Assembly: GCA_944376605.1 (NCBI GenBank)
Contig: CALWDE010000010.1
Location: 5,287 to 69,286, forward strand
DNA: 64,000 nt
DNA from: an uncultured Bacilli bacterium
Lineage (GTDB): Bacteria; Bacillota_I; Bacilli_A; RFN20; CAG-826
Direction of reading: 5' to 3'
Numbering within the stretch: the stretch's first letter is position 1; every line of letters starts with the position of its first letter. Below the pieces are notes generated by a model. It was not told where the DNA came from and made no database searches. It saw only the letters and a list, made by a program, of their open reading frames with translations. Of this stretch, positions 1 through 64,000 are shown piece after piece. A program made the position numbers and the translations under genes.

Positions 1-323
1 ACAGCAATATAGAAGGAAGCTTCATAATCTCTTCTATTTTCTTTGGTTAAAGTTGTTTTTCCAAGAGTAGTGAACGCATTCACATAATTAATAGCAGAAA
101 GTAACAAAGCGCGATTTATAACCTCAGAAATACCAAAAGAATACACGATGGAAATGAAGAAATGGTTAGGAGAGGTTTTAAGTCTATGAAAGTACACGCT
201 CCCGGGGTTGTCATTCATCTTAAAATGAACAGGATTCGTATTTTTGTCCGTTAAAGAAATGTCTAATTCTTTTAAGATTTGAATGATTTTATTGCGTAGT
301 TTCTTTTCTTCTCCTAGTAGCAT
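1..323 (-). CDS. hypothetical protein (3' end runs off the window edge)
   Basis: The minus-strand ATG at 323 is preceded by AGGAGA (revcomp of 331-336). The frame stays open to position 1 (MLLGEEKKLRNKIIQILKELDISLTDKNTNPVHF...). No motif recognised. Confidence 0.4.
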   Translation of the reverse strand, partial: MLLGEEKKLRNKIIQILKELDISLTDKNTNPVHFKMNDNPGSVYFHRLKTSPNHFFISIVYSFGISEVINRALLLSAINYVNAFTTLGKTTLTKENRRDYEASFYIA

Positions 324-360
324 CCTGTTTTCTCCTTTGCCATAACCTAGCAAAAAGAGT

Positions 361-395
361 AAAGAAAGAAAAGAAAAAGTCTGCCTATCGCAGAC
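361..395 (-). terminator. rho-independent terminator after the tRNA pair
   Basis: On the minus strand, GTCTGC-gatag-GCAGAC (6 bp stem, 379-395) is followed by a T-rich run (tttttcttttctttcttt). Confidence 0.5.
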
Positions 396-405
396 ATAAT
401 TTCTT

Positions 406-482
406 TGGTGGCTGAGGAGGGACTCGAACCCCCGACCTGTCGGGTATGAACCGATCGCTCTAACCAGCTGGGCTACTCAGCC
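406..482 (-). tRNA. tRNA-Met (CAU anticodon; Ile2/lysidine type cannot be excluded)
   Basis: The minus-strand cloverleaf runs GGCTGAG...CTCAGCC-A-CCA. It has the anticodon loop TT-CAT-AC, T-arm GGGGGTTCGAGTCCCTC and an encoded CCA. It does not start with the initiator-type C1 mismatch. Confidence 0.85.
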
Positions 483-509
483 ATGAGGCAAGGTAAGATA
501 GAAACAATT

Positions 510-584
510 TGGTGGAGCATAGGGGTCTCGAACCCCCGACCCCCTGCTTGCAAAGCAGGTGCTCTACCGCTGAGCTAATGCCCC
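510..584 (-). tRNA. tRNA-Ala (UGC)
   Basis: The minus-strand sequence runs GGGGCAT...ATGCTCC-A-CCA. It has the G3:U70 identity pair, anticodon stem-loop CCTGC-TTTGCAA-GCAGG, T-loop TTCGAGA and an encoded CCA. Confidence 0.9.
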
Positions 585-605
585 AATTACCTTGCGGCAT
601 GCGCG

Positions 606-635
606 ATTATAGGACTTAGGTATGGGGTGATGCAA
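606..635 (-). promoter_or_regulatory. putative sigma-70 type promoter for the tRNA-Ala/tRNA-Met unit
   Basis: On the minus strand, TTGCAT, an 18 nt spacer and TATAAT (a perfect -10 at 606-611) end about 21 nt upstream of the tRNA-Ala 5' end. Confidence 0.4.
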
Positions 636-654
636 TAAAAAGGTGTTTTTTCTA

Positions 655-700
655 AAAGAAAAAAGCTAGCAAGTTGCCCTGCTAGCTTGTTTTTTGTTTT
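655..700 (-). terminator. bidirectional rho-independent terminator after the lipoprotein gene
   Basis: A perfect 8 bp stem AGCTAGCA (664-671) / TGCTAGCT (680-687) with an 8 nt loop is flanked by an A-run upstream and a T-run downstream. T-tracts therefore follow the hairpin on both strands. Confidence 0.6.
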
Positions 701-711
701 AGAAGCGAGAA

Positions 712-1599
712 TTAACCAAGGGTGTACATGGCTGTGACATCAAGTTTCACAGCGCCATAGCCAAGATTCTCAGGAACGGTTCCTTTTTCCACAGTAAGAG
801 GAGTTTTGTAGTCAGTTGCCATCCAAGTGGAAGTTTCAAAATTCACTTCAACACGGACACGGCAGCCATAGTTACGATTACCAGGACCAACCTTGTCGCC
901 AGAAGTTGGATTGTATTCGTAGACTAAGATTTCACCTTCACCAGTAAGAATAAGGTTATGGAGAGTGGTCTTATTGGTGATAGAACCAGAGAAAGTAGCA
1001 GTATTTGTTTCTGCATCATAACTTGCACCCATACCGTAGACAGCAACCGTATAATTGCCCTCTAAATCAGAAGTGACAAGAGACTTTGTCGCCACAGCAT
1101 TGTAGTAGTTATCTACCTTATACGCTTTGCCATCATTTGGGAAGACATCGTCCATATATTCGGCGCCTTCAAGTTCGGCAGCTTCCGCTAAAGTAGTAGC
1201 AGTTTCAACGCCATTCTCGATATCTTTCTCTGTTGGTTCACTCCAAAAGTAGTTGTAGTACTGGAGATTTGCTCTTTCCACCATCCATTCAAGAGTGTAG
1301 TAAGAACCGCCACCACTTGGAGGATAATAGTCAGTGCCTGTTCCAGAAGCGCCAGTTTGGCAATCACCTTTTCCATCTTCAGGAACTGTTTCAGTTTCAT
1401 TGATGGGGGTGTTAGGATCAACATAAGTGTATCCAGTGATGCCAGCCATTTCTAATTGTTCAGCAAAGGTTGTAGGAATTTCTTGAGCAGGGTCTTCAGA
1501 ACTTGAAACAGGGGTGGTAGTGCTAGTTCCATCTCCACCGCAAGAAGCAAGCATTGCAGTTGCTGCAAGAAGGGATAGTAAGAAATATGGTTTTTTCAT
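712..1599 (-). CDS. surface lipoprotein, unknown function
   Basis: The ATG at 1599 has an upstream GGAAAGGA RBS; the track start at 1623 is an upstream GTG. The signal peptide MKKPYFLLSLLAATAMLASC has lipobox L-A-S-C, and the mature part is Thr/Ser/acidic rich. Confidence 0.6.
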   Translation of the reverse strand: MKKPYFLLSLLAATAMLASCGGDGTSTTTPVSSSEDPAQEIPTTFAEQLEMAGITGYTYVDPNTPINETETVPEDGKGDCQTGASGTGTDYYPPSGGGSYYTLEWMVERANLQYYNYFWSEPTEKDIENGVETATTLAEAAELEGAEYMDDVFPNDGKAYKVDNYYNAVATKSLVTSDLEGNYTVAVYGMGASYDAETNTATFSGSITNKTTLHNLILTGEGEILVYEYNPTSGDKVGPGNRNYGCRVRVEVNFETSTWMATDYKTPLTVEKGTVPENLGYGAVKLDVTAMYTLG

Positions 1600-1697
1600 T
1601 GTTCGTCCTTTCCGATATTTCACGCTAAAAACATATATACATCAGCACAAAAATGCAAGAGAAACAAAAACGAATTGGTATTTTTTTCCTTTAAAAG

Positions 1698-2552
1698 TTA
1701 GGAGTGAAAAGCAAAAGTAAAACCAATCACGTCTGGTCCGCCGTGACAAGCATCTGTGGCGTTAGTAGGAACGGCTAAAACTTTCTCAAATCCCCACTTT
1801 TTTAAGTGATTCACAGCCACTTCCACCCCGTTTCTAGAAGCACTTGTATATCCAAGCGCGGCAAAAGAGAAGTCAATCCTATCTTTGCCGTATAGTTTTA
1901 AACGGGAATCGATATAGTTTTTCACGCATTTTTCCATGTTCCCTAGAAGAAGAGTCTTCGCTAAGCTTAACTTTCCTTCCTTAATAAAAACGCTCACACG
2001 GATTTTTAAAGGAGATAAGAGTTTGGCAACTAAAGAAGGGCATCTTCCCCCTTTTGCCATAAATTTTAAGTCAGAAATCATCAAAGAAGTATCAAGATTA
2101 TGACGGTATTCTTTTGCTTTCTCAGCAAGCACTTTTAAGTTCTCTTCCCCTTCTTCTATGAGTTTTTTGGCATAAAAGGCTTCCATAGCAATTCCAAGAG
2201 AAAACTCTTCGGAATTGACCACTTCAATCCCTTCGTCCTCTCCTTTTGCAGTGGTAGCGTTTTTATATCCTCCACTTAACGCTTCCGAAATGGAAAAATG
2301 TAAAACTTCTGCGCCGGAATCACGTAACTTCTTAAAATGAGTTTGATACTCATTTACATTAGGCGCGCTTGTTTTTGCAAGATCACTATGGCTATTCCCA
2401 TAGGCAAAGATTTCTTCATTACTTTTTTCGCCATCTAAATAAGTTTCTTCCCCCATAGTCACATGAAAAGGAAGAGAGGGAAAGCCTGCTTTTTCTAACT
2501 CTTCTTTTGGTAAATCTGCAGTGCTTTCTACGGAAATAATAATCTTTTTCAT
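1698..2552 (-). CDS. DegV family fatty-acid-binding protein
   Basis: The N-terminus MKKIIISVESTADLPKE, the ~280 aa length and the overall pattern are typical of DegV/EDD-fold proteins. Confidence 0.8.
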   Translation of the reverse strand: MKKIIISVESTADLPKEELEKAGFPSLPFHVTMGEETYLDGEKSNEEIFAYGNSHSDLAKTSAPNVNEYQTHFKKLRDSGAEVLHFSISEALSGGYKNATTAKGEDEGIEVVNSEEFSLGIAMEAFYAKKLIEEGEENLKVLAEKAKEYRHNLDTSLMISDLKFMAKGGRCPSLVAKLLSPLKIRVSVFIKEGKLSLAKTLLLGNMEKCVKNYIDSRLKLYGKDRIDFSFAALGYTSASRNGVEVAVNHLKKWGFEKVLAVPTNATDACHGGPDVIGFTFAFHS

Positions 2553-2589
2553 TTTAGTACCTCAAACGTCGCGAAATAAGGAGCAACCT

Positions 2590-2617
2590 AGTTAAGCATG
2601 AAATCTAGTATTGTCAA
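2590..2617 (-). promoter_or_regulatory. possible promoter upstream of degV
   Basis: A perfect minus-strand -35 TTGACA (revcomp of 2612-2617) is followed by a 16-17 nt spacer and a weak -10 (TTAACT/TAACTA). Confidence 0.25.
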
Positions 2618-2633
2618 CTAAATCACATCGTAT

Positions 2634-3149
2634 TTACAAGCGAAGACGTTCAAAAATGCCACTAGCGATAATGCGGTCAGCAAAAAAGCCTACCGCAAGA
2701 CCTGTGAATAATCCAACAAGTGCCATCAAAGGGAAATACCAAAACACCCCTGATGTAGAAAGAAGGATGGAAGCAATAGCAATTTGTCCTAAGCAGTGAA
2801 GGACGCTGCCAAAAAGCGAAGCCCCGTAAATAGAAAAGACTTTAGAAAAGCATTTTGCAATAAGAAGCATTCCTAAATACGACAAAATGCCTCCTGCTAA
2901 AGACATATAAAAAGGAAGAGAGAAGATTTTGCCTGTCATCAAAGAGGCAAGAAAAATCCTTCCAATATCAATAAGAAGCGCTTCACTCCACGAGAAACGG
3001 TAAATTAAAACTAAGATGATAATATTGGCTAAACCTGGCTTAAATCCAGGAAGAGAAGAAATAGGAATAAAACTCTCCGCAACAGATAAGGCAAGAGCAA
3101 GTGCTAACATGGTCGCATCGAGAGCGATTCTTCTTACAGAGGACTTCAT
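2634..3149 (-). CDS. Gx transporter family membrane protein (heptaprenyl-diphosphate-synthase-component-I-like)
   Basis: A 171 aa polytopic membrane protein that lies immediately after a NusG-II protein and ApbE, a gene trio I recognise as recurrent. It overlaps the upstream gene (3146-3149). Confidence 0.6.
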   Translation of the reverse strand: MKSSVRRIALDATMLALALALSVAESFIPISSLPGFKPGLANIIILVLIYRFSWSEALLIDIGRIFLASLMTGKIFSLPFYMSLAGGILSYLGMLLIAKCFSKVFSIYGASLFGSVLHCLGQIAIASILLSTSGVFWYFPLMALVGLFTGLAVGFFADRIIASGIFERLRL

Positions 3150-3628
3150 ACGATAATATCAACTCCTGAAGAAGAGGAACTTGGAGGAAGAGAAGCAATT
3201 TCTCCTACATATTCCACATGAACATGGTTATAAGCACAGACAATTGGTTTTCTGGGGTCAAGGGTGTAGCCAAGTGAAACGCAGTATTGAGAAGGGCAAC
3301 CAGAAGATAGCACAGCAATACCCTCTTGGCTTATCGCGAAAACCATAGGGGTTAAAGCGCCTTCAATTTCATATGCCGCTTCTACCTCTTCTCCATATAA
3401 GGAGGGATCTAATTCTTTTACTCTTTCTTCTTCATAAATCACCGATTCTTGAGGAGAAGAAAGATTCAAATAAAGAAGACACACATCATCGCAAAAGATA
3501 TTCGCCCCGCTTGCGCTAGAAGTAGGTGCTAATAGAAGAAAGATAGTTCCTAAAGTTGTCGCGAAAAGTAAAACAAAAAAGAGAATGATATCTCCTAAGT
3601 GTTTTTGCAAAAAGGCTTTCGCTTTCAT
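3146..3628 (-). CDS. NusG domain II-containing membrane-anchored protein
   Basis: It has an N-terminal TM helix and the C-terminal pattern SSGCPSQYCV...PIVCAYNHVHVE, typical of NusG_II-domain proteins. Confidence 0.6.
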   Translation of the reverse strand: MKAKAFLQKHLGDIILFFVLLFATTLGTIFLLLAPTSSASGANIFCDDVCLLYLNLSSPQESVIYEEERVKELDPSLYGEEVEAAYEIEGALTPMVFAISQEGIAVLSSGCPSQYCVSLGYTLDPRKPIVCAYNHVHVEYVGEIASLPPSSSSSGVDIIV

Positions 3629-3631
3629 TCT

Positions 3632-4723
3632 CTACTCTTCCGTAATAGGAAAATCCTCACTTAAATAAACAGAGGGATCACTTCTTCGATTATCGTAAAA
3701 GAAGAAAGAGTAGCCCATCTCTTCAAAGGCAGAAACATCTGCACTTTCTCCAAGCATTAAAAAATATGTCGATAACACGTCACAAATTGCAGCGTTTTCT
3801 CCTAATACAATCGCGGTGGTAAGCGCTGGAACGGCATTACCCGTCTTAGGGTTTACCACATGGCTATATAAAGTATTTGCAGATACATCAAAATAATGCT
3901 GATTGGTAACAGAAGAGGTACCGATTGCTTCATTTTTTACCTTAAATTTCATGCCTTCCACATCGGATACTCCTACGGTGAAAGTGCGATCTTCTGCGTA
4001 AGGATTCTCACCAACAAGAATCGAGCTGCTTCCTGCGTTAATTAAATAATAGGTAAGCTGATTATCCTCGCAAATCTCCTTTAAGCGCATCAAAGCGTAC
4101 CCTTTGCCAATCGCGCCAAAGTCTAATAAAGCGCTGCCCTCTTTTGTTGCGTAATATTTCCCATTTTTTTCTTCTAAAGTTAGAGAACTTTCTTGCATCT
4201 CTAAGATAGAAGAAGAGATTTCTTCCTCAGTTGGACGAGAAAAAGTCTCCCCGTCTTTTGGGAAAGAATCTTTCCATAACCAGTTTAAATTACCCGATAA
4301 AATATCAATGTAACCATCTGTCATCTCTTCTGCTTCTAGGGCAAAAGATAAGATGTCGTAAAAGGCTTTATCAATCTCAAAAGTGCCCTCTTTTTCACTC
4401 AGCGTTTTAGCATTTACCTGAATCCCTCCATAAGAAAGATTGGTGTCCATATAACGCGAACCAAGAGCAAAATCACTGGTAATCTCGTCATAAACATCAC
4501 TTGGAGCAACTTCCCCTTCTTCCCGCAAAAACTGAAAGCTTGTCGTCACCGCGTATGAGTAATAGTCATGCGCCGTGCTAACCACATATTTTTTTGCTTC
4601 ACTAGAAGAGAGAGAACTGGAAGAGCTTCCCTCGCACGAAGCGAGGACGAGAAGAGAGAAAAGCAGAAGAGAAAAGGATTTTTTCATACGCGCCATTCTA
4701 GTAAGAAAAAGGAGGCTCTTCAA
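3632..4723 (-). CDS. apbE: FAD:protein FMN transferase (ApbE family) lipoprotein
   Basis: It carries the ApbE signature DFGAIGKGYA and the lipoprotein signal ...LLLFSLLVLASC. The start is ambiguous: TTG at 4723, or ATG at 4696 or 4687. Confidence 0.8.
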   Translation of the reverse strand: MKSLLFLTRMARMKKSFSLLLFSLLVLASCEGSSSSSLSSSEAKKYVVSTAHDYYSYAVTTSFQFLREEGEVAPSDVYDEITSDFALGSRYMDTNLSYGGIQVNAKTLSEKEGTFEIDKAFYDILSFALEAEEMTDGYIDILSGNLNWLWKDSFPKDGETFSRPTEEEISSSILEMQESSLTLEEKNGKYYATKEGSALLDFGAIGKGYALMRLKEICEDNQLTYYLINAGSSSILVGENPYAEDRTFTVGVSDVEGMKFKVKNEAIGTSSVTNQHYFDVSANTLYSHVVNPKTGNAVPALTTAIVLGENAAICDVLSTYFLMLGESADVSAFEEMGYSFFFYDNRRSDPSVYLSEDFPITEE

Positions 4724-4736
4724 TGCCTCCTATTTG

Positions 4737-5102
4737 TTATTTCTTTTCTTCTTCCTCCTTTTCCTCGTCCTCATAGACAGGATCAGGATGGGAAGAGAGA
4801 TAACTCATGATGGGGTCAAAGTTCGCTTCCTTTTTTCCAGGACGGCAAATCTTGATATCCGCAATTTCTCCCTTCACAAGTTTTTCTGCCATTTCATGGC
4901 ATCCAGCGTTGCCGCATGCACCGCAATTATATCCAGGCAAGAGTTTTTCTACCTCTTCTACTCTTTTATCTTCTCTTACCTTAAAGATGGCATAAAAGAT
5001 ACAGAGTAAAACAGCAAAAATCGCACCAAGTCCAATTAGAAGAAGAACAGCATACAAGATTGCCATTCCGTTTTCGAAACTGACCATTAATGGAATATTC
5101 AT
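4737..5102 (-). CDS. rnfB: truncated RnfB: TM helix plus B-type 4Fe-4S domain only
   Basis: LLPGYNCGACGNAGCHEMAEKLVKGE...ICRPG matches the RnfB N-terminal Cys cluster. No CxxCxxCxxxCP ferredoxin motifs follow, and the protein ends in the acidic tail EDEEKEEEEKK. Confidence 0.7.
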   Translation of the reverse strand: MNIPLMVSFENGMAILYAVLLLIGLGAIFAVLLCIFYAIFKVREDKRVEEVEKLLPGYNCGACGNAGCHEMAEKLVKGEIADIKICRPGKKEANFDPIMSYLSSHPDPVYEDEEKEEEEKK

Positions 5103-5329
5103 AACTCTTTCTCCTCATTCTTCGTTTCTTTTTCTTCTTCACTTCCCTTTTTCTCATATAACTTGCAGCCAGCATTTGAGCAGTGCGCGCAAGCGTCTTT
5201 GTTTTTTGGGATTCTCTCACAGCCTTTTGGGGCTGGAGTTTTTACATAAAAGATGAAAGAAACAACAAAGATAATAACTAAGACGATGACAAGGACGATG
5301 GCAACAATACTTGCTACCTCACTTGACAT
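5099..5329 (-). CDS. small Cys-rich membrane protein, mini-paralogue of the RnfB N-terminus
   Basis: The 76 aa product has one TM helix (IVAIVLVIVLVIIFVVSFIF), then C-x10-CAHCSNAGC (compare RnfB CGACGNAGC), then the tail EEEKETKNEEKEL. It is ATGA-coupled to rnfB and sits 3 nt after rnfA. Confidence 0.5.
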   Translation of the reverse strand: MSSEVASIVAIVLVIVLVIIFVVSFIFYVKTPAPKGCERIPKNKDACAHCSNAGCKLYEKKGSEEEKETKNEEKEL

Positions 5330-5332
5330 AGC

Positions 5333-5917
5333 TTATACGATTCCTTGTAAACCCATGAAGGCTAACGCCATAAGTGCGGCGGTTACAAGAGCTACAGGAA
5401 CTCCCTTAAAGGCGCGAGGAGTATCAGAAGACTCTAAGCGTTCACGGATTGTCGCAAATAAGACGATCACAAGAAGATATCCAAGAGAAGTACCAATCGC
5501 ATTTCCTAAAGAAGAGAGGAAATCGAGCCCTTGGTCGGTATTTCCTTGTGCGACACCTAAAACCGCGCAGTTGGTGGTAATAAGAGGCAAATAGATACCA
5601 AGTGTCTTATAAAGAGTAGGAGAGGTCTTCTTAATAAAGATACCGACAAGTTGCACTAAACTAGCAATCACTAAAATATAAACAATGGTATCTAAGAAGG
5701 CCATGTTCGCTGGCACTAAGATATAGGTATAAATAGGCCAGCAGACAACAGAAGCTAAAATAATAACGAAAGTCACCGCTAAGCCCATCGAGAAGGCAGG
5801 CTTAACCTTGTTCCCTGTACCAACAAAAGAACAAATGCCATAGAAACGGCTTAAAACAACGTTATCAATTAAAGCCCCAGAAACAATAGCAAGAAGGAAC
5901 GCAACAAATAAATCCAT
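5333..5917 (-). CDS. rnfA: Rnf complex subunit A
   Basis: A 194 aa Rnf/Nqr-type polytopic protein with the motif GIYLPLITTNCAVLG. Confidence 0.9.
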   Translation of the reverse strand: MDLFVAFLLAIVSGALIDNVVLSRFYGICSFVGTGNKVKPAFSMGLAVTFVIILASVVCWPIYTYILVPANMAFLDTIVYILVIASLVQLVGIFIKKTSPTLYKTLGIYLPLITTNCAVLGVAQGNTDQGLDFLSSLGNAIGTSLGYLLVIVLFATIRERLESSDTPRAFKGVPVALVTAALMALAFMGLQGIV

Positions 5918-5919
5918 AC

Positions 5920-6639
5920 TTATTTCCCTCCTTCAGCGGCGGCTTTTTTAGCGTTAAGCGCATCCACTTTTGCTTTATTTTTCTTGTAAGAAGAAGCGGC
6001 AGCAATAATCGCAAGGGCAATGCCAAGTACTAAGAATCCGCCAAGTGAACGCTGGAAGAATTCGATTGAGTAATCATAGACTCCTTCGAGTTTTAAAATA
6101 GGTAAAGAATATTCTGGAATAAAGGTGAACACTCTTCCAAAAGTAATCATTCCTGTTCCTAAAATTTCACGAACAAGAGCGATAGCGCAAATAGCCCATG
6201 TAAAGCCAATTCCGTTTCCAAGTGCATCTAAAGTGCTATTTAAAACGGTATTTTTGGAAGCGTAAGCTTCGCTTCTACCAAGAACAATACAGTTGACCAC
6301 AAGAAGAGATAAGAACACTCCTAACGAGGTATATAGTTCCGGTAAAAATGCTTCACAAATCATCTTCACTACCGTAACAAAGGTCGCAATGATGACGATG
6401 TAGCAAGGAGTCGTGACTTCTTCTGGAATAATCTTCCGAAGAAGCGAAACAAAGATATTGGAACCAAGAAGAACAAAAGTGAACAAAATGCCCATGCCAA
6501 TTGCAGATTCAAAATTAGTGGTTACCGCTAAAGCAGGACACATTCCCAGTAAGGAAACGAACAAAGGATTCGCTTTCCAAATACCGGAAACGAAGGCTTC
6601 TTTTCTTTCTTCTCTTAGACTAAGAGCCGTTTCTCCCAT
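5920..6639 (-). CDS. rnfE: Rnf complex subunit E
   Basis: GIWKANPLFVSLLGMCPALAVT and LVVNCIVLGR are typical RnfE/NqrD motifs. Confidence 0.9.
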   Translation of the reverse strand: MGETALSLREERKEAFVSGIWKANPLFVSLLGMCPALAVTTNFESAIGMGILFTFVLLGSNIFVSLLRKIIPEEVTTPCYIVIIATFVTVVKMICEAFLPELYTSLGVFLSLLVVNCIVLGRSEAYASKNTVLNSTLDALGNGIGFTWAICAIALVREILGTGMITFGRVFTFIPEYSLPILKLEGVYDYSIEFFQRSLGGFLVLGIALAIIAAASSYKKNKAKVDALNAKKAAAEGGK

Positions 6640-6658
6640 ATATAGTCCTCACATTTTA

Positions 6659-9600
6659 TTAGGCGATTGCAAGATAGGCATTGAAGCATTGGTCATAAAT
6701 GGCAGTAGCAACAGCATAATAAGTTTCATCACCAGTTAAGTTACTTCCCCCAAAAAGAGTTTCAATGCTACTCGCCCAAGTCTTTAAATCTTCAAAGTTC
6801 GTATACCCATCTGTATTAGCAATCTTTAAGCCGCGAATGCTATAGGCATCATCTGCAAAGGCTAAAGCGCATTCGAAAGTATGAGACTCTACTGTAACAT
6901 TGAAGGTAACAATTTGAGCAAAAGGTTCTCCTAAAAGAAGTACATCATAAGAAGTGAAGGTGTCGTCAATAGTTGTTGCTGCACCAATGCTAGAACCAGA
7001 GGCGTAAGTGCCATCTTCGATAAATTCATTGACGATATCAGGAATAGAGGTGCTTGGTGCATCTGGATCAAAGTTAGAAGCTTCGTTCATGGCAGTTTTA
7101 AGAGAAGCTACCACATCAGAAATATCCGCACCTGCTACAGGCTCTTCCCTATTGTTATAAGAGCTTGCCCAATCAAGGAGAGCAGAAATATGTTCATATT
7201 CTCCCCAGCTGCTGATATAGATGCTTGTAAAGTCTGCATTATCAACAGCGACATAGAAAGAAATCGTTTCAGAACCCGCTAAAATCGAACCAGTGAACAT
7301 TCTTCCCTGGCTTCCTTCATAGGTAACATCGTAGTATTCGGTGAAAATAGAAGAACCATCGATGCTTGTTGCACTTTCATAGTAGCAGCTTGGCGTGAAG
7401 GCTTCATTCATCGCTTCTTCTAATGTGTAGCCATCTGCAGGATTTGGTTCTACTGGTTCATCAGGTTCATCGGTAGGAAGAGTTCCTTTGTAGTACTCCA
7501 CTAAAGCAGTAGAGATACGGTTTACAGTTTCTTCATTTCTTGTTCCAGTCTCTGAAACAACATCCACCGCGCTAACAACATCGCTCACCTCGTCAGTAAC
7601 TAAATCACCAACCGAGATAAGAAGTGTTGCGCTATAAGAATCCTCTTTGATGTTTGCAACATAAACATTGCCGGGATAAGTAGGAGTTCCGCCTAATGGA
7701 TCACTAGAAGGAACATAAACGCTGTAATAAGTCTTTCCTACTTCTGGAGTACCTGCTAAAGTGAAGTTTCCACCCATCGTATCATACTTAGCATTTTCAC
7801 CAAAGTTCTTCGTGACTACTTCGCCAATCTTAGCGGAAATATCTTCTTCCACATTCACGCCATAGTCTCTTTGGGCATCTTCAATCGCGCCGATTAAACT
7901 ATTAATTTCGCTAGCAGCAGCGTTTTCGCTATCAGGAGCAGTAAGTGTCTTGCTGCTATTTGTGCTGCTAATCCACTCATTTAAGGCGGTTAAAGCAGTA
8001 TCTGTTAAAGCAGTAGAAATAAGCTTCACTTCTACAAAAGAGGCATCCGCATTTAAAGCGACGTAGAAAGTGTTATCGGCAGCAGTTTCTAAACGTACTG
8101 CATAAACTCTACCAATCTCTTCGCCTTCTGCATCATAAGCACTGTAATAGGCATAAGCGTACCAAACATTGCTAATAGAGACTTTCTCGCTCCAGCTAGA
8201 AGCAGCAGGAAGCATAGTAGTAACCTCTTCTGGCGCGGTTAAATCAGGATTTTCAGTTGGATCAGTAATTCCCGCAATTTCTTTTACCTCATCTAGCATA
8301 GCAGCAATCGAATAAGCAGCTTGCTCGCACCCAGAAGTAGCAATATCATCGCGATAATCTACTGTGCCATTATTAATCTTTTCTATCCATCCTTTGACGC
8401 CTGTTACATAAGCAGCGTCATAGGAAGAGGTGTAATAACCAACTTTGATGTTCTTATCAGCATCAACTGAAACAAGAATACCTAAGCTATCACCAGATTG
8501 TTCATAAGTAGCTTGATAGACTGTTGCAAGCGTATCGCCATTATCATCAAGAGCTAAACGAGTAGTTTTAACAAAGTCATGACCTTCCACGCTTTGCACA
8601 TCTCCCCAGATAGCATCAGGAAGTAATGCGTCATAAGCAGCTTGCTCTTCCTCTGTTAATTCACCGCTTGAAGAGCCACCATTTTGATAATCGGAAATAG
8701 CCTCCGTTACAATGCTTTGAATGGTCGCATAAGAAGCACCTGCGCTAGGCGCCGTCTCAAAATTAGAAGGATCTTCATTAACAGAATCCACCCAGTCTTT
8801 AATCGTGTCTTCTGTTTCTGCTGGATTGCCACCAGAATAATCTTCAAGCAACATGCCCGTAACGGCGTAATTCGTATCAAGACCAACTAAGATTTCAATA
8901 TGGACACCAAAATTATTAGTACCTGCACCAAGATATGCTCTGCCTAAGAGAGTATTGGCAGAATCATAAACTTCGCGGTAAGAGGTAATGTAATCCCCGG
9001 TAACAGTAACCTCATTTCCAGTGGATGCGGCGCCTTCAAATAAATCAAGATATTTTTGATTTTCACTAGAAGAACCACCATCTTGATAATCGGAAATGGC
9101 CTCCGTTACAATGCTTTGAATGGTCGCGTAAGAAGCACCTGCGCTAGGAGCAGTATCAAAGTTAGAGGGATCTTCGTTCACAGAATCTACCCAGTCTTTA
9201 ATGGTATCTTCTGTTTCTGCTGGAGTGCCGCCAGAATAGTCTTCTAATGACATACCAGTAACCGCATAATTAGTATCAAGACCAACTAAGATTTCGATAT
9301 GGACACCAAAACCGTTAGTGCCCGCACCAAGATAACCTCTACCAAGTAAAGCGTTATTTGCACCATACACCTCGCGATAAGAGGTGAGATAAGTGCCAGA
9401 TAGAGTCACTTCATCTCCAACCGATGTAGCGCCTTCAAATAGATCGAGATATTTTTGAGCGCCATCAGGGAGTGGAGTAGAACCGCCTCCTTCATAAGAG
9501 GCTAAAGCTTCGGCAATCATTTCACGAATCACACCAGCTGAGTTAGAAGCGCCAGTGGTGACTCCATTTTCTAAATTCGCAGGATCTTCGTTAATCGAGT

Positions 9601-10015
9601 CAATCCATCCTTCGATAACATTGGTAGTGCCGCCTGTGTTATCTGGTCCATAAGAGACAAGATTCACATGAACAAGACCTTCCTCATTAACACCGACAAT
9701 TAAGTTAATTGGTGCGCCAAAGCCAGAAGTACCCGTTACCACATAGCCCTTACCAATTTCGTTACCACTTGCATCAAGCGCGCTGCGGTAACCAGTAACA
9801 TATGTCTTTCCTGTTACTTCTACTAAATCACTAAAACTAGCGGCATCAGGGAAGCATTCCCGGAAAGCTGCTGTTTCTTTATCTTGACTATGACTAGAAA
9901 TAATACCTTCTGTAAAAGCGTTCACTGTACCAATAATGGCACCAGCTCCACCTCCCACTAAAGCAAGAACCGCTACAACACTTAAAACGTGTTTCCAATC
10001 AATTTTTAGTTTCAT
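6659..10015 (-). CDS. rnfG: giant RnfG-like subunit: N-terminal TM anchor plus about 8 tandem FMN_bind-like modules (1118 aa)
   Basis: It lies in the rnfG slot between rnfD and rnfE. The ATG at 10015 overlaps the rnfD TGA as ATGA; the track ORF extends to 10123 inside rnfD. It has the TM helix HVLSVVAVLALVGGGAGAIIG and repeated ~130 aa modules. Three of them carry [ST/A]GA[ST]-type motifs (TTGASNS, SAGASYAT twice). Confidence 0.75.
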   Translation of the reverse strand: MKLKIDWKHVLSVVAVLALVGGGAGAIIGTVNAFTEGIISSHSQDKETAAFRECFPDAASFSDLVEVTGKTYVTGYRSALDASGNEIGKGYVVTGTSGFGAPINLIVGVNEEGLVHVNLVSYGPDNTGGTTNVIEGWIDSINEDPANLENGVTTGASNSAGVIREMIAEALASYEGGGSTPLPDGAQKYLDLFEGATSVGDEVTLSGTYLTSYREVYGANNALLGRGYLGAGTNGFGVHIEILVGLDTNYAVTGMSLEDYSGGTPAETEDTIKDWVDSVNEDPSNFDTAPSAGASYATIQSIVTEAISDYQDGGSSSENQKYLDLFEGAASTGNEVTVTGDYITSYREVYDSANTLLGRAYLGAGTNNFGVHIEILVGLDTNYAVTGMLLEDYSGGNPAETEDTIKDWVDSVNEDPSNFETAPSAGASYATIQSIVTEAISDYQNGGSSSGELTEEEQAAYDALLPDAIWGDVQSVEGHDFVKTTRLALDDNGDTLATVYQATYEQSGDSLGILVSVDADKNIKVGYYTSSYDAAYVTGVKGWIEKINNGTVDYRDDIATSGCEQAAYSIAAMLDEVKEIAGITDPTENPDLTAPEEVTTMLPAASSWSEKVSISNVWYAYAYYSAYDAEGEEIGRVYAVRLETAADNTFYVALNADASFVEVKLISTALTDTALTALNEWISSTNSSKTLTAPDSENAAASEINSLIGAIEDAQRDYGVNVEEDISAKIGEVVTKNFGENAKYDTMGGNFTLAGTPEVGKTYYSVYVPSSDPLGGTPTYPGNVYVANIKEDSYSATLLISVGDLVTDEVSDVVSAVDVVSETGTRNEETVNRISTALVEYYKGTLPTDEPDEPVEPNPADGYTLEEAMNEAFTPSCYYESATSIDGSSIFTEYYDVTYEGSQGRMFTGSILAGSETISFYVAVDNADFTSIYISSWGEYEHISALLDWASSYNNREEPVAGADISDVVASLKTAMNEASNFDPDAPSTSIPDIVNEFIEDGTYASGSSIGAATTIDDTFTSYDVLLLGEPFAQIVTFNVTVESHTFECALAFADDAYSIRGLKIANTDGYTNFEDLKTWASSIETLFGGSNLTGDETYYAVATAIYDQCFNAYLAIA
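8660..9457 (-). repeat. 2 x 399 bp in-frame tandem duplication inside rnfG (modules 2 and 3)
   Basis: The string ttgataatcggaaat(a/g)gcctccgttacaatgctttgaatggtcgc recurs at 8684 and 9083, a 399 bp period. The encoded 133 aa units, both starting QKYLDLFEGA, differ at about 19 positions by manual alignment. Confidence 0.9.
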
Positions 10016-11160
10016 GAGATTTTTCCTCCATAATAGATCCCTAAAAGTAGGACCAAAATAACTGCAAAGATAATGCCTCCTACAAGGAGTGCTTTTTTCC
10101 AAGTCCAGCGAGAACTTGCCCATTTGGGATAATCAAGCGCCGGAGTAAGAAGGTTAGCAAGAAGAATCGAATAACCAACTCCCTCTGGACTGCTTGAGAA
10201 TAAACGAATAATGACAGTTAAACAGCCCGCGATTAAAGCGTACATATAACGGCCAGGTTTCGTTACGGGAGAAGTAACAGGATCAGTTAGCATAAAGGTC
10301 GCACCAAACAGCATCCCGCCCGATAAAAATTCAAAGCCAATAAAGTGCCAAGCATTGAAATTATCCACAAGACCGCTTGATGCAATCGCAATGGACGCAA
10401 TCGCCATCAAAGCGGTAAACGTCCCAATGTAGGTGAAGGTGATTCGCCAGTCAATCGCTTGACGAAGAAGTAAATAAAGTAAGCCAACAAGGATAAGCAC
10501 CTTGCAAACTTCACCCATCGCTCCTTGCGTTTTTCCAAGGAATAAATCAAGAAGAGAAATATCCGCAATAGAGGAATATCCTCCGCTAGAGATTCCGCTT
10601 AGCACTGTGCCGCCTGTTGTGATATCAATAATAGGCGAAGTGCCTTCTGTCCAGTAAATGGGCGAATATGTCATGGAACTGCTGAAAGATAAACGCGTAA
10701 TCAGCATCCCTACTGCCGCAGGGTTAAAAATGTTATGTCCTGTCCCGCCAAAAACCAGTTTAGCAAAGACAATCCCGCATAAGGCACCAATAAAAACGCC
10801 ATACCAAGAAGTAGAAGCTGGAAGACACATCCCGTAAATAAGAGCGCTGACAAGAGGCGCCAAAGCATTTAAGGGAGTGTAACTCTTTATCGCATAAAGG
10901 AACTTCTCTTGGAAAGAATGTTTCATGCCGTCATAGGGCATCTTTCCTTTAATCATAACAAATACCCACTCGGCAAGAAGCATCGTGGGAATAGAAATGC
11001 CAAAGACCTTTAACGCGTCAAGTCGGTAAATAATAAAGGAAAAAATAAGAAGAGGGAGTAAGGCAAGAATGACATCAAGCATCATGATCGAGGCGCTATC
11101 TCTGCGTCTCACGTGAGGACTTGGTTCTTGCAAACTGCGTACTGGATTCATTTCACTCAT
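10012..11160 (-). CDS. rnfD: Rnf complex subunit D
   Basis: A polytopic NqrB/RnfD pattern with a flavinylation-type motif ITTGGTVLSG. It overlaps both rnfC and rnfG. Confidence 0.9.
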   Translation of the reverse strand: MSEMNPVRSLQEPSPHVRRRDSASIMMLDVILALLPLLIFSFIIYRLDALKVFGISIPTMLLAEWVFVMIKGKMPYDGMKHSFQEKFLYAIKSYTPLNALAPLVSALIYGMCLPASTSWYGVFIGALCGIVFAKLVFGGTGHNIFNPAAVGMLITRLSFSSSMTYSPIYWTEGTSPIIDITTGGTVLSGISSGGYSSIADISLLDLFLGKTQGAMGEVCKVLILVGLLYLLLRQAIDWRITFTYIGTFTALMAIASIAIASSGLVDNFNAWHFIGFEFLSGGMLFGATFMLTDPVTSPVTKPGRYMYALIAGCLTVIIRLFSSSPEGVGYSILLANLLTPALDYPKWASSRWTWKKALLVGGIIFAVILVLLLGIYYGGKIS

Positions 11161-12458
11161 AATTTGGCAATCCTTTTGGCCCTCCTTACAAATTCCGTAA
11201 CATTAATGTGACTTGTACAAGCATATGCACATAAGCCGCATTCGACGCAGCGTTCAGGGTGTAATGATTTTACTTTTGCTTTATCCCCTGCTTTTACTGC
11301 ACTAGCAATAAGAACAGGCATTAGATGAGTAGGGCAGCTATAAACGCAAGACCCGCAACGGACGCAAGGATCTGCTTTATAGGGTGCTTCATCTAAAACA
11401 AGAAGAGAGGTTACTGTTGGAGAGCAGATGACATCATCAGAATTTACTGTGTTCCCCATCATAGGACCGCCAAAAATAAGACGTTTCTTCTTACCTGAAT
11501 CGGTATAACCTCCGCATAAAGCGACAAGATCTTGGATAGGGGTACCAATTCTCACTTTGAAGAATTTTGGATTTACCACGCCGTCTCCATGAATTTGCAC
11601 ATATCTTTCTAAAAGAGGAGTGCCATAACGAATGGCAAGATATAAGGAATAAATAGTAGCAACGTTATATTCCAAAACGCCATATTCTGCAGGAAGATGG
11701 CCGCTTTCTACTTCAATGCCAGTCGCACTTTTAATACAAGCAACTTCCCACCCTTGTGGATAAAAGTTATACACTTGGCAATAGGAAACTCCGCTGCCTT
11801 CCTCTCCTGCCAAAGCGCTGCTAAAGGTGGACTCTAAATCTTTATAAATCCACTTTGCACAAATCTTGCCTTCTTTGGCTCCAACCGCCTTCATTAAATA
11901 CTTCACGCCCTCAATAATCTCATGAGGATGTTCGAGCATTAAGCGGTGGTCACTAGCTAAGGAAGGTTCACATTCCACTCCGTTAATCACAATGGTGTGG
12001 ATATCGTGTTCACCTTGCAGTTTGACATAGCTAGGGAAGGAAGATCCTCCAAGTCCAACAAGTGCCATATCTTTCATGATGTTGAGCACATCATCTTTCG
12101 TTAAAGAAGCAATCTCTTCTTCGCTCCTCTCATGGCAAAGGGAGCTTAATTCATCCTGGAAATCATTTTGAATCTTCAAAAAGTCACAGGTTTTGCCCGT
12201 ATGGTGAAGGTGTTTTTCAATGCCAAGATAAGTTCCTGAAACAGTGGAAATAATCGGCTGTTCAAAGAATGGACCTTTCCGCATTCCGAGTTTGTCGCCA
12301 ATCTTGACATGATCCCCTTCTTTGACATCAAGCGTGTAAGAAGCGCATCTTCCATTTGTACCTGCTAAAAATACAAAAAGAGGAAGGGGAGCTTCCTCTA
12401 ACTCCTGATGAGAAAGAAGTACCGCGGGCAGTTCAATATGCCTTGCTTTCGCTATCAT
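11157..12458 (-). CDS. rnfC: Rnf complex subunit C (NADH-binding, 2 x 4Fe-4S)
   Basis: It has GLGGSSFPSYVKL (SLBB/NADH site) and two ferredoxin motifs, CVRCGSCVYSCP and CVECGLCAYACTS. Confidence 0.9.
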   Translation of the reverse strand: MIAKARHIELPAVLLSHQELEEAPLPLFVFLAGTNGRCASYTLDVKEGDHVKIGDKLGMRKGPFFEQPIISTVSGTYLGIEKHLHHTGKTCDFLKIQNDFQDELSSLCHERSEEEIASLTKDDVLNIMKDMALVGLGGSSFPSYVKLQGEHDIHTIVINGVECEPSLASDHRLMLEHPHEIIEGVKYLMKAVGAKEGKICAKWIYKDLESTFSSALAGEEGSGVSYCQVYNFYPQGWEVACIKSATGIEVESGHLPAEYGVLEYNVATIYSLYLAIRYGTPLLERYVQIHGDGVVNPKFFKVRIGTPIQDLVALCGGYTDSGKKKRLIFGGPMMGNTVNSDDVICSPTVTSLLVLDEAPYKADPCVRCGSCVYSCPTHLMPVLIASAVKAGDKAKVKSLHPERCVECGLCAYACTSHINVTEFVRRAKRIAKL

Positions 12459-12551
12459 GTTTTTTACTTCACTTTCCTTTGGAAAGAATAGCGAGGAAAA
12501 GAAGAGGTAGCAAGAGGGGGATACAAAAAAAGGGGCTTTTTACATCGTTTT

Positions 12552-13678
12552 TTATGACAAAAGAAAGAAAACAAGGTTTCCCATTAAAAAGCTAAATAGA
12601 TTCGCGCCAAAAGATAATAAAAAGGTTAGAAGTTTTTCTTTACCGTGAAAAAACTTACTTTGAAAGTAGAAAAATTCCGTAAAAATGACAAGGATCTCAA
12701 GAAAAAAGAGAAAGATCGAAAGATAAATAGGAAAGAGAATTTCAGAAAAAGGAAGATATAACAAATGGAGTGTTACGTTGGTAATTAAGTTAAAAAGAAG
12801 TAACTGGGATATAAATTTTTTACTGCGAAAGAGGGAAGCAAATGGTAAATAAAAAATATCTCAAAGCCTTCTATTAAAAGAAGAGAAGTTCCTATAAGAG
12901 GGAAAGCGCCAAAATGATCCACTAATATTCCCCCCAATTAGTTTTCCTAAAAAGATTCCTATTGAGGTATAAAGGAAAGCGTAAGCTACACTCTCTCCGC
13001 TATTATAACTCCCTATCAAACCTCGCAAGAAGATAGAAAGAGCAAGAAGTAACAAAAGAAGCGCGCCTTCTTTGAAAGAAGGCATCACTGAAATCCCTGC
13101 AATATCCTTTCTTTTTATTTGATTTTGCATCCAGTAGTAAAAAAGAATAGGGAAAGCAATTGCGCAGATGAATTAGAAAAAGAAATATAAAATTAGATTT
13201 ACTAAAAGGACAAATTCGTTGCGGATAAGATCAGAAGAAGTCAATGCCACCGCAATCGCGCCAAAAGAAATAAAGACGCCTAGTTCCCCTGCGCTTGCCT
13301 TCTCCTCCATCAGTCTTCTGCCAACTGTAACATGGAATAAGCAGTTCCCTATTCCAGCTAAAGGAAGCGAAAGACCAAGTGTTAAAGGAATGGTATAAGC
13401 ATTCAAAAAGAAAATAGGAAGGATACCAATTAGGATAAGAAGAGGAGATAAACAAAAAGATAAGGGTCGAGTTTACCGTTTGTGTGATCTAGCAATAATC
13501 CAACTGGACCTTGAAGCAAAAAGGCAAAAACAATGTAAATCGATAAGGCAAGAAAAGGAATGTAATTATTCTCGTCAAAAAAGCCATTACCTGCCCAGGT
13601 TGCTCAATAAAAAATCATTAGAGAAAGAAAATCGATACCAAAGTGAAGAATACCAAACCCTAATGCTTTTTTTATAAC
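12552..13678 (-). pseudogene. disrupted polytopic (MFS-like) transporter gene
   Basis: Hand translation joins hydrophobic segments across five disruptions: an in-frame TGA (13604-13606), a TAA plus frameshift (about 13430), an in-frame TAA (13173-13175), a frameshift at a C6/G6 run (12930-12935), and a further stop plus shift near 12790. There is no ATG at the 5' end. Two G-x-L-(L/V)-D-H-x-x-G loops suggest MFS-type internal symmetry. Confidence 0.6.
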
Positions 13679-13690
13679 TTAACTATATAT

Positions 13691-13716
13691 CAAAAAAGGG
13701 AGACACGAAGTCTCCC
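13691..13716 (-). terminator. rho-independent terminator after the LacI-family gene
   Basis: On the minus strand, GGGAGAC-ttcgt-GTCTCCC (7 bp stem) is followed by TTTTTT. Confidence 0.65.
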
Positions 13717-13730
13717 CTGCCCCTTTTCTT

Positions 13731-14729
13731 TTAATTCATCGTAGAATTTCTAGTTACAAGACGCGCTTCGAAACTGTAACTCTTATCGTATAGTTTATCG
13801 TTGATTAAATCGATAAGCATGTACATCGCTCTGCGGCCAACCTCTTGCAAATCAATTTCTAAAGAAGTCAGCATTGGGCGCACAATATTGGCATATTTTG
13901 TTCCAACTAGAGACAAAATCTCTACTGCTTGAGGAACGTCCAAATGGCTATCTGTCGCTGCATTTTCTACTGCTGCGGCAATCGAGTCACGATAAGCGAT
14001 GTAATAGCCTTCTCTTTCCTCTTTGAAACGTTCTAAGAAATCGTAATAGGTTCTCTTATAGGAATCATCAACATTAATGATTTGATATGGCTTTCCTAAG
14101 CGTTCATGCGTGACGCGGAAGATTTGTTCGCATTGCGATAAAAGTTGTCCTCCATCATGAACATGAAGGAAGGTCATAGGACGGTCATTTCTTTGGTAAT
14201 GTTCTTCAATAATCGTTTCTAAAAGCCTGCCATAAGAGAGAGAAATACTTCCAGTCTTCTCTCCCTGAAGATTTTTATTAATCACAATAGTAGGAACACT
14301 ATAAGAATTTAAATTAATAACATCTTCTTCTGAAAGTTCATCATCGAAGACAATTGCCCCGTCAACATGGGTAACAATTACCTTTTCTAAAGTTTCTAAC
14401 GCTTCTTCTCTACTATGTGAGGTTGTAAAAACAGTTAAAGTAAAGCCTTTTTCCTTGGTAACTTCGGTAATGCCGTTCAAGATATTAGAAATATAAACAT
14501 AGTTGGCGCTAGGAATGATAAGCCCAATATTAGTGGTCTTATTTGTAGCAAGTGCCTGCGCAAGTCCGCTCGGTTTATAGCCAAGCTCTTTAATGGCGTT
14601 TTCTACGCGCTCTCTCGTATCCGAAGTAACGTTTCCTTTTTTATTAATGACGCGGCTCACCGTCGCTAAAGAAACATGAGCCTTTTGTGCAACTTGATAA
14701 ATGGTAACTCTATCTTTGGTGTTTCGCAT
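13731..14729 (-). CDS. LacI family transcriptional regulator
   Basis: It has the HTH segment VTIYQVAQKAHVSLATVSRVINKKGNVTSDTRERV and a periplasmic-binding-fold C-terminus. The ATG at 14729 is preceded by GAAGGGGG; the track start at 14750 is upstream. Confidence 0.85.
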   Translation of the reverse strand: MRNTKDRVTIYQVAQKAHVSLATVSRVINKKGNVTSDTRERVENAIKELGYKPSGLAQALATNKTTNIGLIIPSANYVYISNILNGITEVTKEKGFTLTVFTTSHSREEALETLEKVIVTHVDGAIVFDDELSEEDVINLNSYSVPTIVINKNLQGEKTGSISLSYGRLLETIIEEHYQRNDRPMTFLHVHDGGQLLSQCEQIFRVTHERLGKPYQIINVDDSYKRTYYDFLERFKEEREGYYIAYRDSIAAAVENAATDSHLDVPQAVEILSLVGTKYANIVRPMLTSLEIDLQEVGRRAMYMLIDLINDKLYDKSYSFEARLVTRNSTMN

Positions 14730-14796
14730 ATGATTGCCCCCTTCAATCAAATCTTATGCTTCCATTATGGGTCTATTGTGTTCCATTTTCCAATAA

Positions 14797-14836
14797 AATT
14801 TATGAAATTTTCATTCATAATTTATGAAATTTTCAT
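14797..14836. promoter_or_regulatory. two 18 bp direct repeats (candidate operator pair) upstream of the LacI gene
   Basis: AATTTATGAAATTTTCAT occurs at 14797-14814 and again at 14819-14836, a 22 bp period. Each copy contains the inverted repeat TGAAA-T-TTTCA. Confidence 0.35.
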
Positions 14837-14879
14837 GGAAAATTACATTTTTAACAACGCAAATGACACATATAATCGA

Positions 14880-14893
14880 AGAAAGCGCTTTCT
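14880..14893. promoter_or_regulatory. perfect 14 bp palindrome, cre/LacI-operator-like
   Basis: AGAAAGCGCTTTCT differs from the idealised CcpA cre TGAAAGCGCTTTCA only at the two outer positions. It lies about 150 bp upstream of the LacI-family gene. Confidence 0.45.
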
Positions 14894-14902
14894 AAAAAGT
14901 AT

Positions 14903-14930
14903 GAAAAAAGCACCCAAGAAAATTGGATGC
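14903..14930 (-). terminator. rho-independent terminator after the pncB-like gene
   Basis: On the minus strand, GCATCCAA-ttttc-TTGGGTGC (8 bp stem with one G-T pair) is followed by TTTTTT. Confidence 0.55.
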
Positions 14931-14943
14931 TTTGTTTTCTTTC

Positions 14944-16053
14944 TTAATAAATAGGATAAGGAACCTTCTTTAAACGCGCTGAAGGAATATCTTTTCTTCC
15001 TTCTTTTGCTTCATCTTTTCCGTCAATTTTTACTAAGTCTCCTGTAAAGCCAACGGTTGTGTTATTGACAAGAGATGTACCTACTCCGTACATATCAACA
15101 GGAACACCAAGACGCGTCCACTCTTCAATCTTCTTTGCTGTAAAGCTAGAAGAAACGGTAATTTTTACCCAATCATAACCGTTTTGAATGAGAGCTTTCT
15201 TTAAAGCGTAAATGAGTTCTTTACATACTCCATGCGGATCAAAACCGCTTGTATCCTTATCATCAAAATAGTGATCAATTAAGGATTTCGAAGTATCAAC
15301 TCTCACTCCTGCTAAATCTCTTCCTAATTCTTTGGCAGCATATAAGGTATCGCGAATAACATTATTATGATAATCAATAAGACAGGTTAGTTTTTCATTT
15401 GGAAAAGTAGCGCGATACATTTTGGCTGCTTTGACAATATCGCCACCAGCAATTTCAATTAGAGCGTGAGGCATTGTTCCCATGCCTTTTACCCCTACCC
15501 AAGAGCCTTGTGCATCCGTGCTGAATTTTTTGATACCAGCAACATAAGTGCTATAGCCGTCCCCTGCTTGTGTTAAATAGTCATCTTGCCGGTCAGCCAT
15601 AGAAAAACAGTCTGTTCCTCTTAAGGCAGTAACCACATCTTTGACGTTTGTTGCGACAGAACTTCTTCTTGCTAAAACACCGTCTAAAATCGATTCTAAA
15701 AATCCAAAATCTTCGTATTTCCCATATATTTTTAATACAGGTTCCCCAGCAGAGGCAATATCTCCATCATGAAGAGCGAAAATTTCTAGATTCTCAGGAT
15801 GAAAAGCAAACTTATGAAGAATAGCAATGCACTCATCAATTCCGCATACCATCGTATTATCACGCCTTTGGAAGAACTGCTCTTCCACAATATGGCCAGG
15901 TGCTTGCTCTGCGACAATTTTTCGCGTCTTTAAAAAGTAATTCGCGCTCCAAAAACCTTCCCCAATTCTCTTATCTAAATGAAAAGTTTTATCTGTTAAA
16001 CGCGAAATTTTTCCCGCTTCTTTTAACTTAATTTCAAGCTCTTCCATACTCAT
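14944..16053 (-). CDS. nicotinate phosphoribosyltransferase-like (type II PRTase family)
   Basis: A 369 aa protein whose N-terminal pattern ...FWSANYFLKTRKI... and central GTMPHALIE-type segment resemble short-form NAPRTases. The assignment rests on memory of the family. Confidence 0.65.
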   Translation of the reverse strand: MSMEELEIKLKEAGKISRLTDKTFHLDKRIGEGFWSANYFLKTRKIVAEQAPGHIVEEQFFQRRDNTMVCGIDECIAILHKFAFHPENLEIFALHDGDIASAGEPVLKIYGKYEDFGFLESILDGVLARRSSVATNVKDVVTALRGTDCFSMADRQDDYLTQAGDGYSTYVAGIKKFSTDAQGSWVGVKGMGTMPHALIEIAGGDIVKAAKMYRATFPNEKLTCLIDYHNNVIRDTLYAAKELGRDLAGVRVDTSKSLIDHYFDDKDTSGFDPHGVCKELIYALKKALIQNGYDWVKITVSSSFTAKKIEEWTRLGVPVDMYGVGTSLVNNTTVGFTGDLVKIDGKDEAKEGRKDIPSARLKKVPYPIY

Positions 16054-16652
16054 TACCTCTCTTTGGGAAGATAAAAATCTTCACCAGGTTGATATCCTTC
16101 TGGGAAGAAGGGTTTTTCTTTCTCTTCCCCAAGCCGTAAAGAATAGGGAGAAGAAAGATGCACCTCAACAGGAATATTATGGTCAAGATGAGAGGAGAAT
16201 AAAGTGCCATCTCGTTCAATACATCCAGGCATTGCTGCTACAACCATATCACCGACTTTTAAAGGAGATAAAGAAGTGACTGTCTCATAAGTTTTTTCTC
16301 CTTCGAGAGTAACGATTTTCTCTTTTTCTGACAAAGGATGGTCTTCTATTTTTGTCACTTTTAAAACAAGATAACCAGAATCGAGAGTAGGAGGTAAAGG
16401 TGATAAATCGTTCTCTTGTAAAAGGGAGTTAACAATCTCCATTAACTCTTCGCCAGGTGTTGCAATCATTCCGTGCGAATATAGACGAATAATGCGTGAA
16501 ACATGAAAGAAATTCACTCCTACCAAATCAGCATCATGATAAAGAAGTGCCGCGTTCTTTTTTGTGATAACTTTGTTAGGAGTTACTTCCGGTTTTAAAA
16601 GAAGAAAAAGCACATCTCCTGTTACTTCATGGTTATAAAATAAGCGGTACAT
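16053..16652 (-). CDS. YtpR-like tRNA-binding-domain protein
   Basis: A ~200 aa protein with an N-terminal DUF4479-like region and a C-terminal OB-type segment (VLKVTKIEDHPLSEKEKIVTLEGEK...GDMVVAA), as in the B. subtilis YtpR family. Confidence 0.55.
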   Translation of the reverse strand: MYRLFYNHEVTGDVLFLLLKPEVTPNKVITKKNAALLYHDADLVGVNFFHVSRIIRLYSHGMIATPGEELMEIVNSLLQENDLSPLPPTLDSGYLVLKVTKIEDHPLSEKEKIVTLEGEKTYETVTSLSPLKVGDMVVAAMPGCIERDGTLFSSHLDHNIPVEVHLSSPYSLRLGEEKEKPFFPEGYQPGEDFYLPKER

Positions 16653-17263
16653 TATTGTCCCTCCTTTTGGAAAACGATACGGTGAATCTTTTTACCTTCC
16701 GCGCGAAAGTTCCTCTCATATTCACTCATAACATCACTCTCCTCTAAAGAATAATCTTCTTCTACTTTAAGAAAAGAGAAACCGGCAAGAGGAATTGCTT
16801 TGAGGCCATATTCAAAAAGAGAATCATTATCTGTTTTAAAGCGAACTTCGCCATCAGGGGCTAAAAATTTTCCGATTTCTTTTAAGCGCGGAGGATAAAG
16901 AAGTCTTCTTTTTTCATGTTTCTTTTTTGGCCAAGGATCAGAAAAATTTAAATAAATGATTTGGAACTGACCTTCGTGAAAATAAGAAACACACTTATCA
17001 AAATCGAGAGGCAATATTTTAAGTGCTAATTTCTCTTCCTCTTGCAAAAGTTTCTTTAAAAAGAGGCCCGCACAAGAAATATCACGCTCAAGAGCAACTA
17101 AGCAGTGTCCTTTTTTGGCCATGCCAATGGCAAAATCGCCTTTCCCCGCGCCAATCTCGCATTCTTTAGCTTCCTTGAGGAAAGAATCTTGCTCATTAAA
17201 AATAACGTATTCGGGATGCGCTTCTAGCAATGGCTTAGCCCAACTTTTAAATCTTCCTCTCAC
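16652..17263 (-). CDS. trmB: tRNA (guanine46-N7)-methyltransferase
   Basis: It has the FSDPWPKKKHEKRRL signature and the SAM motif EIGAGKGDF. Confidence 0.85.
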   Translation of the reverse strand: MRGRFKSWAKPLLEAHPEYVIFNEQDSFLKEAKECEIGAGKGDFAIGMAKKGHCLVALERDISCAGLFLKKLLQEEEKLALKILPLDFDKCVSYFHEGQFQIIYLNFSDPWPKKKHEKRRLLYPPRLKEIGKFLAPDGEVRFKTDNDSLFEYGLKAIPLAGFSFLKVEEDYSLEESDVMSEYERNFRAEGKKIHRIVFQKEGQ

Positions 17264-18615
17264 TGTGCCTTCTTTCCTAACGATAAAATCGCCTTCATAT
17301 AAATGGCCATATCAAGGAGTAAGTCTTTTTCTAAGATATATTCCTCAGGCGCATGCATATTGCCATCTCTTCCCTTAAAACAAGCACCAAAAGCAACTGT
17401 ATTTGGGGCTTCTTTTGCATAAGTACCTCCCCCAATAGCAAGGGGTTTTGCAAAGTAGTCATGCGATACAGAGCGATAAGCAGATAAAAGTGTTTTTACT
17501 AAATCACTCTTCTTATCAAAAAGAAGATGGCTGTGTTCACTCACCATTACTGGGTTCATCTTACTAGCTTCGGCAAGTTTTTGAATGCACTCTTCTGCAG
17601 GGCAAGTTTCACCAAAGCGGAAATCAAGCGATAAAGATAAACGCTTTCCGTCATAATTTACTAAGCCGTAGTTATAAGTTGCTTTGCCAAGTTCAGCAGA
17701 AGTATGAGCGCCTCCAAAGAAAGCACCATCGGAAGAAGCGATTAAACTTCCAAGTTTTTCCAGCCATACATTTTGACATTCCTTTCCTAAAAAGGAGAAG
17801 GCAATCGCTGCAGCATTTTTCCCGTTTTCTGGTGTAGAACCATGTGCCGCTTTTCCTTTAAAACGGATCATAGTTAAAGCGTCATTACTTAAAATATCCG
17901 CGTCAATCCCTTGCGCTTTGAGTGATTTTTCAATTTTCTCATTCTTAGTCATCGTAACAAGAAGAGAATCACATACCGCATTAGGCACACTTCCCCCATC
18001 CATTGCAACAATCGGAGATAAATCGCAAATACGTGTTAAGTTATAACCAAGCATGCCTTTTTCCCCATAAATAAGGGGCCAATCGCTATCAGGAGTAAAA
18101 CCAAATTTTGGTTTTTCCCCCTTATGCTCCTGGAAGTAGTAACGAAGGCAACTGCTGCCTCTTTCTTCATCCCCTCCGGCAACAATCTTCACACGGAAGT
18201 TTTGAATAAGACCATTATCTTTTAACGCTTTTAAAGCAAAAAAGGCAGCAATCATTGGTCCTTTATCATCAGTAGCACCTCTTCCATAAATAGCGCCATT
18301 ATCATAAGTACCACCATAAGGGGCGTGTTTCCATTTGTCACCAGCAGGCACCACATCCGCGTGGCCATAAATACCAATTAATGGTCCTTTATCGCCGATA
18401 GATAATTCAGTAGCATACCCGTCACACATATCCACCTGAAAGCCGTTCTTTTTACCAAGATTTGCAAAAAATTCTAAAGACTTTTTTACCCCTTTCCCAA
18501 AAGGAGCACCAGGAGCAACACTGCTCGCCTCGTAAGGAGAAGCAATCTTGATCCACTCTTCTAGTGCAAGCAAGGCTTCTTTTCGATAAATGTTAGCAAT
18601 CTTTTTGTAATTCAT
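17260..18615 (-). CDS. pepV: M20 family dipeptidase (PepV-like)
   Basis: It has GHADVVPAGDKW...GRGATDDKGP and is ~450 aa long. Confidence 0.8.
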   Translation of the reverse strand: MNYKKIANIYRKEALLALEEWIKIASPYEASSVAPGAPFGKGVKKSLEFFANLGKKNGFQVDMCDGYATELSIGDKGPLIGIYGHADVVPAGDKWKHAPYGGTYDNGAIYGRGATDDKGPMIAAFFALKALKDNGLIQNFRVKIVAGGDEERGSSCLRYYFQEHKGEKPKFGFTPDSDWPLIYGEKGMLGYNLTRICDLSPIVAMDGGSVPNAVCDSLLVTMTKNEKIEKSLKAQGIDADILSNDALTMIRFKGKAAHGSTPENGKNAAAIAFSFLGKECQNVWLEKLGSLIASSDGAFFGGAHTSAELGKATYNYGLVNYDGKRLSLSLDFRFGETCPAEECIQKLAEASKMNPVMVSEHSHLLFDKKSDLVKTLLSAYRSVSHDYFAKPLAIGGGTYAKEAPNTVAFGACFKGRDGNMHAPEEYILEKDLLLDMAIYMKAILSLGKKAQ

Positions 18616-18617
18616 AT

Positions 18618-19307
18618 TTACTCCCTTCCTAAATTCCCAATTGCTTTTCTCGCTCCTTTATCAACTGCGGGTACAAGAATGGCAGCAAGTAAAGCTTCTC
18701 CAAGCGCGCCAAGGAGCAAGGCGCCAAGGAAGGTGAATCCCAATCCCTGTACAACAATTTCATCACTCACAAAGAAGGACAACGTTTCTTCATAATAGAA
18801 GAGGAATAAATCTCCGAAAACGAGTCCAGTATGAAGCAGCGTTAATAAGAAAGCTAAACCTCCTTCAAGTAACGTGCTCCGCCATATCTTAGTTTGTCTA
18901 CGAAGCGGTGCAAAGCAAACACCTGCAATTAAGCCAAATAAAAAGCGAGGTGGGATAGAAACCCAAGGATAAATAAACAGAATATTTAAGCCGCTTCCGT
19001 TAATAAAAGCTTGAATCAAAGAAGTAACACCAAAGAGTAATCCATAGAATGCCCCTCTCTTCCAGCCAAATAATGCCGCACCAATCAGGACAGGAATATG
19101 GTTTAGTGTCAAAGCAATTCCCGGGAAAACTTGAATATAACCAAGTTGAGGAACTAAACCTAGAAGCAAAATGATTGCCGCAAATATGCCATCAGTTGCA
19201 ACACTTTTTGCAGTGAGAGAACTGCGCGTAAACTCTTTGCGGAACAAAAAGATAAAAAGAAGAAGTAATAAAATAATCCCGCACCAAAAAATAACCGTTT
19301 GCATCAT
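18618..19307 (-). CDS. ECF transporter S component (possibly pantothenate-specific)
   Basis: A six-TM ~230 aa protein with an S-component-like pattern. It overlaps coaX upstream, which is the only basis for the substrate guess. Confidence 0.55.
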   Translation of the reverse strand: MMQTVIFWCGIILLLLLFIFLFRKEFTRSSLTAKSVATDGIFAAIILLLGLVPQLGYIQVFPGIALTLNHIPVLIGAALFGWKRGAFYGLLFGVTSLIQAFINGSGLNILFIYPWVSIPPRFLFGLIAGVCFAPLRRQTKIWRSTLLEGGLAFLLTLLHTGLVFGDLFLFYYEETLSFFVSDEIVVQGLGFTFLGALLLGALGEALLAAILVPAVDKGARKAIGNLGRE

Positions 19308-20071
19308 AAAGAGTATTTCCTTTCTAAAATGGTGAATAAGCCTTCTAAAAGAAGATCTTTTTCATATCGCCACTCTGGGAGCAAAGAAGCTAAATATGGT
19401 GCATTTCCTCCTGTTAAAATCGGTGTTAAATTCGTACCAGAAATCTTTTCAAAAGCATGATAAAAACCAAGTGCTTCATAAATGGTTCCATAAAGAAGTC
19501 CCGACTTTAAACAGTCGAAAGTGTTCTTACCTAAAGCACTTGGTGGCACCTCGTAAGAAAAAGAGGGTAAAGCTGCGCCTTTTTCGGAAAGCACTTTTGC
19601 CGATATATCCATACCAGGCGCAATAGAAAGCCCTGCAAATCGCCCTTCTTTATCAAGATAAATGTATTTTGATGCCGTGCCAAAATCCGCAACAAAACAG
19701 GAATTAGGAGCATAATTTAAGGCTCCAATCGAGACAGCAATAAGGTCAGATCCTACCTCTTTGGGGTTATCTACTTTTAAAGATAATCCAGTTTTTAATC
19801 CAGGACCTACTACAACAGGCGTGCGCTGAGTGACTTCTTCTAAAGCAAGCACGTACTCGGATGTTAAGGAAGGGACTACAGAGCTTAAAATGCTGTAACT
19901 CTCTTCCAATAAAGAAAGATGATGACTAAGAAAAAAAGAACGAAGCAAAAGTATCAGTTCGTCCTTTTTCTTTGTTCCGTCTGTCGAAAATTCAAAAGAA
20001 TAAATAACTTTCCCCTTTTCTCCCAGACCAAATTTCGTGAGGGTATTCCCCACATCAATTGCAAGTTCCAT
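19304..20071 (-). CDS. coaX: type III pantothenate kinase
   Basis: It has the MELAIDVGNTLTKFG N-terminal ASKHA motif and is ~255 aa long. Confidence 0.85.
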   Translation of the reverse strand: MELAIDVGNTLTKFGLGEKGKVIYSFEFSTDGTKKKDELILLLRSFFLSHHLSLLEESYSILSSVVPSLTSEYVLALEEVTQRTPVVVGPGLKTGLSLKVDNPKEVGSDLIAVSIGALNYAPNSCFVADFGTASKYIYLDKEGRFAGLSIAPGMDISAKVLSEKGAALPSFSYEVPPSALGKNTFDCLKSGLLYGTIYEALGFYHAFEKISGTNLTPILTGGNAPYLASLLPEWRYEKDLLLEGLFTILERKYSL

Positions 20072-20159
20072 AAATAAGGCATCTCCTTAGCTGGAGTCCT
20101 CTTCTTTCGAGGTACCCCGCAAAGGTAATCCTACTCTAAATTACAAGAGTTCGCATCTA

Positions 20160-22562
20160 TTAGGCGACGACAAGATTCATAATCTTGCCAGGAACATAAA
20201 TGCATTTACGAACAGTTTTTTCTGCCAAATATGGTTTCACTTTTTCACTTTGGAAGGCGAGCGACTTCACCTCTTCCTCAGTTGCAGAAGGAGATACTTC
20301 CACCACATCACGCACTTTTCCGTTCACTTGAATCGCAATTTTTACTTTTCTTTGGATTAAAGCGTCAGATTCATAAGTAGGCCAAGTTTCATAAGCAATT
20401 GTTTGATCGTGGCCTAGTAAGGACCACATCTCTTCTCCAGCAAAAGGACAAATGCAGGAGAAAATCTTTGTAAAACCTTCTAAATAAGGAACATATAAAG
20501 TTTTTGCCTTGTAACATTCATTGACAAAAACCATCATGCTAGAAATCGCCGTGTTGAAATCAAGGGACTCAAAATCCTCTGTGCACTTTTTCACCATGGA
20601 ATGATAAACATAATCAAGTTCATGAGAGTTTGTGTGTGAATGACGCTTCTTTTCTTCCTCTCCGTCTATCAGACGGAAAGAGCGTTCGATGAATCTTCTT
20701 GCCCCATTGAGTCCTTCTGTCGACCAAGGTTTGCTATCAGAGAGAGGTCCTGCAAACATTTCAAATAGACGTAAAGAATCCGCGCCAGTTGTTTCCACAA
20801 TTTCATCAGGATTTACAACATTCCCGCGCGATTTACTCATTTTTTCATTATTGGCGCCAAGAATCATCCCTTGATGGAAGAGTCTTTGGAAAGGTTCTTT
20901 GCAAGAGACTACTCCAATATCGTAAAGGAATTTGTGCCAGAAACGCGCATAAAGTAGATGCAAAACAGCGTGTTCTTGCCCACCAATATATAAATCAACT
21001 GGTAACCAGTGATCGAGTAACTTTTTATCAGCCAAAGCGTTTTTATTATGAGGATCAATATAACGAATATAGTACCAGCACGATCCTGCCCACTGAGGCA
21101 TCGTATTTGTTTCGCGGGTCACCTTTTCTCCTTCATATACAGGATGTAACCAAGCATCGGGAGCTTTCGAAAGAGGAGGTTTTCCGTCTTTTGTAGGAGC
21201 GTATTGATCAAGTTCCGGTAAGGTTAAAGGCAACTCATCATCTTTTAATATTGCTGAAGTGCCATCCTTTTTTTGAACGACTGGAATTGGTTCACCCCAA
21301 TAACGTTGACGGCTAAATAACCAGTCACGAAGTTTGTAATTAATCACTTCTTTCCCAGCACCTAACGCAACAAGCTTCTTCGTAATGATTGCTTTTGCTT
21401 CTGCAATCCCTTTGCCGTTTGCCTCTTCCGAATGAATATGCGGAGCGTCTCCTTCAAATGCAGCGCTAGAAATATCTCCCTCTAAGACTTGAATCATGGG
21501 AAGATGATGCGCTTTCGCAAATTCATAATCTCTTTGGTCATGGGCAGGCACTGCCATAACGGCACCTGTGCCATAGCTTCCTAAAACATAATCTGCAACA
21601 TAAATAGGAATTTCTTTCCCATTAATCGGATTAATCGCATAAGCACCAAGAGGAACACCTGTCTTTTCTTTGCTGAGAGAAGTTCTTAGCAAATCACTCT
21701 TCTTTTTAGCTTCCTCTAAATAAGAAAGAACATCTTTTTTCTCGTTTTCTCCAACAAGAAGTGGAATTAAAGGATGTTCAGGAGCAAGGCAGCAATAGGT
21801 GCAGCCATATAAAGTATCAACACGGGTAGTAAACACGCGGAAAGATTCTCCGCTTCCTTTGACCTTAAAAGTAATCTCCACACCGCTTGATTTGCCAATC
21901 CAGTTCCGCTGCATCTCAATGGTAGATTTAGGCCAATTAAGTCCTTCTAAATCCTTTTCTAGACGATCTGCATAAGAAGTGATTTTTAACATCCATTGCC
22001 GCATAGGCATACGGATGACAGGATATCCTCCTCTTTCCGATTTCCCATCAATCACTTCTTCATTGGCAAGAACGGTTCCAAGTTCGGGACAAAAATTAAC
22101 AGGAACATCTGCTACATAAGCCAAATCATGTTCAAAAAGACGGCAGAAAATCCATTGAGTCCATTTGTAATAATCAGGATCAATCGTAGAAATCTCTTTA
22201 CTCCAATCAATCGACATTCCAAGCGCTTGAATTTGCTTTTTAAAATGCGCGATATTTTTTCTAGTCGAAATTTCCGGATGCTCATTATGTTCAATGGCGT
22301 ATTGCTCCGCAGGTAAACCAAAAGCATCCCAGCCCATCGGGTGAAGAACGTTATACCCCTGCATCCTTTTCATCCGTGAGATGATGTCTGTAGCGGTATA
22401 TCCTTCTGGATGGCCCACGTGAAGTCCTTGACCGGAAGGAAAAGGAAACATATCTAACGCATAAAATTTGGGTTTTTGAAAATCATGCGTATCGCAATAG
22501 AAAGTCTGGTTACTCTCCCAATACTTTCGCCATTTTTCTTCTATCTTTTTATGGTCGTACAT
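20160..22562 (-). CDS. leuS: leucine--tRNA ligase
   Basis: It has the HVGHPEGY (HIGH) and KMSKSRGN (KMSKS) motifs and is 800 aa long. Confidence 0.95.
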
Positions 22563-22593
22563 AGGACTCCTTTTCTGAAAGGCGTCCCAGCTA

Positions 22594-24030
22594 TTACTTT
22601 GATAACGCCTTTTGATAAAGCTTTAAGTATTTTCCTGCCGAAGAAGACCAACTGTAGTTTTTCTTCATTGCTACTTTGGCAACTCGGTAGTAATTTTCTT
22701 GGTTTCGGTATAGCTCTTCTGCTCGATAAATCGCGTAATCGAGGCCGCCGATATTATAGTCTTCAAAAGCGATACCGTCTTCCCCAAGAGAGGTAATTCT
22801 ACCATCATAAGGAACAATCGTATCGGCTAAACCGCCTGTCTTTCTTACAATTGGTAAAGTGCCATATCTCTGAGCAATCATTTGGCTAAGGCCGCACGGT
22901 TCAAATAAAGACGGCATAAGGAAGAAATCACTTCCTGCATAAATCTTATGGGCAAGTTGATCGTTATAGCCAATATAAATGCCGCATGTATCTGGGTACT
23001 GGCTTCTTAAAACCTCAAACTTTTGTTCTAGTTCTCTTTCGCCAGAACCAAGTAAAACAAAATTGCCGCCTTTCGATAAAATGCTTCTCGCCTCATCAAG
23101 CACCAAATCAATACCTTTTTGCCAAGTAAGGCGCGAAACAATTCCGTAAACTGGTCCACCATACCAGTGAAGATTGTAGCAACGTAATAAATCGGCTTGA
23201 TTAAGATGCTTTGCACTCTCTAAGGAAGAGACGTTATAACGCTTCACAATATAGTGATCATGAAGAGGATTCCATTCTCCATAATCGATTCCGTTTAAAA
23301 TACCGTAAAAATCTAAGCGGCGATATTCCAAAACAGTATCGAGTCCTTGCCCTCCTTCGCGCGTAAGAAGTTCTTCCTTATGCGTAGGAGAAACAGTGGT
23401 AATAATATCGCTATAAATAATCCCTGATTTAAGGGTGGAGAACATGCCCTCAAAGCGGACTTTTCCCATGTCATATAAATAATCGGGGAGATTGAAAAAA
23501 TCTGTTAAGAAATAACGGTCAAGCATTCCTTTAAAAGCAGGATTATGAATGGTCAAAATTGTCTTTATCTTTGCAAAACGGGCATCATTGTAGTAATTTT
23601 CATGAATTAAGGTTGGAATAATGGCCGCTTGCCAGTCATGAACGTGAACAATATCTGGCATCGCATCAAGATAGGTGAGTGCCTCTGTTGCCGCAAGCGC
23701 AAAAAAGGCAAAACGTTCTCCATCATCCATATAGCCATACATCTTTTCTCTGCGGAAATAATAGTCATTGCTAACAAGGTAGTAGTCAATGCGGTCCACC
23801 TGCGCATGATAGATTCTAGCGCGCTGAACTCTCCAAGACATTTTAATGTCAAATTCCCCAACGTAATTCATGTCATACTGCTTATTTTCTATTTGTTGGT
23901 AATAAGGCATGATGATAGAAACGTTTTGTTTTTTCGCTGCTAAAGCGCGTGAGAGAGAATAAACCACATCTGCTAAACCGCCTGATTTAGCAAAAGGAAG
24001 TGCCTCGCTGGCAATCATTGCTACTTTCAT
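22594..24030 (-). CDS. glgA: glycogen synthase
   Basis: It has the N-terminus [23 protein letters not shown] and a GT5-family pattern. Confidence 0.9.
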
Positions 24031-25145
24031 AAAATGGCTCCTTGTGGGAAATAAATAATATTGCTGGGATCGCCTTTTAGCTCATGTCTTGCTGTGACAA
24101 TAACGTATTTATCCACAACAACATCTTGAAGCGAAGAACGATCGCCAATAGCAACATTTGAGAGGATAATCGAACGACGAACTTTTGCATGCCTACCAAT
24201 ACGAACATTACGGCATATAATCGAATCTTTTACTTCTCCTTCAATGACGCAGCCATTGGAAATGAAAGAGTTACTAACAGAAGACTCTTCTCCATATAAA
24301 GCAGGTGGAGTGTCATGAGTAAGAGTGTAAATAGGTCTTTCTTCTAAAAATAAAGAAGAAGCGATATTTCGATCGAGAAGTTCAAAACTATAATCCACAT
24401 AATGCTTAAGAGAATCAAAGCAGCGCGCATATCCCTTAAACTCATGGGCGTGAATACGGAATAAATGGTTATTTAAGCAATAAGGTAACAGCTCTCTTAC
24501 CCCCCAAGAGGCATCTACCATTTGATGACGACGGGTAAGCTCAGCAAGTAAGGTACGATTAACAATAATAATTTCTAAAGACACTTTTGCCTTTTTCTTA
24601 CTGCCATCATTTTTCTCCATCTTTTTGACATAGCCCTCTTCATCTAGGTGAATAATGTCTCCTCCTAAAAAGGAAGTAAGACAATCTTCTCTTTCTTGAT
24701 AAACGAGCGTGCATTCTTCTTTTCGCGCGATGTGTTCTTCTAAAATTGGTCTTAAATCAATATTGAGAAGAATGTGGGGAGAAGCAAAAACAATGTAATT
24801 TGCTTGCGAATCATAAAGCACCCAGTCATTTTCCCGAATATTGGCAATATCGGAATTATAAGCAGGATTTAGGAGCCCTTTTTCGTTATAAAAGATATGC
24901 ACATGACCAGTTTTGGTATTGTTCACCCAAGAGAGCATGTTTCCCATATGTTTTAAAATGGAACGTTGATGATCTTTTACCAAAACGCCTACAGTAGGAA
25001 TTTCTGAATTACAGAAGTTTGACAAAGTAAAGTCAATAAAGGCATATCTTCCTAAAAAACTAGTGGAGGCGAGAGTGCGGTGCGCGGTTAACTCTCCAAG
25101 AGAAGGGGAAGTATGGCAATCCACCAATCCAATCACGTCTTTCAT
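24027..25145 (-). CDS. glgD: glucose-1-phosphate adenylyltransferase, GlgD subunit
   Basis: It is a paralogue of GlgC without the GGxGxRL motif, with a left-handed beta-helix C-terminus. Its position between glgC and glgA matches Firmicutes. Confidence 0.8.
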   Translation of the reverse strand: MKDVIGLVDCHTSPSLGELTAHRTLASTSFLGRYAFIDFTLSNFCNSEIPTVGVLVKDHQRSILKHMGNMLSWVNNTKTGHVHIFYNEKGLLNPAYNSDIANIRENDWVLYDSQANYIVFASPHILLNIDLRPILEEHIARKEECTLVYQEREDCLTSFLGGDIIHLDEEGYVKKMEKNDGSKKKAKVSLEIIIVNRTLLAELTRRHQMVDASWGVRELLPYCLNNHLFRIHAHEFKGYARCFDSLKHYVDYSFELLDRNIASSLFLEERPIYTLTHDTPPALYGEESSVSNSFISNGCVIEGEVKDSIICRNVRIGRHAKVRRSIILSNVAIGDRSSLQDVVVDKYVIVTARHELKGDPSNIIYFPQGAIL

Positions 25146-26284
25146 TCGTCTTTCCTCCCTTTGCTATTGGCAATCAAAACAATTGACTCTCCGCCAACAT
25201 TAATTTCTTCTCCTATATCAGTCCCGGCTCCAGGACCAACAATGCAGTTTTCAATATGCGAACCTTTTCGAATAATGACATTATTCATAATCACAGCGTT
25301 TTTGCAGATAGCACCCTCTTCAATTAAGGTGTCACCCGAAACAACACAGTGATCAATCTCGCCTTCTACCGTTGCTCCTTGATTCACCAAACTATCACGA
25401 ACAACAGCCTTTTTTCCAATATATTGAGGGATAGAGAAAGGGTCTTCACTATAAATACGATTGCTCCCCTGGACGCTATATAGATTTGTTTTATTTTCTC
25501 CAGACATAAGCAAATCCATATTAGCTTGATGAAGAGAGGCAACTGTTCCTACATCGCGCCAATATCCTGAATAGCGATACACAACAAGACGCTTTTTCTC
25601 GTTTAGCATTTTCGGAATGATATTTTTTCCGAAGTCATGTTCGCTTGTTTCATCTTTGGCATCTTGAATTAAAGCCGCTCGTAACACTTTATAAGTGAAA
25701 ATATAAATACCCATAGAAGCTAAATTCGATGTTGGCTTCTTAGGCTTCTCCACAAATTCAACAATGTTGCTATCTTTATCAGCGACTAAGATACCAAAGC
25801 GAGAAGCTTCCTCTATTGCAACTGGATAAGCGCTAATCGTACAATCAGCTTTTTTTGCAATATGTGTCTTAAGCATTTCATCATAGGAACAAGAATAAAT
25901 GTGGTCCCCTGATAAGATTAAGACATATTCCGGATCAACACGGTCTAGCCAGTCAAGGTTTTGCGTAATAGCATCAGCAGTTCCCAAATACCAAGCACTG
26001 CCTTCTTCCGTTTGCTTTGGCGTTAAAACAGAGGTGAGAGAACGAACTCCGTTTAACCCCCATTTTTCTCCGTTACCGACATAGGTGTTTAATTCGCTAG
26101 ATTCATACTGCGTCAAGACACCTACCGAGGTGATGCCAGTGTTTGCACAGTTGCTAAGAGGAAAATCAATGATGCGATATTTTCCACCATAACTAACTGC
26201 TGGCTTGGCGATTTTACGAGTCAAGGCTTGAAGCCGCGTACCTTTTCCGCCCGCAAGAATCATGGCCGCCAATTTCGTAGACAT
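25142..26284 (-). CDS. glgC: glucose-1-phosphate adenylyltransferase
   Basis: It has AMILAGGKGTRLQALTRKIAKPAV and FVEKP motifs. Confidence 0.9.
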   Translation of the reverse strand: MSTKLAAMILAGGKGTRLQALTRKIAKPAVSYGGKYRIIDFPLSNCANTGITSVGVLTQYESSELNTYVGNGEKWGLNGVRSLTSVLTPKQTEEGSAWYLGTADAITQNLDWLDRVDPEYVLILSGDHIYSCSYDEMLKTHIAKKADCTISAYPVAIEEASRFGILVADKDSNIVEFVEKPKKPTSNLASMGIYIFTYKVLRAALIQDAKDETSEHDFGKNIIPKMLNEKKRLVVYRYSGYWRDVGTVASLHQANMDLLMSGENKTNLYSVQGSNRIYSEDPFSIPQYIGKKAVVRDSLVNQGATVEGEIDHCVVSGDTLIEEGAICKNAVIMNNVIIRKGSHIENCIVGPGAGTDIGEEINVGGESIVLIANSKGRKDE

Positions 26285-26461
26285 GCGCTTTTCTCCTTTC
26301 TTGCCCCATCTTCCCTTAGATTATATCCCGTAAGCGCTTCCAAGTTAGAGAGAAAAAGTCACGAAAATTGCGACTTTTGCTTTTTAGAAACCACTTACCT
26401 ATAAAAATAAGGCAACTTTTTCTTTCTCTCCGCTATAATCACGCTTCGTCAGGAGGGTAGC

Positions 26462-26896
26462 ATGAGTAAATTTAACTCGCGAAATAATGTCCTCATTGTT
26501 GGCTGTGGAAGACTTGGTGCTTCCATCGCGAATCGTTATAGCGAATCTGGCATTAATGTCATTGTAGTAGATAAAGACGAAGACGCCTTTGATCGACTCG
26601 ATCAACTTTTTGCTGGTGATCGCCAAGTTGGGGATGCCACCAATATTTCTTTTTTAACAAACGCTTGCCGTATTGAATCGGCCACTCGCGTTTTCTTAGT
26701 GTCTGGGAATGACAACGTGAATCTATTTCTTGCACACGTGTGCGCAAAAGTGTTCTCTATCCCAAGAATCTACGTCCGCTTTGATGATCCCGACCGCAGT
26801 GAACTAGTCAAAGATTTGCCAGGTGTGATTGCCATCTCCCCCTTCCAGCTTACCTTGGAAAAATTAACCGCTTTAGAAAAGGAGGACGAGCAATGA
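26462..26896 (+). CDS. TrkA-N (RCK N-terminal) NAD-binding protein
   Basis: It has the Rossmann motif LIVGCGRLGASIA, is 144 aa long with no RCK_C domain, and has an AGGAGGG RBS. Confidence 0.7.
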   Translation: MSKFNSRNNVLIVGCGRLGASIANRYSESGINVIVVDKDEDAFDRLDQLFAGDRQVGDATNISFLTNACRIESATRVFLVSGNDNVNLFLAHVCAKVFSIPRIYVRFDDPDRSELVKDLPGVIAISPFQLTLEKLTALEKEDEQ

Positions 26897-27576
26897 AAGT
26901 TGTTGTTGCAGAAGGAACTAGCCAAGCTGCCTACGTCATTGACTCTTTTCGTGAACACGGCCATGAGCTTGTTGTAATCAACAGTTCTCATGAGACCGCT
27001 CAAGATCTTGCTACTACGCATCATGTTCCCGTTTATGTTGGTCGTCCTTGGCGAAGATTTGCTTTAGAAGAGGCAGGAGTGAAAGGCGCTGACTTATTTA
27101 TCGCCCTTTCTCCAAGCGATATGGATAATTTCGCTTCGTGTCTCATGGCAAAGAATTTATTTTCAGTAAAAAAGGTTATCTGCCTTGTTGATAACCCTGC
27201 AAAAGTCGACTTATTTAAGAAATTAGGCATTGATTCAGTCATTTGCTCTACCTACTTACTTGCCAATTCTATTTTGAGTGAGGCAACCTTACGCAAAATG
27301 ATTAAATCTCTCGCTATGGAGGATGAAAGTTTTGCAATGGTGGAATCCACTGTTTCTGCGGAAGACCGTATTGCCAATATGAAGATTATGGATATGAACT
27401 TCCCTAGTTACGCCTCCATTGCCGCAATTGTTCGTAATCACCAAATGATTGTACCAAATGGTTCTGTCATTCTTTATCCAGAAGATAAGCTCTATGTGGT
27501 TGCGGCAAGCGAGAATGAAGAAAAATTAATGGCGTTCTTGAAAGAGGAGAAAGATCATGGAGAAGCAACCCGTTAA
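26893..27576 (+). CDS. trkA: TrkA/KtrA-like RCK protein (RCK_N plus RCK_C)
   Basis: The 227 aa product has an RCK_C-like C-terminus. The Gly-rich loop is degenerate (VVVAEGTSQAA). It is ATGA-coupled to the upstream gene. Confidence 0.65.
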   Translation: MKVVVAEGTSQAAYVIDSFREHGHELVVINSSHETAQDLATTHHVPVYVGRPWRRFALEEAGVKGADLFIALSPSDMDNFASCLMAKNLFSVKKVICLVDNPAKVDLFKKLGIDSVICSTYLLANSILSEATLRKMIKSLAMEDESFAMVESTVSAEDRIANMKIMDMNFPSYASIAAIVRNHQMIVPNGSVILYPEDKLYVVAASENEEKLMAFLKEEKDHGEATR

Positions 27577-29206
27577 GGGAGCGCGCCTCATTTTTGGCTA
27601 TTTAGGAGTCTTCCTAATTTTTGAGGGGATTATTACTATTTCTCCCCTTTTAATGCTCCTTTTTTATCATCAAGAATGGGCGGCCTATCCTTCCTTTTTG
27701 ATTCCAGGGCTTATCGCGGTCGCTTTAGGACTAGCCTTATATTTCCCTTTAATTCATAACAGACCTCGAAATAGATTCCGTAAAAGAGAAGACGCTCTTT
27801 TGCTCACTCTTGTTTGGCTAACTGCTGTTTTATTTGGTGCATTTCCTTTTTATATCGGCGGTTTTTTTGGACAAGCTCAGATGTCTTTTTCGGAAGCGTT
27901 CTTTGAATCAATGTCGGGATACTCCGCGACAGGATTTACTGTCTTCCCTAACGAAGCATTTTTAGATGGTCCTGATGTGATTCAATACTGTTCGCATCTC
28001 TATTTATTTCATCGCGCGGTAACGCATTTCTTTGGTGGAATTGGACTAGTTCTTGTTATCACAAGCGCCATTAGTGACCGCTATAATTTGCAGCTATATT
28101 TTGCAGAAGGCCATAATGACCGTTTATTGCCTAATATGCGAAGATCTGCAAAGCTCACCTTCCTTATTTATTTTGCATATATCGCGCTTGGCACTTTCGC
28201 GTTTTTCCTTGCAGGAATGGATCCTTTTGAAGGATTTTGCCAAGCAACCGCGGCAATTGCTACGGGCGGATTCTCTACTAGAAGCACGGGCTTTTATTGG
28301 TATGCAAGTAACTATGCTGCTGGACTATATACTGGCTTTGGAGTTACTCCTTGGTGCAGTCCTATTGCCTTTGAAGTAATTGCTATGGTCTTAATGTTCC
28401 TTGGGGCAACTAACTTCATTCTTCATACTTATCTTTTCCGCGGAAAAATTAAGCAGTTTATTAAAGATTGCGAGTTCCAGTCGATGGCTATTTTTATTCT
28501 GCTATTTGCCATGCTGATGATGTTCTCTATGACTTATCTATACACGGATGAGTCACTAAATAACATGATTGGCCTTGACTGGGCTACCTCCTTCCGTTAC
28601 TCCATCTTTACCGTAATCTCTTCTATATCCACCACAGGATTTACCAACTGTGCCAATTTAATGCAGTTAGGTGAGGTTGCCTATTTCATTATGATTATCT
28701 TAATGATTCTTGGTGCCGGGGTTGGCTCAACGGGTGGCGCGATTAAGCAGTACCGCGTTGTGATCTTAGCAAAAGAACTTTATTGGTGGATCCGCGACGC
28801 GCTCAACCCCACTCGCCTCATTCATCCCCGTCCTGTATACCGTCTTGGTCAAACAAGAGAAATTTCTAAGAAAGAGTTACGCGACACGAATAACTATTCC
28901 TTCCTTTATATCGTTGTTTTAGCAGCTTTTGCCTTAATGATGATGATGTTACCTGGTATTCGTGTACAGGAAGGCTTATTTACAAGCGCTTCTGCCTTAT
29001 CAGGAACAGGATTATCCATTGTTAACTTCTTCGCTTATAAAGCAGAATTTGGTTATAACTATGACTTACTGCTTTGGATAACCTCACTAGCAATGCTTCT
29101 GGGACGTCTTGAAATCTTACCTATTGGCAGTGCTTTGGTGAAGATGGCTACCGCCCCACGCGATCTCTTGCAAAAAAGGGCGAACTTAGAAGAGGCAAAA
29201 TCATAA
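27557..29206 (+). CDS. trkH: TrkH family potassium uptake membrane protein
   Basis: The 549 aa polytopic product has repeated selectivity-filter-like segments (SGYSATGFT, ATGGFSTR, STTGFTN, LSGTGLS). Confidence 0.8.
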   Translation: MEKQPVKGARLIFGYLGVFLIFEGIITISPLLMLLFYHQEWAAYPSFLIPGLIAVALGLALYFPLIHNRPRNRFRKREDALLLTLVWLTAVLFGAFPFYIGGFFGQAQMSFSEAFFESMSGYSATGFTVFPNEAFLDGPDVIQYCSHLYLFHRAVTHFFGGIGLVLVITSAISDRYNLQLYFAEGHNDRLLPNMRRSAKLTFLIYFAYIALGTFAFFLAGMDPFEGFCQATAAIATGGFSTRSTGFYWYASNYAAGLYTGFGVTPWCSPIAFEVIAMVLMFLGATNFILHTYLFRGKIKQFIKDCEFQSMAIFILLFAMLMMFSMTYLYTDESLNNMIGLDWATSFRYSIFTVISSISTTGFTNCANLMQLGEVAYFIMIILMILGAGVGSTGGAIKQYRVVILAKELYWWIRDALNPTRLIHPRPVYRLGQTREISKKELRDTNNYSFLYIVVLAAFALMMMMLPGIRVQEGLFTSASALSGTGLSIVNFFAYKAEFGYNYDLLLWITSLAMLLGRLEILPIGSALVKMATAPRDLLQKRANLEEAKS

Positions 29207-29213
29207 AACAAGG

Positions 29214-29242
29214 TTGAACCTCCGCGAAGAAAAGAGTAATAT
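29214..29242 (+). promoter_or_regulatory. putative promoter of rpmB
   Basis: TTGAAC (29214-29219), a 17 nt spacer and TAATAT (29237-29242) lie about 55 nt upstream of the rpmB ATG. Confidence 0.4.
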
Positions 29243-29298
29243 TCGCCCTGCATTTCGTGCATTGCATGAAACGTGAAAAGAGGAGAGGAGAAAAAAGT

Positions 29299-29493
29299 AT
29301 GGCAAGAAAATGCTTCTTAACTGGAAAAGGCCCTATGAGTGGCAACAACCGCTCCCACTCCGTCCGTGCCACCCGTCGTGTCTGGAATGTGAATCTCCAA
29401 AAGCACAAGGTGATGATTGATGGACAATGGGTGGAACTAAGAATGTCCGCACGTGCCTTCCGCACGCTCAAAAAGTCTACCAAAGCGGCCTAA
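29299..29493 (+). CDS. rpmB: 50S ribosomal protein L28
   Basis: It has the sequence MARKCFLTGKGPMSGNNRSHSVRATRRVWNVNLQK and the RBS AGGAGAGGAG. The track ORF starts upstream at 29257. Confidence 0.9.
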   Translation: MARKCFLTGKGPMSGNNRSHSVRATRRVWNVNLQKHKVMIDGQWVELRMSARAFRTLKKSTKAA

Positions 29494-29518
29494 TCTCTTA
29501 TTAAGTAATGTGATAAAA

Positions 29519-29548
29519 CCTCTAGATACTTCTAGGGGTTTTTCTTTT
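29519..29548 (+). terminator. rho-independent terminator after rpmB (shared with the convergent gene)
   Basis: CCTCTAGA-tact-TCTAGGGG (8 bp stem with one G-T pair) is followed by TTTTTCTTTT. Confidence 0.55.
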
Positions 29549-29549
29549 A

Positions 29550-30215
29550 TCAGATAAGAGAAATTGCAATGACCCAAATCAGTTCACTAAGTAGATACAA
29601 AGGAACAAGAGCCCACTCAGAAAGAGCAAGGGCAATAAAAGAAGGTCTTTGATAGGTGGTTGTGCCATCAGGAAGAGTAACCTTATCTAACTTATTCCAC
29701 TGGTAAGTCTTCTTAAATAAAAGAGGGAATAAACGAGTGAGAGCTAGGAAGAAGAGAAGAGAAGCAGATAAGATAGAAGCCCAGCCATTTGTTTCTATAT
29801 TTCTTCCCCCAAGTAAATAAAGCCCTTCTACAAAAGACAAAACAGAGGAAGAGATTACAGCAATCGCGTAGGAGATAAAATGAAGTTTTTCTTTATTTAA
29901 GGAATAAACAAGAAGTCCTAGATATCCGGATAAAAAGAGGATTTGTAAGAGAATAAAGAAAAACAAAAAGGAAGATGTATCACCATAAGTTAAAGTAAGT
30001 AAATAAGATGGCACATACACTGCTCCAGCGCATCCTAAGAAAGTTAAAGCAAGATAAATATAGCGTCTTATTCCTTCTCCTTGACTGAAATACTCATATG
30101 GATAGCTATTCTTTAAGGAAAATTGAGAAAAATCATGAGGTTTTGCAGAGATAAAACCGATAAAACCGGTTACCGCTAAGGCAATAGGAATAAGACCATA
30201 AAGCAAAGAAATCAT
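29550..30215 (-). CDS. polytopic membrane protein, unknown function
   Basis: The 221 aa product has about 6 hydrophobic helices and overlaps the rpe-like gene (30212-30215). No motif recognised. Confidence 0.5.
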   Translation of the reverse strand: MISLLYGLIPIALAVTGFIGFISAKPHDFSQFSLKNSYPYEYFSQGEGIRRYIYLALTFLGCAGAVYVPSYLLTLTYGDTSSFLFFFILLQILFLSGYLGLLVYSLNKEKLHFISYAIAVISSSVLSFVEGLYLLGGRNIETNGWASILSASLLFFLALTRLFPLLFKKTYQWNKLDKVTLPDGTTTYQRPSFIALALSEWALVPLYLLSELIWVIAISLI

Positions 30216-30892
30216 GATAGTAGGGCCTTTCTATTTTCTTCTCGATCCCCTTGAAAGAAGAAGGAACCAGAAACCAAAATATCCACGCCTTCCTCTCGTA
30301 AATGCCTACCGTTTTGAGCATTCACTCCCCCGTCAAAAGAAATGAGAAAATCGCTTTTATGATTTTTTCTTCTCTCTTCTCGTAACTGAAATACTTCTTT
30401 TAAATGCTCTTCCCCGCGCGGATCAGAAGACTTACCGCACGCCCCAGGAATCACCCCCATAATAAGGACGAGATCGACCAAATCCAAAAAGGGTGTAATC
30501 GAAGATATAGAAGCATCTGGAGAAATCGCAATACCTGCTCTTTTTCCTCGACAACGAATAAAGCGGTATAAATTTAAGAGTTGACCAGGGTCAGATATGG
30601 TACCATGGAAAGTTAAAATATCCGCACCAGCATTAAGGAAAAAGAGACCATCTTCCTCCACTTCATCCGTCATAAGATGTACATCTTCTAAACAAGATGT
30701 CTTGCGATGAATTGCTAAAAAATCTTCTTTGCTTAAGCCTGTTCCATCCACAAAAGGAGGGCGCATATAGTCGAAATGTAAAAGAGAGATACCAGCCTCT
30801 TCACAAAGCTTAGCTTCTTTTACAAGATCCCCGCCTTTTTTGGCTAACAGAGAGGGAGAAACGCTGGGAAGCGATAAATCAAGAAAGTCCAT
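30212..30892 (-). CDS. rpe: divergent ribulose-phosphate 3-epimerase-like protein
   Basis: It keeps H-F-D, DVHLM, IMGVIPG and SFDGGVN, the equivalents of the Rpe metal and catalytic residues. MDGxFVPN is replaced by MRPPFVDG. Its position after the kinase matches Bacillus synteny. Confidence 0.6.
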   Translation of the reverse strand: MDFLDLSLPSVSPSLLAKKGGDLVKEAKLCEEAGISLLHFDYMRPPFVDGTGLSKEDFLAIHRKTSCLEDVHLMTDEVEEDGLFFLNAGADILTFHGTISDPGQLLNLYRFIRCRGKRAGIAISPDASISSITPFLDLVDLVLIMGVIPGACGKSSDPRGEEHLKEVFQLREERRKNHKSDFLISFDGGVNAQNGRHLREEGVDILVSGSFFFQGDREENRKALLS

Positions 30893-30895
30893 TCC

Positions 30896-31774
30896 TTATT
30901 TAAACCCAAATAAACGAGAAAGGAAGCCCCTTCTTTCACGAAAATCATTTCCATTTTTTAAAGCAGCCTCAATTGCCTCTTTCATTTCGTCTGCGCTGTG
31001 ATAACGATCTTGAGGGCGTTTACGAGTTGCTTTTAGTACGATGCGGTCAAGCGATTTTGGAATACTAGGCACATAGGTAGAAGGATCAGGCATCTTTCTT
31101 TTTATATGTTCCATAGCAATATCTTCTGTTCGGCTGCCATCAAAGGGTACTCTTCCTGTTAAAAGTTCAAAAAAGACAATACCCATCGAATAAATATCGC
31201 TTTGAATACAGGCTGTACCAGAAAGCAATGTTTCCGGGGCAGTATAAAAAATTGTGCCAGGAATAGCGTCACCGCGAGAAGATTCCCCCAGTCTTTGTGC
31301 AATTCCAAAATCGCTAATCTTGATAGAGCCATCGGGCAAATAGAAAAGGTTATCTGGCTTTAAATCGCGGTGAATTAAACCGTGCGCATGAATATAGGCA
31401 ACTCCTGTGCATAACTGGAGCATAATCTCACACGCTTCTAAAGGACTTAAAGCATGTCCCGCTGTCATATTTAATTTGTCGCGAAGCGTTCTGCCGTCAA
31501 CATATTCATTAACCATGTATGGTCTTCCTTCAATTTCTCCAGAACCATACACTTTAACGATATTAGGATTATTTAAAGAAGCAGCTGCTACGCATTCGCG
31601 GTGAAAACGTTCAATATTTTCTCTTTTTTGCGTCATCTCTTTACGCAATATCTTAATAGCAACCGCGTGGTGGGTAACTACATCATACCCTTCATAAATA
31701 TCGGCCATTCCGCCATGGGCAATGCGGCCAACAACACGGTATCTTCCGTCAATCTTACCGCCAATTTCAATCAT
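30896..31774 (-). CDS. Ser/Thr protein kinase, catalytic domain only
   Basis: It has GGMADIY...AIKIL, HRDLKPDN, DFGIA and APE motifs. The ATG at 31774 (MIEIGGKIDGRYRV) overlaps the PP2C gene end. The track ORF extension to 31957 lies inside the PP2C gene. Confidence 0.85.
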   Translation of the reverse strand: MIEIGGKIDGRYRVVGRIAHGGMADIYEGYDVVTHHAVAIKILRKEMTQKRENIERFHRECVAAASLNNPNIVKVYGSGEIEGRPYMVNEYVDGRTLRDKLNMTAGHALSPLEACEIMLQLCTGVAYIHAHGLIHRDLKPDNLFYLPDGSIKISDFGIAQRLGESSRGDAIPGTIFYTAPETLLSGTACIQSDIYSMGIVFFELLTGRVPFDGSRTEDIAMEHIKRKMPDPSTYVPSIPKSLDRIVLKATRKRPQDRYHSADEMKEAIEAALKNGNDFRERRGFLSRLFGFK

Positions 31775-32528
31775 GAGGGAAAGCCTCCCAGTAAGCGATT
31801 CCGCAATTATCAGAACCACCTGCACTATTTGCTTCCATGATAAGCGATAAAACTTTTTGATCCGCTCTTTGATTGGTAGAAATGATCGCGGAAATATCCT
31901 CTTTCGCAACTTGGGTATAAAGTCCGTCTGTGCAAAGTAATAAAGGTTCTCCTTCATATTTCCTTGAAAGGAAGCTAAAAGAAACAGAAGGGTAAATACC
32001 TAGTGCATTCATAATCACATGGCGGTCAGGATGAACAGCCGCCTCTTGCGGGCTAATTTTGCCTGCTTTTACTAAGGTGTGCACATACGTTTCATCTTCT
32101 GTTAACTGCTCTAATACACCGTTTTTATATAAATAGGCGCGTGAGTCTCCTAACGAAGCAACCATCAAATGTGATCCAGTAATAAGAGCGCACACAACTG
32201 TAGTACTCATATTGCCGCAATTGGATTCGTTTTTACGCGCTGTATCATAAATGAGAGCATTTGCCTCTTTTAATGCCTTATGGAAAAAGAAGCGGTTTAA
32301 AAAAGCGAAGCGGTGTTTTCTTTTTTCCCGAAAACTTTGTAATAGGCTGTCCATCGCAATTTTCGAAGCGAGTTCACCTCGAGAAGCCCCGCCAACACCA
32401 TCGCAAACAACCAAAAACACTTCATCATCTGCATTCACGATGACCCCAGCTTGGTCTTCATTGGTGCGACGCACTCTGCCTTTATCCGTCTTAGCAGCAT
32501 AAACACCACGATAAACTTTATGACTCAT
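31767..32528 (-). CDS. PP2C family Ser/Thr phosphatase
   Basis: It has RTNEDQ, VCDGVGG and a GGSDNCG-type C-terminal motif. The 253 aa product is paired with the kinase, as prpC is with prkC. Confidence 0.85.
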   Translation of the reverse strand: MSHKVYRGVYAAKTDKGRVRRTNEDQAGVIVNADDEVFLVVCDGVGGASRGELASKIAMDSLLQSFREKRKHRFAFLNRFFFHKALKEANALIYDTARKNESNCGNMSTTVVCALITGSHLMVASLGDSRAYLYKNGVLEQLTEDETYVHTLVKAGKISPQEAAVHPDRHVIMNALGIYPSVSFSFLSRKYEGEPLLLCTDGLYTQVAKEDISAIISTNQRADQKVLSLIMEANSAGGSDNCGIAYWEAFPHD

Positions 32529-33583
32529 TGACGGCTCTTCCTTTCGTATTTCACTCTTAATTGACCGCAGGCGGCATCAATATCTGTGCCAAACTCCTTA
32601 CGTATGGTGCACTTTATGCCATGATTATTTAAATAATCACGGAATTTTTCGACCACTTTTCGATCTGCTCTTTCGAAGGGCTTTTCTTTTACAGGATTAA
32701 AAGGAATAAGATTTACGTAGCCGAAAGTATCACCAATTAAACGGACTAACTCTGCTGCGCAATCAAGAGAATCATTCACTCCGCGCAACATGATATATTC
32801 AAAAGTAACTCTTCGTCCTGATTTCTCTACATACTCTTTTACTGCAGGCATTAAGTCCTTAAGAGGATATTTTCTAGCAATTGGCATGAGTTTTGCGCGG
32901 ATTTCGTCATTTGGAGCATGCAAAGAAATGGCTAAATTAATCTGAAGTCCTTCTTCAGAATAACGCTGAATCCCCGGAATAATTCCGCACGTAGACACGG
33001 TGATATGTCTAGCGCCTATCGCTAAACCTTTTTGTTCATTGATAATGCGGATAAATCGCATAACCTCATCATAATTATCAAAAGGCTCACCTGTTCCCAT
33101 CACTACCACATGAGAGACTCTTTCCATTTCTTTCTCAAGTAAAGCGTTCATGACCATTACTTGACCAACCATTTCAGCAGCAGTGAGTCCTCTTTCTTTT
33201 CGCAATAACCCGGAAGCACAAAATGCACAGGCCATCGAACAACCAACTTCAGAAGACACGCATAAAGCATTGCCATAGTCGTAGCGCATTAAAACGCATT
33301 CTACTTTGGCGCCGTCTTCCATTTCCAAAAGAAGTTTAATTGTGCCGTCTTGGCTTTCTTCTTTTTTAAAAATAGAAGGAAGAAATAAAGAATAAGAGCT
33401 AGAAAGAGTTTCTCTTAAATCTTTTGAAAGGTTGCTCATCTCAGAAAAGCTATGAACTTTTTTGACATAAAGCCAATCAAAAAGCTGCTGAGCACGATAT
33501 GGCTTTTCTCCAATAGCTTCCAGCTGTTTTGTAAGTTCTCCAAGCGGGAAGCCATAAAGATTACAAAGGCTTCCCTCTCCCAT
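32525..33583 (-). CDS. rlmN: 23S rRNA/tRNA A2503/A37 C2-methyltransferase (radical SAM)
   Basis: It has the CSMACAFCASG radical-SAM motif, MGTGEP and C-terminal DIDAACGQL. Confidence 0.9.
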   Translation of the reverse strand: MGEGSLCNLYGFPLGELTKQLEAIGEKPYRAQQLFDWLYVKKVHSFSEMSNLSKDLRETLSSSYSLFLPSIFKKEESQDGTIKLLLEMEDGAKVECVLMRYDYGNALCVSSEVGCSMACAFCASGLLRKERGLTAAEMVGQVMVMNALLEKEMERVSHVVVMGTGEPFDNYDEVMRFIRIINEQKGLAIGARHITVSTCGIIPGIQRYSEEGLQINLAISLHAPNDEIRAKLMPIARKYPLKDLMPAVKEYVEKSGRRVTFEYIMLRGVNDSLDCAAELVRLIGDTFGYVNLIPFNPVKEKPFERADRKVVEKFRDYLNNHGIKCTIRKEFGTDIDAACGQLRVKYERKSRQ

Positions 33584-33589
33584 AAACGC

Positions 33590-34975
33590 CTATTCTCCTT
33601 CAGACGCCTGTTCGGAAGAAGGTTCTTTTGCTTCTGTCATAGAGGCGGAGCTCTCTTCCTCTTTTTCTTCTACGCTCAAGAGTGCTTTCTTTGTTTCTTC
33701 TTGATCAATGAGCCATTGAGGCTTTTCCCCTTTCACCATAATGGCGTAATAAAGGGCGGTTTCAAATTTCTTATCGCAAGGAATTAATTGTTCTTCCTTT
33801 AAAAGATAGTATTCAGGATGCTTCTCTAAGAAAGCTTTAATTTGATTTTGTCCTTCTTTCGCATTAATCGTATACACCATGTAGACAAGCTTTCCTTCCT
33901 CTCCAACATATTCGGAAAGGTGTTCGAGTAAGGCAGTTTGATTCTCAATTAATCCTTTCACATCACTTTCTTTTAAACGAAGTAAGTAATCAGGTGAGGT
34001 AGGAATCAAATCAAAGCCTGTGCTCTTAGGAAGAGCAAAGACAACATCTTGTTTTTCGGGAATATAAGCCGCTAGAGAATCATGTTCCGCACCAAAGAAG
34101 CTAATGTTCGTTAACTTATCGCGGCGGACCATTCTTCTCACTTCACTATGTTCATCCGTGTTATGAACACCAAGATACATCGCAACATTGCTCATATTGC
34201 GTTCAATGAGTTCTCTTAAAGGAGAGCAATCATCATTTTCGCAATACATAAATACATGGTCAGTTGGCTTAAATTCGATTTGGTCAATTACGTATTTGGT
34301 GCCAATCTTCTCAGGGAAAATATTGTTATATTTCCATTCCTCACGCGAACGAAGAGGAGATTTTCCTACATAGCGAAGAATTCCTTCTACAGAAGTCTTC
34401 TCATAACTATCACTGGTAGCAAGTTGCTCCACAATTGCTTCTTTTAAGTGGGAATTTCTAACACGGATTGTAGGCTTTGCTTGCCGTGTTAAATCTCTTA
34501 AAGAACGATACGCTTTTCCAGACGTAATCGTATTGCGAATGGTTTGATACACCCAAGATGGGCAATTGAAATTAAGAGTAATATAACGATTTTCAAAAGG
34601 TTTAATTCCTTTTAATAAATCTTCTCTTTCCTTTGTTAAGACACTATCACGAATTAAAATTGCCTTCTCTTCCCCAATTTGGGCAGATAAATAGGCAAGC
34701 ACTTCATTGGCATCAAGTCTTTTTGTGTAATAGTGATTGGCCATAACAAGAGCGATAAGACGCTTATCTTCTTTGGTTAACTTTTCAAAATAATGAAGGT
34801 TATGATCAAAAAGATATTTATGACGAAGGGCCGTACCAACAAGGTTTGTAACCAAAGAACGGTAGGGCTGAGAGGCGCTATCTTCGCGGAAATAATTTCC
34901 AATTGCATCGTGGAAGGCAATTCCGTTCTCTTCAATGTCGGATAAAATCCGATAAGCAATTTCTAGTTCTTTCAT
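33590..34975 (-). CDS. RsmB/Sun-like protein with degenerate methyltransferase motifs
   Basis: It has a NusB-like N-terminus. The C-terminus aligns to the RsmB core (LVYMVYTINAKEGQNQIKAFL against E. coli [21 protein letters not shown]), but the SAM loop and both catalytic Cys are replaced. It lies in the rsmB synteny slot. Confidence 0.6.
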   Translation of the reverse strand: MKELEIAYRILSDIEENGIAFHDAIGNYFREDSASQPYRSLVTNLVGTALRHKYLFDHNLHYFEKLTKEDKRLIALVMANHYYTKRLDANEVLAYLSAQIGEEKAILIRDSVLTKEREDLLKGIKPFENRYITLNFNCPSWVYQTIRNTITSGKAYRSLRDLTRQAKPTIRVRNSHLKEAIVEQLATSDSYEKTSVEGILRYVGKSPLRSREEWKYNNIFPEKIGTKYVIDQIEFKPTDHVFMYCENDDCSPLRELIERNMSNVAMYLGVHNTDEHSEVRRMVRRDKLTNISFFGAEHDSLAAYIPEKQDVVFALPKSTGFDLIPTSPDYLLRLKESDVKGLIENQTALLEHLSEYVGEEGKLVYMVYTINAKEGQNQIKAFLEKHPEYYLLKEEQLIPCDKKFETALYYAIMVKGEKPQWLIDQEETKKALLSVEEKEEESSASMTEAKEPSSEQASEGE

Positions 34976-34980
34976 GAGTT

Positions 34981-35472
34981 TTACTCCTTGTGACCTTTTT
35001 TGGCATTTCCCTCGAGTGCTTCTTCCAAAGCATCTAACTCTTCTTTATGCTCCGCGAAGACATCGCCAGTATAAACTTCTTCATCTTGTTCTTCCTCCCA
35101 TTTTTCCTCGGCTTCTTTCACTTCATCATGACCGATGAATAAGGGATATTCCGAAGACACTCTCTTATGGGAGTGTGCTTCGTCAAAATAATGAAAAAGT
35201 ACTTCGATGTGAATTGCGAAGTCCTTGAGGGTTTTTAAAAGATAATTCGCCACGTTTTCTTCCAAAGCGTGATAACGCAAAGGACATTCTACTTTGACAC
35301 GAATGTTCCAACTTGTTTGCTCTATCCCGTTATGAACAATGGTTCCATTTGGAACGAAAAAAGATATTTCATCTTCACTTGCTTCAAACAAATTAGCTAA
35401 GTTCTTTAAATGCTCACGGCTATAGCGGCCAGTCACAAACGGATCTAAGCCTTCAAACGTAATCAAAATCAT
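34981..35472 (-). CDS. hypothetical protein with acidic C-terminal tail
   Basis: A 163 aa ORF with a compact N-terminal domain and an E/D/K-rich tail. No motif recognised. Confidence 0.45.
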   Translation of the reverse strand: MILITFEGLDPFVTGRYSREHLKNLANLFEASEDEISFFVPNGTIVHNGIEQTSWNIRVKVECPLRYHALEENVANYLLKTLKDFAIHIEVLFHYFDEAHSHKRVSSEYPLFIGHDEVKEAEEKWEEEQDEEVYTGDVFAEHKEELDALEEALEGNAKKGHKE

Positions 35473-35545
35473 GGCGTCCTCTTCTCAACCGGCAACTATC
35501 ATAGCACGCAAGCTAGCGCGCGTGCGTATGAGTTTTCATTCTTTT

Positions 35546-37744
35546 TCAGCAATCGAGCGGATCTACATCGATATCGTAGGTAATTCCGAGCTTAATAAAA
35601 GAATCCGCAATCTCTTTGAGCCGCTTTTTTAAATAAGACATATCTTTGCCAGAAATTAAAAGACTCTTGCGATATCTTCCATCCACTTCTTTATAAAATG
35701 ATTCAATAGGACCTAGATATCTTGTAAATGGTATTTGTTCTTTCTCCAATTCTTCTTTGGTGAAAATGATTGCTTCTTCTGCTTTTTCTAAATGTTTTGA
35801 TAAATAAGAAAGCAAGATTAAGTAGCGATAGGGAGGGTTTCCTCCTTCTTTTCTTACCCGCATTTCTTCCCTAAAAAAGGTTTCATAATCTTGCATCGCT
35901 CCAAGACGGATAGCAGAAAAGCGAGGATTAAAGGTTTGAACAAGAGCTTCTCCTTCAATTTTCGCGCGCCCTGCTCTCCCAATCATTTGGCAAACCAAAT
36001 TAAAAACTCTTTCTGCGCTTCGATATCCAGGAATCATAAGACCAATATCAGCATCTACAAGTGCGCTAAGACCAACATCAGGAAAATCGTGACCTTTAGC
36101 AATCATTTGCGTTCCCACTAAGATATCTAGTTTATGTTCTCTGAAGTCTTTTAAAACTTCCTCCATTCTCTTTTTTGATGAAGCAACATCGGAATCAAGT
36201 CTTGCCACTTTCGCTTCAGGAAAAAGCCGCTTAATTTCTTCATCAAGCCTTTCGGTGCCATAACCCACTCGACGAAAGTTTTTTTGATGACAATCTGGAC
36301 AAAAGGAAGGATATAGTTCCACATGGCCGCAGTGGTGACACTTTAATAAAGAATCTTCTTTATGAAAGGTTAAAGAAGCACCACAATTTGGGCAGATCCA
36401 CAAATGCCCACACGTTGCGCATTCTACTCCGACCCAGTATCCTCGCCGATTAAGAAGCAGCAAACATTGCTCTTTTTTCTCTAATTTTTCTTTTATTTTA
36501 ATCGCTAAAGGACGAGAAATCTTTTTGCTATCTTTTAGGCGAGAAGAAGGAAGTTTCATATCAATGATTGTGGCGGAAGGAAGAGGTTTCCCAGATACTC
36601 TTTCTTTCATTTCCGTGTAACCATATACGCCTTTTAAAGCACGAGCCTTACTCTCTAAAGAAGGAGTAGCAGAGCCAAGAACAAGTTTTGCTTTCTCTTT
36701 TTCTGCCCGCCATATTGCGACTTCTCTTGCGTGATAATGAGGGGCATTTTCTTGTTTATAACTATCCACATGTTCTTCATCTAGAATGATCAAAGAAATG
36801 TTAGGAAGCGGGGCAAAAACTGCACTTCTTGCTCCAATCACAATAGGAGCATCTCCTCTTCTAATTCGGCGATAAGCGTCATATCTTTCACCATCAGAAA
36901 GTTCACTATGAAGCACCGCTACCTTATCCCCAAAACGATGCTCAAAATATTCCACCATCCTTGGAGTTAGATTGATCTCAGGCACAAGCATTAAAACATT
37001 GCCTCCTCTTTCCAAAAAATATTCAGATAAATGAAGGTAAACTTCTGTTTTACCAGAGCCTGTTACACCCTGAAGAAGAATGACATTTTTATCTGAGGCA
37101 AGAATATCTTCATAAGCTTTTTGCTGAAAAGGAAGCAGAGGATAAGAAGGCTCAAGTTCTCCTTCAAATTTCTTTTTTCTTTCCACCTCTATTAAAGAAA
37201 TTCGGCAGCGCTTTTTATCGATACATCCTTTTAAGGCTGAGACGGATGGTACTCTTTTTGCCGCGATAGGACCATGCTGCAAAAGACGCATCAATTCGAT
37301 TTGCTTTGGTGTTAATCCCTCTTCTTCTAACGAAAGAGGTTCCACAATCCTCTCATAAGCAATTTTTGGTTTTTTTAATGAAGAAGAACGAGGGGATAAA
37401 GAAGGCGGTAACATCGCTTGAAGTACCGTAATAAAACTCGCCATATAGTAGGAAGAAATTTTTCTAGCAAGCGTAATTAATTTTTCGTCCAAAATAGGAG
37501 ATTCATCAACAATATTCTTTTCGTTTAATACGATAAGAGAAAAACCGAATCGCTTTTCAATATCTTCGCGATTCTCGTCTACTTTTTCTATTTTTTCGAC
37601 AAAACCAATAAGATTTTTGCCGTGAAAGGGAACACGAACACGAACATAAGGAAGCAATTCTATCTTCCCTTCATATAGATAAGTAAAAGCGTTATCTAAT
37701 GCTCTAGTCCCTCTTTCAATTAATACGGAAACAATAACCATCAA
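35546..37744 (-). CDS. priA: primosomal replication protein N' (PriA helicase)
   Basis: It has Walker A LLQGVTGSGKTEVY, a DEEH box and the Zn-finger insert CATCGH...CPNCG...CHHCG...CPDC. The start is TTG at 37744 or ATG at 37741. Confidence 0.9.
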   Translation of the reverse strand: MMVIVSVLIERGTRALDNAFTYLYEGKIELLPYVRVRVPFHGKNLIGFVEKIEKVDENREDIEKRFGFSLIVLNEKNIVDESPILDEKLITLARKISSYYMASFITVLQAMLPPSLSPRSSSLKKPKIAYERIVEPLSLEEEGLTPKQIELMRLLQHGPIAAKRVPSVSALKGCIDKKRCRISLIEVERKKKFEGELEPSYPLLPFQQKAYEDILASDKNVILLQGVTGSGKTEVYLHLSEYFLERGGNVLMLVPEINLTPRMVEYFEHRFGDKVAVLHSELSDGERYDAYRRIRRGDAPIVIGARSAVFAPLPNISLIILDEEHVDSYKQENAPHYHAREVAIWRAEKEKAKLVLGSATPSLESKARALKGVYGYTEMKERVSGKPLPSATIIDMKLPSSRLKDSKKISRPLAIKIKEKLEKKEQCLLLLNRRGYWVGVECATCGHLWICPNCGASLTFHKEDSLLKCHHCGHVELYPSFCPDCHQKNFRRVGYGTERLDEEIKRLFPEAKVARLDSDVASSKKRMEEVLKDFREHKLDILVGTQMIAKGHDFPDVGLSALVDADIGLMIPGYRSAERVFNLVCQMIGRAGRAKIEGEALVQTFNPRFSAIRLGAMQDYETFFREEMRVRKEGGNPPYRYLILLSYLSKHLEKAEEAIIFTKEELEKEQIPFTRYLGPIESFYKEVDGRYRKSLLISGKDMSYLKKRLKEIADSFIKLGITYDIDVDPLDC

Positions 37745-37761
37745 ATAAAGTATAACGAAAC

Positions 37762-38376
37762 TTATTTGGAATGTTTCAAAATCTCGTTATGAATAATACG
37801 AATAATTTGCTGGGCACAATCTTCTAAAGTGTCATTAATCACACGATATTGATAATGCTCCGATAGTTTTAATTCTGCTTTTGCCTGCTTTAAACGCTCC
37901 TGAATGGCAGCTTCGCATTCGGTACACCTTCCCCGGATTCTTCTTTCTAATTCTTCAATAGAAGGAGGGAGAATAAAAATAGAAACAGGTTTTTCCTTTT
38001 GCTTTTTCATGGCACGCATAACTTGCTGCGCCCCATTGATTTCAATTTCAAGAAGAACGTTTTTTCCTTCATTACGAAGCTTTTCTACATAATCTTTTGG
38101 AGTCCCATAACTATGCTTTACAAAGTGCGTAAATTCGAGAAGTTGTCCTTCTTTAATTCTTTGTTTGAATTCTTTTTCACTAACAAAAAAGTAGTCTTTT
38201 CCATCTACTTCCCCTTCTCTAGGCTTTCTAGTAGTTAAAGAAACAGAATAGGCAAGATTAAGAGTCTGATCTTCCATCACTTTTTGACGGACAGTTCCTT
38301 TGCCAACACCAGAAGGGCCAGAAAGTATGATTAAAAGACCTTTGTTAATCATATTATGGCGATTATATGCCGCCAC
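37762..38376 (-). CDS. gmk: guanylate kinase
   Basis: It has LIILSGPSGVGKGT and a TTRKPREGEVDGKDYFF motif. The start is GTG at 38376 (GAAGG RBS) or ATG at 38352. Confidence 0.9.
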   Translation of the reverse strand: MAAYNRHNMINKGLLIILSGPSGVGKGTVRQKVMEDQTLNLAYSVSLTTRKPREGEVDGKDYFFVSEKEFKQRIKEGQLLEFTHFVKHSYGTPKDYVEKLRNEGKNVLLEIEINGAQQVMRAMKKQKEKPVSIFILPPSIEELERRIRGRCTECEAAIQERLKQAKAELKLSEHYQYRVINDTLEDCAQQIIRIIHNEILKHSK

Positions 38377-38462
38377 AAAGAAGCCTTCAACTTGTAGAAG
38401 ATATCTTTCCTATTTGCTTCTCTTTATTGAGTTTCCCTTAAAAAGCGATTTAATGAATTTAT

Positions 38463-39881
38463 ATGGCGCTTAGTGAAAAAGAAATTGGACAATATCTTCC
38501 TTATTTAAAGGAAGCATTAGAAGGAAAAAGAATCTTAAAAGTTGCACTTTATGACGACCGCGCTTTTTATTTTGATATACAAGGATATGGGGATAATCGT
38601 TTGGCGATTATTTTAGATGACCGCGATCCTCGCATCTATTTAGCAGAAAGAATCGAACGCTTTAAATCACTAGAAACCAAGTTTTATGAGCAGATGAAAA
38701 AGGAAGTAAACTCTTCCATTATTTTGAATATAGAGGAGCTCAATGAAGACAGAATTCTTTGCTTCCGCTTACGGATTATCAATCAAGTATTTAAAGAAGA
38801 AATTCGTTATCTTGTTTTTGAGATGATTCCCCTACACGTGAATCTTGTTGTACTCGATGAGCAGAAAAAGATTATTACTTCTTTCCGCCCAGGATCGCTG
38901 CAAGATACTAGACCTCTTTTAAGAGGACTCCCCTACACGCTGCCTCATAAGCCAGAAAGAAAAAGCCTAAAAGAAGAAACAAACTGGAATACTAAATCCT
39001 ACCTTTTAATGTGTTTAGAAAAAGAAAAACAAATTCAAGATAAAAGGAAGAAAGAACTCTTTGGTCCTCTTCTTAAAAGCATCGAAAAAAGAATTAAGCA
39101 GTTGGAACGGAAAAAGGAGAGGCTTGAAGAACAAGCAAAAGAAGCGGCAAATCACTTAAATGATGGAGAAATTGGAAATCTCATATACACCTATTTTGAT
39201 GACATTGCAAAAGGATCCGATCATTATGAAATCGACGGATATGTAATAAAACTAGATCCTAGAAAATCACTTTCCGAAAATGCGGAAATGTATTTTAAAA
39301 GAGCAAAAAAGGCAAAAGAAACTCTCCGCTATACAAAACAGTTTTTGGAGAATGCGGAAGAGGAAAAACAAGAACTTGAGGCGAGTTTTGCGCAGTTAAT
39401 TGCCTCAGACGAGTCTGGCTTAGAACTTTTATCGAAAGATTTAGGAATCACGCCTTTGCCAGGAAGAAAAGGCAGAGAAAAATTAGCATTAACTTCTTCA
39501 ACCTTGCCCTATATGGTTTCCTACAAAGGGGTCAATTATTTGTATGGCAAAAATGCAAAACAAAATGATTGTCTTACTTTCTTATATTGTACGGCACGTA
39601 ATCATGCTTGGCTTCATGTCTTAGGGGATAGTGGAGCGCACCTTATTATTAAAAAAGACTATCCTAGCGAAGAAGAGAAGCGGTTTGGAGCTGAACTTGC
39701 TTTGCTAGCTTCGTCGAAAGAAGATGGGGATGTAATGTGCACTCCGCGTAAATTTGTAAATAAAGGCCCTAATTCAGGCCAAGTGAAAGTAAAAGAATTT
39801 GAAACAATTCATATTAAAGAAATTCGTCAAGAAACTCGGGATGCTTTTTCACAGTCTGTAAGATGGATACCAAATCATTAA
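38463..39881 (+). CDS. rqcH: NFACT family protein (RqcH/FbpA-like ribosome quality control factor)
   Basis: It has an NFACT-N-like N-terminus, a central K/E-rich coiled coil and a C-terminal NFACT-R/DUF814 pattern (YGKNAKQNDCLTF...AWLHVLGDSGAHLIIK). It is divergent from gmk, as yloA is in B. subtilis. Confidence 0.65.
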   Translation: MALSEKEIGQYLPYLKEALEGKRILKVALYDDRAFYFDIQGYGDNRLAIILDDRDPRIYLAERIERFKSLETKFYEQMKKEVNSSIILNIEELNEDRILCFRLRIINQVFKEEIRYLVFEMIPLHVNLVVLDEQKKIITSFRPGSLQDTRPLLRGLPYTLPHKPERKSLKEETNWNTKSYLLMCLEKEKQIQDKRKKELFGPLLKSIEKRIKQLERKKERLEEQAKEAANHLNDGEIGNLIYTYFDDIAKGSDHYEIDGYVIKLDPRKSLSENAEMYFKRAKKAKETLRYTKQFLENAEEEKQELEASFAQLIASDESGLELLSKDLGITPLPGRKGREKLALTSSTLPYMVSYKGVNYLYGKNAKQNDCLTFLYCTARNHAWLHVLGDSGAHLIIKKDYPSEEEKRFGAELALLASSKEDGDVMCTPRKFVNKGPNSGQVKVKEFETIHIKEIRQETRDAFSQSVRWIPNH

Positions 39882-40660
39882 TACAAATAGGGCAGAAGTT
39901 AAACGGAGGATTATCAAACGAAATCTACCGCTTAAAAGGAGATAAAATTTTGCGCGTTAAAAGAAACTCTGATCCCTATTTTTATAATGCTGAAACAGAA
40001 TTAACTGCACAAAGATACGCTTCAGAAATTTCTCTTGCTCCCTGCATTTTTGATTGCAATAGTAATGGCGACTTATTAATGGAAGAAGTGCATGGGCACC
40101 CATTTCATTATCAAGAAGAAAAAAGATATTTTTCTCTTCTCTCCTTAATTACAAAAATCCACTCTCTTCCTTTGCTTCCTGTTTCTTTTTCGCCTATAGA
40201 AAGAGTTTTAACTTATCGCGTAAGCGACTTTTCAAAGAAAGAAGAGCAGTGCCTTCTTTGGGCAAAATCCTTTTTTCAAAATACAGATTCTTTCGTTTTT
40301 TCTCATAATGATTTAGTGCCAGGAAATCTTCTAGAAAAAGATGACGGAACCTATATGCTTATTGATTTTGAATTTGCTGGTAACAATCATCCTTATTTCG
40401 ATTTTGTTTCTTTTTTTACAGAAGGTGATAGTGCCTTAAGAAAAGAAATAAAACCTGCCTTTTCTTTCCTTTTAGGAGAGAGAAAGTGCAATGAAGAATG
40501 GAACAATATTGTTTTTCTGACTGCCTTTGAAGATTTGCTATGGCGAGAATGGGCAAAAAGAAGATATCATCAAACAAAAAATGACACTTTTCTTTTTATT
40601 GCAAAAGAAAAGGATGCATTTTTACAGAAAGAGTTAAGTCGGATATTCAAGGACAAATAA
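39863..40660 (+). CDS. choline/ethanolamine-kinase-like phosphotransferase (APH family)
   Basis: It has the Brenner/APH motifs FSHNDLVPGNLL and MLIDFEFAGNNHPYFDF. Confidence 0.6.
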   Translation: MDTKSLIQIGQKLNGGLSNEIYRLKGDKILRVKRNSDPYFYNAETELTAQRYASEISLAPCIFDCNSNGDLLMEEVHGHPFHYQEEKRYFSLLSLITKIHSLPLLPVSFSPIERVLTYRVSDFSKKEEQCLLWAKSFFQNTDSFVFSHNDLVPGNLLEKDDGTYMLIDFEFAGNNHPYFDFVSFFTEGDSALRKEIKPAFSFLLGERKCNEEWNNIVFLTAFEDLLWREWAKRRYHQTKNDTFLFIAKEKDAFLQKELSRIFKDK

Positions 40661-40679
40661 ACTCTCTAAAATAAGTTTT

Positions 40680-41450
40680 ATGAAAAAGGGCTTAACGAGT
40701 ATTCTACTTATCGGAATTACATCTATCTTCTTGCCTTCTTGTGCAGGAGGAGATGCTCCCTATTGCATTTATCAAAATCCAACTATCGTTGATGCACCAA
40801 ATACATATCAAGATGTATGTATCGAAGTGACTGGTTCAGAAATCATTAGCATGTTAGAAGATGATAAAGATGTTCTTTTTCTTTTTTCCAGCGATGATTG
40901 CTCCCATTGCGCCTTCTTTGAAGAAGATTTTACGCGTGTAATTAAAGAAACTCTTGCGGAATGTTATTTGATTCATCTTACCGAAGATAATTATGTTGAA
41001 TATCAAAACTCTGTCCGTTTACTCGAAGAATATTTTGATGAAGATTTAGGTGCAACTCCTGCCGTATATGTTGGAAGTGGAAATACATTAACAACCATTA
41101 CTTATGGTTCTACCTCTTATAGTGAATTCCGCGCAACACTTACTCACTATGTAGATATCAATCCTAATGTCTCTATCTTGCCAAGTATCGAAAGCTATGA
41201 ACAAGAAAAAGATAATGTGAATGCCCTACTTGCCTCAACCTATTCTCTAGGGCTTAACTCCTTCTTGCCTAACTATAATTTTAAAAATATTAACACCCCA
41301 ATTTATGTTTCGTATTTTGCAGAAGAATTAATGCCGTCTAGTCCGCTTCAAGCCTATTTTTTGCAAAATAACAAAACATATTCATCAAATGATGAAACTT
41401 TTTATAGAGAATTAGAAACGTATCTAAATATCACAATATCAGAAAAATAG
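40680..41450 (+). CDS. lipoprotein with thioredoxin-like CxxC segment
   Basis: It has the signal MKKGLTSILLIGITSIFLPSC (lipobox L-P-S-C) and VLFLFSSDDCSHCAFFEEDF, which resembles a Trx-fold active site. Confidence 0.5.
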   Translation: MKKGLTSILLIGITSIFLPSCAGGDAPYCIYQNPTIVDAPNTYQDVCIEVTGSEIISMLEDDKDVLFLFSSDDCSHCAFFEEDFTRVIKETLAECYLIHLTEDNYVEYQNSVRLLEEYFDEDLGATPAVYVGSGNTLTTITYGSTSYSEFRATLTHYVDINPNVSILPSIESYEQEKDNVNALLASTYSLGLNSFLPNYNFKNINTPIYVSYFAEELMPSSPLQAYFLQNNKTYSSNDETFYRELETYLNITISEK

Positions 41451-41455
41451 AGGGA

Positions 41456-42688
41456 TTATTGCTTAGATTTTGCTCTTTCCCGAACAAAATGATCAAAAGC
41501 AATTCCATCCTCATAGTTTTGGAATTTTGCGTAGTAATACTCATCCCCCATACAAAGAGCTAGATGTTCTGGGTAACGCCCCATCATGCAAATATAAGGA
41601 TGATATTTTTCCATAATTTCTTGCTGGGTATGAGCATACGAAATGACATCTTTTCTGCTGCAAGCAAAAGCGTAATATTTTGGCTTATTCATATCTTGCC
41701 GGTTTTCGTCATAAGCAATGATGTCAGCATAAATTTCATAGCAAGACACACTGTTGGCGTAATCCATTAAATCGGGCGTGTAACCGCCTGGAGTTCTCAT
41801 GTTGCACTCTAAAGCAACAAATTCGCCTTTTTTTGCAAATCCAGGACGATCTTTACTAAGAAGAAAGAACTCAATATGAAAGGGTCTTTGCTTAATGCCA
41901 AACGCTTTTACTACATTTCTTCCAACGCGGTCAAACTCTTCTCCGTTTAAATCATAGAATGGGAGAGAAAAGGGATTCGTATAATAAAAATCATCCACGT
42001 TATCATTCACTACCGTTGCGACAGCAATAGGAAAATGATCACTTGTCGAAAAAACGACGTTACTATGCGAATCGCAGAAGCCGTCATAAGAAACAATACT
42101 TCCTTCGATATACTCTTCCATGATGTAAGTTTCTTCCAGTGGACCGCGTAAAAAATTCCGAATATCGCTTTCTGTTTCGAGTGAAAAAGAATCGGAAGCT
42201 CCAACTCCAACATTTGGTTTTACAAACACGGGGTAGCCGACTTGATTTGCAAATTGAAGGGCGGCATCTAAATTTTCAGGGCCATCTACAAGCATATAAC
42301 GCATTGTTTTTGCCCCGCCCCTTTCAAAGCAAGCCTTCATTTCACTTTTGGCTTTAATTTTCATCATCTCACTAGGATAAAAACCTGTGTGAACATCCAT
42401 TGCCTCACGCAGCTTAGCATCCTGCATAAGCCACCACTCATTATTACTTTCGATATAATCAATTTTTCCGTATTTTCTTTCAAAATAACGGCAACCTGCC
42501 AAAACCGAATCAAAATCGGATAAATCTTTTACAAAATAATATTCTGTTGCGGCCTTTCTTAAACGAGGATGAAGATCCCAGTGTGGACTATCCCCGATTA
42601 CAAAAACTAGTATCCCATGTCCTCTAAGAGATTCCACCCACTTAAAGTTTCTTACTGGGAAGTTTGCAGAGATAAAAATGAAATTCAT
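41456..42688 (-). CDS. ATP-grasp domain protein (carboxylate-amine ligase type), substrate unknown
   Basis: GYPVFVKPNVGVGASDS, IMEEYIEG and ECNMRTPGG are ATP-grasp motifs. The ATG at 42688 (MNFIFIS...) avoids overlap with atpC; the track start at 42757 is upstream. Confidence 0.65.
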   Translation of the reverse strand: MNFIFISANFPVRNFKWVESLRGHGILVFVIGDSPHWDLHPRLRKAATEYYFVKDLSDFDSVLAGCRYFERKYGKIDYIESNNEWWLMQDAKLREAMDVHTGFYPSEMMKIKAKSEMKACFERGGAKTMRYMLVDGPENLDAALQFANQVGYPVFVKPNVGVGASDSFSLETESDIRNFLRGPLEETYIMEEYIEGSIVSYDGFCDSHSNVVFSTSDHFPIAVATVVNDNVDDFYYTNPFSLPFYDLNGEEFDRVGRNVVKAFGIKQRPFHIEFFLLSKDRPGFAKKGEFVALECNMRTPGGYTPDLMDYANSVSCYEIYADIIAYDENRQDMNKPKYYAFACSRKDVISYAHTQQEIMEKYHPYICMMGRYPEHLALCMGDEYYYAKFQNYEDGIAFDHFVRERAKSKQ

Positions 42689-42731
42689 AACAAGATACCC
42701 TTGATGAATTATAACGATTTGAAAATAGATT

Positions 42732-42997
42732 TTAAGAAAGAGAGCAAAAGGAAACACTCCATAGAGTTATTTTGTCTGGATCTACAAGACAAAACCCCTC
42801 TTCAGCAAGATAAGTTTTCTCCCCTTCTGGTAAATAAATATGTACTTTCGCTTTTTTGGGAAGACGCGCTAAAAAGGTGTCATGATTTGGCGTAATTCCT
42901 ACTGGACCAGAAACAGTATCCACGTATAAAAGCGTCGCTTCTCCTTTGGTAATTAAACCTTGTGGAGTAAGAAGAGCAAAAGGAAGAATTTCTTTCA

Positions 42998-42998
<1 letters not shown>
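42732..42998 (-). CDS. atpC: F1 ATP synthase epsilon subunit, N-terminal beta-sandwich only
   Basis: It lies directly after atpD with an overlap at 42998. The 88 aa product has the epsilon N-domain pattern (LTPQG...GPVGITPNHD). No C-terminal helical hairpin is encoded. Confidence 0.65.
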
Positions 42999-45251
<2,253 letters not shown>

Positions 45252-45253
45252 AA

Positions 45254-46759
45254 CTAAGCTTTAAAGAAAGAGAGTGCTTCTTCTATCCCTTTCTTTAACT
45301 CCTCCTCACTTTCTTTATCAATTTGATGCATTTGATTGATTTTCTTCAGCAAATCCCCCTTCGATCTTCTGATTTCCGAAATCATCTCTTTTAAGAAAGA
45401 TACAACTTCATCCTTTTCTACCTTGTCTAAATAACCGTGTTCTAAAGCAAATAAGGTAAGAATTTCATCTTGCTCAGATAGAGGTTCCCCGTTTCTCTGC
45501 TTTAAAGCTTCCATCGCGCGGTCACCATGATGAAGGATTTTTCTTGTCGATTCATCCAAATCAGAACCAAACTGGGCAAAAGACAAATTTTCTTGATAAT
45601 TTGCAATGCTCATTTTTAAGGATCGAGAAACTTGTTTCATGGCTTTTGTTTGGGCAGAAGAGCCAACACGAGATACCGATAAACCTATATCAATAGCAGG
45701 CCTTTGTCCGGAAGCAAACGCCGAACTATCTAAAAAGATTTGTCCGTCTGTAATGGAAATAATATTGGTTGGAATATAGGCGCTGATATCACCAGCCTGC
45801 GTTTCAACAATCGGAAGTGCCGTAATGGAGCCACCACCTCTACTCTCCTTTAATCGGCATGCTCTTTCTAATAAACGCGAATGTAAATAGAAAATATCAC
45901 CGGGATATGCTTCTCTACCGGGAGAGCGTCTCAGTAATAAAGACAAAGCGCGGTAAGAGACTGCATGTTTACTTAAGTCATCAAAAATAATGAGAACATC
46001 TTCTCCTTTTTCAAGCCAGTACTCTGCCATAGCCATACCTGCAAAAGGAGCAATATATAAAATGGGAGCCTCTTCAGAAGCAGATGCATTCACTACTAAA
46101 GTGTAATCCATCGCACCTTTTTTCCTGAGCAAATCTACAAAATCCGCAACCGAACTATTCTTTTGTCCAATTGCAACATAAATACATTTTACTCCCTCTC
46201 CTTTTTGAGAAATAATCGCATCCATTGCTAGGGAGGTTTTTCCTGTTTGGCGATCGCCAATAATGAGTTCTCTTTGCCCTCTACCAATAGGAATCATCGA
46301 GTCAATTGCTTTAATTCCAGTATGAAGAGGATGATCAACCGATTTTCTTTCCATTACGCCAGGAGCAATCCGTTCAATCGGGCGCATAGCGTCACCATGA
46401 ATTGGTCCTTTTCCGTCTAAAGGTTCTCCAAGAGGAGATACAACACGGCCTAAAAGTTCATCACCAACGACAGTTTCAATCACTCGGCGAGTTCTTCTTG
46501 CATAATCTCCCTCTTTTAAAAGTTCTCCTCCCTTTAAAAGAGCAACACCGATTTCTTCTTCATCCAAATTCATGACAAGCCCTTCTGCATCATGTGGAAA
46601 GTGAATTAATTCCCCCATCATCACATCGGGTAAGCCATATACGCGCGCAATACCATCACCAATGGAAAGGATAGTCCCCTCTTCAGAGGTTTCCACTTTA
46701 CCGGCAAAAGACTCAATTTCTTTTTTTAGAAGTAAAGCTAAATTATCTTGTTTTCCCAT
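45254..46759 (-). CDS. atpA: F1 ATP synthase alpha subunit
   Basis: It has Walker A GDRQTGKT and the pattern IFDDLSKHAVSYRALSLLLRRSPGREAYPGD. Confidence 0.95.
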   Translation of the reverse strand: MGKQDNLALLLKKEIESFAGKVETSEEGTILSIGDGIARVYGLPDVMMGELIHFPHDAEGLVMNLDEEEIGVALLKGGELLKEGDYARRTRRVIETVVGDELLGRVVSPLGEPLDGKGPIHGDAMRPIERIAPGVMERKSVDHPLHTGIKAIDSMIPIGRGQRELIIGDRQTGKTSLAMDAIISQKGEGVKCIYVAIGQKNSSVADFVDLLRKKGAMDYTLVVNASASEEAPILYIAPFAGMAMAEYWLEKGEDVLIIFDDLSKHAVSYRALSLLLRRSPGREAYPGDIFYLHSRLLERACRLKESRGGGSITALPIVETQAGDISAYIPTNIISITDGQIFLDSSAFASGQRPAIDIGLSVSRVGSSAQTKAMKQVSRSLKMSIANYQENLSFAQFGSDLDESTRKILHHGDRAMEALKQRNGEPLSEQDEILTLFALEHGYLDKVEKDEVVSFLKEMISEIRRSKGDLLKKINQMHQIDKESEEELKKGIEEALSFFKA

Positions 46760-47291
46760 ATATGTCCCCTTTCATCAGGTGCTTTTTTAATAAGCGCGCT
46801 TTTTCTTTTAATGAACCATCGTATCTTCTATCTTTTAAGGCAACGCAAATTCCTCCTCTTAAAGAAGGATCAAGGCGATTTTCTAGGTGAATGACTTTTC
46901 CGCCTTTTTCTTGAAGAGCATTTTCAAGCGAAGCTACCTCTTCTTTTTCTAATGGACGAACACTCCAAACAATTCCTCTTTCAACTCCCTCTTCTTCATC
47001 AATAAGCGCTTCTACACTTTCTTTGATTTGAGAGAAAAGTGATAATTTTCTTTTAGTCGCTAAAAGAAGAAGCAAGGCATGAAGTGGAGGAAAGGTGATT
47101 TCTTGAAAGAGAATAGAAGCAATCTTATAACGTCCTTCTTTGCCAATTCGAGGAGAATTTAAATAGGGGTAGCACTCTTCCTTTTCTAGTAATTTCCCTG
47201 CTAAAACTAAGTTCTTTTTTAAGATTTCTGCATGGCCTTTGCTTAAATCATGAAGTGCAGAAGCATAGCTATTTGCAAGAGAATCATTCAT
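46743..47291 (-). CDS. atpH: F1 ATP synthase delta subunit
   Basis: It lies between atpF and atpA, is ~180 aa long and has an OSCP-like pattern (YASALHDL...). Confidence 0.75.
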   Translation of the reverse strand: MNDSLANSYASALHDLSKGHAEILKKNLVLAGKLLEKEECYPYLNSPRIGKEGRYKIASILFQEITFPPLHALLLLLATKRKLSLFSQIKESVEALIDEEEGVERGIVWSVRPLEKEEVASLENALQEKGGKVIHLENRLDPSLRGGICVALKDRRYDGSLKEKARLLKKHLMKGDIYGKTR

Positions 47292-47829
47292 CTTTCTTTT
47301 CTCCTAAATCTTTGGCAAAAGATGCGACAAGTTTTTTGTCGAGATTAGAATCCATTTTCTCGTCCACAAGTTTTTCTGCCATAAGAAGAGCAAGATCAAC
47401 CGTTTCACTTCGCAAAGCAGCACGGGTTTTTTCTTCTTCTTGATGAAGTTCTTCAAGAGCGCGTGCCTTCTTTTCTTTTAATTCAGTTTCTGCTTTTTGC
47501 AGCATTTCCTCTTTTAATTTAACGCCCTCTTCTTCCCCTTTTTGGCGAATCAAAGAAGCTTCTGTTTTCGCTTCCGAAACAATGTTTCTTGTTTCTTTTT
47601 CTCTCTCTTCACCAATCTTTTTTAGACGTTCCCCTTCTTGCATTTCCTCTTGTACTTTATGTCTTCTTGCCTCAATTAGTTTTTTAACTGGCTTATAGGC
47701 AATAAAATAAAGGACCACAAAGAAAACAATCAAAGCAAGAAGATTAATGAGTAAACTCCAAAAATTAGGAATTAGTTTATTCAAAAAATCTTCGGGACTA
47801 AAAGGCGTGCTATTAACAAATAAAGGCAT
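47284..47829 (-). CDS. atpF: Fo ATP synthase b subunit
   Basis: It has a single N-terminal TM helix followed by a long K/E-rich helix. The assignment also rests on operon position. Confidence 0.75.
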   Translation of the reverse strand: MPLFVNSTPFSPEDFLNKLIPNFWSLLINLLALIVFFVVLYFIAYKPVKKLIEARRHKVQEEMQEGERLKKIGEEREKETRNIVSEAKTEASLIRQKGEEEGVKLKEEMLQKAETELKEKKARALEELHQEEEKTRAALRSETVDLALLMAEKLVDEKMDSNLDKKLVASFAKDLGEKKDE

Positions 47830-47843
47830 GTTCCTTTGCTTTC

Positions 47844-48092
47844 TTATGCTCTTCCGCCAAGTACAAAGAGAAGAAGAATTGCCATGATAAGACAGTAAAT
47901 AGCGGTCGATTCATCTAGAGCAACCGCAATCATCATGGTGCTTTGTAACTTCTTCTGCATATCGGGATTGCGTGACATTCCGTCGATAGCATGGGCGCAG
48001 ATAATACCTTCTCCGATTGCAGAGAGGCAGCCAAGCCCGACACAGATGGAGCAGGCGATGGCAATAAGACCAAGATTAATATCCATAGACAA
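47844..48092 (-). CDS. atpE: Fo ATP synthase c subunit (Na+-type two-carboxylate motif)
   Basis: The 82 aa hairpin has the loop SRNPD. Helix 2 reads ALDESTAIY (E-S-T-x-x-Y) and helix 1 reads AIGEG, with the Glu at the position of I. tartaricus Q32. Confidence 0.85.
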   Translation of the reverse strand: MSMDINLGLIAIACSICVGLGCLSAIGEGIICAHAIDGMSRNPDMQKKLQSTMMIAVALDESTAIYCLIMAILLLFVLGGRA

Positions 48093-48121
48093 TCCTCCTT
48101 ATGGAATCTTAGTGAACAATT

Positions 48122-48970
48122 TTAGGCCCCTTTGGGAAGAGGGTCACGAGAAGCAAGTGGGGCTAAATCTTCTTCCTCTTTACTTGGTACTTCTGCCCCA
48201 ATCCATAACGCATTGAGGTTAACAAACACCAAGGTTTGCACGTAAGAGCTGAAGAGACTGAAGTAGAGATTCAAAACACCCATCACAAACGGGGCAATAA
48301 AGATTTCAGTCCAAACATAACTTTGGTTCACGTCCCAGGCAGGCACATAGGAAGCATGAGCGGCGCTTGTTAATCCGCCCATAAGCTCTAGCAGTCCCCC
48401 TGATGCTGCCCCAAGCGCCCACTGCACCAAAGAAATAATGACCGTTCCTGCCAAACAGTTACCTAATAAACGCATCGTTGTAGAAATAATAGGAGTCCAG
48501 CAAGTAATTAAATTAATAGGAAACCAAATTTTGATTGGTTCGACATATCGATGAAAATATCCCCAGTGATTGGTACGGATTCCTTGATACTGAATCAGAA
48601 CAAACATGATAAGTGCCAAAGATAAGGGGGCAGCAATCCAGTCAACAATGGTAGGTAATCCAAGTAAACCCCAGTTAAAAGCGACAAATAAATAGCAAGT
48701 TAAACCAAATAAATAAGGTTCCCATTTTTTGCCGTATTCTTTCCCCATTCTCTCTGCAGCAAAGCCTTCAATTCCTTCAAAAAGCCAACAAGCATAAAAG
48801 AGAATACCGTGATCCGCTTTTTCTAAATGACCCGTTTTTAAAGCGCGATGCGCTTTGACTCCAATAATTGCCCCAACAATTAAAACGAGAAGCATACATA
48901 AAAGAGAGCTATAAAGATTTGCGTCTAAATTCCAGTCCATCATGGACGCAATTCTCTCTTCAAATGTCAT
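48122..48970 (-). CDS. atpB: Fo ATP synthase a subunit
   Basis: A polytopic protein with the TMRLLGNCLAG motif, which contains the essential Arg. The assignment also rests on operon position. Confidence 0.85.
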   Translation of the reverse strand: MTFEERIASMMDWNLDANLYSSLLCMLLVLIVGAIIGVKAHRALKTGHLEKADHGILFYACWLFEGIEGFAAERMGKEYGKKWEPYLFGLTCYLFVAFNWGLLGLPTIVDWIAAPLSLALIMFVLIQYQGIRTNHWGYFHRYVEPIKIWFPINLITCWTPIISTTMRLLGNCLAGTVIISLVQWALGAASGGLLELMGGLTSAAHASYVPAWDVNQSYVWTEIFIAPFVMGVLNLYFSLFSSYVQTLVFVNLNALWIGAEVPSKEEEDLAPLASRDPLPKGA

Positions 48971-49476
48971 AGCGTATCCTCGTCCCTAATTTCACTAGAA
49001 GGAGTATGGCTTTCTTCCTTCTCATGCGAAACACTCTTCCCCTTCTTTGTACTCAAATAATGGAAAATCCAAGTAACAAGAGGGAAAGGCAACAACGCAG
49101 CAAAACAAGTAAAGAAATTAAAACCAGAAAATCCTCCCCAGATTTCCGGTACGAATGTGCAGATAGCGCTAATGATAAGACCAACAATATAAAGAAGAAA
49201 ACGTACTACAAAAGAGCCCAAAATAAGAAGGGTGCCGCTTGTTTTATCGCTCACTCTTCCTAAAGCTTTCACCATGAGATCCATCGAGATAAAGGCAATA
49301 ATTTCAATAAGAGAACCAAGTAGCCATCCAAGCGGATATGCTCCATAAGAAAAACCATCATTGTCATGGATTAAGAAAAGAGGAATTTGCACGCAAAATC
49401 CAACAATTGCAATTAAAACGAGTATTGCTAAAGATTTTTGGTTCTCGTCCCACTTAAGCCAGCGTTTTACTAACAT
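48967..49476 (-). CDS. atpI: AtpI-like small membrane protein
   Basis: It is the first gene of the atp operon, has four hydrophobic helices, and starts at the ATG at 49476 (a TTG lies at 49479). Confidence 0.5.
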   Translation of the reverse strand: MLVKRWLKWDENQKSLAILVLIAIVGFCVQIPLFLIHDNDGFSYGAYPLGWLLGSLIEIIAFISMDLMVKALGRVSDKTSGTLLILGSFVVRFLLYIVGLIISAICTFVPEIWGGFSGFNFFTCFAALLPFPLVTWIFHYLSTKKGKSVSHEKEESHTPSSEIRDEDTL

Positions 49477-49601
49477 CAATTAAGAGTTTACTCGAATTCG
49501 TTAATTCGGTAAAGCAAGAGAATAACTTTCTGTAAGCGCTTGCACGATTGACACATTTGCTATACTCTTGTGCGTCACAGAGTGATTGTGAGGTAATGAA
49601 A

Positions 49602-51254
49602 ATGAGTTATGTAGTAAAAATAAATGGTGAAGCAAGAACGCTAGAGAAAAAAGCCTCTTTGCTTTCGTTACTAAGCGAAGAAGACAGCAAAGCCAAAAAA
49701 TATATTGCCGCTAAGGTGAATAACAAAACAAGAGAACTTGAATACGAAGTTTATTATGACGCGGAAATTGAATATCTTGATTGTTCTTCGATTGATGCCA
49801 TGAAAATCTATGAAGCCTCCTTGCGCTATGTAGTAGCGATGGCTTTCCATAACTTGTACCCCGAGTTAAAAATTCGTTTTGCCTATAACGTATCAAGAAG
49901 TATCTCCATTCATTTACTTGATCCAAAAGTATGTTCCAATACCAACATGCTCATTCGTGTACGAAAGGAAATTCAGCGCCTTATTGATGAAGATTTGCCT
50001 TTAGTCCGTATGGTTGTACCTAACGAAGAAGCAGAAAAGATTTACAAAGAGAGAGATTATCAAGACAAAATGGACCTATTGAAGTATCGTCCCGAAAAGA
50101 CAGTCCACTTCTATCGATGCGGCGAATATATGAACTATATGTATTGCCGCTTAGTCCCATCCACTGGTTACTTAACTAAGTGGAAATTACTTTTGTACGC
50201 CCCAGGTTTCATGCTGCAATATCCCCGCGCGGAATGTAATGGAGAAATTCCAACCTTTGAAGATGCTCCAACCTTCATGCGGACTTTAAAGGAAAGTCAT
50301 GATTGGGCAAAGATTATTTCTGCAGATACTGTCGGTAAAATTAATGAAAAGATTCAAAAAGCTGGACCAGTGGAATTTATCAATTTATGTGAAGCAAGAC
50401 ATAACAGAATGCTCTGTGAACTTGGCCAGTTAATTGAAGATGATATCGATGATATTCGTTTGATATTTATTGCTGGGCCATCTTCTTCGGGAAAAACTAC
50501 TTTTGCCAACCGTTTACGCATCGAACTTTTATCAAGAGGAATTTCCCCGATTCGTATTTCCATTGATGACTACTATTTGGAAAAGAGCAAAGTCCCTCTT
50601 GGCCCTGATGGAGCGCCAGATTTAGAAAATATTGCTGCTTTAGACATTGAGCAGTTCAATAACGATATGGTTGCTCTTATTTCTGGTGAAGAAGTCGATT
50701 TACCGCGCTTTGATTTCGAACTTGGCCACCAAGTGTTTGGAAGGAAAGTAAAACTAGGGAAAAATCAGCCTATCATCGTGGAAGGTATTCATGCTTTAAA
50801 TGATGCATTAACTCCTTCCATTCCAAATACAGATAAATTTAAGATTTTTATCTCGCCACAAGCGCAAATTAATCTCGATGACCACAACCCTGTTTCTTTA
50901 ACTGATTTACGCCTATTAAGGCGTCTTGTTCGTGATAAAAAATTCCGCGGAGCTCCCGCCGAAGAAACCTTCTCCATGTGGCCCAGTGTTCGCGCAGGTG
51001 AATTTAAATGGATTTACGCTCATCAAGAAGGTGCAGATTTCGTCTTTAATTCGTATCTTCCCTACGAATTACCTGTCATGAAAAATTATGCCATGCCGCT
51101 ACTTACAGCCATTGATAAAGATAGCCCATATTTCATGATTGCAGAGCGGCTTATTCGCATGCTCAAATATTTTGTCGCGTTAGAAGACACTTGGGTTCCA
51201 AGTAACTCTTTAATGCGTGAATTTATCGGTGGTTCTTGCTATAAAGACGTTTAA
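49602..51254 (+). CDS. uridine-kinase-family P-loop protein with long N-terminal domain
   Basis: It has the P-loop IFIAGPSSSGKTTFANRL followed by SIDDYY and IIVEGIHALN. The ATG at 49602 is preceded by GAGG at a suitable spacing; alternative starts are at 49596 and 49548. Confidence 0.65.
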   Translation: MSYVVKINGEARTLEKKASLLSLLSEEDSKAKKYIAAKVNNKTRELEYEVYYDAEIEYLDCSSIDAMKIYEASLRYVVAMAFHNLYPELKIRFAYNVSRSISIHLLDPKVCSNTNMLIRVRKEIQRLIDEDLPLVRMVVPNEEAEKIYKERDYQDKMDLLKYRPEKTVHFYRCGEYMNYMYCRLVPSTGYLTKWKLLLYAPGFMLQYPRAECNGEIPTFEDAPTFMRTLKESHDWAKIISADTVGKINEKIQKAGPVEFINLCEARHNRMLCELGQLIEDDIDDIRLIFIAGPSSSGKTTFANRLRIELLSRGISPIRISIDDYYLEKSKVPLGPDGAPDLENIAALDIEQFNNDMVALISGEEVDLPRFDFELGHQVFGRKVKLGKNQPIIVEGIHALNDALTPSIPNTDKFKIFISPQAQINLDDHNPVSLTDLRLLRRLVRDKKFRGAPAEETFSMWPSVRAGEFKWIYAHQEGADFVFNSYLPYELPVMKNYAMPLLTAIDKDSPYFMIAERLIRMLKYFVALEDTWVPSNSLMREFIGGSCYKDV

Positions 51255-51255
51255 T

Positions 51256-52377
51256 TTATTCTTCCTTTTTCTTCACAAACTTTTTCAGCATCGTAAGAAT
51301 TAATTGATAGCATTCCTTTAGCTGCGAAAAATATAGTTTTCGCATGTTTAAATAACGCTGCTGTTCTTCTTTTTCCGCTCCTGGTAAATATAAAGAGCTA
51401 AATGCTCGTTCTAAGCGGAAGAACGATTCATATAGATTCACTAAAGTTTTGTAATAGAAGAAAGATTTGTTGGAGTAAAGTAGTAAAGGAGAACTATGGG
51501 CAATTTCGGAGCTCGTTTCATACTCTTTTCGATAACGAGATAATCCAGCCGCTCTTTCAATTCCGTCACGGAAATTTAATTTAAATTCAGGATCTTCTTT
51601 TACAAATGGTAAGTCCATCACCCAGCCATACTCAATAAAGCGCTTCATGTCTTTACTTTTTAAGCCGTGTTCTCGCATGCCTTCTTTGATTTCAACAAAA
51701 ACAGAATCCGTCTCTTCTTTGGAAGGAATTTGGCCGCGGAAGGCTAAAGCAAAACGCATATGTTTTAAATAAGCATCTGATGCTGGTTTTCCACCTTTTA
51801 AAATAATTTCCAGAATACATTCATTTTCGTGAAGCGTTCGCCAGGTAGAAAAAGCTTCTGTTTCAAAACCAGAAGTGAGCAAGAAAAGAATGCATCTAGC
51901 CATAGAGAAAGCTTTACGAAGCATATCTACAAGGAGTGTTTGTGCTGGATTGCCGTGTTGATACCTCGCTAACATTCCTAATAAAAAAGAACAATATAGG
52001 TTCAAAGTAGAAATATCAGGCCTAAACCAAGTAGCAAAACTTCTTTCTTTTGGCGCGATATGTTCGATGGTGAGATATTTATCAAGTGATAAGGAGATAA
52101 TTAAAGATTGGTAAGCGTCATCATGAATGAGGTCTTCCTCTTTTTTATCACCGTGAAGACGAAGATAAAAATCGTGCTCATTCACAATGTATAGAGAAAG
52201 AAGAAGTGGATTCACGATGGCTGAACCCAATGCCCCTGTTTTTTCTTCCATTTCTTTGGTTGCACTAATAGCAGCAACAAGACATTGATAAAGAAAAGAA
52301 GCATCATGTCCTTTTGCAACAGTTAGTTTTTGCAAAAAATTTTCAAACCGTTCAAAAGAAATTTCTATTTCCTTCAT
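51256..52377 (-). CDS. hypothetical all-helical protein at the tail of the addBA string
   Basis: A 373 aa ORF that starts 17 nt downstream of the addA stop on the same strand. No catalytic motif recognised. Confidence 0.45.
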   Translation of the reverse strand: MKEIEISFERFENFLQKLTVAKGHDASFLYQCLVAAISATKEMEEKTGALGSAIVNPLLLSLYIVNEHDFYLRLHGDKKEEDLIHDDAYQSLIISLSLDKYLTIEHIAPKERSFATWFRPDISTLNLYCSFLLGMLARYQHGNPAQTLLVDMLRKAFSMARCILFLLTSGFETEAFSTWRTLHENECILEIILKGGKPASDAYLKHMRFALAFRGQIPSKEETDSVFVEIKEGMREHGLKSKDMKRFIEYGWVMDLPFVKEDPEFKLNFRDGIERAAGLSRYRKEYETSSEIAHSSPLLLYSNKSFFYYKTLVNLYESFFRLERAFSSLYLPGAEKEEQQRYLNMRKLYFSQLKECYQLILTMLKKFVKKKEE

Positions 52378-52394
52378 AGAAATATCTTATACCC

Positions 52395-55300
52395 TTAAGA
52401 AGAAAGACACACTTCTTTTGTTTGCTCAGGATGAAGAATAGAAAGTAAGAAACAGCGAACAGATTTGAGTTCTGGGAATGTTTTGCAGATATAAGCCCGG
52501 TAAGTTGCTAATTGCTCTTCATAGGCAGAATCGTGAAGAGAGGAAGTTTTATAGTCGATGATATAAGCTTCCTCCTCAAAAAAGACGAGAAGATCGATTT
52601 GTCCTTTTCTGCCTTCTTCATCCATATAGGAGTACTCCTTCATAATGGCTTTAGCAGTTCGAACTTTTTGCATTAAAGGAGAATTAAAGGCGTTTTGCAG
52701 GGTTTTTTTAACTTTTTCTGATAAAAGAGAGTTAGGGATACCATTTTTCAAATCGGATATTTCGAACGCTCGATGAAGGAAAGTTCCATAAAGTAAAGCC
52801 TTATCATCTATTCTCTCCCCTAACTCTTTACTTGGTTGCTTTATCTCTTCTTTTTTCTTACTTTGAAAAGAAACATGAAGCGTTTCTCCCTCTTCAAGCG
52901 CGTATTGATGCGTATTACCTTTTGTTTGATATTCTCTCCCTAATCTAGCAAGAGAGGGTGCTGGTAATTGAAACTTGCCATAACTTGCGTAGCGAAGCAT
53001 ATCTTCAAAAGAAAGAATCGAGTGAAGGGAGAACTTAATCTTCCCGTCTTCTCCCTCTTCTTGAGAGGAATAATAACTGCCAAAACGGTGAAGGATTGGA
53101 GCGTTTTCTTTCTTTTCATCAAAGACAAATACGCACTGTTTCTCAGCTCGAGTAATTGCAACATAAAATAAACGTACAAGTTCCGATACTGCTTCTTCTT
53201 TTTCACTGCTAGATGATAATAACGCACCTAAAGGTGACAAAGAAACTTGCTTAAATCCTTGACCGACCTTTTTTTGAATAGCATAAGAAGAATTTTTAAG
53301 GATAAGACCATAATCACGGCTTAAAGCGCTGCTATCGCGTTGTAACTTTTTCCAAGAAAGTTCAGGCAGATAAACATAAGGAAACTGTAAACCTTTGGAT
53401 GCATGAATGGTCATAATGCGGATAGGAGAGGTCGAAGTGTTTGAATCTTTGTTTGGAAAAATCACCCCATTATCTTCTGCGCTAGGCTCAGCAGGTAAGG
53501 TTAAAGTAAATTCATTTACGCCTGTTTCTAGAAGAGAGCAAAAATCCGCAAACTTCTTCCCAAGCCCTTCGACTGTTTTAGCATAGTCACGAATGGTTCC
53601 AAGTTGACGATAGCAGGCTTTTAGATTCCCTAAATAAGGCAAATGATCAATCAAAGAAAATTCTTCAATTAATGCCTCTAGCCCTTCAACAGGTGATTTA
53701 TCTCCATAAATATCCGCTAAATTTTTGGTTTTTTGACAAATAGAATGATTTAACCATTCTCCTGTTTGAAAAAGAGTTAAAAGATTTCCTTCGCTTTGTC
53801 CTTCCTCTTTTTTGCCTGTTTCCTCCACAAACAAGAAGGAACGATAGATAGAAGAGAAGGGATGACGCATGAGAGCGAGGATTTTATCTGACTTTTCTTC
53901 ATCAGTCTTTTTTAATTCATAGAAATGATGAACTAATTTAAAAAGTGAAATCAGAGTCATCACTAAGTTTTCTGAATTTAATTCCGTTTCGTTCACTAAA
54001 ACGACAGGCAAGTGATAGTTTGATAAAGCTTTCACATAGAGCAAAAAGTTCGTTTTTGTTCTAACAAGAATAGCAAAGTCTCCAGGTGAAGCTCCTTCAG
54101 ATACACGGCAGGCAATCTCGCCAGCAAGGTATTTTGCTCTACGCTCAGCATTACTCAGTGCAAAATCTTCCTTTTCCCCTTCACCAAATTTAGGACGTTT
54201 TGGAATAAGAAGGGAGAAAAAGCCCGAACTAGGAAGGGAGGTTAACTTTCCTGTTTTCATATTTTGCTTCTCATCGTAATCCACTCCGCCGCATTCTTCC
54301 GACATTAGATTTCCAAATAGATGATTCACTCCATCAATAATCGGCGCATCAGAACGGTAATTTGTGTTCATGTGAATCACTTCAAAGGAAGTGTCGCCAC
54401 TATTTTGGTTTTCTTGATAGCATTTCTCTCTTGCTTGGAATAGTTTTGGGTTGGCTTTACGGAATCGATAAATCGACTGCTTCACGTCCCCTACCATGAA
54501 TAGATGGGAACTCGGATTAAGAGCATGAATCTTATCAATTAAGGCATATTGCAAATCGTTATTATCTTGGCATTCATCAACAAGAATGTGTTCGTAACGC
54601 GTTTGAAAATCTTTTTTTACTCTGTCTTTCTCCAGAGCTTCTAACGCCAGGTGAAAAATGTCACTAAAAGTAAAGATACCTTGTTTCTTTTTATATTCAT
54701 CCATCTGTAAATAAAGAGGAATTGCAAAAGAACAAAGCAAGGTAGAAATTTCTTCTAAACGCTGAGCATCCTCATTTAAAAGGGCAGAAAGAGTTACATT
54801 TCCTCCTTCTTTTTCTACTCCAAATTTTAACCAATCTTCAAAAGAGGATGCACATAGCGCCTTAACCTCGCTTCTCCAAACAGAAGCATCCGTATCTTTT
54901 GGCAAAGCATAGTCATTTTTAGCAACAGGAAAACTAATGTTAGCTTCTAACGCTGCTAATAACACTTCTTTGTCCTTACTAGAAAGGGCATGCAATAACA
55001 CTCCTTTTAATGACTCTACCTGCTTCGTATCCTCGGCAGCGAGTAAGGTATTCCCCTCATCCGTATCGTACAAAGAAATCATCTCTAATGCTTTCTCAAC
55101 GGAGTGAAGTCTACGTCTAATAAGTTCTATTAATTCTTTCCTTATAAAATCATTATCGGAATAAATATGTGGGAATTGCTGTAGATATTCTAATGGGTTC
55201 TCGTGATCATTAGCGCGGTCAAGAAGAGATAAAATCGCCTCTTTTAAAGGCTCATCATTTTTATGAGTAAACGTTTTTAAAAAGCAGTACAAAGGGTCTT

Positions 55301-55790
55301 TTTCTTTATCAAAATCTCTTTCTCTTAGATGCACTATTAACTTCTGATAGGCATCTTCTAAAAGAGAATCAAGCCTTGCATGAACCTCTAGCGATAAGAT
55401 AGTGTCATCTCCAATTTGAATATTTGGAGCAAGATCAAGTTCGGTTCGGTACTCTTTCACAAAAGATAAGGCAAAGGAGTCAAAAGTAGTGATGGCAGCG
55501 CTATCCACTTCGCTTGCCAAACGTAAATATTTTTCTTTCGCTTCCCCTTTTTCTTTTTTGCTCATTTCCATGAAGACATCACGGATTCTCGTTTTCATTT
55601 CAGACGCCGCTTTATTCGTAAAAGTTAAAACGAGCATCTTTGACAAAGGGACATTTAAATCATGAGCAAGATAAGCAACACGGTTTTTAATAACTTTTGT
55701 TTTACCAGAACCCGCTCCTGCCGATAAAAGCAAAGAAGAGGCAGAAGAATAAATTGCCTTTTCTTGTTGAAGATTTGGTTTTTCACTCAT
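52395..55790 (-). CDS. addA: ATP-dependent helicase/nuclease subunit A (AddA/RexA type)
   Basis: It has UvrD-type Walker A SAGAGSGKTKV, LVDECQDNN, and a C-terminal PD-(D/E)XK pattern (GQIDLLVFFEEEAYIIDYKTS). Confidence 0.85.
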   Translation of the reverse strand: MSEKPNLQQEKAIYSSASSLLLSAGAGSGKTKVIKNRVAYLAHDLNVPLSKMLVLTFTNKAASEMKTRIRDVFMEMSKKEKGEAKEKYLRLASEVDSAAITTFDSFALSFVKEYRTELDLAPNIQIGDDTILSLEVHARLDSLLEDAYQKLIVHLRERDFDKEKDPLYCFLKTFTHKNDEPLKEAILSLLDRANDHENPLEYLQQFPHIYSDNDFIRKELIELIRRRLHSVEKALEMISLYDTDEGNTLLAAEDTKQVESLKGVLLHALSSKDKEVLLAALEANISFPVAKNDYALPKDTDASVWRSEVKALCASSFEDWLKFGVEKEGGNVTLSALLNEDAQRLEEISTLLCSFAIPLYLQMDEYKKKQGIFTFSDIFHLALEALEKDRVKKDFQTRYEHILVDECQDNNDLQYALIDKIHALNPSSHLFMVGDVKQSIYRFRKANPKLFQAREKCYQENQNSGDTSFEVIHMNTNYRSDAPIIDGVNHLFGNLMSEECGGVDYDEKQNMKTGKLTSLPSSGFFSLLIPKRPKFGEGEKEDFALSNAERRAKYLAGEIACRVSEGASPGDFAILVRTKTNFLLYVKALSNYHLPVVLVNETELNSENLVMTLISLFKLVHHFYELKKTDEEKSDKILALMRHPFSSIYRSFLFVEETGKKEEGQSEGNLLTLFQTGEWLNHSICQKTKNLADIYGDKSPVEGLEALIEEFSLIDHLPYLGNLKACYRQLGTIRDYAKTVEGLGKKFADFCSLLETGVNEFTLTLPAEPSAEDNGVIFPNKDSNTSTSPIRIMTIHASKGLQFPYVYLPELSWKKLQRDSSALSRDYGLILKNSSYAIQKKVGQGFKQVSLSPLGALLSSSSEKEEAVSELVRLFYVAITRAEKQCVFVFDEKKENAPILHRFGSYYSSQEEGEDGKIKFSLHSILSFEDMLRYASYGKFQLPAPSLARLGREYQTKGNTHQYALEEGETLHVSFQSKKKEEIKQPSKELGERIDDKALLYGTFLHRAFEISDLKNGIPNSLLSEKVKKTLQNAFNSPLMQKVRTAKAIMKEYSYMDEEGRKGQIDLLVFFEEEAYIIDYKTSSLHDSAYEEQLATYRAYICKTFPELKSVRCFLLSILHPEQTKEVCLSS

Positions 55791-58506
55791 CTTTTTCTTC
55801 CTCCCTGCTCATCAATTTTCCCTTTTTAAAATCAGGCATTTCCCGTCGATAATCCTCTCGCGAAGAATAGCAAACATCATGATAGGGACAATAACTGCAG
55901 CCCATATAGGTAAATTTACTTTGCAGCAAAGCATCGTCTTCATTTTGCGCGTCAATATTTTCTTCCTTGTCTAGATTTGAAAAATGCTGCGCATCCCCAG
56001 AAATGGCTTCCTCCTCTTCTATTGCATCAAGATTCAGCACCAATGGAGAAATGGGAAAAAGATTATTTTGAATGTAATAAGAGGCAAGATGAATCTCTTC
56101 TTCCAAACTAGGGAAATAAAAGGAAGGTGTTTCCTTTCCTTTTTCTCCTAAAAGCATCTCCATAAAAGAGTTAGACCAGTCCCTTTCTTTGGGGTTTTTA
56201 ATACGTACACCAGCTTTGCTGCGTGAGATACCTGCAATCCAATCACTGCGGTCGGTTCTTGGAAAAACAAAAGGAGTTTCGATAATTCCAGGGTCAAACA
56301 TCCCGTTAAAAGAAAGATCTTTCAAAATACTGTTATCATCAATTTGCAAATCTCTAGTAGGAGTGAAGTGATAAACAGGATAATTATTTCCGTAACATTT
56401 CGCTAAGAAAATTCCATAAAGCTTTTCATCTTTAGAAAGAACTTCATGCTTCTTTCCTGTTCTTTTATCATATATATTCCCGTCTTTCTTACTCCAATAA
56501 GCATATAAAGGCAGTTGAGGTTTTACCCCTGCTCGATACCCTTCTAAAGAAAAAGATTCATGTCCGCTTTTATAATCTACAACAAGATATCCAGTTCCTT
56601 CTAAGCGATATATCGCATCAAAGCGTCCTGTCACAGGTAAATATTCCTCGCTTCGAGGATCTAAAAGAAATGATTTTTCTGCCAAAACGCTAAATTCCCT
56701 ACCTGCAGATAAATGCTTAAAGTATGTAGCGTAAGAAGAAGCAATTGCTTGCACATGTTCTTTTTCAATATCAAAAAGAATGTACTCTAAAGAGGAGAAG
56801 GGTTCTTCTTTTTCACGCACTTGTTTCTCTTGATAAAAGGCACTTCCCCAAGTTTTTGAAAAAGAGAAATCTTCTTGTTGCTCGCCTAGAGTAGCAAGTA
56901 CTTGATGAATGACATTGCCAAGACTGGAACTAAAAGAAGAGGAGAAGGGTTCTAAGTTCAAAACATACTCACAAAAATAAGAAAAGGGGCAGCTATAAAA
57001 CTCTTTTAGTGAACTTGCCGATAAGCAAGGAGAAAGAGTTTTGCTCTCTAGACTTGCAAAAGATAAGTCATGGTTATAACAATCAAAAAGAGGGTAAGGC
57101 AAAAGAGCTTTTGCCTTTTCATAAAAGGGGCGTTCCACTCCTGTTGTTAACTTTTCATCGAGAAGAAAAGAGAAAAACGTTTTCCCTTTATTATGTGAAT
57201 AATCTACATAAGCAAGAAGTTCACCTTGATCGTTATTTTTTTCATGAAAAGGCTCGTGCATCACAAACGGAAGCGATTCTAGACGAGAAGGAAAACAGAC
57301 TCCTCCACTACTTTTACTTGCAAAAGTAGTCGCAGCAATAAGGCCTCTTTCTTTCATTGATTCATAAGAAGAAAGCCATCTAGTATTTTCTTCTTCCGTC
57401 GTTTCAAAACCATATTCTTTCTTCTCTTCTTCGCTCCAAAAACCGCCTTTTGAAGCAATAAAAGGGTACGTTTTGGAATCAAAAGACATCATGAAGAGAT
57501 AGGAAAATGGAGGTAATGACAAAGAAGAGAGAAAATGAATGGACTCATCGTATGCGAGAGGGGTGAAAAAAGGAGTGTTTCTTCCTAGCTCTTCGAATAA
57601 GGCAACGTTTTCCTTCTCATTTTGACTGATATCGCCATAGTCGCGGACAAGACTTCTTAAACCGTTCATCTCTTCTTTGCCGTATTCGTCTTCTTTTAAA
57701 AGAGAATAGGCGTCATCAGGTGAATAACTCTGCAAAAGGCCTATAAAATCTTGGAAAAGCAAAGTAGAACTAAGCAAAAAGCGGTGATTTTTTTCTACTG
57801 GTACCCCAAATTGAGGTGCTAAATCACGGAATAACCGTTTCGCTTCTTCATCAGCCCCATAAATATAAATTTGGTCTGGAGAAACTCCATTTAAGAGAAG
57901 ATGCGTCATCTCGTTAAGCAAATAATAAACTTCCTCACTTCTGTCGCGAAAGGCATAAATGCTTTTCTGCTGCGCCATCTTTTGGGAGGGATAAAGAAAG
58001 GCTTGCACCGCTAAGTTCGAATTATGAGAACTCTGAAAAATCTGATGAATGCGCTGCAAGAGAGGTTTTGATACTAAAATGATTTTATTACGATAGTCAT
58101 AGTCCGCGTCGAGAGAAGGCATTAAATATCCTTCTTTTAAGAACTCTTCTCTTAAATGAGATAACCCATAAGAAGCAAAACAAGATGGTTCTTTTGTGTA
58201 GAAAGGTGAAATCAATACTTTTTCAATTTCTTTCACATCAGAAGAATGGAGATGCCTAACCTCTTTCCCTTCCTCTTTCGCCTTTCTTTCGTAATCTCGC
58301 GCTCTTTTTAAAATATGAGAAGCTAGACGCGGTGAAGGTAAAAGAGAGAAATCATTTTCAACATCTTCAATTGCTTTAACCTGAAAGCGATACTCAGAAT
58401 GTTTTCTTTGATAGATGAGCCAAAAACGGTGTTCTTCCTTGGGAACAACAAGGACAGCATCTTGTCCAGGCAAAACGCCCTTTAAAGAGAAAGAATATCG
58501 ATCCAT
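55783..58506 (-). CDS. addB: helicase/nuclease subunit B (AddB/RexB type), no Walker A
   Basis: It has a C-terminal nuclease motif (GRFDAIYRLEGTGYLVVDYKSG) and Fe-S staple cysteines (SCPFSYFC ... GCSYCPYHDVC). It overlaps addA. No GxxGxGK[ST] motif is visible in the N-terminus. Confidence 0.75.
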   Translation of the reverse strand: MDRYSFSLKGVLPGQDAVLVVPKEEHRFWLIYQRKHSEYRFQVKAIEDVENDFSLLPSPRLASHILKRARDYERKAKEEGKEVRHLHSSDVKEIEKVLISPFYTKEPSCFASYGLSHLREEFLKEGYLMPSLDADYDYRNKIILVSKPLLQRIHQIFQSSHNSNLAVQAFLYPSQKMAQQKSIYAFRDRSEEVYYLLNEMTHLLLNGVSPDQIYIYGADEEAKRLFRDLAPQFGVPVEKNHRFLLSSTLLFQDFIGLLQSYSPDDAYSLLKEDEYGKEEMNGLRSLVRDYGDISQNEKENVALFEELGRNTPFFTPLAYDESIHFLSSLSLPPFSYLFMMSFDSKTYPFIASKGGFWSEEEKKEYGFETTEEENTRWLSSYESMKERGLIAATTFASKSSGGVCFPSRLESLPFVMHEPFHEKNNDQGELLAYVDYSHNKGKTFFSFLLDEKLTTGVERPFYEKAKALLPYPLFDCYNHDLSFASLESKTLSPCLSASSLKEFYSCPFSYFCEYVLNLEPFSSSFSSSLGNVIHQVLATLGEQQEDFSFSKTWGSAFYQEKQVREKEEPFSSLEYILFDIEKEHVQAIASSYATYFKHLSAGREFSVLAEKSFLLDPRSEEYLPVTGRFDAIYRLEGTGYLVVDYKSGHESFSLEGYRAGVKPQLPLYAYWSKKDGNIYDKRTGKKHEVLSKDEKLYGIFLAKCYGNNYPVYHFTPTRDLQIDDNSILKDLSFNGMFDPGIIETPFVFPRTDRSDWIAGISRSKAGVRIKNPKERDWSNSFMEMLLGEKGKETPSFYFPSLEEEIHLASYYIQNNLFPISPLVLNLDAIEEEEAISGDAQHFSNLDKEENIDAQNEDDALLQSKFTYMGCSYCPYHDVCYSSREDYRREMPDFKKGKLMSREEEKDE

Positions 58507-58514
58507 TTTACTTG

Positions 58515-60002
58515 TTACTCATCGTCACTTTGAAAAAGTCTTGCCCCTGCCACGGCGCTCTTCCAGCCTTTATAACGGCTATCCACCTCTTCTTTGCTCA
58601 TAGATGGCACATATACTTTACTCACTTTTCTGGCTTTTTTAATCGCTTCTAAATCACGAAATAAGCCAGAAGCGAGGCCAGCCATATACGCCACACCTAA
58701 AGCTGTTGTTTCAATCATTGCAGGGAGCTCAACTTTAGTTTGTAAAATATCCGCTTGAAACTGCATGAGTAAACCATTAGCAGAAGCACCTCCATCTACC
58801 TTTAATACAGGTAAATCTAAACCAGCTTCTTGTTTCATGAGTTCAATGACATCTTTGCTTTCATAAGCGATGGCCTGTAAGGCTGCACGCGTAATATGGT
58901 GACGGTCACTTCCTCTAGTTAAGCCAAAAATCGCTCCGCGGACCTTATCATCCCAGTATGGGGCACCAAGCCCAACGAAAGCAGGAACAAAATAAATGCC
59001 TTTCATCTCTTCTCTTCGCTCAGCATATTCCTCGCTTTCCATCGATTCTTTAAACCAGCGCATTTCATCGCGTAGCCACTGAACAATCGCCCCACCTATA
59101 AAAACAGAACCTTCTAAAGCGTAAGTGACCTCTCCTTGAATCTTCCAGGCAATTGTTGTTAAAAGTCCTCCCTTACTTGTCACAGGAGAAGATCCTGTAT
59201 TCATAAGCATAAAGCAGCCCGTTCCATAAGTATTTTTGCTTTCCCCTTTGTTGAAACAGCATTGCCCAAATAAAGCACTTTCTTGATCACCTGCAACAGC
59301 GTATATATGTAAATCCGAATCTAAAAAAGAAGCGATACCAAAATCTGTCGCATTCTCTTTCACTTCAGGAAGCATACAAACAGGAATCTGGAATAAGTCA
59401 CATAACTGCTTATCCCAGCTGAGCGTATGAATATTAAAAAGCATCGTACGCGAAGCGTTAGTAATATCCGTTAGATGCTTCTTACCTTCGGTTAAGTTAT
59501 AAATTAGCCAACTATCCACCGTGCCAAAGAGGAGTTCTCCTCTTTTTGCTTTTTCTTCCGCTCCCGGGACATGTTCTAAAATGTAACGTATTTTACTGGC
59601 GGAAAAATAGGGGTTTAATCTCAGTCCCGTCTTTTCTTGGAGTAAATGAGTAAACTCCTGATAACGATTACAAATCTCTTCGCTTTGTCGAGATTGCCAA
59701 ACAATCGCGTTATAGATTGGTTTTCCCGTATTTTTATCCCAAACAATTGTGGTTTCTCTTTGGTTGGTAATCGCTAGAACTGCGATATCCTTAAAGGAAA
59801 CTCCACCTAAAATGCGGAGTTCGTTAATAACATCTACCACTGAAATCCATATTTTCTCAGCATCCATTTCTACATGTCCTGGATGAGGATAAAGACAAGG
59901 CAACTCTCTTTGAGCTTTAAAAAGACAAGTTCCTTCCTTGTCTAAAAGAAGAGCTCTTGTAGAAGTTGTACCTTGGTCAACAGTAAGAATATATTTGCGC
60001 AT
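58515..60002 (-). CDS. glpK: glycerol kinase
   Basis: It has the N-terminus YILTVDQGTTSTRALL and the FGGY-family pattern ITNQRETTIVWDK. Confidence 0.95.
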   Translation of the reverse strand: MRKYILTVDQGTTSTRALLLDKEGTCLFKAQRELPCLYPHPGHVEMDAEKIWISVVDVINELRILGGVSFKDIAVLAITNQRETTIVWDKNTGKPIYNAIVWQSRQSEEICNRYQEFTHLLQEKTGLRLNPYFSASKIRYILEHVPGAEEKAKRGELLFGTVDSWLIYNLTEGKKHLTDITNASRTMLFNIHTLSWDKQLCDLFQIPVCMLPEVKENATDFGIASFLDSDLHIYAVAGDQESALFGQCCFNKGESKNTYGTGCFMLMNTGSSPVTSKGGLLTTIAWKIQGEVTYALEGSVFIGGAIVQWLRDEMRWFKESMESEEYAERREEMKGIYFVPAFVGLGAPYWDDKVRGAIFGLTRGSDRHHITRAALQAIAYESKDVIELMKQEAGLDLPVLKVDGGASANGLLMQFQADILQTKVELPAMIETTALGVAYMAGLASGLFRDLEAIKKARKVSKVYVPSMSKEEVDSRYKGWKSAVAGARLFQSDDE

Positions 60003-60033
60003 GGCAAATCATATCATGCTCATTAAAGAAGCG

Positions 60034-61326
60034 TTATAAACGAGAGGATAAAAGGCGTTCAATATCGTCAATTTCTTTTACAATGCCATCCGATAAATTT
60101 CGACAGCCATCTTCTGTAATAAGTAAATCATCCTCGATGCGAATACCGATTCCAAGATTTGCAAAATATAAACCGGGTTCATCGGAAATAATCATTCCTG
60201 GCTCTAAAGGAACATCACGGTAAGATAAACCTTTTTCTAAAGGCACATAGGGATCGTGCGTATCAAGACCAATAAAATGAGAAACGCTGTGGAAATAAAC
60301 ATCAATAAGGTCTTCTTTGGAAGATAGATACCCTTTTTCTACAAGGACTTTTTCGTAGTAATGAATAACTAAATCTTGCAGTTCATGAATCGTTTTCCCG
60401 GGTCTTGCTTCCTTTATAACAAGCTTATTTGCCCCAAGAACAATCTCATAAAGTTCTTTCGCTTTTCCTTCAAACACTCCGTTTACTGGAAAAGTGCGAG
60501 AAATGTCCGCGTTGTAATAATGATATCTTGCTCCTAAATCCATTAAGAGCAAATCATGGTTTCCTAATGTTCCTTGAGGGTTGGGATAGTGCAAGATCGT
60601 TGCATTTTTCCCAGCAGCCATAATGGTGTTAAAACTTAGACCTTGATAACCGGATAAATCATTAACTGTATGTAAAAAAGTGTCGGCAAGTTCGTACTCT
60701 TTGACCCCGGGTCGCATTTTCGAGATTGTAGATAAAATTGCAGAATTTGTGATGCGAATAGCCTCTTCTAATTCCGCTACCTCACCTGGAGACTTCCGTA
60801 AGCGTAATTCGGTTAGTAAGGGGTAGCAATCAATGATTCTTAAATCAGGATATTCAATCGATAACTCATTTTTTAAATCCTCAGTAGAAGTGGCCTCACC
60901 AATTTTTAACTCAGAATCTAAATCAAGATACAATGTAGAGACATCACCAAAAGTTTCAAAATTACGATTGAGCAGAGCAGAAACTTGGCTTTTTAAAGCG
61001 CTTTGTGGAAGAACATTATCAATTCCAGAGATGACTCTGCCTTCTGCAAAACTTACTCTTTTCCCATACCACTTTACTTTCTTAGGATCATCGGGAGGTA
61101 AAAACAAAAATTCTTTTTCTGAGCCGCTTTCTTTTGTGAGTAAAAGTGCAGCGCCTTCCTGAATAATTCCCGTTAGATAATAAAAGTTACGATTTGCTTC
61201 AAAAGGATAGGTATCATCAGCAGAAGACTTTTTTGCCTCTCCGCAAAACAAAAGGCAGGCACTATCTTCCTGCAAAAGAGAAAGAAGTCGGTCTCTTCTT
61301 TCTTTGTATTCCTTGTCACTGATCAT
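60034..61326 (-). CDS. pepP: Xaa-Pro aminopeptidase (M24B)
   Basis: It has a creatinase-like N-domain and the M24 motifs DLGARYHYYNADISRT, HFIGLDTHD and IRIEDD. Confidence 0.85.
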   Translation of the reverse strand: MISDKEYKERRDRLLSLLQEDSACLLFCGEAKKSSADDTYPFEANRNFYYLTGIIQEGAALLLTKESGSEKEFLFLPPDDPKKVKWYGKRVSFAEGRVISGIDNVLPQSALKSQVSALLNRNFETFGDVSTLYLDLDSELKIGEATSTEDLKNELSIEYPDLRIIDCYPLLTELRLRKSPGEVAELEEAIRITNSAILSTISKMRPGVKEYELADTFLHTVNDLSGYQGLSFNTIMAAGKNATILHYPNPQGTLGNHDLLLMDLGARYHYYNADISRTFPVNGVFEGKAKELYEIVLGANKLVIKEARPGKTIHELQDLVIHYYEKVLVEKGYLSSKEDLIDVYFHSVSHFIGLDTHDPYVPLEKGLSYRDVPLEPGMIISDEPGLYFANLGIGIRIEDDLLITEDGCRNLSDGIVKEIDDIERLLSSRL

Positions 61327-61933
61327 ATGATTCCTCCAAAGTGATAATGCTGCTTTCTTTCATAGGCGAATAGCCTAGAGAAAGAAGCATCTGTTTGAAA
61401 CGCAATGCCATTTTAGTCTCCTTTTGGGCAAGAAAGGAAACATTACATACATCAAATGAAACTTCTTCTAATGTCAAACCAAGTTTTGTTGCGATATGTT
61501 GCACGGAATCATAAGAAGAATAGGGTATTTGATAGGAAAGAGATAAACCCTCTACAAACTGGCCAATCTTAGCCTTTTGCAAGGTTAGTTTGCCCGCTTC
61601 AAGATAGGTATGCATCAAACGTCCTGCCCCAAGTTTTGTGCCGCCAAAATAGCGCACGACTACAAGCAAAACTTGATCAAGGTTCTTTCCTCTCAGCAAA
61701 GAAAGAAGCGGCATTCCCGCCGTTTTTGATGGCTCTCCATCATCAGATGCTTTCTCTTCCCCTTCAAACCGCGCGGCATATGTAATATGTCTCGCATCGC
61801 TATATTTTTCGCGGCATTCTTTTAAATTCTTCGATATTTCATCGCGGTTTTTTAAAGGAAATAACAGTCCGATAAATCGAGATTTTAGTACAGATATCTC
61901 TGCAGAAGTCTCCTCAAATACTCCAAAACGCAT
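61316..61933 (-). CDS. yigZ: YigZ/IMPACT family protein
   Basis: It has the signature ASDDGEPSKTAGMPLL and is ~205 aa long. Confidence 0.75.
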   Translation of the reverse strand: MRFGVFEETSAEISVLKSRFIGLLFPLKNRDEISKNLKECREKYSDARHITYAARFEGEEKASDDGEPSKTAGMPLLSLLRGKNLDQVLLVVVRYFGGTKLGAGRLMHTYLEAGKLTLQKAKIGQFVEGLSLSYQIPYSSYDSVQHIATKLGLTLEEVSFDVCNVSFLAQKETKMALRFKQMLLSLGYSPMKESSIITLEESYDQ

Positions 61934-61941
61934 TTTTTAAT

Positions 61942-64000
61942 CTAAAAAGGTAAATTTAAATCTGGAAATAAATCATCAAGCATTCCTTGCACATCATCTG
62001 GGAGATTTTCAATGATGTCTCCTAGTGACTCATCCCCGCCACCTGGAATGTCAGGAATAAGAGAAGCAATCGCGTCCTCTAGATACTGCTTGAAGGCTTC
62101 ATAAGGAGTAGGATGCAACGCGGCGGGATCTTGACTATTAAGAACAGCACTTTCCTCCATATAGGTTAAAACAGGGCTTGCTGTATAACGAACAATGCCA
62201 GGAACTAAATCGCTATGAGCTTGGAAATATTCCGCAGTAAGAATATTAGAAAGCTGACCCGAATCATCAAGGAAACCGTAAACAGGATCTAGTAAGCAGT
62301 AAAGCATATCAAGCAGCGTTCTTAATTCTGTTTCGATTCCAGCAATATCTGTAGTCCATAAATAATTGAGATCCGCATTTTGGAATTCTTCAAAACCAGC
62401 ATCCACCATCGCGTTAATAAACTGAGTATAGAAGTTAGGACCAAGAATAGGACCAAAAGCTTCCGAGGATAACATGTCTTCTACTGTTAACTCAACAAAG
62501 CGCAAATCAACAAGCATAAGATCTACATTCCTTTCAAAGAAGGACATATCGTGTGCGCGCCGCATATCGTAAATGAGACTACGAAGAACCTCGCATTCCT
62601 TTACCCAGCCTTCTTTGGTAATTGCCGTGATATTCGTTCTAAGTCTTTCAAAAGTTAGTTCAGCATTAGGATCGGTAATAGGGTCAGCAAATAAACGAGA
62701 GAAGGCCTGCCCATTATCGTTGGCAATTACACTATCAATAAACTGATTCGCAATGAAAGTAGAGAAGCCATATTCCCCTTCAGGAGTGACAAAAAGAGAA
62801 GATTGGCTTAAACCATAAAGTAAATTCGTAACAGCATTCGCATCACTGCCGAAATAATCAAGCGAGCCAAGGGAGCCGAGTACCTCTGCCCCGTCCATCA
62901 CAATATCTAAACAAGCCCCTTCTGCCGCCCAGTCAGTAATGTGATCAAAGGAAGCAGAGCCTTCAAGGAAAGTGCCAGAAATTAAATTATCATTGAGGAA
63001 ACTAGGTAAAATTTCCCGCATTACTTGGCTTTCTCCAATGGCGCCAAAAAGAAGTTCAAAAGAGATTTGACCATACTCTTTCAAATCACTTCCTTGCATC
63101 AAAATAGATAAGACATGTTGACTAGCAAGTTCATTAATGACACCAACAAGAGAATCGAATTCCGCATTTAAATCAAAGTTTTCTTCTTTGATTAATTCTG
63201 TAGCATTTTTAACCGACTCTTCACCAAAAATTGGCGTCAGCATAGTCGATAATAAGCCAGCAATATTGGCGTTATAAATAGTAGTTCCATCTTCCCCTTC
63301 CATAACAGGATTTAATAAAGCAGAGGAAGCAAAAGTTTTTAATAACTGCCCCAGTTCATCTCCGTGTTCGGCAATCTGCATAATAATGCGGTCCAATTCC
63401 GCAGGAGAAGATAAATTAGTCCCTTGAATGGTCAAGGCTAAAGTAACAAGGCCTTGTGTCTCATTATATACTTCTAAAAGATTTGCTAATTCGTTTCCTA
63501 AATTAGGTGCATTGAAATCAAGTCCTGCCTCTAAACCAAGTTGAGTAGTAATACTATCTTCCCCACTCAAAGAACGCTCAAATAAAGCAGGTAGAACCAC
63601 TTCCGCAGTCCTTGAAGTATCAAGTTTGCGAAGCGCACCAGTGAAAGCGGTAAGTAATCCTTCCTCTATACCTAAGAAATTACCATTAGGATCAAAATAA
63701 ACGCCTGGAACTTCCTCATAATTTTTAAGGAAGTTCTTTCCTTCTTCGGTAGAAGTAATTTCTTCACCAACTTGCAATAAAGCACGTAATTCATTTTGAA
63801 TACGTGTCATGGAAGGAGATAGAGTAGACTCCCCTTCTTGAGGCTTTAAATACGTAATAACAGAAGTAAGGTCCACCAAAGCTTCATCGCCAGAAGCACT
63901 TTCGTTTAAGCTGTACTGAATAGATTCTAAAACGCGCGGCATTCCGCGACAGAGGAGTTCTGACCCAAGTAAAGAATCTTTTGCACTTTCTTCATCGTTA
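61942..64000 (-). CDS. large acidic protein of unknown function (5' end outside window)
   Basis: The frame stays open from the stop at 61942 to the window edge; there is no in-frame stop upstream of the track Met at 63942. More than 685 aa lie within the window. The protein is very D/E/L rich, with no recognisable motif, TM helix or signal peptide in the visible part. Confidence 0.5.
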   Translation of the reverse strand, partial: NDEESAKDSLLGSELLCRGMPRVLESIQYSLNESASGDEALVDLTSVITYLKPQEGESTLSPSMTRIQNELRALLQVGEEITSTEEGKNFLKNYEEVPGVYFDPNGNFLGIEEGLLTAFTGALRKLDTSRTAEVVLPALFERSLSGEDSITTQLGLEAGLDFNAPNLGNELANLLEVYNETQGLVTLALTIQGTNLSSPAELDRIIMQIAEHGDELGQLLKTFASSALLNPVMEGEDGTTIYNANIAGLLSTMLTPIFGEESVKNATELIKEENFDLNAEFDSLVGVINELASQHVLSILMQGSDLKEYGQISFELLFGAIGESQVMREILPSFLNDNLISGTFLEGSASFDHITDWAAEGACLDIVMDGAEVLGSLGSLDYFGSDANAVTNLLYGLSQSSLFVTPEGEYGFSTFIANQFIDSVIANDNGQAFSRLFADPITDPNAELTFERLRTNITAITKEGWVKECEVLRSLIYDMRRAHDMSFFERNVDLMLVDLRFVELTVEDMLSSEAFGPILGPNFYTQFINAMVDAGFEEFQNADLNYLWTTDIAGIETELRTLLDMLYCLLDPVYGFLDDSGQLSNILTAEYFQAHSDLVPGIVRYTASPVLTYMEESAVLNSQDPAALHPTPYEAFKQYLEDAIASLIPDIPGGGDESLGDIIENLPDDVQGMLDDLFPDLNLPF

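Follow-up and report, generated by a model that had tools for sequence, protein, structure and literature searches.

A single-cluster RnfB and a small Cys-motif membrane protein encoded in the Rnf operon of a chicken-gut bacterium

The Rnf operon

The stretch of DNA analysed here (64 kb, hereafter the window) comes from a chicken-gut bacterium and carries on its minus strand one tightly packed Rnf operon, in the order rnfC-D-G-E-A-mini-B-apbE-nusG_II-Gx (Table 1), where mini designates a 76 aa ORF situated between rnfA and rnfB. This ten-gene order is common to divergent Acholeplasmataceae (loci L001, L229 and L230), in which apbE, the NusG_II gene and the Hpre_diP_synt_I gene also keep their positions; the product of the last of these is probably involved in flavin trafficking for ApbE. 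RnfC matches the Pfam families RnfC_N, Complex1_51K, SLBB and Fer4, and the Cys that serve as ligands of the RnfA/E [2Fe-2S] cluster are kept (Cys29 and Cys117 in RnfA, two Cys in RnfE). The stop codon of mini and the start codon of rnfB overlap in a 4-base ATGA, read as TCAT at 5099-5102 on the plus strand, and the Shine-Dalgarno sequence of rnfB (GAGGAG) falls within the 3' end of mini. The positions and the ATGA coupling assigned to the 76 aa and 121 aa ORFs in the initial annotation were confirmed, on the minus strand.

Table 1. Genes of the Rnf operon in the window, listed in operon order
Gene	Position	Strand	Length (aa)	Features and best profile or structure matches
rnfC	11157..12458	-	433	NADH/FMN module and two 4Fe-4S motifs; TIGR01945, E 3e-93
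rnfD	10012..11160	-	382	PF03116, E 8e-78; TIGR01946, E 9e-56
giant rnfG-like gene	6659..10123	-	1154 as listed	N-terminus matches TIGR01947 (rnfG), E 2e-7
rnfE	5920..6639	-	239	PF02508, E 6e-59; NF009070, E 1e-68
rnfA	5333..5917	-	194	TIGR01943, E 7e-72; chains 9eri_A and 7zc6_A, E 3e-56
mini	5099..5329	-	76	TM helix, Cys motif and acidic tail
short rnfB	4737..5102	-	121	TM helix and FdI domain; PF04060
apbE	3632..4723	-	363	FMN transferase acting on RnfD and RnfG; lipoprotein with a TTG start; PF02424, E 1e-35
NusG_II-domain membrane protein	3146..3628	-	160	PF07009, E 2e-8
Hpre_diP_synt_I family polytopic membrane protein	2634..3149	-	171	PF07456, E 8e-40

Elsewhere in the window, genes for tRNA-Met(cat) and tRNA-Ala(tgc) (406-584, minus strand) lie downstream of a lipoprotein-like ORF of 303 aa (712-1623) that has no Pfam match. 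A glycogen synthesis cluster (22594-26284, minus strand), encoding a GlgA-like starch synthase and two NTP-transferase/hexapeptide proteins, adjoins a TrkA/TrkH potassium uptake pair (26893-29206, plus strand), both being unrelated to the Rnf finding. A Pfam search of 20 ORFs outside the operon, mostly between 13.7 and 35 kb, returned housekeeping genes and neither a ferredoxin nor a PFOR.

An RnfB reduced to its FdI domain

RnfB has been described as a TM helix followed by a flexibly tethered one-cluster domain that feeds the [2Fe-2S] of RnfA/E and by a C-terminal domain of variable make-up, holding 2-7 clusters, which acts as ferredoxin acceptor (PMC12174285), FdI being regarded as a flexible shuttle to RnfA/E (PMC12174285; PMC9588780). 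In the 121 aa protein of the window, the sole Pfam match is PF04060 ('FeS'; residues 55-88, E 2.8e-11, 43.4 bits versus a 23-bit cut-off). The protein has no Fer4 Pfam match and no CxxCxxCxxxC motif, and in the entire 64 kb the only such motifs are the two in RnfC, which bears out the original view of this RnfB as an N-terminal Fe-S domain lacking ferredoxin domains. It covers positions 4-104 of the 190-position TIGR01944 rnfB model, scoring 57.2 bits and falling short of the 68.7-bit cut-off because half of the model is missing. Set against characterised RnfB proteins, as the initial annotation had proposed, the match runs over residues 4-78 of the solved chains 7zc6_B, 9eri_B and 8ahx_B, TM helix included, and so falls within the N-terminal 78 residues of all three.

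The FdI motif reads C60-x2-C63-x4-C68-x17-C86, with all four Cys invariant in 12 relatives; proteins similar to this RnfB, 101-121 aa long, form 12 clusters. The protein does not end just after the cluster, as had been stated, since 35 residues follow the fourth Cys, among them the segment NFDPIxxYLxxHP that is kept across the lineage, the C-terminus consisting of a conserved helix and then a clade-specific acidic tail. Beyond the fourth Cys, short RnfBs also display a basic patch, C(K/R)PGKK(D/E)KN, that none of the three solved RnfBs possesses. An AF2 model of moderate confidence (pLDDT 70.6) places a helix over residues 3-39, and a fold search with this model returned weak matches only, the best being the [4Fe-4S] domain of CFeSP (E 0.23); a likeness of FdI to this domain of CFeSP, the corrinoid iron-sulfur protein, has been noted before (Vitt et al. 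2022, PMC9588780).

How widespread this form of RnfB is was assessed in 81 related loci, namely the best 80 of 490 retrieved in a genome scan together with L001, the 80 coming from Acholeplasmataceae, Anaeroplasmataceae, Mariniplasma, Peloplasma, an Izemoplasma-like genome and gut or rumen 'Bacilli/Erysipelotrichaceae' MAGs. RnfB is 100-125 aa long in all 81 and its ORF invariably stops 22-35 residues past the fourth Cys. Control RnfB proteins from Peptoniphilus, Ruminococcus and other Firmicutes are mostly 254-305 aa long, carry three Fer4 motifs and are encoded directly after rnfA. That a frameshift or assembly error removed the ferredoxin region, or that the 76 aa ORF is non-coding, is so improbable as to be negligible. 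Such an artefact is refuted by the same class of stop position in 81/81 loci, by contigs from three independent metagenome runs that over 4600-6000 differ by substitutions only and contain no indels, by an apbE gene that begins 13 nt past the rnfB stop and, as regards the small ORF, by strong HMM support for its family. The sequencing error envisaged as a possible pitfall in the initial annotation was thus looked for without being found, the truncation it wished to see checked in related genomes recurs in every one of the 81 loci, and its central observation, that the cytoplasmic ferredoxin-docking module is missing, stands as a genuine and lineage-wide loss of the C-terminal poly-ferredoxin part.

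A second kind of short RnfB was noticed in three Bacilli/Erysipelotrichia MAGs (L082, at 8001-8315, L083 and L085). It is 101-104 aa long, has the motif CGACGCPGC and a tail of the type ...GPDGxxVxVKM, and is encoded directly after rnfA with no mini; L082 has an RnfG of normal size (178 aa) and no apbE downstream.

The small protein encoded between rnfA and rnfB

The mini protein consists of an N-terminal TM helix (approximately residues 3-30), the sequence P-K-G-C37-x9-C47-x2-C50-x4-C55, in which the first spacing is x9 and not the x10 given originally, and an acidic tail. Basic residues follow the helix, and by the positive-inside rule the tail would face the cytoplasm. An AF2 model of mini alone has a TM helix with pLDDT > 90 and a Cys region at about 55, with no confident fold. 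There is no family for this protein in Pfam or NCBIfam. In a set of 5.8 billion proteins its family comprises 119 clusters, named nothing but 'hypothetical protein' where named at all and devoid of Pfam domains, while an exhaustive HMM search retrieved 216 representatives with E-values down to 1e-25, all of 49-101 aa and never fused to another protein.

The gene lies between rnfA and rnfB in 81/81 loci (the best 80 of 490 and L001). In loci with a resolved rnfA end the gap between rnfA and mini is mostly -4 to +4 nt, and even divergent members sit in an operon of the order rnfC-D-G(-G')-E-A-mini-B-apbE-NusG_II-Gx. Mini is absent from about 48 resolved loci with a long RnfB, such as those of Peptoniphilus and Ruminococcus, and present only beside short RnfB. 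It is missing beside the short RnfB of L082, L083 and L085, where rnfB abuts rnfA, and mini is hence not strictly required for a one-cluster RnfB. The accession list given for the rnf genes of Peloplasma omits it (PMC11122141). Mini is a real, conserved and previously unnamed Rnf-associated protein that probably carries a metal or Fe-S site.

Across the family the motif can be written C-x9-C-x2-C-x3-9-C, the distance between the first two Cys being fixed and that between the last two variable. The CxxC is found in 66 of 66 unique sequences; 63 of these have the third Cys and about 54 have the first. Members lacking the first Cys occur in L004, L006, L009, L010 and L027, and those of L034 and L069 retain just the CxxC and His residues (CSGCH..., CTACH...); such Cys-poor members suggest a variable or shared set of metal ligands. 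The C-termini of mini and of short RnfB seem to co-vary by clade, both ending in ...VK[LI] in Acholeplasmataceae and both bearing poly-acidic tails in the clade of the window. A 253-nt metatranscriptome contig from run X17 (window 4970-5222) spans the mini/rnfB junction and shows six changes, the majority being C>A or G>T, through which mini would lose its stop, rnfB would lose its ATG and the invariant Cys50 would become Phe. Poor sequence quality, not true variation, is probably the cause, and in view of these changes the contig counts only as weak evidence of transcription.

Mini had been presented as a 76 aa paralogue of RnfB, a relationship that the profile comparisons do not bear out. 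With hhalign, the mini family and short RnfB align over 12 columns around CxxCx4C and nowhere else (83% probability), the mini HMM matches exactly one ORF in the window and retrieves no RnfB ORF, and PF04060 does not match mini. An origin of mini as a degenerate duplicate of the 5' end of rnfB (TM helix and first three Cys) would be compatible with that alignment, with a CxxCx4C located 19-20 residues past the TM helix in both proteins, and with weak matches of 1-2 of 40 mini members to two NCBIfam rnfB/RsxB models (E 0.004-0.03). It is nevertheless decidedly unlikely, and would concern origin only, as the likeness is confined to the Cys motif, the fourth ligand lies on the opposite side and the HMM misses RnfB. 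Moreover, the 'NAGC' look-alike (CxHCSNAGC) is found only in the clade of the window, the family majority having a CESC-x5-8-C consensus unlike that of RnfB; with a Cys spacing that varies from x3 to x9 over the family, the resemblance is clade-specific.

RnfG and its relation to the short RnfB

The N-terminus of the giant RnfG-like protein also matches the RnfG chains 7zc6_G and 9eri_G, and it is the only part to match RnfG models. Translation probably begins at the ATG at 10018, in which case the protein has 1119 aa and its gene overlaps rnfD by 7 bases. Its sequence includes two near-identical copies, in tandem, of an approximately 150 aa repeat (KYLDLFEGA...GGSSS), along with several modules that look FMN-binding, and the protein is a member of the described class of multi-flavinylated RnfG (Meheust et al. 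2021, PMC8238504). The initial annotation had tied the form of RnfB to this neighbour, and here it has to be corrected. RnfG sizes in loci with short RnfB and mini are 172-230, ~330, ~500 and 1000-1114 aa, with the smallest class present in many lineages and the largest only in the close relatives of the window. Since short RnfB and mini also occur beside an RnfG of normal size, the pair is not tied to giant RnfG; multi-flavinylation of RnfG and the RnfB/mini feature are separate, the two traits being uncoupled across lineages.

Two consecutive RnfG-like genes were seen between rnfD and rnfE in the Acholeplasmataceae loci L229 (4149-5734; 196 and 332 aa) and L230 (3750-5704; 326 and 324 aa). 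Such paired genes probably explain MDI6452239, the accession skipped between rnfG and rnfE in the rnf list of Peloplasma.

Electron path and possible roles of mini

An RnfB with a single cluster is already described and functional, and the minimal RnfB is in itself not new. That of T. maritima has a mass of 10.56 kDa and one predicted cluster (Kuhns et al. 2020, PMC7414866) and was described as having 'only FdI domain' (Vitt et al. 2022, PMC9588780), and the purified T. maritima Rnf oxidizes C. pasteurianum ferredoxin with NAD+ and transports Na+ (PMC7414866). An Rnf with a one-cluster RnfB can thus work with ferredoxin, and a partner other than ferredoxin need not be invoked. By analogy, the Rnf encoded in the window is most likely a functioning ferredoxin:NAD+ complex with an RnfB of the minimal type.

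The initial annotation had inferred an Rnf variant whose partner is not soluble ferredoxin, or for which ferredoxin domains are supplied in trans. In this scenario, the complex with its giant RnfG would serve some other partner, for instance in extracellular electron transfer driven from NADH, which would account for the Fer4 module missing from RnfB and would accord with the proposal that multi-flavinylated RnfGs branch electrons to extracytosolic acceptors (PMC8238504). It appears very unlikely. The ferredoxin:NAD+ activity of the T. maritima complex with its one-cluster RnfB (PMC7414866; PMC9588780) runs counter to the first version, and the second finds no conserved Fer4 gene other than rnfC within about 8 kb of the operon in 83 loci, though one could lie elsewhere in the genome. 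Furthermore, the complex keeps FdI, RnfC and the ligands in RnfA/E, short RnfB and mini predate and are independent of the expansion of RnfG (172-230 aa in many loci), and PFOR and hydrogenases are present in Peloplasma aerotolerans, a relative whose operon (L071) is of the same type (PMC11122141).

The reading preferred here, to which a probability of roughly 55% is attached, is that of a complete working Rnf with ferredoxin docking on FdI and with mini as a metal or Fe-S accessory at the junction between RnfB-FdI and RnfA/E. This operon type, common to Acholeplasmatales-like wall-less and gut Bacilli, would encode a complete and functional complex in which the minimal RnfB provides a membrane anchor and a mobile FdI domain with a single [4Fe-4S]. 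As the T. maritima enzyme leads one to expect, FdI itself is most likely the docking site of reduced ferredoxin, and it would pass electrons to the intramembrane [2Fe-2S] of RnfA/E, as in solved Rnf complexes, from where they would travel via RnfG-FMN, RnfD and RnfC to NAD+, or in the reverse direction. Mini would be no second RnfB but a separate single-pass membrane protein, translationally coupled to rnfA and rnfB, whose Cys motif is predicted to face the cytoplasm and which may act as a metal- or Fe-S-binding accessory at that junction.

Several roles can be considered for such an accessory. NqrM-like delivery of Fe or Fe-S, or stabilization of the RnfA/E centre, is the tentative favourite, though held at less than even odds; a stoichiometric redox subunit with a cluster of its own is somewhat unlikely, a structural Zn knuckle more clearly so, and something else altogether has a slim chance. 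The balance tips slightly towards an NqrM-like maturation factor over a redox micro-subunit or a structural element. The location of mini among the structural genes, together with its translational coupling on both sides, fits a subunit better than a maturation factor. These features, and the occurrence of mini exclusively with short and never with long RnfB, are what would be expected of an extra redox subunit whose Cys-held [4Fe-4S] or [2Fe-2S] replaces FdII/III as a ferredoxin-docking or relay site ahead of FdI, and its C-x9-C-x2-C-x4-8-C motif appears to resemble the known [4Fe-4S] motif of WhiB-like proteins. We consider this rather unlikely, because the Cys count falls to 3 or 2 in several lineages, which argues against an obligate four-Cys cluster site, because the short RnfB of T. 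maritima works with no extra clusters and three loci have a short RnfB and no mini, and because the Cys region of mini has no confidently predicted fold in AF2. That mini is an unrecognized seventh Rnf component, either a counterpart of NqrM or a cluster-bearing micro-subunit that offsets the loss of the poly-ferredoxin part, is possible but doubtful.

If this were true, a distinct Rnf subtype would exist in Acholeplasmatales-like Bacilli. In NQR, assembly of the intramembrane [2Fe-2S], an unusual centre also found in Rnf, requires NqrM, and mini, located between rnfA and rnfB and with more than 200 clusters, is a concrete and testable candidate for an assembly factor of Rnf or for a new subunit. 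Annotation also deserves correction, as papers on this lineage give the operon as 'rnfCDGEAB as in Clostridia' and leave mini out.

Comparison with known systems

Two families of small membrane proteins share features with mini. FeoB-associated Cys-rich membrane proteins (PF12669) are likewise small, with a single TM helix and a Cys-rich tail. PF12669 matches 22 of 40 mini members weakly (best E 0.003) and fails to match the mini of the window even at E <= 10; given the weakness of these matches and neighbours that are always rnfA/rnfB and not feoB, membership of this family was rejected. NqrM (PF04400) is a small membrane Fe-S maturation protein of nqr operons and was extracted from 56 gammaproteobacterial nqr loci, a representative matching PF04400 with E 2e-22. 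NqrM and mini have analogous plans, with ~60-100 aa, an N-terminal TM helix, a short basic linker, four Cys on the side taken as cytoplasmic, the first of them preceded by G, and a charged tail, and both are encoded with apbE in operons for Rnf/Nqr-type pumps. They differ in Cys spacing, which is GSCGG-x9-C-x-C-x3-C in NqrM versus C-x9-C-x2-C-x3-9-C in mini (the first Cys being missing in ~18% of the latter), and in gene position, NqrM being encoded after apbE and mini between structural genes. In one hhalign comparison the two profiles ran collinearly over 64 columns, starting in the TM helix and reaching the first Cys (58% probability), and a second gave 22%, both weak, and PF04400 matched 0 of 40 family members at E <= 10; homology of mini and NqrM is thus not established.

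Canonical RnfB proteins, such as those of C. tetanomorphum (7ZC6_B, 274 aa), A. woodii (9ERI_B, 333 aa) and A. vinelandii (8AHX_B, 174 aa), have in common with that of the window the N-terminal TM helix and the FdI motif CxxCx4C...C (residues 4-78), and rnfB of the window is likewise last of rnfCDGEA-B. Their C-terminal domain, with 2-7 [4Fe-4S], a role as ferredoxin acceptor and RnfC binding, is entirely missing from the window protein. The T. maritima Rnf, a Na+-pumping ferredoxin:NAD+ oxidoreductase, has the same RnfB composition (TM helix and one [4Fe-4S] domain) and the same order rnfCDGEAB, and no extra small ORF is reported for it, the comparison being with its published description rather than its sequence. 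Unlike in that description, RnfB of the window ends in a conserved helix followed by an acidic tail, and the operon includes mini between rnfA and rnfB as well as apbE and putative flavin-trafficking genes. With 121 aa and a single Cys4 motif, the RnfB of the window belongs by size to the T. maritima type, a class of ~10-13 kDa proteins made of FdI only and with one predicted cluster.

Follow-up and report, generated by a model that had tools for sequence, protein, structure and literature searches.

The window is the whole stretch of DNA that was analysed, 64,000 nt in length, and all coordinates are positions within it. An Rnf operon lies on its minus strand in the order rnfC-D-[long rnfG]-E-A-small ORF-short rnfB-apbE, with a conserved tail of two further genes (2634..3628 as a whole):

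11157..12458, minus strand: rnfC, 433 aa, with NADH/FMN-binding Complex1_51K, SLBB and 2x[4Fe-4S] domains (Pfam)
10012..11160, minus strand: rnfD, 382 aa (Pfam PF03116, 262 bits)
6659..10015, minus strand: long rnfG, 1118 aa plus stop (ORF; TIGR01947 over residues 16-122, sub-threshold; Foldseek to RnfG chains)
5920..6639, minus strand: rnfE, 239 aa (Pfam PF02508)
5333..5917, minus strand: rnfA, 194 aa (Pfam PF02508)
5099..5329, minus strand: 76-aa ORF with a TM helix and four Cys, C-x10-C-x2-C-x4-C (sequence)
4737..5102, minus strand: short rnfB, 121 aa, a TM helix and the PF04060 Fe-S domain only (Pfam, sequence)
3632..4723, minus strand: apbE, FAD:protein FMN transferase (Pfam PF02424, 124 bits)
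3146-3628, minus strand: NusG_II-domain protein of the conserved operon tail (Pfam, synteny)
2634-3149, minus strand: Hpre_diP_synt_I-family membrane protein of the conserved operon tail (Pfam, synteny)

The initial annotation had placed an 1118-aa ORF at 6659-10015, coupled to rnfD by ATGA, in the slot between rnfD and rnfE. This was verified on the minus strand: translation would start from the ATG at 10015, which shares an ATGA with the stop codon of rnfD (the mechanical ORF reaches 10123, beyond the chosen ATG), and the Pfam assignments of the neighbours, PF03116 for rnfD upstream and PF02508 for rnfE and rnfA downstream, put the gene in the position of rnfG. RnfD carries the flavin-site motif D-I-T-T-G-G-T, with TGGT at residues 182-185. 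The 76-aa ORF is coupled to rnfB via ATGA and its position is kept throughout the clade. The short RnfB is without a 2x[4Fe-4S] ferredoxin-like domain by Pfam/NCBIfam and by sequence, and the ApbE bears a lipoprotein-type signal with the lipobox LLVLASC. An Rfam search near the operon returned two tRNAs only, with no riboswitch or other RNA.

The long RnfG was cut by hand into an N-terminal region and modules M1-M8, all on the minus strand except for the DNA repeat, which has no strand:

9872..10015, minus strand: N-terminal region, residues 1-48, with basic N-terminus, one TM helix and a juxtamembrane helix (sequence, AF2)
9461..9871, minus strand: M1, residues 49-185, the RnfG FMN_bind domain proper, T-G-A-S with predicted FMN acceptor S157 (hhalign)
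9062..9460, minus strand: M2, residues 186-318, FMN_bind-like, A-G-A-S with candidate acceptor S295 (hhalign)
8663..9061, minus strand: M3, residues 319-451, a recent copy of M2, A-G-A-S with candidate acceptor S428 (BLAST, hhalign)
8231..8662, minus strand: M4, residues 452-595, FMN_bind-like, Glu at the acceptor position, S-G-C-E (hhalign)
7847..8230, minus strand: M5, residues 596-723, FMN_bind-like, motif decayed to N-A-A-A-S (hhalign)
7436..7846, minus strand: M6, residues 724-860, helix, five strands, helix (AF2, homologues)
7049..7435, minus strand: M7, residues 861-989, divergent FMN_bind-like, relic motif A-G-A-D, strain-specific (hhalign, shuffles, AF2 with pLDDT 82-94)
6662..7048, minus strand: M8, residues 990-1118, module-like in size and predicted secondary structure, strain-specific (AF2)
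8670..9458, no strand: 399-nt tandem duplication, two copies 82-84% identical, the basis of M2/M3 (DNA self-comparison)

The proposed anchor, HVLSVVAVLALVGGGAGAIIG, is present at the N-terminus, where a basic stretch is followed by approximately 21 hydrophobic residues and AF2 places helices at 7-19 and 24-54. There is thus a single N-terminal TM anchor, and the positive-inside rule predicts that the remainder of the protein is extracytoplasmic. The eight modules measure approximately 130 residues each and are separated by short flexible linkers, and the chain is very acidic (pI ~4). The AlphaFold model (pTM 0.26, per-module pLDDT 70-90, linkers of low confidence) depicts beads on a string, and its low-pLDDT linkers (177-184, 313-317, 447-452, 584-592, 720-725, 846 onwards) coincide with the hand-cut boundaries.

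Eight FMN_bind-like modules had been claimed, and six of these stood. Self-BLAST connects M1, M2 and M3, M2 and M3 being 87% identical in protein, and an HMM built from M1-M3 picks up M4, M5 and M7. Scores for M7 were reached by 1/2000 shuffles, compared with 103/2000 for M6 and 387/2000 for M8. When aligned by hhalign against a reference set of 58 single-domain RnfGs, M1 gave 99.6% (E 1.3e-24), M2/M3 (type B) 99.2% (E 1.3e-19), M4 (type D) 95.7% (E 8.8e-9), M5 (type E) 97.7% (E 1.6e-12) and M7 78% (E 1.7e-5). M6 reached E 0.03-0.08 and has no W-x-x-S-x-N helix, whilst M8 gave no hhalign signal; for neither is sequence similarity to the repeat significant. By these comparisons repetition is far beyond chance for M1-M5 and M7, and homology of M6 and M8 to the FMN_bind fold is not demonstrable.

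The suggested hmmscan against Pfam FMN_bind (PF04205) came back negative for the whole protein and for every module, M1 included. TIGR01947 matches residues 16-122 with 31.2 bits, where the cut-off is 102, since the long RnfG has no ETPGLG-type segment, to which curated models give weight, and no model in Pfam or NCBIfam identifies any module above threshold. RnfGs with a single domain, from operons of this type, score from 68 bits down to no match with PF04205, and therefore its silence here reflects a sensitivity problem in a divergent clade. The homologues P0003 and P0006 have precomputed PF04205 matches. Moreover, a module profile matched the solved RnfG 7zc6_G over the entire domain (E 8e-6, profile 2-129), with the family s-G-A-T column falling on the RnfG TGAT. 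The fold comparison agreed: Foldseek with the full-length AlphaFold model retrieved the RnfG chains 7zc6_G, 8ahx_G and 9eri_G (probability 1.00, 0.99 and 0.99) as its only confident matches, the rest being mostly low-probability noise. Foldseek with a model of M7-M8 did not retrieve RnfG and gave no credible match. No Ig-like, adhesin or cell-wall-binding family in Pfam matched the protein or its modules at E up to 10. Thus the 7zc6_G profile match, Foldseek and hhalign for M1-M5 identify the extra length as RnfG/FMN_bind copies and not as adhesin or Ig repeats, and both the sequence comparisons and the model argue that the long RnfG arose by repeated tandem duplication of this domain, six modules being homologous. 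At least two FMN_bind domains, as in multi-flavinylated proteins, are found by profile-profile comparison (M1-M5, M7), not by Pfam. Other candidates were rejected. A weak Pfam match to sCache_3_3 (30 bits as a sum, with none of its stretches passing by itself) was considered noise from a shared beta-hairpin, and PDB profile hits to designed TPR/kinesin-light-chain repeats and, for M6, to a DARPin were dismissed as summed short repeats.

We then considered relatives of the operon. A scan of genome contigs with the single protein found none, and an alignment-based scan succeeded. In at least four further species of uncultured Bacilli, independent assemblies show the same arrangement of genes, the protein at the position of rnfG measuring 975-1114 aa; loci L001-L008 share the Rnf operon synteny, and independent assemblies yield cluster members of identical length. 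Since the gene order and the long protein recur in independent assemblies and other species, mis-assembly, which the initial annotation had named as a possible source of the long ORF, is very unlikely. Across the wider clade, RnfGs in the same operon range from 1 to ~9 modules. The homologues P0002-P0004 end in a conserved M6, whilst M7 is absent from P0001. A strain 96.8% identical in gene DNA has a 741-nt in-frame deletion that removes M7-M8, and a search of 5.8 billion proteins found no homologue of M7-M8.

A G-A-S acceptor motif is present in M1-M3 only (S157, S295, S428). In M1 the motif V-T-T-G-A-S aligns to the RnfG TGAT in the loop before the last helix; motif alignment gave no usable acceptor Ser/Thr in M4-M8. 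The strings quoted previously were all found (GVTTGASNS, PSAGASYAT twice, TSGCEQ, ENAAASE, ETGTRNE, VAGADIS, LTGDETY), as was the claimed pattern of retention in M1-M3 and loss in M4-M8. The extended external flavin array that had been envisaged did not hold: at most three covalent flavins are possible, all of them membrane-proximal, and the distal five modules are without an acceptor Ser/Thr.

The reading we consider probable is that of a Bacilli-type RnfG with a tandem-amplified FMN-binding domain, in which M1-M3 bear flavins and M4-M8 are cofactor-free. M1 would act as canonical RnfG does: ApbE, a lipoprotein encoded in the operon, would attach FMN covalently at S157, and M1 would then carry electrons between the flavin of RnfD and the iron-sulfur centre of RnfA/E. 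M2 and M3 probably carry additional covalent FMNs at S295 and S428, and may make up a short branch to the side, by which electrons leak or are passed on to acceptors that are soluble or associated with the wall, as has been suggested for multi-flavinylated RnfGs. Most likely, M4-M8 are derivatives without a cofactor whose role on the cell surface is that of a stalk, a spacer or a scaffold for binding. The number of modules changes quickly through duplication and in-frame deletion, and the distal part would therefore be dispensable for the core Rnf reaction.

The A-G-A-S of M2 and M3 keeps the G-A-S core intact but has Ala, not Ser/Thr, at position -3. Across the clade at large, what is conserved is x-G-A-T, in many cases C-G-A-T, and any residue is tolerated at -3; A-G-A-S would therefore be acceptable. 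In other species, orthologous modules of the M2/M3 type frequently have other residues in place of G-A (PSATYSY, PSAASSY, PTAVASY), so that flavinylation of such modules is not uniformly selected and may not occur here. It is conceivable, if rather unlikely, that M1 is the only flavinylated module and that M2-M8 are a redox-inert spacer, surface coat or adhesion/recognition array, with the G-A-S of M2/M3 a relic. Besides this lack of conservation of G-A, such a single-flavin reading would agree with the clear absence of an acceptor from 5/8 modules, with the rapid copy-number change and strain-specific orphan modules typical of surface repeats, and with the very acidic ectodomain. However, what M2 and M3 retain in full is precisely the part of the motif that the clade conserves, and the terminal Ser/Thr, that is its hydroxyl, is the sole essential residue of the motif according to a review of ApbE (PMC12052999). 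Moreover, P0005, P0006 and L004 have a second module with a perfect T-T-G-A-T, and outgroup multi-module RnfGs keep G-A-[ST] in 80/113 modules, indicating selection for several flavins in this class of protein.

Beyond M3, the M4 loop Y-R-D-D-I-x-x-S-G...A-A-Y is among the best-conserved parts of the protein, with columns invariant across the family, and this conservation fits ligand binding better than a pure spacer. One improbable extension is that M4-M6, which are conserved across species and without a cofactor site, are a new functional derivative of the FMN_bind fold, binding free flavin, quinone or a partner protein non-covalently via this loop, and that with the short RnfB of the clade, which has no ferredoxin-like domain, and the extra four-Cys mini-subunit the complex is mainly an outward NADH-to-surface electron exporter, not a ferredoxin:NAD+ oxidoreductase. 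We consider it highly improbable that all eight modules bind flavin (M1-M3 covalently, M4-M8 non-covalently) and relay Rnf electrons over tens of nanometres to external acceptors. The descent of six modules from a flavin-binding domain and the strongly conserved M4 loop would suit such a relay, and an earlier proposal regards multi-flavinylated proteins as analogous to multi-haem cytochromes (PMC8238504). However, the acceptor Ser/Thr is absent from M4-M8, M6 and M8 are not demonstrably of the same fold, and a flexible string of beads sets no fixed flavin-flavin distances; M7-M8, being deleted in a near-identical strain and without relatives, are not an essential terminal station. Finally, mis-assembled repeats, or Ig/adhesin-like repeats unrelated to RnfG, are effectively refuted: a tandem duplication does lie within the gene and Pfam does not find FMN_bind, but the DNA copies are just 82-84% identical and the remaining gene is non-repetitive, a conspecific strain and four other species share architecture and synteny in independent assemblies, and profile and structure searches indicate RnfG whilst Ig and adhesin families go unmatched.

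PplA-type flavoproteins are lipoproteins with two flavinylated FMN_bind domains, encoded in an EET locus (ndh2, eetAB, dmkA). We rejected this assignment for the long RnfG, which has a TM anchor and no lipobox, lies in an Rnf operon, and is not matched by the NCBIfam PplA model NF041941. Listeria PplA and SaFMN3/CbFMN4 share with it an extracytosolic location and tandem FMN_bind domains (2-4 there, flavinylated by ApbE/FmnB). In contrast to the long RnfG, an integral Rnf-operon subunit in which most modules are without a site, they are lipoproteins or secreted, lie outside Rnf operons and have every domain flavinylated; multiple covalent FMNs have been demonstrated experimentally in SaFMN3 and CbFMN4 (PMC10339131). 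With canonical RnfG/NqrC (7ZC6, 8AHX, 9ERI) the long RnfG shares the operon position, the TM anchor, the fold of M1 and the T-G-A-[ST] loop before the last helix; however, the canonical proteins have one domain in ~170-210 aa, as against eight modules in 1118 aa, and contain the ETPGLG-type segment.

The closest likeness is to the multi-flavinylated RnfGs, described bioinformatically in RNF clusters by Meheust et al. 2021 in eLife, who proposed a second, outward electron path for them (PMC8238504); a structural survey followed in mSystems 2024 (PMC11334425). Therefore, the architecture, which the initial annotation believed uncharacterised, has been reported from genomes, and none of these RnfGs is known to have been characterised by experiment. 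Like the long RnfG, they are encoded at the rnfG position, have a single membrane anchor followed by several domains of the FMN_bind type, have ApbE encoded alongside and adopt a beads-on-a-string shape in AlphaFold. Unlike them, the long RnfG has domains too divergent for Pfam FMN_bind, an acceptor site in 3/8 modules (80/113 in the outgroup multi-module relatives), degenerate or orphan distal modules and no cytochrome domain. Judged by its motifs, it would thus be a partly degenerate variant of this class with at most three flavins, not an eight-flavin wire.

If M2 and M3 are flavinylated, this would be an Rnf with a built-in outward branch, by which the NADH/ferredoxin pool of the cytoplasm is linked directly to the surface of uncultured Bacilli of gut or environmental type. 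The natural series of 1 to ~9 modules, with graded loss of the acceptor site and strain-level gain and loss, bears on what extra FMN domains do in RnfG and on the path by which a domain for a cofactor degenerates to a scaffold. Moreover, Pfam-based surveys of flavinylated proteins under-count the RnfG clade studied here.

The initial annotation placed a long open reading frame, ATGA-coupled to rnfD, in the rnfG slot, and this was borne out. The mechanical ORF runs from 10123 to 6659 on the minus strand; biologically, translation most sensibly begins at the ATG at 10015, which shares an ATGA with the TGA stop of the gene upstream and yields 1118 aa. Every motif string quoted in that annotation was found in the translation.

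Features of the region (window positions; rnfC, rnfD, rnfE, rnfA, short rnfB, apbE and the NusG_II pair assigned by Pfam)
11157-12458, minus strand: rnfC
10012-11160, minus strand: rnfD
6659-10015, minus strand: long rnfG, 1118 aa, ATGA overlap with the upstream stop
5920-6639, minus strand: rnfE
5333-5917, minus strand: rnfA
5099-5329, minus strand: small ORF between rnfA and rnfB, ATGA-coupled to rnfB
4737-5102, minus strand: short rnfB
3632-4723, minus strand: apbE
2634-3628, minus strand: NusG_II protein and Hpre_diP_synt_I-family membrane protein
409-482 and 513-584, minus strand: two tRNA genes, downstream of the operon region

In almost all of the related operons examined, the genes after apbE are those for the NusG_II-domain protein and the Hpre_diP_synt_I-family membrane protein, with both present in L005-L007 and the NusG_II gene only in L008.

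Mis-assembly of long rnfG is effectively excluded. DNA-level repetition within it is confined to one 399-nt tandem duplication (modules M2/M3), whose copies are 82-84% identical and therefore too diverged for assembly collapse or expansion. The order M1-M6 is shared with a sister strain from an independent assembly (L005; gene 96.8% DNA-identical), proteins of 976-1114 aa occupy the rnfG slot with identical synteny in four GTDB species representatives ('uncultured Firmicutes/Bacilli bacterium'), and identical-length cluster members came from several independent contigs.

The chain had been hand-cut into eight FMN_bind-like modules (M1-M8), with an hmmscan of each against Pfam FMN_bind suggested as a check. 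Neither any single module nor the whole protein matched that family, and NCBIfam rnfG scored 31 bits over residues 16-122, short of its cut-off of 102. However, long RnfG belongs to a divergent RnfG clade, as single-domain relatives (170-190 aa) in the same operon type, e.g. L007, score from 68 bits down to no match against PF04205; the negative hmmscan is therefore no evidence against an FMN_bind fold. A module profile search of 1.84 billion representatives returned only 360 matches at E up to 1e-3.

Self-comparison linked M1, M2 and M3, and weakly M4 and M5, whilst an HMM seeded on M1-M3 found M1-M5 plus M7, and 5-7 modules in every family member. A 24-module profile matched 7zc6_G, the solved RnfG of Clostridium tetanomorphum, across the whole domain (E 8e-6, profile 2-129, chain 45-182), with the s-G-A-T column falling on its TGAT. 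An AlphaFold model built on an alignment of seven family sequences gave pLDDT 70-90 for M1-M6 and pTM 0.26, with low-confidence linkers exactly where the modules had been hand-cut. The proposed fold comparison favoured RnfG, Foldseek giving probabilities of 0.99-1.00 for the RnfG chains 7zc6_G, 8ahx_G and 9eri_G only. Because M1 could otherwise carry the signal, hhalign was run separately for each module type against 58 aligned single-domain RnfGs taken from the representative search.

Modules of long RnfG: motif, candidate FMN acceptor, hhalign probability and E-value
M1: T-G-A-S, S157; 99.6%, 1.3e-24
M2: A-G-A-S, S295; M2/M3 type 99.2%, 1.3e-19
M3: A-G-A-S, S428; as M2
M4: S-G-C-E, no correctly placed acceptor; 95.7%, 8.8e-9
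M5: N-A-A-A(S), no correctly placed acceptor; 97.7%, 1.6e-12
M6: T-G-T-R, no correctly placed acceptor; 1.2%, 0.043
M7: A-G-A-D, no correctly placed acceptor; 78%, 1.7e-5
M8: T-G-D-E, no correctly placed acceptor; no signal

Shuffles against the family HMM agreed on M6, M7 and M8, reaching M7 in 1/2000, M6 in 103/2000 and M8 in 387/2000 cases. Six modules (M1-M5 and M7) are thus RnfG/FMN_bind homologues, whereas neither comparison gave significant similarity for M6 or M8. The family's conserved C-terminal module is M6, whilst M8 is an orphan. AlphaFold models of M7 (pLDDT 82-94) and M8 (53-77) show the usual strands-then-two-helices pattern, although their module-pair alignment presupposes this answer, and Foldseek on the M7-M8 model found nothing significant. 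Pfam sCache_3_3 matches residues 596-645 at 30 bits for the whole protein with no single stretch passing, and is precomputed for several homologues too; this looks like a spurious or very distant resemblance to the module beta-hairpin, and it could mislead automatic annotation.

The motif column has a conserved core of x-G-A-T in the clade, often C-G-A-T, with the -3 position free. Its residues confirm, module by module, retention in M1-M3 and loss in M4-M8. The terminal Ser/Thr is essential for flavinylation by ApbE, whilst Asp to Ala has only minor effects and G-to-A or A-to-V merely halves flavinylation (review, PMC12052999). Orthologous M2/M3-type modules of other species often lack G-A (PSATYSY, PSAASSY, PTAVASY), and in some species a second module with a perfect T-T-G-A-T is present instead. 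Among outgroup relatives with several modules, 80/113 modules retain G-A-[ST], making site loss in 5/8 modules unusual. The flavinylation site of RnfD, residues 182-185, reads T-G-G-T (D-I-T-T-G-G-T-V-L) rather than the usual [ST]-G-A-T, and T/A-G-G-T/S stands at the matching place in L001-L007.

Module number varies among related RnfGs of this operon type (1, 2, 3, 4, 5-6 or as many as about 9); examples are a 696-aa protein with five G-A-T modules (L008) and one of 1543 aa (L006). Compared with 6659-10015, the sister-strain allele (L005 6001-8616, 871 aa) has a 741-nt in-frame deletion removing M7 and most of M8, its junction lying at a GT microhomology that joins GAACCAGT to TGCTACTG. As a search of 5.8 billion proteins also detected no relatives of M7-M8, the distal modules are evolutionarily labile and dispensable.

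The Rnf operon encodes a membrane-anchored multi-module RnfG with a lipoprotein ApbE alongside. In the Rnf structures 7ZC6, 8AHX and 9ERI, the RnfG flavin lies between the RnfD flavin and the RnfA/E cluster, and by analogy M1 would take this canonical role. M2-M3 may form an outward electron branch with up to two further covalent flavins, as has been put forward for multi-flavinylated RnfGs (PMC8238504). On the flexible, highly acidic chain (pI 4.05), M4-M8 probably carry no cofactor and serve as a stalk or for binding; fully extended, eight modules of ~130 residues could by our estimate reach a few tens of nanometres. Strong conservation of the M4 loop hints at a binding function over a pure spacer.

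To our knowledge, no multi-module RnfG has been studied experimentally. AlphaFold surveys have described the beads-on-a-string shape of multi-flavinylated RnfGs (PMC11334425), and there is biochemical work on two soluble multi-FMN proteins (PMC10339131). Compared with known multi-flavinylated RnfGs, long RnfG adds a Pfam-invisible clade and an extreme length, and most of its modules are degenerate. The initial annotation was largely correct as observation and right on RnfG identity, but overstated function and novelty.

The short rnfB (4737-5102, minus strand) encodes 121 aa with a TM helix and PF04060 Fe-S domain, lacking the 2x[4Fe-4S] ferredoxin-like domain. The short form (101-121 aa) is found across the clade (also L001 and L003-L008), independent of RnfG length, which prompts the question whether, and in what way, this Rnf talks to ferredoxin. 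The small ORF between rnfA and rnfB (65-76 aa; counterparts L005 9946-10176, L006 11947-12156, L007 6890-7117 and L008 8415-8612) is conserved and matches no Pfam family; it carries one TM helix and, after it, four Cys (P-x-G-C-E...C-x2-C-x4-5-C), and may be an extra metal-binding mini-subunit of the Rnf in this clade. Upstream of rnfC, 12459-13730 is 1.27 kb of AT-rich DNA with no known RNA in Rfam and only short broken ORFs encoding hydrophobic peptides. It differs from L005 by indels, including a ~330-nt segment missing from L005, where a 182-aa gene is called, and may be a decayed membrane-protein gene or leader region.
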